A DNA stretch of 64,000 nucleotides from the human T2T-CHM13v2.0 reference genome, Homo sapiens. This document shows, piece by piece, positions 1 through 64,000 of this stretch. Numbering within the stretch: position 1 is the first letter of the stretch; each line of letters opens with the position of its first letter. Below the pieces are notes generated by a model. It was not told where the DNA came from. It ran no database searches and worked only from the letters and a program-made list of their open reading frames with translations. Made by a program: the position numbers and the translations under genes. The DNA is taken from the NCBI RefSeq assembly GCF_009914755.1, contig NC_060938.1, one strand, 5' to 3'.

Positions 1-445
1 TCTCTCTCCCCCCTGTCGGCTGTTTCTCTGTCTCTGTCTGTGTCTCTCTTTCTGTCTGTTTCTCTCTGTCTGTCTTTCTCTCTCTGTCTCTTTCTCTCTG
101 TCTCTCTGTCTGTCTCTGTCTCTCTCTCTGTCTCTCTCTCTCTGTGGGGGTGTGTGTGTGTGTGTGTATGTGTGTGTGTGTGTGTGTGTGTGTCTGCCTT
201 CTGTCTTACTCTCTTTCTCTGCCTGTCTGTCTGCCTGTCTGTTTGTCTCTCTCTCTCTGCCTGTCTCTCTCCCTTCCTGTCTGTTTCTCTCTCTTTCTGT
301 TTCTCTCTGTCTCTGTCCATCTCTGTCTTTCTCCGTCTGTCTCTTTATCTGTCTCTCTCCGTCTGTCTCTTTATCTGTCTCTCTCTCTCTTTCTGTCTTT
401 CTCTCTCTGTGTATCGTTGTCTCTCTCTGTCTGTCTCTGTCTCTG

Positions 446-478
<33 letters not shown>

Positions 479-1821
479 GTCTGTCTGTCCGTCTGTCTGT
501 CTCGGTCTCTGGCTCTCGCTATCTCCCGCCCTCTCTTTTTTTGCAAAAGAAGCTCAAGTACATCTAATCTAATCCCTTACCAAGGCCTGAATTCTTCACT
601 TCTGACATCCCAGATTTGATCTCCCTACAGAATGCTGTACAGAACTGGCGAGTTGATTTCTGGACTTGGATACCTCATAGAAACTACATATGAATAAAGA
701 TCCAATCCTAAAATCTGGGGTGGCTTCTCCCTCGACTGTCTCGAAAAATCGTACCTCTGTTCCCCTAGGATGCCGGAAGAGTTTTCTCAATGTGCATCTG
801 CCCGTGTCCTAAGTGATCTGTGACCGAGCCCTGTCCGTCCTGTCTCAAATATGTACGTGCAAACACTTCTCTCCATTTCCACAACTACCCACGGCCCCTT
901 GTGGAACCACTGGCTCTTTGAAAAAAATCCCAGAAGTGGTTTTGGCTTTTTGGCTAGGAGGCCTAAGCCTGCTGAGAACTTTCCTGCCCAGGATCCTGTG
1001 TGACCAAAAGTGCCTCTGCTGGGAGCTGGGATCCTCGGGACCATGCTTGCTAGCGCTGGATGAGTCTCTGGAAGGACGCACGGGACTCCGCAAAGCTGAC
1101 CTGTCCCACCGAGGTCAAATGGATACCTCTGCATTGGCCCGAGGCCTCCGAAGTACATCACCGTCACCAACCGTCACCGTCAGCATCCTTGTGAGCCTGC
1201 CCAAGGCCCCGCCTCCGGGGAGACTCTTGGGAGCCCGGCCTTCGTCGGCTAAAGTCCAAAGGGATGGTGACTTCCACCCACAAGGTCCCCACTGAACGGC
1301 GAAGATGTGGAGCGTAGGTCAGAGAGGGGACCAGGAGGGGAGACGTCCCGACAGGCGACGAGTTCCCAAGGCTCTGGCCACCCCACCCACGCCCCACGCC
1401 CCACGTCCCGGGCACCCGCGGGACACCGCCGCTTTATCCCCTCCTCTGTCCACAGCCAGCCCCACCCCACCACGCAACCCACGCACACACGCTGGAGGTT
1501 CCAAAACCACACGGTGTGACTAGAGCCTGACGGAGCGAGAGCCCATTTCACGAGGTGGGAGGGGTGGGGGTGGGGTGGGTTGGGGGTTGTGGGGTCTGTG
1601 GCGAGCCCGATTCTCCCTCTTGGGTGGCTACAGGCTAGAAATGAATATCGCTTCTTGGGCGGAGGGGCTTCCTTAGGCCATCACCGCTTGCGGGACTACC
1701 TCTCAAACCCTCCCTTGAGGCCACAAAATAGATTCCACCCCACCCATCGACGTTTCCCCCGGGTGCTGGATGTATCCTGTCAAGAGACCTGAGCCTGACA
1801 CCGTCGAATTAAACACCTTGA

Positions 1822-2030
<209 letters not shown>

Positions 2031-2104
2031 CCTCTTTCATTGGTTTTCACTGGAGATTCTAGATTCGAGCCACACCTCATTCCGTGCCACAGAGAGACTT
2101 CTTT

Positions 2105-5100
2105 TTTTTTTTTTTTTTAAGCGCAACGCAACATGTCTGCCTTATTTGAGTGGCTTCCTATATCATTATAATTGTGTTATAGATGAAGAAACGGTATTAA
2201 ACACTGTGCTAATGATAGTGAAAGTGAAGACAAAAGAAAGGCTATCTATTTTGTGGTTAGAATAAAGTTGCTCAGTATTTAGAGCTACCTAAATACGTCA
2301 GCATTTACACTCTTCCTAGTAAAAGCTGGCCAATCTGAATAATCCTCCTTTAAACAAACACAATTTTTGATAGGGTTAAGATTTTTTTAAGAATGCGACT
2401 CCTGCAAAATAGCTGAACAGACGATACACATTTAAAAAAATAACAACACAAGGATCAACCAGACTTGGGAAAAAATCGAAAACCACACAAGTCTTATGAA
2501 GAACTGAGTTCTTAAAATAGGACGGAGAACGTAGCTATCGGAAGAGAAGGCAGTATTGGCAAGTTGATTGTTACGTTGGTCAGCAGTAGCTGGCACTATC
2601 TTTTTGGCCATCTTTCGGGCAATGTAACTACTACAGCAAAATGAGATATGATCCATTAAACAACATATTCGCAAATCAAAAAGTGTTTCAGTAATATAAT
2701 GCTTCAGATTTAGAAGCAAATCAAATGATAGAACTCCACTGCTGTAATAAGTCACCCCAAAGATCACCGTATCTGACAAAATAACTACCACAGGGTTATG
2801 ACTTCAGAATCATACTTTCTCTTGATATTTACTTATGTATGTATTTATTTTTTTTAATTTATTTCTCTTGAGACGGCGTCTCGCTCTGTCGCCCAGGCTG
2901 GAGTGCGATGGTGTGATCTCGGCTCACTGCAACCGCCACCTCCCTGGGTTCAAGCGATTCTCCTGCCTCAGCCTCCCGAGTAGCTGGGACTACAGGTGCC
3001 CGCCACCACGCCCAGCTAATCTTTATACTTTTAATAGAGACGGGGTTTCACCGTGTCGGCCCGGATGGTCTCGATCTCTTGACCTCGTGACCCGCCCGCC
3101 TCGGCCTCCCAAAGTGCTGGGATGACAGGCGTGAGCCACTGAGCCCGGCCTTCTCTTGACGTTTAAACTATGAAGTCAGTCCAGAGAAACGCAATAAATG
3201 TCAACGGTGAGGATGGTGTTGAGGCAGAAGTAGGACCACACTTTTTCCTATCTTATTCAGTTGATAACAATATGACCTAGGTAGTAATTTCCTATGTGCC
3301 TACTTATACACGAGTACAAAAGAGTAAAACAGAGAGACTGCTAAATTAAAGGGTACGTGAAGTTCTTCATAGTAACTCCGTAAACTGGAACACTGTCAAA
3401 AAGCAGCAGCTAGTGAATTGTTTCCATGTATTTTTCTATGATCCAATAAGTGAACTATGCTATTCCTTTCCAGTCTCCCAAGCACTTCTTGTCCCCATCA
3501 CCACTTCGGTGCTCGAAGAAAAAGTAACAAATCAAGGAACACAACTAAAGAAACACACACACAAACCAAAGACAACTACAGCGTCTGCAAAAGTTTGCTA
3601 GAAGACTGAAACTGTTGAGTATAAGGATCTGGTATTCTACGATCATGAGTTCACTTCAGAGTTTGTTCAAGACATACGTTTCGTAAGGAAACATCTTAGT
3701 TAGAAGTTATTCAGCAGTAGGTACCATCCCTAAGTATTTTTCACCAAATTCGTGACAATAAAGAGCTATCTAACCAGAAAAATTAGCGAGTACCGGCACC
3801 ATCCATAGGGCTTTGTCTTTACGCTTCATTAGCACTTACCATGCCTTACAATGTCTAGGATTGACCCTGATAGCATTTCGAAAACAAGCTAATGCTTTGT
3901 CCAGTTCTTCAGTGAAGACAAGCTCACGCCCTAATGCGCTATAGGCATAAGCATCATTTGGATCCACTTCGAGAGTTCTCTGGAAGAATTGAATCGCAAT
4001 ATCGTGTTCCCGTTGCAGACCGAAACAGTTCCCTGCAGCACACCAGGCCTCTGGCTGGCGAATTTTTATCCATGTCTGTGAAGTCTTTGGACAGAACTGA
4101 AAGAGCAACCTCTTTCGGAGGATGCCAAAGTGTTGTAGAGTAGATCTCCATGCCTTCGACTCTGTAATTCTCAATCCTCCTAACCTCTGAGAATTGTCTT
4201 TCAGCTTGCGTGGACTCTGAAAGTTTACAATAGGCCCTTCCGATTTGGCACAGTACCCAACCGGTATTGCAGTGGTGAGAAGCTAGATGGCTCAAGATGC
4301 TGATAGCTTCTTTGCCGTGGTAAGAACACAAAGCTAAATAACCTTTCCCCCTTTCACGAAGAAGGCTCATCAAGCCTTCCGCTGCTGCTTTTTGTAGATT
4401 AAAAGCCTGAATCTGAGGCGCGATTGCGGCTATTTTCCCTTCTGAAATGACGGAAGAGTCCAATTTTGTCACTTCCAGGCTATCACTTATGTTCGGTGGA
4501 GTTATTGCTCCTTTATTAGTTTTACTTTTGGTTCTTCTGTTTGGGATTTTAGGTGGAAACTTCATTTTTAATTTTCTCCTATTCTCCTCGGTTGTGGAGC
4601 TGTCACTAGTCAAGAGTCGTGAATTTCTTCGAGGCGGTGCATTTGGGGGAGATGCCATAGTGGGGCTCAATACCTGAGGTGTTGCCCTTGTCGGCGGACC
4701 AGAACTTTGTGTTTTTGCAAGGACTGGAGTTACCTTTCGGCTCTTTCCCCTCTGCGAGAAGACAGACGGTGTTCCGGTTTGGCCGATTCTGGCAACAGGC
4801 TTTTTTGAAGGGGCTCCGGTGGATGGCACGTCAATGACAGACGGTGTCTCATACCAGTGCAGTTTTGTCAATAGGGTCCGTCTCCGGGACTTGGGGTTTC
4901 TAATGGCAAAATGCCAACACTTGGGGTTAATGGACTAACAGCTGCTGGTCCTCCTAATAAACTTCGACCAGTTTTTGGTTTATGTTGAACCTGTTTAGAT
5001 CATATGGAAGTTCCTGTTCCCAGTGGGACAGTATCAGGTGAAAGGACAGCTGAATCGATAGAAGACACTGGGGAGTCTGTATTCAAGGAGTACTTTGAAT

Positions 5101-5899
5101 TGGAAGATTCTAAATTCCATCCGTTTCATTCGACGGTGTCCTGGGGTGTTTCCGTAAGAACGGTCTCGGGCTGTCTGTGACATAAACTAGGACGAGGTCC
5201 AAGTGTTGTGGCGCAACACTTGGACAGGCAGTTGCTAAAGCTCTCTAGAGAGGTGAATCAAAATGTTTGGTCAGGATCTGGCTTTTCCCCCCTATTTCAC
5301 ATCATGATTCAAAGGGACACCAGAGGAAAGGATTTCAACGAAGGCTCTTTTGGTCACATTCTGATCCTTTGGTAAGCCGATCTGTCTTGCAATATACATG
5401 TCCCGACGATGGAAGGGGAAAGCGAGCTGAATCACCAAACTCAGGAACGATAATATCATCGTGGCTTTTCTGCTTATGAAACACTCCACCCGATAAGATT
5501 TGATCCCCTTCTGCAAGCTTGCTGAGATCAACACAACATTTCGCAAGCAGGCATTTGCATTGCGGGGTAGTACAACTGTGTCCTTTCAAGAGTCTATATG
5601 TTTTATAGGCCTTTCCTGAGCGGTAAGAACAGGTCGCCAGTAAGAACAAGGCTTCTTCTGAGTGTACTTCTGCATAAAGGCGTTCTGCGGGGGAAACCGC
5701 ATCTCGGTAGGCATAGTGGTTTAGTGCTTGCCATATAGCAGCCTGGACGGGTCCCTGCAGCACCGCCATCCTCGAGGCTCAGGCCCACTTTCTGCAGTGC
5801 CACAGGCACCCCCCCCCCCCCCATAGCGGCTCCGGCCCGGCCAGCCTCGGCTCATTTAAAGGCACCAGCCGCCGTTACCGGGGGATGGGGGAGTCCGAG
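2105..5899 (-). pseudogene. CDC27P: CDC27 (APC3) retropseudogene; CDS-derived part 3838-5769
   Basis: ORFs 5335..5769, 3954..4871 and 3836..4174 translate to CDC27 segments (VQAAIWQALNHYAYRDAV, YLALCSY, EAWCAAGNCF, RNAIRVNPRH) with a stop and frameshifts; coding part has no introns; poly(A) tail (T-run at 2102-2118) and TSD 2089-2104/5900-5915. Confidence 0.92.
2826..3150 (-). mobile_element. Full-length Alu (AluSc/Y-like) inside the CDC27 retrocopy 3' part
   Basis: Alu dimer; flanking TTCTCTTGA at 2817-2825 and 3151-3159 is a possible TSD. Confidence 0.88.
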
Positions 5900-6424
5900 A
5901 CAGAATGACTTCTTTATCCTGCTGACTCTGGAAAGCCCGGCGCCTTGTGATCCATTGCAAACCGAGAGTCACCTCGTGTTTAGAACACGGATCCACTCCC
6001 AAGTTCAGTGGGGGGATGTGAGGGGTGTGGCAGGTAGGACGAAGGACTCTCTTCCTTCTGATTCGGTCTGCACAGTGGGGCCTAGGGCTGGAGCTCTCTC
6101 CGTGCGGACCGCTGACTCCCTCTACCTTGGGTTCCCTCGGCCCCACCCTGGAACGCCGGGCCTTGGCAGATTCTGGCCCTTCCTGGCCCTTCAGTCGCTG
6201 TCAGAAACCCCATCTCATGCTCGGATGCCCCGAGTGACTGTGGCTCGCACCTCTCCGGAAACATTGGAAATCTCTCCTCTACGCGCGGCCACCTGAAACC
6301 ACAGGAGCTCGGGACACACGTGCTTTCGGGAGAGAATGCTGAGAGTCTCTTGCCGACTCTCTCTTGACTTGAGTTCTTCGTGGGTGCGTGGTTAAGACGT
6401 AGTGAGACCAGATGTATTAACTCA

Positions 6425-7571
<1,147 letters not shown>

Positions 7572-8387
7572 ACCCCCCCTTTCCCCTTCCCCCGCTTGTC
7601 TTCCCGACAGACAGTTTCACGGCAGAGCGTTTGGCTGGCGTGCTTAAACTCATTCTAAATAGAAATTTGGGACGTCAGCTTCTGGCCTCACGGACTCTGA
7701 GCCGAGGAGTCCCCTGGTCTGTCTATCACAGGACCGTACACGTAAGGAGGAGAAAAATCGTAACGTTCAAAGTCAGTCATTTTGTGATACAGAAATACAC
7801 GGATTCACCCAAAACACAGAAAGCAGTCTTTTAGAAATGGCCTTAGCCCTGGTGTCCGTGCCAGTGATTCTTTTCGGTTTGGACCTTGACTGAGAGGATT
7901 CCCAGTCGGTCTCTCGTCTCTGGACGGAAGTTCCAGATGATCCGATGGGTGGGGGACTTAGGCTGCGTCCCCCCAGGAGCCCTGGTCGATTAGTTGTGGG
8001 GATCGCCTTGGAGGGCGCGGTGACCCACTGTGCTGTGGGAGCCTCCATCCTTCCCCCCACCCCCTCCCCAGGGGATCCCAATTCATTCCGGGCTGACACG
8101 CTCACTGGCAGGCGTCGGGCATCACCTAGCGGTCACTGTTACTCTGAAAACGGAGGCCTCACAGAGGAAGGGAGCACCAGGCCGCCTGCGCACAGCCTGG
8201 GGCAACTGTGTCTTCTCCACCGCCCCCGCCCCCACCTCCAAGTTCCTCCCTCCCTTGTTGCCTAGGAAATCGCCACTTTGACGACCGGGTCTGATTGACC
8301 TTTGATCAGGCAAAAACGAACAAACAGATAAATAAATAAAATAACACAAAAGTAACTAACTAAATAAAATAAGTCAATACAACCCAT

Positions 8388-8520
8388 TACAATACAATAA
8401 GATACGATACGATAGGATGCGATAGGATACGATAGGATACAATACAATACGATACGATACAATACAATACAATACAATACAATACAATACAATACAATAC
8501 AATACAATACAATACAATAC
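8388..8520 (+). repeat. (AATAC/GATAC)n pentanucleotide microsatellite
   Basis: 12 perfect AATAC units at 8461-8520. Confidence 0.95.
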
Positions 8521-9353
<833 letters not shown>

Positions 9354-9624
9354 TTAACTTCATTTTATGTTATTATCATGATTGATGTTTCGAGACGGAG
9401 TCTCGGAGGCCCGCCCTCCCTGGTTGCCCAGACAACCCCGGGAGACAGACCCTGGCTGGGCCCGATTGTTCTTCTCCTTGGTCAGGGGTTTCCTTGTCTT
9501 TCTTCGTGTCTTTAACCCGCGTGGACTCTTCCGCTCGGGTTTGACAGATGGCAGCTCCACTTTAGGCCTTGTTGTTGTTGGGGACTTTCCTGATTCTCCC
9601 CAGATGTAGTGAAAGCAGGTAGAT

Positions 9625-9658
9625 TTGCCTTGCCTGGACTTGCCTGGCCTTGCCTTTT
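9625..9658 (+). promoter_or_regulatory. RGC p53 response element
   Basis: TTGCCTTGCCTGGACTTGCCTGGCCTTGCCTTTT, the classic ribosomal gene cluster p53 site; half-sites GGACTTGCCT and GGCCTTGCCT. Confidence 0.85.
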
Positions 9659-9690
9659 CTTTCTTTCTTTCTTTATTACTTTCTCTTTTT

Positions 9691-11091
<1,401 letters not shown>

Positions 11092-12164
11092 TGTTGACTC
11101 ATTTCGCTTTTTTATTTCTTTCGTTTCCACGCGTTTACTTATATGTATTAATGTAAACGTTTCTGTACGCTTATATGCAAACAACGACAACGTGTATCTC
11201 TGCATTGAATACTCTTGCGTATGGTAAATACGTATCGGTTGTATGGAAATAGACTTCTGTATGATAGATGTAGGTGTTTGTGTTATACAAATAAATACAC
11301 ATCGCTCTATAAAGAAGGGATCGTCGATAAAGACGTTTATTTTACGTATGAAAAGCGTCGTATTTATGTGTGTAAATGAACGAGCGTACGTAGTTATCTC
11401 TGTTTTCTTTCTTCCTCTCCTTCGTGTTTTTCTTCCTTCCTTTCTTCCTTTCTCTCCTTCTTTAGGTTTTTCTTCCTCTCTTCCTTTCCTTCTTTCTCTC
11501 TTTCTGTCCTTTTTTCCTTCGTGCTTTATTTCTCTTTCGTTCCCTGTGTTTCCTTCTTTTTTCTTTCCTCTCTGTTTCTTTTTCCCTTCTTTCCTTCGTT
11601 TCTTTCCTCATTCTTTCTCTCTTTTTCGTGTTTCTTTCCTTCCCGTCTGTCTTTTAAAAAATGGAGTGTTTCAGAAGTTTACTTTGTGTATCTACGTTTT
11701 CTAAATTGTCTCTCTTTTCTCCATTTTCTTCCTCCCTCCCTCCCTCCCTCCCTCCCTGCTCCCTTCCCTCCCTCCTTCCCTTTCGCCATCTGTCTCTTTT
11801 CCCCACTCCCCTCCCCCCGTCTGTCTCTGCGTGGATTCCGGAAGAGCCTACGCATTCTGCCTCTCCGTGTGTCTGCAGCGACCCGCGACCGAGTCCTTGT
11901 GTGTTCTTTCTCCCTCCCTCCCTCCCTCCCTCCCTCCCTCCCTGCTTCCGAGAGGCATCTCCAAACACCCACGCGCCGTGGGTTGTCTTCTGACTCTGTC
12001 GCGGTCGAGGCAGAGACGCGTTTTGGGCACCGTTTGTGTGGGGTTGGGGCAGAGGGGCTGCGTTTTCGGCCTCGGGAAGAGCTTCTCGACTCACGGTTTC
12101 GCTTTCGCGGTCCACGGGCCGCCCTGCCAGCCGGATCTGTCTCGCTGACGTCCGCGGCGGTTGT

Positions 12165-12400
12165 CGGGCTCCATCTGGCGGCCGCTTTGAGATCGTGCTC
12201 TCGGCTTCCGGAGCTGCGGTGGCAGCTGCCGAGGGAGGGGACCGTCCCCGCTGTGAGCTAGGCAGAGCTCCGGAAAGCCCGCGGTCGTCAGCCCGGCTGG
12301 CCCGGTGGCGCCAGAGCTGTGGCGCGTCGCTTGTGAGTCACAGCTCTGGCGTGCAGGTTTATGTGGGGGAGAGGCTGTCGCTGCGCTTCTGGGCCCGCGG
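12165..12400 (+). promoter_or_regulatory. CTCF site (12166-12186) and spacer-promoter region
   Basis: Reverse complement GCGGCCGCCAGATGGAGCCC fits the CTCF core; about -900 matches the known human rDNA CTCF/spacer-promoter boundary; exact spacer TSS cannot be read from sequence. Confidence 0.7.
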
Positions 12401-12411
12401 CGGGCGTGGGG
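12389..12411 (+). ncRNA. MIR6724: Annotated miR-6724 sequence in the spacer-promoter region
   Basis: CTGGGCCCGCGGCGGGCGTGGGG. Confidence 0.5.
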
Positions 12412-12422
12412 CTGCCCGGGCC

Positions 12423-12432
12423 GGTCGACCAG
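12423..12432 (+). terminator. Spacer-promoter-associated Sal box (Tsp-like)
   Basis: GGTCGACCAG at about -650 from the TSS. Confidence 0.7.
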
Positions 12433-12894
12433 CGCGCCGTAGCTCCCGAGGCCCGAGCCGCGACCCGCGGGGACCCGCCGCGCGTGGCGCGGGAGGCTGG
12501 GGACGCCCTTCCCGGCCCGGTCGCGGGTCCGCGCTCATCCTGGCCGTCTGAGGCGGCGGCCGAATTCGTTTCCGAGTCCCCGTGGGGAGCCGGGGACCGT
12601 CCCGCCCCCGTCCCCCGGGTGCCGGGGAGCGGTCCCCGGGCCGGGCCGCGGTCCCTCTGCCGCGATCCTTTCTGGCGAGTCCCCGTGCGGAGTCGGAGAG
12701 CGCTCCCTGAGCGCGCGTGCGGCCCGAGAGGTCGCGCCTGGCCGGCCTTCGGTCCCTCGTGTGTCCCGGTCGTAGGAGGGGCCGGCCGAAAATGCTTCCG
12801 GCTCCCGCTCTGGAGACACGGGCCGGCCCCCTGCGTGTGGCACGGGCGGCCGGGAGGGCGTCCCCGGCCCGGCGCTGCTCCCGCGTGTGTCCTG

Positions 12895-12905
12895 GGGTTG
12901 ACCAG
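12895..12905 (+). terminator. Promoter-proximal TTF-I site T0
   Basis: GGGTTGACCAG (Sal-box variant) at about -170 from the TSS. Confidence 0.8.
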
Positions 12906-12914
12906 AGGGCCCCG

Positions 12915-13088
12915 GGCGCTCCGTGTGTGGCTGCGATGGTGGCGTTTTTGGGGACAGGTGTCCGTGTCGCGCGTCGCCTGGGCCGGCGGCGTGGTCGGTG
13001 ACGCGACCTCCCGGCCCCGGGGGAGGTATATCTTTCGCTCCGAGTCGGCATTTTGGGCCGCCGGGTTATTGCTGACGCGCTGTCCTCT
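12915..13088 (+). promoter_or_regulatory. Pol I 47S promoter (UCE approx. -156..-107; core approx. -45..+18)
   Basis: GGAGGTATATCTTTCGCTCCGAGTCGGCATTTTGGGCCGCCGGGTTATT|GCTGAC matches the human core promoter. Confidence 0.93.
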
Positions 13089-29790: not shown

Positions 29791-30874
29791 CCGTTGGAGA
29801 ATCTTAACTTTCTTGGTGGTGGTTGTTTTCCTTTTTCTTTTTTTTCTTTTCTTTTCTTTCCTTCTCCTCCCCCCCCACCCCCCCTTGTCGTCGTCGTCCT
29901 CCTCCTCCTCCTCCTCCTCCTCCTCCTCTTTCATTTCTTTCAGCTGGGCTCTCCTACTTGTGTTGCTCTGTTGCTCACGCTGGTCTCAAACTCCTGGCCT
30001 TGACGCTTCTCCCGTCACATCCGCCGTCTGGTTGTTGAAATGAGCATCTCTCGTAAAATGGAAAAGATGAAAGAAATAAACACGAAGACGGAAAGCACGG
30101 TGTGAACGTTTCTCTTGCCGTCTCCCGGGGTGTACCTTGGACCCGGAAACACGGAGGGAGCTTGGCTGAGTGGGTTTTCGGTGCCGAAACCTCCCGAGGG
30201 CCTCCTTCCCTCTCCCCCTTGTCCCCGCTTCTCCCCCAGCCGAGGCTCCCACCGCCGCCCTGGCATTTTCCATAGGAGAGGTATGGGAGAGGACTGACAC
30301 GCCTTCCAGGTCTATATCCTGCCGGACGTCTCTGGCTCGGCGTGCCCCACCGGCTACCTGCCACCTTCCAGGGAGCTCTGAGGCGGATGCGACCCCCACC
30401 CCCCCGTCACGTCCCGCTACCCTCCCCCGGCTGGCCTTTGCCGGGCGACCCCAGGGGAACCGCGTTGATGCTGCCTTCGGATCCTCCGGCGAAGACTTCC
30501 ACCGGATGCCCCGGGTGGGCCGGTTGGGATCAGACTGGACCACCCCGGACCGTGCTGTTCTTGGGGGTGGGTTGACGTACAGGGTGGACTGGCAGCCCCA
30601 GCATTGTAAAGGGTGCGTGGGTATGGAAATGTCACCTAGGATGCCCTCCTTCCCTTCGGTCTGCCTTCAGCTGCCTCAGGCGTGAAGACAACTTCCCATC
30701 GGAACCTCTTCTCTTCCCTTTCTCCAGCACACAGATGAGACGCACGAGAGGGAGAAACAGCTCAATAGATACCGCTGACCTTCATTTGTGGAATCCTCAG
30801 TCATCGACACACAAGACAGGTGACTAGGCAGGGACACAGATCAAACACTATTTCCGGGTCCTCGTGGTGGGATT

Positions 30875-30923
<49 letters not shown>

Positions 30924-31081
30924 CGCGCACGCGCGCACACACACACACAATTTCCATATCTAGTTCACAGAGCACACTCACTTCCCCTTTTCACAGTACG
31001 CAGGCTGAGTAAAACCCGCCCCACCCTCCACCCGTTGGCTGACGAAACCCCTTCTCTACAATTGATGAAAAAGATGATCTG

Positions 31082-31593
31082 GGCCGGGCACGCTAGCTCA
31101 CGCCTGTCACTCCGGCACTTTGGGAGGCCGAGGCGGGTGGATCGCTTGGGGCCGGGAGTTCGAGACCAGGCTGGCCGACGTGGCGAAACCCCGTCTCTCT
31201 GAAAAATAGAACGATTAGCCGGGCCTGGTGGCGTGGGCTTGGAATCACGACCGCTCGGGAGACTGGGGCGGGCGACTTGTTCCAACCGGGGAGGCCGAGG
31301 TTGCGATGAGCTGAGATCGTGCCGTGGCGATGCGGCCTGGATGACGGAGCGAGACCCCGTCTCGAGAGAATCATGATGTTATTATAAGATGAGTTGTGCG
31401 CGGTGATGGCCGCCTGTAGTCGCGGCTACTCGGGAGGCTGAGACGAGGAGAAGATCACTTGAGGCCCCACAGGTCGAGGCTTCGGTCGGCCGTGACCCAC
31501 TGTATCCTGGGCAGTCACCGGTCAAGGAGATATGCCCCTTCCCCGTTTGCTTTTCTTTTCTTCCCTTCTCTTTTCTTCTTTTTGCTTCTCTTT

Positions 31594-31629
<36 letters not shown>

Positions 31630-32410
31630 TTTCTTTTTCTCTCTTCCCCTCTTTCTTTCCTGCCTTCCTGCCTTTCTTCTTTTCTTCTTTCCTCCCTTCC
31701 TCCCTTCCTTCTTTCCTCCCGCCTCAGCCTCCCAAAGTGCTGGGATGACTGGCGGGAGGCACCATGCCTGCTTGGCCCAAAGAGACCCTCTTGGAAAGTG
31801 AGACGCAGAGAGCGCCTTCCAGTGATCTCATTGACTGATTTAGAGACGGCATCTCGCTCCGTCACCCCGGCAGTGGTGCCGTCGTAACTCACTCCCTGCA
31901 GCGTGGACGCTCCTGGACTCGAGCGATCCTTCCACCTCAGCCTCCAGAGTACAGAGCCTGGGACCGCGGGCACGCGCCACTGTGCCCACACCGTTTTTAA
32001 TTGTTTTTTTTTCCCCCGAGACAGAGTTTCACTCTCGTGGCCTAGACTGCAGTGCGGTGGCGCGATCTTGGCTCACCGCAACCTCTGCCTCCCGGTTTCA
32101 AGCGATTCTCCTGCATCGGCCTCCTGAGTAGCCGGGATTGCGGGCATGCGCTGCCACGTCTGGCTGATTTCGTATTTTTAGTGGAGACGGGGCTTCTCCA
32201 TGTCGATCGGGCTGGTTTCGAACTCCCGACCTCAGGTGATCCGCCCTCCCCGGCCTCCGGAAGTGCTGGGATGACAGGCGTGAGCCACCGCGCCCGGCCT
32301 TCATTTTTAAATGTTTTCCCACAGACGGGGTCTCATCATTTCTTTGCAACCCTCCTGCCCGGCGTCTCAAAGTGCTGGCGTGACGGGCGTGAGCCACTGC
32401 GCCTGGACTC
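31082..32410. mobile_element. Alu cluster (+ 31082-31362 and 31395-31520; - 31720-31776, 31840-31990, 32018-32299, 32323-32406)
   Basis: Alu consensus segments, unusually CpG-rich. Confidence 0.82.
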
Positions 32411-32447
32411 CGGGGAATGACTCACGACCACCATCGCTCTACTGATC

Positions 32448-32506
<59 letters not shown>

Positions 32507-33052
32507 GATGAATTATCTTATGATTTATTTGTGTACTTATTTTCAGACGGAGTCTCGCTCTGGGCGGGGCGAGGCGAGGCGAGGCACAGCGCATCGCTTT
32601 GGAAGCCGCGGCAACGCCTTTCAAAGCCCCATTCGTATGCACAGAGCCTTATTCCCTTCCTGGAGTTGGAGCTGATGCCTTCCGTAGCCTTGGGCTTCTC
32701 TCCATTCGGAAGCTTTGACAGGCGCAACCCCACCCAGAGGCTGGCTGCGGCTGAGGATTAGGGGGTGTGTTGGGGCTGAAAACTGGGTCCCCTATTTTTG
32801 ATACCTCAGCCGACACATCCCCCGACCGCCATCGCTTGCTCGCCCTCTGAGATCCCCCGCCTCCACCGCCTTGCAGGCTCACCTCTTACTTTCATTTCTT
32901 CCTTTCTTGCGTTTGAGGAGGGGGTGCGGGAATGAGGGTGTGTGTGGGGAGGGGGTGCGGGGTGGGGACGGAGGGGAGCGTCCTAAGGGTCGATTTAGTG
33001 TCATGCCTCTTTCACCACCACCACCACCACCGAAGATGACAGCAAGGATCGG

Positions 33053-33322
33053 CTAAATACCGCGTGTTCTCATCTAGAAGTGGGAACTTACAGATGACAG
33101 TTCTTGCATGGGCAGAACGAGGGGGACCGGGGACGCGGAAGTCTGCTTGAGGGAGGAGGGGTGGAAGGAGAGACAGCTTCAGGAAGAAAACAAAACACGA
33201 ATACTGTCGGACACAGCACTGACTACCCGGGTGATGAAATCATCTGCACACTGAACACCCCCGTCACAAGTTTACCTATGTCACAATCTTGCACATGTAT
33301 GCTTGAACGACAAATAAAAGTT
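33053..33322 (+). mobile_element. Old L1 (L1PB/late L1PA-like) 3' UTR fragment
   Basis: AAATACCGCGTGTTCTCA...GGGTGATGAAATCATCTGCACA...CAAGTTTACCTATGT...AAATAAAAGTT resembles the L1 3' end consensus; subfamily uncertain. Confidence 0.75.
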
Positions 33323-33524
33323 AGGGGGGAGAAGAGAGGAGAGAGAGAGAGAGAGAGAGACAGAGAGAGACAGAGAGAGAGAGAGAGGAGGGAGAGAGAA
33401 AACGAAACACCACCTCCTTGACCTGAGTCAGGGGGTTTCTGGCCTTTTGGGAGAACGTTCAGCGACAATGCAGTATTTGGGCCCGTTCTTTTTTTTTCTT
33501 CTTCTTTTCTTTCTTTTTTTTTTG

Positions 33525-34479
<955 letters not shown>

Positions 34480-34489
34480 CTAGGGCCTT

Positions 34490-34843
34490 CTCTCTGTCTG
34501 TTTCTCTCTGTTCGTCTCTGTCTTTCTCTCTGTGTCTCTTTCTCTGTCTGTCTGTCTCTTTCTTTCTCTCTGTCTCTGTCTCTGTCTTTGTCTCTCTCTC
34601 TCCCTCTCTGCCTGTCTCACTGTGTCTGTCTTCTGTCTTACTCTCTTTCTCTCCCCGTCTGTCTCTCTCTCTCTCTCTCCCTCCCTGTCTGTCTCTCTCT
34701 CTCCCTCCCTGTCTGTTTCTCTCTCTCTCTTTCTGTCTGTTTCTGTCTCTCTCTGTCTGTCTATGTCTTTCTCTGTCTGTCTCTTTCTCTGTCTGTCTGC
34801 CTCTCTCTTTCTTTTTCTGTGTCTCTCTGTCGGTCTCTCTCTC

Positions 34844-34878
<35 letters not shown>

Positions 34879-35070
34879 GTGCCTATCTTCTGTCTTACTC
34901 TCTTTCTCTGCCTGTCTGTCTGTCTCTCCCTCCCTTTCTGTTTCTCTCTCTCTCTCTCTCTCTCTCCCCCTCTCCCTGTCTGTTTCTCTCCGTCTCTCTC
35001 TCTTTCTGTCTGTTTCTCACTGTCTCTCTCTGTCCATCTCTCTCTCTCTCTGTCTGTCTCTTTCGTTCTC

Positions 35071-35124
<54 letters not shown>

Positions 35125-35167
35125 ACTCTCTGTGTGTATCTTCTGTCTTACTCTCCTTCTCTGCCTG

Positions 35168-35201
<34 letters not shown>

Positions 35202-35530
35202 CCTTTCTGTCTCTCTCTCTCTCTGTCCCTCTCTCTTTCTGTCTGTTCCTCTCTCTCTCTCTGTCTCTGTCTTTCTCTGTCTGTCTGCCTCTCTCTTTCT
35301 TTCTCTTTCTGTGTCTCTCTGTCTCTCTCTCTGTGCCTATCTTCTGTCTTACTCTCTTTCTCTGCCTGCCTGCCTGTCTGTCTGTCTGTCTCTCTCTGTC
35401 TCTCTCCCTGCCTTTCTGTTTCTCTCTCTCTCCCTCTCTCGCTCTCTCTGTCTTTCTCTCTTTCTCTCTGTTTCTCTGTCTCTCTCTGTCCGTCTCTGTC
35501 TTTTTCTGTCTGTCTCTCTCTTTCTTTCTG

Positions 35531-35563
<33 letters not shown>

Positions 35564-35659
35564 GCTTGTCTCTCTCACTGTGTCTGTCCTCTGTCTTACT
35601 CTCCTTCTCTGCCTGTCCGTCTGTCTGTCTGTCTCTCTCTCTCTCCCTCCCTTTCTGTT

Positions 35660-35702
<43 letters not shown>

Positions 35703-36623
35703 GTTTCTCTTTCTCTCTCTGTCTGTCTCTGTCTTTCTCTGTCTGTCTCTTTCTCTGTCTGTCTGTCTCCTTCTCTCTGTCTCCGTCTCTGTCTCTCTCT
35801 CTCTGTCTCTCTCTCTCTGCCTGTCTCACTGTGTCTGTCTTCTGTCTTATTCTCTTTCTCTGTCTGTCTGTCTCTCTCTCTCCCTTCCTGTCTCTTTCTC
35901 TCTCTCTCTCTCTTTCTGTCTGTTTCTCTCTGCCTGTCTCCGTCTTTCTCTGTCTGCCTCTCTCTTTCTTTTTCTGCGTCTCTCTGTCTCTCTCTCTCTG
36001 TGCCTATCTTCTGTCTTACTCTGTTTCTCTGCCTGCCTGTCTGTCTGTCTGTCTCTCTCTCTCTCTGTCTCTCTCTCTTTCTGTCTGTTTCTCTCTGTCT
36101 CTCTGTCCATCTCTGTCTTTCTCTGTCCGTCTCTCTCTTTCTCCCTGTCTCTGTCTCTGCCTCTGCCTCTCTCTCTCTCTGTCTCTCTCTTTCTATCTGT
36201 TTCTCTCTGTCTCTCTGTCCATCTCTGTCTTTCTCTGTCTGTCTCTCTCTTTCTCCCTGTCTCTGTCTCTGCCTCTCTCTCTCTCTCTCTGTCTGTCTCT
36301 CTCACTGTGTGTGTGTCTCTGTCTCTGCCTCTCTCTCTCTCTCTCTCTCTGTCTGTCTCTCTCACTGTGTGTGTCTGTCTTCTGTCTTACTCTCCTTCTC
36401 TGCCTGTCCGTCTGTCTGTCTGTCTCTCCCTCTCTCTCCCTCCCTTTCTGTTTCTCTCTCTCTCTCTCTCTCTTTCTGTCTGTTTCTCTCTTTCTCTCTC
36501 TGTCTGTCTCTTTCTCTGTCTGTCTGTCTCTCTCTTTCTTTTTCTCTGTCTCTCTGTCTCTCTCTGTGCCTGTCTCTCTGTCTGTGCCTATCTTCTGTCT
36601 TACTCTCTTTCTCTGGCTGACTG

Positions 36624-36666
<43 letters not shown>

Positions 36667-36767
36667 GTCTCCGTCCCTCCCTCCCTGTCTGTCTGTTTCT
36701 CTCTCTGTCCATTTCTGTCTGTCTCTTTCTCTTTCTCTCTCTTTCTTTCTCTCTGTCTCTCTCTGTC

Positions 36768-36816
<49 letters not shown>

Positions 36817-37024
36817 CTCTCTCACTGTGTCGGTCTTCTGTCTTACTCTCTTTCTCTGCCTGCCTCTCTGTCTGTCTGTCTGTCTCTCTCCCTCCATGTC
36901 TCTCTCTCTCTCTCTCTCACTCACTGTCTCTCCGTCTCTCTCTCTTTCTGTCTGTTTCTCTCTGTCTCTGTCTTTCTGTGTGTCTGTCTGTCTCTCTCTC
37001 TATTTGTCTTTCTCCCTCCCTGTC

Positions 37025-37065
<41 letters not shown>

Positions 37066-37140
37066 GTCTGTCTGTTTCTCTCTATCTCTCGCTGTCCATC
37101 TCTGTCTTTCTATGTCTGTCTCTTTCTCTGTCAGTCTGTC
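34490..37140 (+). repeat. CT/CTGT-rich compound satellite (Long repeat 1)
   Basis: About 2.6 kb of mostly pyrimidines on the + strand. Confidence 0.97.
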
Positions 37141-37463
37141 AGACACCCCCGTGCCGGGTAGGGCCCTGCCCCTTCCACGAAAGTGAGAAGCGCGTGCTTC
37201 GGTGCTTAGAGAGGCCGAGAGGAATCTAGACAGGCGGGCCTTGCTGGGCTTCCCCACTCGGTGTATGATTTCGGGAGGTCGAGGCCGGGTCCCCGCTTGG
37301 ATGCGAGGGGCATTTTCAGACTTTTCTCTCGGTCACGTGTGGCGTCCGTACTTCTCCTATTTCCCCGATAAGCTCCTCGACTTCAACATAAACGGCGTCC
37401 TAAGGGTCGATTTAGTGTCATGCCTCTTTCACCGCCACCACCGAAGATGAAAGCAAAGATCGG

Positions 37464-37733
37464 CTAAATACCGCGTGTTCTCATCTAGAAGTGGGAACTT
37501 ACAGATGACAGTTCTTGCATGGGCAGAACGAGGGGGACCGGGGACGCGGAAGCCTGCTTGAGGGAGGAGGGGTGGAAGGAGAGACAGCTTCAGGAAGAAA
37601 ACAAAACACGAATACTGTCGGACACAGCACTGACTACCCGGGTGATGAAATCATCTGCACACTGAACACCCCCGTCACAAGTTTACCTATGTCACAGTCT
37701 TGCTCATGTATGCTTGAACGACAAATAAAAGTT
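37464..37733 (+). mobile_element. L1 3' UTR fragment (Long repeat 2 copy)
   Basis: Duplicate of 33053-33322. Confidence 0.75.
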
Positions 37734-37793
37734 CGGGGGGGAGAAGAGAGGAGAGAGAGAGAGAGACGGGGAGAGAGGGGGGAGGGGGGGGGG

Positions 37794-37842
<49 letters not shown>

Positions 37843-38604
37843 GTAAAACCAACCACCACCTCCTTGACCTGAGTCAGGGGGTTTCTGGCCTTTTGGGAGA
37901 ACGTTCAGCGACAATGCAGTATTTGGGCCCGTTCTTTTTTTCTTCTTCTTCTTTTCTTTCTTTTTTTTTGGACTGAGTCTCTCTCGCTCTGTCACCCAGG
38001 CTGCGGTGCGGTGGCGCTCTCTCGGCTCACTGAAACCTCTGCTTCCCGGGTTCCAGTGATTCTTCTTCGGTAGCTGGGATTACAGGTGCGCACCATGACG
38101 GCCGGCTCATCGTTCTATTTTTAGTAGAGACGGGGTTTCTCCACGTTGGCCACGCTGGTCTCGAACTCCTGACCACAAATGATCCACCTTCCTGGGCCTC
38201 CCAAAGTGCTGGAAACGACAGGCCTGAGCCGCCGGGATTTCAGCCTTTAAAAGCGCGGGCCCTGCCACCTTTCGCTGCGGCCCTTACGCTCAGAATGACG
38301 TGTCCTCTCTGCCATAGGTTGACTCCTTGAGTCCCCTAGGCCATTGCACTGTAGCCTGGGCAGCAAGAGCCAAACTCCGTCCCCCCACCTCCCCGCGCAC
38401 ATAATAACTAACTAACTAACTAACTAACTAAAATCTCTACACGTCACCCATAAGTGTGTGTTCCCGTGAGGAGTGATTTCTAAGAAATGGTACTGTACAC
38501 TGAACGCAGTGGCTCACGTCTGTCATCCCGAGGTCAGGAGTTCGAGACCAGCCCGGCCAACGTGGTGAAACCCCCGTCTCTACTGAAAATACGAAATGGA
38601 GTCA

Positions 38605-38892
<288 letters not shown>

Positions 38893-38899
38893 CTAGGGC

Positions 38900-38955
38900 C
38901 TTCTCTCTGTCTGTTTCTCTCTGTTCGTCTCTGTCTTTCTCTCTGTGTCTCTTTC

Positions 38956-38988
<33 letters not shown>

Positions 38989-39420
38989 TTCTTTCTTTCT
39001 GTCTCTGTCTTTGTCCCTCTCTCTCCCTCTCTGCCTGTCTCACTGTGTCTGTCTTCTATCTTACTCTCTTTCTCTCCCCGTCTGTCTCTCTCTCACTCCC
39101 TCCCTGTCTGTTTCTCTCTCTCTCTCTTTCTGTCTGTTTCTGTCTCTCTCTGTCTGCCTCTCTCTTTCTCTATCTGTCTCTTTCTCTGTCTGTCTGCCCC
39201 TCTCTTTCTTTTTCTGTGTCTCTCTGTCTGTCTCTCTCTCTCTCTGTGCCTATCTTCTGTCTTACTCTCTTTCTCTGCCTGTCTGTCTGTCTCTCTCTGT
39301 CTCTCCCTCCCTTTCTGCTTCTCTCTCTCTCTCTCTCTCTCCCCCCTCCCTGTCTGTTTCTCTCTGTCTCCCTCTCTTTCTGTCTGTTTCTCACTGTCTC
39401 TCTCTGTCTGTCTGTTTCAT

Positions 39421-39455
<35 letters not shown>

Positions 39456-39555
39456 GTCTCTCCCTCTCTGTGTGTATCTTTTGTCTTACTCTCCTTCTCT
39501 GCCTGTCCGTCTGTCTGTCTGTCTCTCTCTCTCCCTGTCCCTCTCTCTTTCTGTC

Positions 39556-39594
<39 letters not shown>

Positions 39595-39871
39595 GTCTTT
39601 CTCTGTCTGTCCCTTTCTCTGTCTGTCTGCCTCTCTCTTTCTCTTTCTGTGTCTCTCTGTCTCTCTCTCTGTGCCTATCTTCTGTCTTACTCTCTTTCTC
39701 TGCCTGTCTATCTGTCTGTCTCTCTCTGTCTCTCTCCCTGCCTTTCTGTTTCTCTCTCTCTCCCTCTCTCGCTCTCTCTGTCTTTCTCTCTTTCTCTCTG
39801 TTTCTCTGTCTCTCTCTGTCCGTCTCTGTCTTTTTCTGTCTGTCTGTCTCTCTCTTTCTTTCTGTCGTCTG

Positions 39872-39907
<36 letters not shown>

Positions 39908-40098
39908 TCCTTGTCTCTCTCACTGTGTCTGTCTTCTGTCTTACTCTCCTTCTCTGCCTGTCCATCTGTCTGTCTGTCTCTCTCTCTCTCTCCCTACCTT
40001 TCTGTTTCTCTCTCGCTAGCTCTCTCTCTCTCTGCCTGTTTCTCTCTTTCTCTCTCTGTCTTTCTCTGTCTGTCTCTTTCTCTGTCTGTCTGTCTCTT

Positions 40099-40143
<45 letters not shown>

Positions 40144-40386
40144 GCCTCTCTCACTGTGTCTGTCTTCTGTCTTATTCTCTTTCTCTCTCTGTCTCTCTCT
40201 CTCTCTCCTTTCCTGTCTGTTTTTCTCTCTCTCTCTCTCTTTCTGCCTGTTTCTCTCTGTCTGTCTCTGTCTTTCTCTGTCTGTCTGCCTCTCTCTTTCT
40301 TTTTCTGCGTCTCTCTGTCTCTCTCTCTCTCTCTCTGTTCCTATCTTCTGTCTTACTCTGTTTCCTTGCCTGCCTGCCTGTCTGTG

Positions 40387-40424
<38 letters not shown>

Positions 40425-40534
40425 CCTTTCTCTTTCTCTGTCTCTCTCTCTCTTTCTGGGTGTTTCTCTCTGTCTCTCTGTCCATCTCTGTCTTTCTATG
40501 TCTGTCTCTCTCTTTCTCTCTGTCTCTGTCTCTG

Positions 40535-40569
<35 letters not shown>

Positions 40570-41486
40570 GTCTCTCTCACTGTGTGTGTCTGTCTTCTGT
40601 CTTACTCTCCTTCTCTGCCTGTCCGTCTGTCTGTCTGTCTCTCCCTCTCTCTCCCTCCCTTTCTGTTTCTCTCTCTCTCTCTTTCTGTCTGTTTCTCTCT
40701 TTCTCTCTCTGTCTGTCTCTTTCTCTGTCTGTCTGTCTCTCTCTTTCTTTTTCTCTGTCTCTCTGTCTCTCTCTGTGTCTGTCTCTCTGTCTGTGCCTAT
40801 CTTCTGTCTTACTCTCTTTCTCTGGCTGTCTGCCTGTCTCTCTCTCTCTCTCTGTCTGTCTCCGTCCCTCTCTCCCTGTCTGTCTGTTTCTCTCTCTGCC
40901 TCTCTCTCTCTCTGTCTGTCTCTTTCTCTGTCTGTCTGTCTCTCTCTTTCTTTTTCTCTGTCTCTCTGTCTCTCTCTGTGTCTGTCTCTCTTTCTGTGCC
41001 TATCTTCTGTCTTACTCTCTTTCTCTGGCTGTCTGCCTGTCTCTCTCTCTCTGCCTGTCTCCGTCCCTCCCTCCCTGTCTGTCTGTTTCTCTCTCTGTCT
41101 CTGTCTCTCTGTCCATCTCTGTCTGTCTCTTTCTCTTTCTCTCTCTCTGTCTCTGTCTCTCTCTCTCTCTGCCTGTCTCTCTCACTGTGTCTGTCTTCTG
41201 TCTTACTCTCTTTCTCTGCCTGCCTCTCTGTCTGTCTGTCTCTCTCCCTCCATGTCTCTCTCTCTCTCTCACTCACTCTCTCTCCGTCTCTCTCTCTTTC
41301 TGTCTGTTTCTCTCTCTGTCTGTCTCTCTCCCTCCATGTCTCTCTCTCTCTCTCTCACTCACTCTCTCTCCGTCTCTCTCTCTCTTTCTGTCTGTTTCTC
41401 TCTCTGTCTGTCTCTCTCCCTCCATGTCTCTCTCTCTCCCTCTCACTCACTCTCTCTCCGTCTCTCTCTCTCTTTCTGTCTGTTTC

Positions 41487-41547
<61 letters not shown>

Positions 41548-41580
41548 GTCTTTCTCCCTCCCTGTCTGTCTGTCTGTCTC

Positions 41581-41613
<33 letters not shown>

Positions 41614-41692
41614 TTCTCTTTCTGTCTGTTTCTCTCTATCTCTCGCTGTCCATCTCTGTCTTTCTATGTCTGTCTCTTTCTCTGTCAGTCTG
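38900..41692 (+). repeat. CT/CTGT-rich compound satellite (Long repeat 2)
   Basis: About 2.8 kb, same composition as the Long repeat 1 tract. Confidence 0.97.
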
Positions 41693-41952
41693 TCAGACAC
41701 CCCCGTGCCGGGTAGGGCCCTGCCCCTTCCACGAGAGTGAGAAGCGCGTGCTTCGGTGCTTAGAGAGGCCGAGAGGAATCTAGACAGGCGGGCCTTGCTG
41801 GGCTTCCCCACTCGGTGTACGATTTCGGGAGGTCGAGGCCGGGTCCCCGCTTGGATGCGAGGGGCATTTTCAGACTTTTCTCTCGGTCACGTGTGGCGTC
41901 CGTACTTCTCCTATTTCCCCGATAAGCTCCTCGACTTCAACATAAACTGTTA

Positions 41953-42157
41953 AGGCCGGACGCAACACGGCGAAACCCCGTCTCTACTAAAAATACAAAG
42001 CTGAGTCGGGAGCGGTGGGGCAGGCCCCTGTAATGCCAGCTCCTCGGGAGGCTGAGGCGGGAGAATCGCTTGAACCAGGGAAGCGGAGGCTGCAGGGAGC
42101 CGAGATCGCGCCACTGCACTACGGCCCAGGCTGTAGAGTGAGTGAGACTCGGTCTCT
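41953..42157 (+). mobile_element. 5'-truncated Alu
   Basis: GGCGAAACCCCGTCTCTACTAAAAATACAAA...GAGACTCGGTCTC. Confidence 0.85.
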
Positions 42158-43352
42158 AAATAAATACGGAAATTAATTAATTCATTAATTCTTTTCCCTG
42201 CTGACGGACATTTGCAGGCAGGCATCGGTTGTCTTCGGGCATCACCTAGCGGCCACTGTTATTGAAAGTCGACGTGACACGGAGGGAGGTCTCGCCGACT
42301 TCACCGAGCCTGGGGCAACGGGTTTCTCTCTCTCCCTTCTGGAGGCCCCTCCCTCTCTCCCTCGTTGCCTAGGGAACCTCGCCTAGGGAACCTCCGCCCT
42401 GGCGGGGGCCCTATTGTTCTTTGATCGGCGCTTTACTTTTCTTTGTGTTTTGGCGCCTAGACTCTTCTACTTGGGCTTTGGGAAGGGTCAGTTTAATTTT
42501 CAAGTTGCCCCCCGGCTCCCCCCACTACCCACGTCCCTTCACCTTAATTTAGTGAGTCGGTTAGGTGGGTTTCCCCCAAACCGCCCCCCCCCCCCCCCCG
42601 CCTCCCAACACCCTGCTTGGAAACCTTCCAGAGCCACCCCGGTGTGCCTCCGTCTTCTCTCCCCTTCCCCCACCCCTTGCCGGCGATCTCATTCTTGCCA
42701 GGCTGACATTTGCATCGGTGGGCGTCAGGCCTCACTCGGGGGCCACCGTTTTTGAAGATGGGGGCGGCACGGTCCCACTTCCCCGGAGGCAGCTTGGGCC
42801 GATGGCATAGCCCCTTGACCCGCGTGGGCAAGCGGGCGGGTCTGCAGTTGTGAGGCTTTTCCCCCCGCTGCTTCCCGCCTCAGGCCTCCCTCCCTAGGAA
42901 AGCTTCACCCTGGCTGGGTCTCGGTCACCTTTTATCACGATGTTTTAGTTTCTCCGCCCTCCGGCCAGCAGAGTTTCACAATGCGAAGGGCGCCACGGCT
43001 CTAGTCTGGGCCTTCTCAGTACTTGCCCAAAATAGAAACGCTTTCTGAAAACTAATAACTTTGCTCACTTAAGATTTCCAGGGACGGCGCCTTGGCCCGT
43101 GTTTGTTGGCTTGTTTTGTTTCGTTCTGTTTTGTTTTGTTCGTGTTTTTCCTTTCTCGTATGTCTTTCTTTTCAGGTGAAGTAGAAATCCCCAGTTTTCA
43201 GGAAGACGTCTATTTTCCCCAAGACACGTTAGCTGCCGTTTTTTCCTGTTGTGAACTAGCGCTTTTGTGACTCTCTCAACGTGCAGTGAGAGCCGGTTGA
43301 TGTTTACTATCCTTCATCATGACATCTTATTTTCTAGAAATCCGTAGGCGAA

Positions 43353-43440
43353 TGCTGCTGCTGCTCTTGTTGCTGTTGTTGTTGTTGTTGTTGTCGTCGT
43401 TGCTGTTGTCGTTGTCGTTGTTGTTGTCGTTGTCGTTGTT
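43353..43440 (+). repeat. (GCT/GTT/GTC)n trinucleotide repeat
   Basis: Direct inspection. Confidence 0.9.
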
Positions 43441-43517
43441 TTCAAAGTATACCCCGGCCACCGTTTATGGGATCAAAAGCATTATAAAATATGTGTGATT
43501 ATTTCTTGAGCACGCCC

Positions 43518-44111
43518 TTCCTCCCCCTCTCTCTGTCTCTCTGTCTGTCTCTGTCTCTCTCTTTCTCTGTCTGTCTTCTCTCTCTCTCTCTCTGTGTCTC
43601 TCTCTCTCTGCCTGTCTGTTTCTCTCTCTCTGCCTCTCTCTCTCTCTCTCTCTCTGCCTGTCTCTCTCACTGTGTCTGTCTTCTGTCTTACTCCCTTTCT
43701 CTGTCTGTCTGTCGGTCTCTCTCTCTCTCTCTCCCTGTCTGTATGTTTCTCTCTGTCTCTGTCTCTCTCTCTCTTTCTGTTTCTCTCTCTCCGTCTCTGT
43801 CTTTCTCTGACTGTCTCTCTCTTTCCTTCTCTCTGTCTCTCTCTGCCTGTCTCTCTCACTCTGTCTTCTGTCTTACTCTCTCTCTCTGCCTGCCTGTCTC
43901 TCTCACTCTCTCTCTCTGTGTGTCTCTCTCTCTCTTTCTGTTTCTCTCTGTCTCTCTGTCCGTCTCTGTCTTTCTCTGTCTGTCTCTTTGTCTGTCTGTC
44001 TTTGTCTTTCCTTCTCTCTGTCTCTGTCTCTCTCACTGTGTCTGTCTTCTGTCTTAGTCTCTCTCTCTCTCTCTCCCTGTCTGTCTGTCTCTCTCTCTCT
44101 CTCCCCCTGTC

Positions 44112-44158
<47 letters not shown>

Positions 44159-44713
44159 TTGTCTTTCTTTCTGTCTCTGTCTCTCTCTCTCTCTCTGTGT
44201 GTCTGTCTTCTGTCTTACTGTCTTTCTCTGCCTGTCTGTCTGTCTGTCTCTCTCTGTCTGTCTCTCTCTCTCTCTCCCCCCTGTCGGCTGTTTCTCTGTC
44301 TCTGTCTGTGTCTCTCTTTCTGTCTGTTTCTCTCTGTCTGTCTTTCTCTCTCTGTCTCTTTCTCTCTGTCTCTCTGTCTGTCTCTGTCTCTCTCTCTGTC
44401 TCTCTCTCTCTGTGGGGGTGTGTGTGTGTGTGTGTATGTGTGTGTGTGTGTGTGTGTGTGTCTGCCTTCTGTCTTACTCTCTTTCTCTGCCTGTCTGTCT
44501 GCCTGTCTGTTTGTCTCTCTCTCTCTGCCTGTCTCTCTCCCTTCCTGTCTGTTTCTCTCTCTTTCTGTTTCTCTCTGTCTCTGTCCATCTCTGTCTTTCT
44601 CCGTCTGTCTCTTTATCTGTCTCTCTCCGTCTGTCTCTTTATCTGTCTCTCTCTCTCTTTCTGTCTTTCTCTCTCTGTGTATCGTTGTCTCTCTCTGTCT
44701 GTCTCTGTCTCTG

Positions 44714-44746
<33 letters not shown>

Positions 44747-44800
44747 GTCTGTCTGTCCGTCTGTCTGTCTCGGTCTCTGGCTCTCGCTATCTCCCGCCCT
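43518..44800 (+). repeat. Third CT-rich satellite block with internal (TG)n; its distal part also appears at 1-535
   Basis: Direct inspection. Confidence 0.95.
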
Positions 44801-46089
44801 CTCTTTTTTTGCAAAAGAAGCTCAAGTACATCTAATCTAATCCCTTACCAAGGCCTGAATTCTTCACTTCTGACATCCCAGATTTGATCTCCCTACAGAA
44901 TGCTGTACAGAACTGGCGAGTTGATTTCTGGACTTGGATACCTCATAGAAACTACATATGAATAAAGATCCAATCCTAAAATCTGGGGTGGCTTCTCCCT
45001 CGACTGTCTCGAAAAATCGTACCTCTGTTCCCCTAGGATGCCGGAAGAGTTTTCTCAATGTGCATCTGCCCGTGTCCTAAGTGATCTGTGACCGAGCCCT
45101 GTCCGTCCTGTCTCAAATATGTACGTGCAAACACTTCTCTCCATTTCCACAACTACCCACGGCCCCTTGTGGAACCACTGGCTCTTTGAAAAAAATCCCA
45201 GAAGTGGTTTTGGCTTTTTGGCTAGGAGGCCTAAGCCTGCTGAGAACTTTCCTGCCCAGGATCCTGTGTGACCAAAAGTGCCTCTGCTGGGAGCTGGGAT
45301 CCTCGGGACCATGCTTGCTAGCGCTGGATGAGTCTCTGGAAGGACGCACGGGACTCCGCAAAGCTGACCTGTCCCACCGAGGTCAAATGGATACCTCTGC
45401 ATTGGCCCGAGGCCTCCGAAGTACATCACCGTCACCAACCGTCACCGTCAGCATCCTTGTGAGCCTGCCCAAGGCCCCGCCTCCGGGGAGACTCTTGGGA
45501 GCCCGGCCTTCGTCGGCTAAAGTCCAAAGGGATGGTGACTTCCACCCACAAGGTCCCCACTGAACGGCGAAGATGTGGAGCGTAGGTCAGAGAGGGGACC
45601 AGGAGGGGAGACGTCCCGACAGGCGACGAGTTCCCAAGGCTCTGGCCACCCCACCCACGCCCCACGCCCCACGTCCCGGGCACCCGCGGGACACCGCCGC
45701 TTTATCCCCTCCTCTGTCCACAGCCAGCCCCACCCCACCACGCAACCCACGCACACACGCTGGAGGTTCCAAAACCACACGGTGTGACTAGAGCCTGACG
45801 GAGCGAGAGCCCATTTCACGAGGTGGGAGGGGTGGGGGTGGGGTGGGTTGGGGGTTGTGGGGTCTGTGGCGAGCCCGATTCTCCCTCTTGGGTGGCTACA
45901 GGCTAGAAATGAATATCGCTTCTTGGGCGGAGGGGCTTCCTTAGGCCATCACCGCTTGCGGGACTACCTCTCAAACCCTCCCTTGAGGCCACAAAATAGA
46001 TTCCACCCCACCCATCGACGTTTCCCCCGGGTGCTGGATGTATCCTGTCAAGAGACCTGAGCCTGACACCGTCGAATTAAACACCTTGA

Positions 46090-46281
<192 letters not shown>

Positions 46282-46372
46282 TAGACACGGGGTTTCACCC
46301 TCTTTCATTGGTTTTCACTGGAGATTCTAGATTCGAGCCACACCTCATTCCGTGCCACAGAGAGACTTCTTT

Positions 46373-49300
46373 TTTTTTTTTTTTTTAAGCGCAACGCAAC
46401 ATGTCTGCCTTATTTGAGTGGCTTCCTATATCATTATAATTGTGTTATAGATGAAGAAACGGTATTAAACACTGTGCTAATGATAGTGAAAGTGAAGACA
46501 AAAGAAAGGCTATCTATTTTGTGGTTAGAATAAAGTTGCTCAGTATTTAGAGCTACCTAAATACGTCAGCATTTACACTCTTCCTAGTAAAAGCTGGCCA
46601 ATCTGAATAATCCTCCTTTAAACAAACACAATTTTTGATAGGGTTAAGATTTTTTTAAGAATGCGACTCCTGCAAAATAGCTGAACAGACGATACACATT
46701 TAAAAAAATAACAACACAAGGATCAACCAGACTTGGGAAAAAATCGAAAACCACACAAGTCTTATGAAGAACTGAGTTCTTAAAATAGGACGGAGAACGT
46801 AGCTATCGGAAGAGAAGGCAGTATTGGCAAGTTGATTGTTACGTTGGTCAGCAGTAGCTGGCACTATCTTTTTGGCCATCTTTCGGGCAATGTAACTACT
46901 ACAGCAAAATGAGATATGATCCATTAAACAACATATTCGCAAATCAAAAAGTGTTTCAGTAATATAATGCTTCAGATTTAGAAGCAAATCAAATGATAGA
47001 ACTCCACTGCTGTAATAAGTCACCCCAAAGATCACCGTATCTGACAAAATAACTACCACAGGGTTATGACTTCAGAATCATACTTTCTCTTGATATTTAC
47101 TTATGTATGTATTTATTTTTTTTAATTTATTTCTCTTGAGACGGCGTCTCGCTCTGTCGCCCAGGCTGGAGTGCGATGGTGTGATCTCGGCTCACTGCAA
47201 CCGCCACCTCCCTGGGTTCAAGCGATTCTCCTGCCTCAGCCTCCCGAGTAGCTGGGACTACAGGTGCCCGCCACCACGCCCAGCTAATCTTTATACTTTT
47301 AATAGAGACGGGGTTTCACCGTGTCGGCCCGGATGGTCTCGATCTCTTGACCTCGTGACCCGCCCGCCTCGGCCTCCCAAAGTGCTGGGATGACAGGCGT
47401 GAGCCACTGAGCCCGGCCTTCTCTTGACGTTTAAACTATGAAGTCAGTCCAGAGAAACGCAATAAATGTCAACGGTGAGGATGGTGTTGAGGCAGAAGTA
47501 GGACCACACTTTTTCCTATCTTATTCAGTTGATAACAATATGACCTAGGTAGTAATTTCCTATGTGCCTACTTATACACGAGTACAAAAGAGTAAAACAG
47601 AGAGACTGCTAAATTAAAGGGTACGTGAAGTTCTTCATAGTAACTCCGTAAACTGGAACACTGTCAAAAAGCAGCAGCTAGTGAATTGTTTCCATGTATT
47701 TTTCTATGATCCAATAAGTGAACTATGCTATTCCTTTCCAGTCTCCCAAGCACTTCTTGTCCCCATCACCACTTCGGTGCTCGAAGAAAAAGTAACAAAT
47801 CAAGGAACACAACTAAAGAAACACACACACAAACCAAAGACAACTACAGCGTCTGCAAAAGTTTGCTAGAAGACTGAAACTGTTGAGTATAAGGATCTGG
47901 TATTCTACGATCATGAGTTCACTTCAGAGTTTGTTCAAGACATACGTTTCGTAAGGAAACATCTTAGTTAGAAGTTATTCAGCAGTAGGTACCATCCCTA
48001 AGTATTTTTCACCAAATTCGTGACAATAAAGAGCTATCTAACCAGAAAAATTAGCGAGTACCGGCACCATCCATAGGGCTTTGTCTTTACGCTTCATTAG
48101 CACTTACCATGCCTTACAATGTCTAGGATTGACCCTGATAGCATTTCGAAAACAAGCTAATGCTTTGTCCAGTTCTTCAGTGAAGACAAGCTCACGCCCT
48201 AATGCGCTATAGGCATAAGCATCATTTGGATCCACTTCGAGAGTTCTCTGGAAGAATTGAATCGCAATATCGTGTTCCCGTTGCAGACCGAAACAGTTCC
48301 CTGCAGCACACCAGGCCTCTGGCTGGCGAATTTTTATCCATGTCTGTGAAGTCTTTGGACAGAACTGAAAGAGCAACCTCTTTCGGAGGATGCCAAAGTG
48401 TTGTAGAGTAGATCTCCATGCCTTCGACTCTGTAATTCTCAATCCTCCTAACCTCTGAGAATTGTCTTTCAGCTTGCGTGGACTCTGAAAGTTTACAATA
48501 GGCCCTTCCGATTTGGCACAGTACCCAACCGGTATTGCAGTGGTGAGAAGCTAGATGGCTCAAGATGCTGATAGCTTCTTTGCCGTGGTAAGAACACAAA
48601 GCTAAATAACCTTTCCCCCTTTCACGAAGAAGGCTCATCAAGCCTTCCGCTGCTGCTTTTTGTAGATTAAAAGCCTGAATCTGAGGCGCGATTGCGGCTA
48701 TTTTCCCTTCTGAAATGACGGAAGAGTCCAATTTTGTCACTTCCAGGCTATCACTTATGTTCGGTGGAGTTATTGCTCCTTTATTAGTTTTACTTTTGGT
48801 TCTTCTGTTTGGGATTTTAGGTGGAAACTTCATTTTTAATTTTCTCCTATTCTCCTCGGTTGTGGAGCTGTCACTAGTCAAGAGTCGTGAATTTCTTCGA
48901 GGCGGTGCATTTGGGGGAGATGCCATAGTGGGGCTCAATACCTGAGGTGTTGCCCTTGTCGGCGGACCAGAACTTTGTGTTTTTGCAAGGACTGGAGTTA
49001 CCTTTCGGCTCTTTCCCCTCTGCGAGAAGACAGACGGTGTTCCGGTTTGGCCGATTCTGGCAACAGGCTTTTTTGAAGGGGCTCCGGTGGATGGCACGTC
49101 AATGACAGACGGTGTCTCATACCAGTGCAGTTTTGTCAATAGGGTCCGTCTCCGGGACTTGGGGTTTCTAATGGCAAAATGCCAACACTTGGGGTTAATG
49201 GACTAACAGCTGCTGGTCCTCCTAATAAACTTCGACCAGTTTTTGGTTTATGTTGAACCTGTTTAGATCATATGGAAGTTCCTGTTCCCAGTGGGACAGT

Positions 49301-50167
49301 ATCAGGTGAAAGGACAGCTGAATCGATAGAAGACACTGGGGAGTCTGTATTCAAGGAGTACTTTGAATTGGAAGATTCTAAATTCCATCCGTTTCATTCG
49401 ACGGTGTCCTGGGGTGTTTCCGTAAGAACGGTCTCGGGCTGTCTGTGACATAAACTAGGACGAGGTCCAAGTGTTGTGGCGCAACACTTGGACAGGCAGT
49501 TGCTAAAGCTCTCTAGAGAGGTGAATCAAAATGTTTGGTCAGGATCTGGCTTTTCCCCCCTATTTCACATCATGATTCAAAGGGACACCAGAGGAAAGGA
49601 TTTCAACGAAGGCTCTTTTGGTCACATTCTGATCCTTTGGTAAGCCGATCTGTCTTGCAATATACATGTCCCGACGATGGAAGGGGAAAGCGAGCTGAAT
49701 CACCAAACTCAGGAACGATAATATCATCGTGGCTTTTCTGCTTATGAAACACTCCACCCGATAAGATTTGATCCCCTTCTGCAAGCTTGCTGAGATCAAC
49801 ACAACATTTCGCAAGCAGGCATTTGCATTGCGGGGTAGTACAACTGTGTCCTTTCAAGAGTCTATATGTTTTATAGGCCTTTCCTGAGCGGTAAGAACAG
49901 GTCGCCAGTAAGAACAAGGCTTCTTCTGAGTGTACTTCTGCATAAAGGCGTTCTGCGGGGGAAACCGCATCTCGGTAGGCATAGTGGTTTAGTGCTTGCC
50001 ATATAGCAGCCTGGACGGGTCCCTGCAGCACCGCCATCCTCGAGGCTCAGGCCCACTTTCTGCAGTGCCACAGGCACCCCCCCCCCCCCCATAGCGGCTC
50101 CGGCCCGGCCAGCCTCGGCTCATTTAAAGGCACCAGCCGCCGTTACCGGGGGATGGGGGAGTCCGAG
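46373..50167 (-). pseudogene. CDC27P: CDC27 retropseudogene (second unit)
   Basis: Identical ORF translations at offset +44268. Confidence 0.92.
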
Positions 50168-50957
50168 ACAGAATGACTTCTTTATCCTGCTGACTCTGGA
50201 AAGCCCGGCGCCTTGTGATCCATTGCAAACCGAGAGTCACCTCGTGTTTAGAACACGGATCCACTCCCAAGTTCAGTGGGGGGATGTGAGGGGTGTGGCA
50301 GGTAGGACGAAGGACTCTCTTCCTTCTGATTCGGTCTGCACAGTGGGGCCTAGGGCTGGAGCTCTCTCCGTGCGGACCGCTGACTCCCTCTACCTTGGGT
50401 TCCCTCGGCCCCACCCTGGAACGCCGGGCCTTGGCAGATTCTGGCCCTTCCTGGCCCTTCAGTCGCTGTCAGAAACCCCATCTCATGCTCGGATGCCCCG
50501 AGTGACTGTGGCTCGCACCTCTCCGGAAACATTGGAAATCTCTCCTCTACGCGCGGCCACCTGAAACCACAGGAGCTCGGGACACACGTGCTTTCGGGAG
50601 AGAATGCTGAGAGTCTCTTGCCGACTCTCTCTTGACTTGAGTTCTTCGTGGGTGCGTGGTTAAGACGTAGTGAGACCAGATGTATTAACTCAGGCCGGGT
50701 GCTGGTGGCTCACGCCTGTAACCCCAACACTTTGGGAGGCCGAGGCCGTAGGATCCCTCGAGGAATCGCCTAACCCTGGGGAGGTTGAGGTTGCAGTGAG
50801 TGAGCCATAGTTGTGTCACTGTGCTCCAGTCTGGGCGAAAGACAGAATGAGGCCCTGCCACAGGCAGGCAGGCAGGCAGGCAGGCAGAAAGACAACAGCT
50901 GTATTATGTTCTTCTCAGGGTAGGAAGCAAAAATAACAGAATACAGCACTTAATTAA

Positions 50958-51080
<123 letters not shown>

Positions 51081-51302
51081 TGAGTAGCTGGGATTACAGG
51101 GAGGAGCCACCACACCCAGCTGATTTTGTATTGTTAGTAGAGACGGCATTTCTCCATGTGGGTCAGGCTGGTCTCGAACTGGCGACCCCAGTGGATCTGC
51201 CCGCCCCGGCCTCCCAAAGTGCTGGGGTGACAGGCGTGAGCCATCGTGACTGGCCGGCTACGTTTATTTATTTATTTTTTTAATTATTTTACTTTTTTTT
51301 AG

Positions 51303-51561
<259 letters not shown>

Positions 51562-52810
51562 TAGCCAGGATGGTCTCGATCTCCTGACCCCGTGATCCGT
51601 CCACCTCGGCCTCCCAAAGTGCTGGGATGACAGGCGTGAGCCACCGCCCCCGGCCTATTTATCTATTTATTAACTTTGAGTCCAGGTTATGAAACCAGTT
51701 AGTTTTTGTAATTTTTTTTTTTTTTTTTTTTTTTTTGAGACGAGGTTTCACCGTGTTGCCAAGGCTTGGACCGAGGGATCCACCGGCCCTCGGCCTCCCA
51801 AAAGTGCGGGGATGACAGGCGCGAGCCTACCGCGCCCGGACCCCCCCTTTCCCCTTCCCCCGCTTGTCTTCCCGACAGACAGTTTCACGGCAGAGCGTTT
51901 GGCTGGCGTGCTTAAACTCATTCTAAATAGAAATTTGGGACGTCAGCTTCTGGCCTCACGGACTCTGAGCCGAGGAGTCCCCTGGTCTGTCTATCACAGG
52001 ACCGTACACGTAAGGAGGAGAAAAATCGTAACGTTCAAAGTCAGTCATTTTGTGATACAGAAATACACGGATTCACCCAAAACACAGAAAGCAGTCTTTT
52101 AGAAATGGCCTTAGCCCTGGTGTCCGTGCCAGTGATTCTTTTCGGTTTGGACCTTGACTGAGAGGATTCCCAGTCGGTCTCTCGTCTCTGGACGGAAGTT
52201 CCAGATGATCCGATGGGTGGGGGACTTAGGCTGCGTCCCCCCAGGAGCCCTGGTCGATTAGTTGTGGGGATCGCCTTGGAGGGCGCGGTGACCCACTGTG
52301 CTGTGGGAGCCTCCATCCTTCCCCCCACCCCCTCCCCAGGGGATCCCAATTCATTCCGGGCTGACACGCTCACTGGCAGGCGTCGGGCATCACCTAGCGG
52401 TCACTGTTACTCTGAAAACGGAGGCCTCACAGAGGAAGGGAGCACCAGGCCGCCTGCGCACAGCCTGGGGCAACTGTGTCTTCTCCACCGCCCCCGCCCC
52501 CACCTCCAAGTTCCTCCCTCCCTTGTTGCCTAGGAAATCGCCACTTTGACGACCGGGTCTGATTGACCTTTGATCAGGCAAAAACGAACAAACAGATAAA
52601 TAAATAAAATAACACAAAAGTAACTAACTAAATAAAATAAGTCAATACAACCCATTACAATACAATAAGATACGATACGATAGGATGCGATAGGATACGA
52701 TAGGATACAATACAATACGATACGATACAATACAATACAATACAATACAATACAATACAATACAATACAATACAATACAATACGCCGGGCGCGGTGGCTC
52801 ATGCCTGTCA

Positions 52811-53062
<252 letters not shown>

Positions 53063-53322
53063 TCAAAAATAAATACATAAATAAATACATACATACATAC
53101 ATACATACATACATAAATTAAAATAAATAAATAAAATAAAATAAATAAATGGGCCCTGCGCGGTGGCTCAAGCCTGTCATCCCCTCACTTTGGGAGGCCA
53201 AGGCCGGTGGATCAAGAGGCGGTCAGACCAACAGGGCCAGTATGGTGAAACCCCGTCTCTACTCACAATACACAACATTAGCCGGGCGCTGTGCTGTGCT
53301 GTACTGTCTGTAATCCCAGCTA

Positions 53323-53616
<294 letters not shown>

Positions 53617-53887
53617 TTAACTTCATTTTATGTTATTATCATGATTGATGTTTCGAGACGGAGTCTCGGAGGCCCGCCCTCCCTGGTTGCCCAGACAACC
53701 CCGGGAGACAGACCCTGGCTGGGCCCGATTGTTCTTCTCCTTGGTCAGGGGTTTCCTTGTCTTTCTTCGTGTCTTTAACCCGCGTGGACTCTTCCGCTCG
53801 GGTTTGACAGATGGCAGCTCCACTTTAGGCCTTGTTGTTGTTGGGGACTTTCCTGATTCTCCCCAGATGTAGTGAAAGCAGGTAGAT

Positions 53888-53921
53888 TTGCCTTGCCTGG
53901 ACTTGCCTGGCCTTGCCTTTT
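53888..53921 (+). promoter_or_regulatory. RGC p53 response element (second unit)
   Basis: Same sequence as 9625-9658. Confidence 0.85.
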
Positions 53922-53947
53922 CTTTCTTTCTTTCTTTATTACTTTCT

Positions 53948-54043
<96 letters not shown>

Positions 54044-54321
54044 ACAGAGTTTCACTCTTGTTGCCCAGGCTAGAGGGCAATGGTGCGATCTCGGCTCACC
54101 GCACCCTCCGCCTCCCAGGTTCAAGCGATTCTCCTGCCTCAGCCTCCTGATTAGCTGGGATTACAGGCATGGGCCACCGTGCCTGGCTGATGTTTGTACT
54201 TTTAGTAGAGACGGTGTTTTTCCATGTTGGTCAGGCTGGTCTCCCACTCCCAACCTCAGGTGGTCCGCCTGCCTTAGCCTCCCAAAGTGCTGGGATGACA
54301 GGCGTGAGCCACCGCGCCCAG

Positions 54322-54370
<49 letters not shown>

Positions 54371-55017
54371 CGCTTGCTTGCTTGCTTTCGTGCTTTCTTG
54401 CTTTCCCGTTTTCTTGCTTTCTTTCTTTCTTTCGTTTCTTTCATGCTTGCTTTCTTGCTTGCTTGCTTGCTTTCGTGCTTTCTTGCTTTCCTGTTTTCTT
54501 TTTCTTTCTTTCTTTCTTTCTTTCTTTTGTTTCTTTCTTGCTTGCTTTCTTGCTTGCTTGCTTGCTTTCGTGCTTTCTTGCTTTCCTGTTTTCTTTCTTT
54601 CTTTCTTTCTTTTGTTTCTTTCTTGCTTGCTTTCTTGCTTGCTTGCTTTCGTGCTGTCTTGTTTTCTCGATTTCTTTCTTTCTTTTGTTTCTTTCCTGCT
54701 TGCTTTCTTGCTTGATTGCTTTCGTGCTTTCTTGCTTTCTTGTTTTCTTTCTTTCTTTTGTTTCTTTCTTTCTTGCTTCCTTGTTTTCTTGCTTTCTTGC
54801 TTGCTTGCTTTCGTGCTTTCTTGTTTTCTTGCTTTCTTTCTTTTGTTTCTTTCTTGCTTGCTTTCTTGCTTCCTTGTTTTCTTGCTTTCTTGCTTGCTTG
54901 CTTTCGTGCTTTCTTTCTTGCTTTCTTTTCTTTCTTTCTTTTCTTTTTCTTTCTTTCTTGCTTTCTTTTCTTTCATTCATTCATTCTTTCTTTCTTTCCT
55001 TTCTTTCTTTCTTTCTT

Positions 55018-55060
<43 letters not shown>

Positions 55061-55075
55061 GTTTCGTCCTTTTGA

Positions 55076-55225
<150 letters not shown>

Positions 55226-57186
55226 TGATGTTTGTGTTTTTAGTAGGCACGCCGTGTCTCTCCATGTTGCTCAGGCTGGTCTCCAACTCCCGACCTCCTG
55301 TGATGCGCCCACCTCGGCCTCTCGAAGTGCTGGGATGACGGGCGTGAGCCACCGTGCCCGGCCTGTTGACTCATTTCGCTTTTTTATTTCTTTCGTTTCC
55401 ACGCGTTTACTTATATGTATTAATGTAAACGTTTCTGTACGCTTATATGCAAACAACGACAACGTGTATCTCTGCATTGAATACTCTTGCGTATGGTAAA
55501 TACGTATCGGTTGTATGGAAATAGACTTCTGTATGATAGATGTAGGTGTTTGTGTTATACAAATAAATACACATCGCTCTATAAAGAAGGGATCGTCGAT
55601 AAAGACGTTTATTTTACGTATGAAAAGCGTCGTATTTATGTGTGTAAATGAACGAGCGTACGTAGTTATCTCTGTTTTCTTTCTTCCTCTCCTTCGTGTT
55701 TTTCTTCCTTCCTTTCTTCCTTTCTCTCCTTCTTTAGGTTTTTCTTCCTCTCTTCCTTTCCTTCTTTCTCTCTTTCTGTCCTTTTTTCCTTCGTGCTTTA
55801 TTTCTCTTTCGTTCCCTGTGTTTCCTTCTTTTTTCTTTCCTCTCTGTTTCTTTTTCCCTTCTTTCCTTCGTTTCTTTCCTCATTCTTTCTCTCTTTTTCG
55901 TGTTTCTTTCCTTCCCGTCTGTCTTTTAAAAAATGGAGTGTTTCAGAAGTTTACTTTGTGTATCTACGTTTTCTAAATTGTCTCTCTTTTCTCCATTTTC
56001 TTCCTCCCTCCCTCCCTCCCTCCCTCCCTGCTCCCTTCCCTCCCTCCTTCCCTTTCGCCATCTGTCTCTTTTCCCCACTCCCCTCCCCCCGTCTGTCTCT
56101 GCGTGGATTCCGGAAGAGCCTACGCATTCTGCCTCTCCGTGTGTCTGCAGCGACCCGCGACCGAGTCCTTGTGTGTTCTTTCTCCCTCCCTCCCTCCCTC
56201 CCTCCCTCCCTCCCTGCTTCCGAGAGGCATCTCCAAACACCCACGCGCCGTGGGTTGTCTTCTGACTCTGTCGCGGTCGAGGCAGAGACGCGTTTTGGGC
56301 ACCGTTTGTGTGGGGTTGGGGCAGAGGGGCTGCGTTTTCGGCCTCGGGAAGAGCTTCTCGACTCACGGTTTCGCTTTCGCGGTCCACGGGCCGCCCTGCC
56401 AGCCGGATCTGTCTCGCTGACGTCCGCGGCGGTTGTCGGGCTCCATCTGGCGGCCGCTTTGAGATCGTGCTCTCGGCTTCCGGAGCTGCGGTGGCAGCTG
56501 CCGAGGGAGGGGACCGTCCCCGCTGTGAGCTAGGCAGAGCTCCGGAAAGCCCGCGGTCGTCAGCCCGGCTGGCCCGGTGGCGCCAGAGCTGTGGCGCGTC
56601 GCTTGTGAGTCACAGCTCTGGCGTGCAGGTTTATGTGGGGGAGAGGCTGTCGCTGCGCTTCTGGGCCCGCGGCGGGCGTGGGGCTGCCCGGGCCGGTCGA
56701 CCAGCGCGCCGTAGCTCCCGAGGCCCGAGCCGCGACCCGCGGGGACCCGCCGCGCGTGGCGCGGGAGGCTGGGGACGCCCTTCCCGGCCCGGTCGCGGGT
56801 CCGCGCTCATCCTGGCCGTCTGAGGCGGCGGCCGAATTCGTTTCCGAGTCCCCGTGGGGAGCCGGGGACCGTCCCGCCCCCGTCCCCCGGGTGCCGGGGA
56901 GCGGTCCCCGGGCCGGGCCGCGGTCCCTCTGCCGCGATCCTTTCTGGCGAGTCCCCGTGCGGAGTCGGAGAGCGCTCCCTGAGCGCGCGTGCGGCCCGAG
57001 AGGTCGCGCCTGGCCGGCCTTCGGTCCCTCGTGTGTCCCGGTCGTAGGAGGGGCCGGCCGAAAATGCTTCCGGCTCCCGCTCTGGAGACACGGGCCGGCC
57101 CCCTGCGTGTGGCACGGGCGGCCGGGAGGGCGTCCCCGGCCCGGCGCTGCTCCCGCGTGTGTCCTGGGGTTGACCAGAGGGCCCCG

Positions 57187-57360
57187 GGCGCTCCGTGTGT
57201 GGCTGCGATGGTGGCGTTTTTGGGGACAGGTGTCCGTGTCGCGCGTCGCCTGGGCCGGCGGCGTGGTCGGTGACGCGACCTCCCGGCCCCGGGGGAGGTA
57301 TATCTTTCGCTCCGAGTCGGCATTTTGGGCCGCCGGGTTATTGCTGACGCGCTGTCCTCT
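57187..57360 (+). promoter_or_regulatory. Pol I 47S promoter of second unit (TSS 57343; T0 at 57167-57177)
   Basis: Same sequence as 12915-13088. Confidence 0.93.

Positions 57361-64000: not shown

What the first reader, a model, noticed from the sequence alone, without database searches (positions are those of the whole stretch)
42195..42940. Hidden, dispersed ~300-bp regulatory module family (CTCF + RFX X-box + TCF/LEF) in four diverged copies per IGS
Seen: 42195-42500 and 8045-8310 (again at 52313-52578) share four colinear blocks with spacing conserved to within ~13 bp. These are TCGGGCATCACCTAGCGG[C/T]CACTGTTA (42235/8115), AGCCTGGGGCAAC (42307/8194), GTTGCCTAGG[G/A]AA (42364/8257) and CTTTGATC (42419/8300). 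The sequence between blocks has diverged. A third, more decayed copy follows in tandem at 42660-42940 (GGCGTCAGGCCTCACTCGGGGGCCACCGTT; CTCCCTCCCTAGGAAA; GGGTCTCGGTCACCTTTTATCA). A fourth, 3'-only copy lies at 9405-9555 (GGAGGCCC..CCCTGGTTGCCCAGACAAC..CCCTGGCTGGGCCCGATTGTTCT..GACTCTTC), ending ~70 bp before the RGC p53 site. Established: the reverse complement CAGTGGCCGCTAGGTGATGCCC fits the CTCF core, GTTGCCnnGGnAAC is an RFX X-box, and CTTTGATC is a TCF/LEF site. The two best copies lie about +29 kb and -5 kb from the TSS, roughly the IGS28 and IGS38 positions reported as Pol II/active-chromatin sites. Inference: these two IGS regulatory sites are ancient paralogues in which selection kept only the factor-binding motifs. 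I know of no annotation of this repeat family.
Basis: partly seen in the sequence, partly recalled or inferred. Interest (0 to 1): 0.85.

Follow-up and report, generated by a model that had tools for sequence, protein, structure and literature searches.

The report
Duplicated promoter cassettes in rDNA spacer
The spacer between human ribosomal RNA genes holds four old, diverged copies of one DNA unit that likely works as a promoter for non-coding RNA, so two separately described regulatory sites turn out to be related.

Summary
The four copies are real: A 42187-42478, C 42659-42951, B 52171-52578 (=7903-8310), D 53668-53806 (=9405-9543); a profile finds no fifth. Old pericentromeric rDNA fossils show a unit of at least 450 bp that once had at least five copies. 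Every homologue I could see outside the arrays is an rDNA fossil, so a transposon is unlikely. Copy B's CTCF motif fits the published site H37.9 (ChIP, EMSA). Copies C and D have stem-cell CAGE peaks; B has none on the sense strand. 'Only motifs were kept' is partly wrong: similarity runs between blocks, only the CTCF block exceeds uniform decay, the whole core of A is constrained (4/152 vs 55/601 changes), B is not (14/171), and A's TCF word looks like a later gain. Best reading: a duplicated Pol II promoter cassette (CTCF, predicted RFX X-box, initiator), active at A and decaying elsewhere. RFX and TCF binding are untested. The sites are known; their kinship was not found in ten searches.

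The parts
42187..42478 (+). Copy A, best-kept copy (its upstream ~700 bp survives only in old fossils)
   Evidence: overlaps primate-conserved region c31 = 42268-42411
42237..42255 (-). CTCF-type motif of copy A; 14-bp core identical to that of copy B
   Evidence: 12/14 to a recalled consensus; published CTCF chromatin states overlap or flank it in HUVEC, A549, K562
42307..42319 (+). Block 2, half X-box only
   Evidence: not a hit at 2 mismatches to a recalled 14-bp X-box
42364..42377 (+). Predicted RFX X-box, about 50 bp upstream of the start site
   Evidence: 13/14; one of the two best matches in the spacer
42378..42391 (+). Recent 14-bp tandem duplication of part of the X-box block
   Evidence: absent from 20 of 20 fossils aligned
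42411..42426 (+).
   Evidence: 16 of 16 CAGE peaks intersect at 42420-42423, or 42423-42426 with the other anchor
42659..42951 (+). Copy C, in tandem with A; decayed CTCF-like motif near 42727-42745; possibly a fusion of two copies
   Evidence: overlaps c32; H9 and K562 sense CAGE at 42945-43020, H9 antisense CAGE at 42852-42954
52171..52578 (+). Copy B with its upstream block (same as 7903-8310)
   Evidence: c43 = 52218-52310 and c44 = 52378-52474, which runs from the CTCF block to the end of block 2
8117..8135 (-). CTCF motif of copy B (also 52385-52403), matching published site H37.9
   Evidence: -4.96 kb here vs -5.1 kb in print; three CpGs at 8113, 8116, 8130 as described; primers not seen
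7903..8310 (+). Copy B in the first rDNA unit of the window
53668..53806 (+). Copy D, 3' half only today (same as 9405-9543); X-box 53686-53699
   Evidence: longer form with the CTCF-like half in chr8, chrY and chr21 fossils; overlaps c48; H9 sense CAGE at 53652-53855
9405..9543 (+). Copy D in the first rDNA unit
12134..12206 (+). Spacer-promoter CTCF site H42.1 with flanks (motif 12166-12184): possible distant relative of the unit's 5' end, not established
   Evidence: flank score with the motif masked reached by 2/6000 and 1/6000 random anchors; no profile hit; pairwise z at most 1.8

Best explanation
The four stretches are diverged copies of one rDNA-spacer unit of at least 450 bp, and the unit likely works as an RNA polymerase II promoter cassette, with a CTCF site about 175 bp upstream of the start as a likely boundary, a predicted RFX X-box about 50 bp upstream, and a pyrimidine-rich start site. 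Shown: homology of the copies; a capped sense start inside block 4 of copy A in six cell lines (published CAGE placed on the window by E-box anchors); slowed change over the whole core of A. Taken from print by positional match: CTCF binding at copy B. Inferred: tandem and then longer-range duplication inside the spacer early in primate history or before; RFX opening the promoter; CTCF shielding it from the methylated spacer. The copies then parted: A stayed the main promoter, C and D kept stem-cell activity after losing a good CTCF site, and B kept CTCF binding but shows no sense start at block 4.
For: Homology. Start site: 16 of 16 replicate CAGE peaks from six lines intersect in 4 bp inside block 4. 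H9 has sense peaks over D and 16-80 bp past C's block-4 equivalent, and antisense peaks in A, in C and upstream of B. Active states at A in H1, A549, HeLa and HUVEC; active-mark peak at 28-29 kb; DNase peak at 29 kb; Pol II peaks at 28-30 and 38 kb, cited second-hand. Constraint since old fossils split off: A core 4/152 non-CpG changes vs 55/601 in control spacer, P 0.003; C 15/255 vs 44/367, P 0.007. CTCF block 26/27 identical today (34/1500 simulations) and 27/27 in the older state (1/800). 4 of 4 copies overlap primate-conserved regions (each has a 32-45% chance); c31, c32, c43, c44 are 56-74% identical in marmoset. The two best X-boxes of the spacer lie in A and D. One fossil family keeps exactly 42237-42426 with unalignable flanks (one event).
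Against: No RFX or TCF occupancy data were seen; RFX is absent from the main text of the 249-factor human atlas (its peak table not visible). ChIP-seq shows the main CTCF peak only at the spacer promoter, H37.9 binding is weaker, and no CTCF state is listed near B. B (14/171, P 0.41) and D (19/130) are not constrained in my fossil test, and c48 is only 28% identical in marmoset. CAGE at C and D comes from H9 (plus one K562 replicate), is broad or displaced, and site-level enrichment is marginal (P 0.048). Fossils share ancestry, so changes are not fully polarised, and several regions were tested. Reads from fossil copies could add to the signal. No function of the transcript from A is shown.
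Confidence: 0.62

Rival explanations
1. The copies are leftovers of old duplications decaying almost neutrally; copy A is a promoter for local reasons and only the CTCF word is kept in more than one copy.
For: Longest run and bases in runs of 8 or more are within uniform decay (140/1500 and 218/1500). B and D change at spacer rate. The paralog tree is close to a star.
Against: CAGE also at D and C; C is constrained; 4 of 4 copies overlap conserved regions, and c44 spans exactly CTCF to block 2.
Confidence: 0.18
2. One reading: an enhancer-like cluster in which CTCF, RFX and TCF/LEF sites alone were kept by selection in both main copies.
For: The only two CTTTGAT words of the spacer are in A and B. 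In the older state the CTCF block and block 3 are identical between A and B. TCF7L2 signal is reported in the spacer, coordinates not seen.
Against: A's TCF word is absent in 6 of 6 old fossils; B's blocks took 4 changes in 57 sites; A's inter-block bases are as conserved as its blocks. Block 4 is the start site.
Confidence: 0.1
3. Short gene-conversion tracts between A and B, not selection, keep the blocks alike.
For: Since the old fossils, one change made A like B (42423) and two made B like A (52466-52467).
Against: Other changes moved B away from A inside or next to blocks (52401, 52535, 52566-52567). The block-2 change can be CpG decay. Conversion does not explain constraint across A's core or the CAGE match.
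Confidence: 0.06
4. The unit is a remnant of a dispersed transposon or LTR that brought its own promoter.
For: RepeatMasker LTR labels (MER39B, PABL_A and others) exist in primate spacers and I could not read their positions. Genome searches list only the first 100 rows and miss very diverged families.
Against: Hits on chr1-12: 3 of 3 and 5 of 10 are rDNA fossils; the other 5 fail the profile (best E 0.017). First-look candidates are 251 for A and 242 for B against about 220 array units plus fossils. The profile hits no Alu.
Confidence: 0.04

Closest known systems
H37.9 CTCF site of human rDNA (van de Nobelen 2010, PMC2993708)
   Same: Position (-5 kb), three CpGs and motif fit copy B; binding shown there by ChIP and EMSA, methylation-sensitive.
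   Different: [quoted passage not shown]
28-29 kb active-chromatin site / zone-2, c31-c32 (Zentner 2011, PMC3130253; Agrawal and Ganley 2018, PMC6281188)
   Same: Same place as copies A and C; CAGE peak, possible bidirectional promoter, CTCF states, primate conservation.
   Different: Sequence called 'unremarkable'; in the parts read no motif anatomy, no base-level start site and no kinship with c43/c44/c48.
IGS28RNA, IGS38 lncRNA and IGS Pol II / TBPL1-TCT sites (bioRxiv 2026.05.02.722362; PMC11541992)
   Same: Pol II activity at about 28-30 and 38 kb; pyrimidine-rich initiators proposed for spacer transcription.
   Different: IGS28RNA lies just upstream of A and IGS38 RNA between B and D; the listed TCT sites were not seen, and block 4 is only a partial match to the printed TCT word.
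rDNA spacer sub-repeats and duplicated spacer promoters (Macdonald 2024, PMC11373518; Xenopus and Drosophila promoter-derived repeats recalled)
   Same: Repeated unit confined to the spacer, partly tandem, degenerate, carrying promoter-like anatomy.
   Different: Dispersed over two sites about 10 kb apart, only 55-73% alike, capped (Pol II-type) start, no profile match to the Pol I promoters.
Degraded pericentromeric rDNA units (Robicheau 2017, PMC5381670)
   Same: The fossils used here are of this kind.
   Different: Used here to date and polarise changes, which the passages read do not do.

Membership tests
Dispersed transposon / LTR family | Many genomic copies with unrelated flanks | tested here: not met
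   limited to the listed rows and to moderately diverged copies
Dispersed transposon / LTR family | Match to a Dfam or RepBase consensus | not testable with these tools
   no library held; S2 Fig labels lack positions
Dispersed transposon / LTR family | Defined termini and target-site duplications | not tested
   ends are eroded by Alu insertions and deletions
Alu / 7SL derivative | Colinear similarity to Alu | tested here: not met
   no Alu hit for the unit, although block 2 resembles an Alu word
CTCF site | Core motif | tested here: met
   A and B 12/14 to a recalled consensus; C's homologous motif is not a hit; 19 hits at 2 mismatches or fewer in the scanned spacer, so the match alone is weak
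CTCF site | Occupancy | not testable with these tools
   print only: ChIP and EMSA for H37.9; CTCF states at A; ChIP-seq peak mainly at H42.1
RFX X-box | 14-bp palindromic motif | tested here: met
   A and D 13/14, B 12/14; not met for block 2 or copy C (consensus recalled)
RFX X-box | RFX occupancy | not testable with these tools
   searches and the atlas text gave nothing on RFX
TCF/LEF site kept from the ancestor | Word present in older states of both copies | tested here: not met
   absent in 6 of 6 old A fossils, present in 5 of 7 old B fossils
Pol II promoter | Capped 5' ends at a fixed site | tested here: met
   published CAGE mapped to block 4 of A, 16 of 16 peaks; H9 (plus one K562 replicate for C) at C and D; none at B's block 4
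Pol II promoter | Autonomous activity that needs the motifs | not testable with these tools
   needs reporter or CRISPRi work
Duplicated Pol I spacer promoter | Homology to the spacer or 47S promoter | tested here: inconclusive
   no profile hit at E 5 or better, pairwise z at most 1.8; flanks of H42.1 score in the top 0.03% with the motif masked
IGS sub-repeat | Repeated unit confined to the spacer, tandem at least in part | tested here: met
   A-C tandem today; D followed by a fifth partial copy in the chr8 fossil

The most novel reading that the evidence does not exclude
The unit descends from the CTCF boundary cassette of the Pol I spacer promoter (H42.1). It was amplified at least five times inside the primate spacer, and the part downstream of CTCF turned into Pol II promoters. 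This would explain why human rDNA has extra CTCF sites that mouse lacks, and would give the Pol II sites at about 28-30 and 38-40 kb one origin and one grammar. Basis: same motif orientation, a similar CTCF-to-start distance (about 185-205 bp), and flank similarity with the motif masked (2/6000 and 1/6000 random anchors; rank 29 of 88,470). Against: noticed after the fact, no profile hit, no similarity further downstream, no control set of genomic CTCF sites.
Probability: 0.25. Interest if true: 0.78.

Novelty: new variant of a known kind. Interest (0 to 1): 0.58.

Why it matters
What drives Pol II transcription and open chromatin in the rDNA spacer is an open question; the 28-29 kb peak was called unexplained and the second CTCF site unclear. 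Kinship among these sites gives a base-level anatomy (CTCF, X-box, start site) and a natural series: one constrained active copy, two stem-cell-active damaged copies, one CTCF-bound copy without a sense start. That makes motif tests and factor-depletion tests direct, names RFX as a candidate regulator of spacer RNA, and shows that pericentromeric fossils can date spacer elements from one genome.

Tried and rejected
The whole genome could not be held as a file, so a genome-wide profile search remains open. DNA searches were filled by array copies; degenerate patterns were used instead. The 701-bp comparison query gave 654 candidates but is partly duplicated and of unknown repeat content, so it is a weak control. 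The S5 Appendix alignment was cut before the spacer and S7 gave no coordinates; E-box coordinates served as anchors. H37.9 primers were not found. An 11-bp match of copy B to the 47S start region was dropped: the deciding base differs in 7 of 7 old B fossils. A three-copy cassette duplicated to both sites was considered: C's 3' part groups with the lost fifth copy (support 95) and C shares a 13-mer with D's tail, but the 5' tree does not pair C with D; left open. Alu origin of block 2 rejected. Five single genomic pattern hits rejected. A transcript-table search reached only part of the supplements. Earlier scan findings were not available.

Full report
Setting. The window is a human rDNA array; 47S starts lie at 13071 and 57343. 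I call the copies A (42187-42478), C (42659-42951), B (52171-52578 = 7903-8310) and D (53668-53806 = 9405-9543).

1. Observation. Every quoted word is present with spacings 72/57/55 and 79/63/43. blastn gives E 1.6e-13 for A-B, 3e-9 for C-B, 1.6e-7 for A-D and 1.7e-4 for A-C. None of 300 shuffles reaches these four pairs; B-D (6/300) and C-D (152/300) are weak alone. A profile built from 18 copies finds these four by construction; the next hit has E 0.79 and the reversed control E 2.3. So there are four copies per unit and no detectable fifth. Similarity is not confined to blocks: 3 of 4 other segments beat shuffles.

2. Not a visible transposon. A two-block pattern gave 455 hits (control 2); the 3 on chr1-12 are rDNA fossils. 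A 3' pattern gave 476 hits; of 10 on chr1-12, 5 are fossils and 5 fail the profile. Patterns set to older states listed 20 A-type and 8 B-type places outside the arrays, all near centromeres or on acrocentric arms or chrY; 12 other one-mismatch hits on chr1-12 were not followed, against 16 control hits genome-wide. Only the first 100 rows of each search are shown, and no repeat library was available, so a very old low-copy element is not excluded. Degraded pericentromeric rDNA units are known (PMC5381670, passages).

3. What the fossils show. I aligned all 20 A-type places and 7 of the 8 B-type places (one arm of a chrY pair left out). The chr8 and chr12 fossils are about 73-83% identical to present spacer and carry both A and B; the chr12 one lacks the CDC27 pseudogene, which is in apes but not monkeys (PMC6281188 section text). 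They keep about 700 bp upstream of A that matches B's upstream block, so the unit was at least 450 bp. Three fossils hold D with its CTCF-like half, and chr8 has a fifth, 3'-only copy that groups with C's 3' part. Paralogs are 59-67% alike in the 5' part against 82-88% within each copy's group, about three times the distance. The duplications are therefore much older than the apes, likely early primate or before; this is a rough inference. Regions c31, c32, c43 and c44 are 56-74% identical in marmoset and 23-36% in mouse (S9).

4. Selection. Against simulated uniform decay only the CTCF block stands out: best 27-column window 34/1500 and 20/800 today, 1/800 in the older state; longest run (140/1500) and bases in long runs (218/1500; 117/800 in the older state) do not. 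Counting non-CpG sites where old fossils agree and present rDNA differs: A blocks 1/45 (45 of 61 sites callable), A between blocks 3/107, B blocks 4/57, B between 10/114, C 15/255, D 19/130, upstream block 4/103. Against controls with both fossil families (55/601), A's core has P 0.003, B's 0.41, the upstream block 0.048; C against its own flanks (44/367) 0.007. CpG sites, ambiguous and gapped columns were left out. Fossils share stems and several regions were tested. A's TCF word depends on a G at 42423 that 6 of 6 old fossils lack; B has changed inside its CTCF motif (52401), block 2 and block 3. So the whole core of A is constrained, B has relaxed, and 'only motifs' holds at most for the CTCF block in the deeper past.

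5. Published data placed on the window. E-box coordinates in S4 Fig of PMC6281188 give offsets 13362 and 13365 around A and C, 13383 before B, 13345 at D. Conserved regions then fall on all four copies: c31 in A, c32 in C, c44 from B's CTCF block to the end of block 2, c48 in D; each overlap has a 32-45% chance. S22 lists a sense CAGE peak in all six cell lines; the 16 replicate peaks intersect at 42420-42423 (42423-42426 with the other anchor), inside block 4. H9 cells add sense peaks at 53652-53855 (D) and 42945-43011 (just past C; one K562 replicate too) and antisense peaks in A, in C and upstream of B; none lies at B's block 4. S23 lists promoter, TSS or CTCF states at A in H1, A549, HeLa, HUVEC and K562, and no CTCF state near B. 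PMC2993708 (abstract, passages, supplement labels; primers not seen) describes H37.9, 5.1 kb upstream with three CpGs, bound by CTCF in ChIP and EMSA, methylation-sensitive and weaker than H42.1; copy B is at -4.96 kb with CpGs at 8113, 8116 and 8130. PMC3130253 (passages) finds the 28-29 kb active peak, calls its sequence unremarkable, and sees CTCF mainly at the spacer promoter. The IGS38 preprint (abstract, section 21, passages) places that RNA at 38.5-39.5 kb and cites Pol II peaks at 28-30 and 38 kb; the primary paper was not read. PMC11541992 (passages) proposes TCT initiators in the spacer.

6. Mechanism. In A the order is CTCF motif (42237-42255, minus strand like H42.1), half X-box, X-box (42364-42377, 13/14 to a recalled consensus, matched in the spacer only by D), a recent 14-bp duplication, then the start. 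Capped ends imply Pol II (established knowledge). I infer a promoter cassette in which RFX opens chromatin and CTCF bounds it upstream; both roles are untested. The copies form a decay series: A active everywhere and constrained; C and D active in stem cells without a good CTCF motif; B CTCF-bound but with no sense start and no constraint. Confidence 0.62 overall; homology is near certain, A as promoter about 0.85, RFX about 0.35.

7. A bolder lead. A matrix from the copies ranks the spacer-promoter CTCF site 4th of 88,470 windows. With the 19-bp motif masked, its flanks are matched by 2/6000 and 1/6000 random anchors and rank 29th ungapped. Pairwise and profile tests are negative, the likeness was noticed after the fact, and no genomic CTCF control set was available. 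Probability 0.25.

8. Novelty. The sites are known; their kinship, the base-level start and the copy history were not found in ten library searches or in a word search of PMC6281188 (paralog 0, RFX 0). Also read as passages only: bioRxiv 2022.01.21.476118 (plus section 6), 2026.07.18.739380 (51), 2020.02.21.958280 (53), PMC5006368, PMC11373518, PMC4861929, PMC4524424, PMC12579671. Not seen and possibly relevant: Gonzalez and Sylvester 1995, bioRxiv supplements (atlas peak table, IGS38 primers), the primate FASTA and alignment files of PMC6281188, and its transcript tables. Motif labels (CTCF, X-box, SOX, p53 RGC) and the Xenopus and Drosophila comparison are recalled.

Verdict: real feature, interpretation partly supported, new variant of a known kind (degenerate promoter-bearing spacer repeat), interest 0.58.

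Noticed in passing
window 13071-13080 and 57343-57352: The 47S start reads GCTGACGCG in both units here; the usual sequence (recalled) has A at +7.
   Followed up: no
window 8387-8851, minus strand: ORF with IVLYC repeats (154 aa from ATG here) between copies B and D, matching the description of ORF3 (190 aa in PMC12579671). Copy D lies about 550 bp upstream on that strand and could drive it.
   Followed up: partly
L035 (chr8 46.41 Mb), L041, L042: A fossil family with a compact spacer (about 11 kb from 28S end to promoter in chr8) that keeps only the core 42237-42426 of copy A between unalignable flanks.
   Followed up: partly
L038 7573-8250, L040, L055, L056: About 700 bp upstream of copy A, lost from present rDNA next to an Alu, survives in old fossils and holds the block homologous to 52171-52300.
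   Followed up: yes
window 7983-7993 and 52251-52261: A word 8/11 like the printed terminator (Sal box) consensus sits in the upstream block shared by A, B and D fossils; 9/11 in the chr12 fossil of A.
   Followed up: partly
window 42815-42827 and 9512-9524: A 13-mer containing a non-canonical E-box is shared only by the middle of C and the tail of D; both E-boxes are largely kept in primates.
   Followed up: partly
window 9628-9655 (53891-53918): The repeated word taken as the p53 RGC site (label recalled) begins where homology with the chr8 fossil ends; the fifth copy lay beyond this point.
   Followed up: partly
window 42413-42420 and 53728-53735: ATTGTTCT, a SOX-type word (label recalled), occurs only in A and D; old B fossils mostly have it and present B has lost it.
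   Followed up: partly
window 42733-42741: Old fossils of C carry a CCAAT-like word on the minus strand where present C has a G run.
   Followed up: no
window 37145-37393 and 41699-41953: These two stretches are duplicates of each other, part of the long-repeat region.
   Followed up: no
L035, spacer-promoter region: The chr8 fossil has a 10-bp insertion at the edge of the H42.1 CTCF motif.
   Followed up: no
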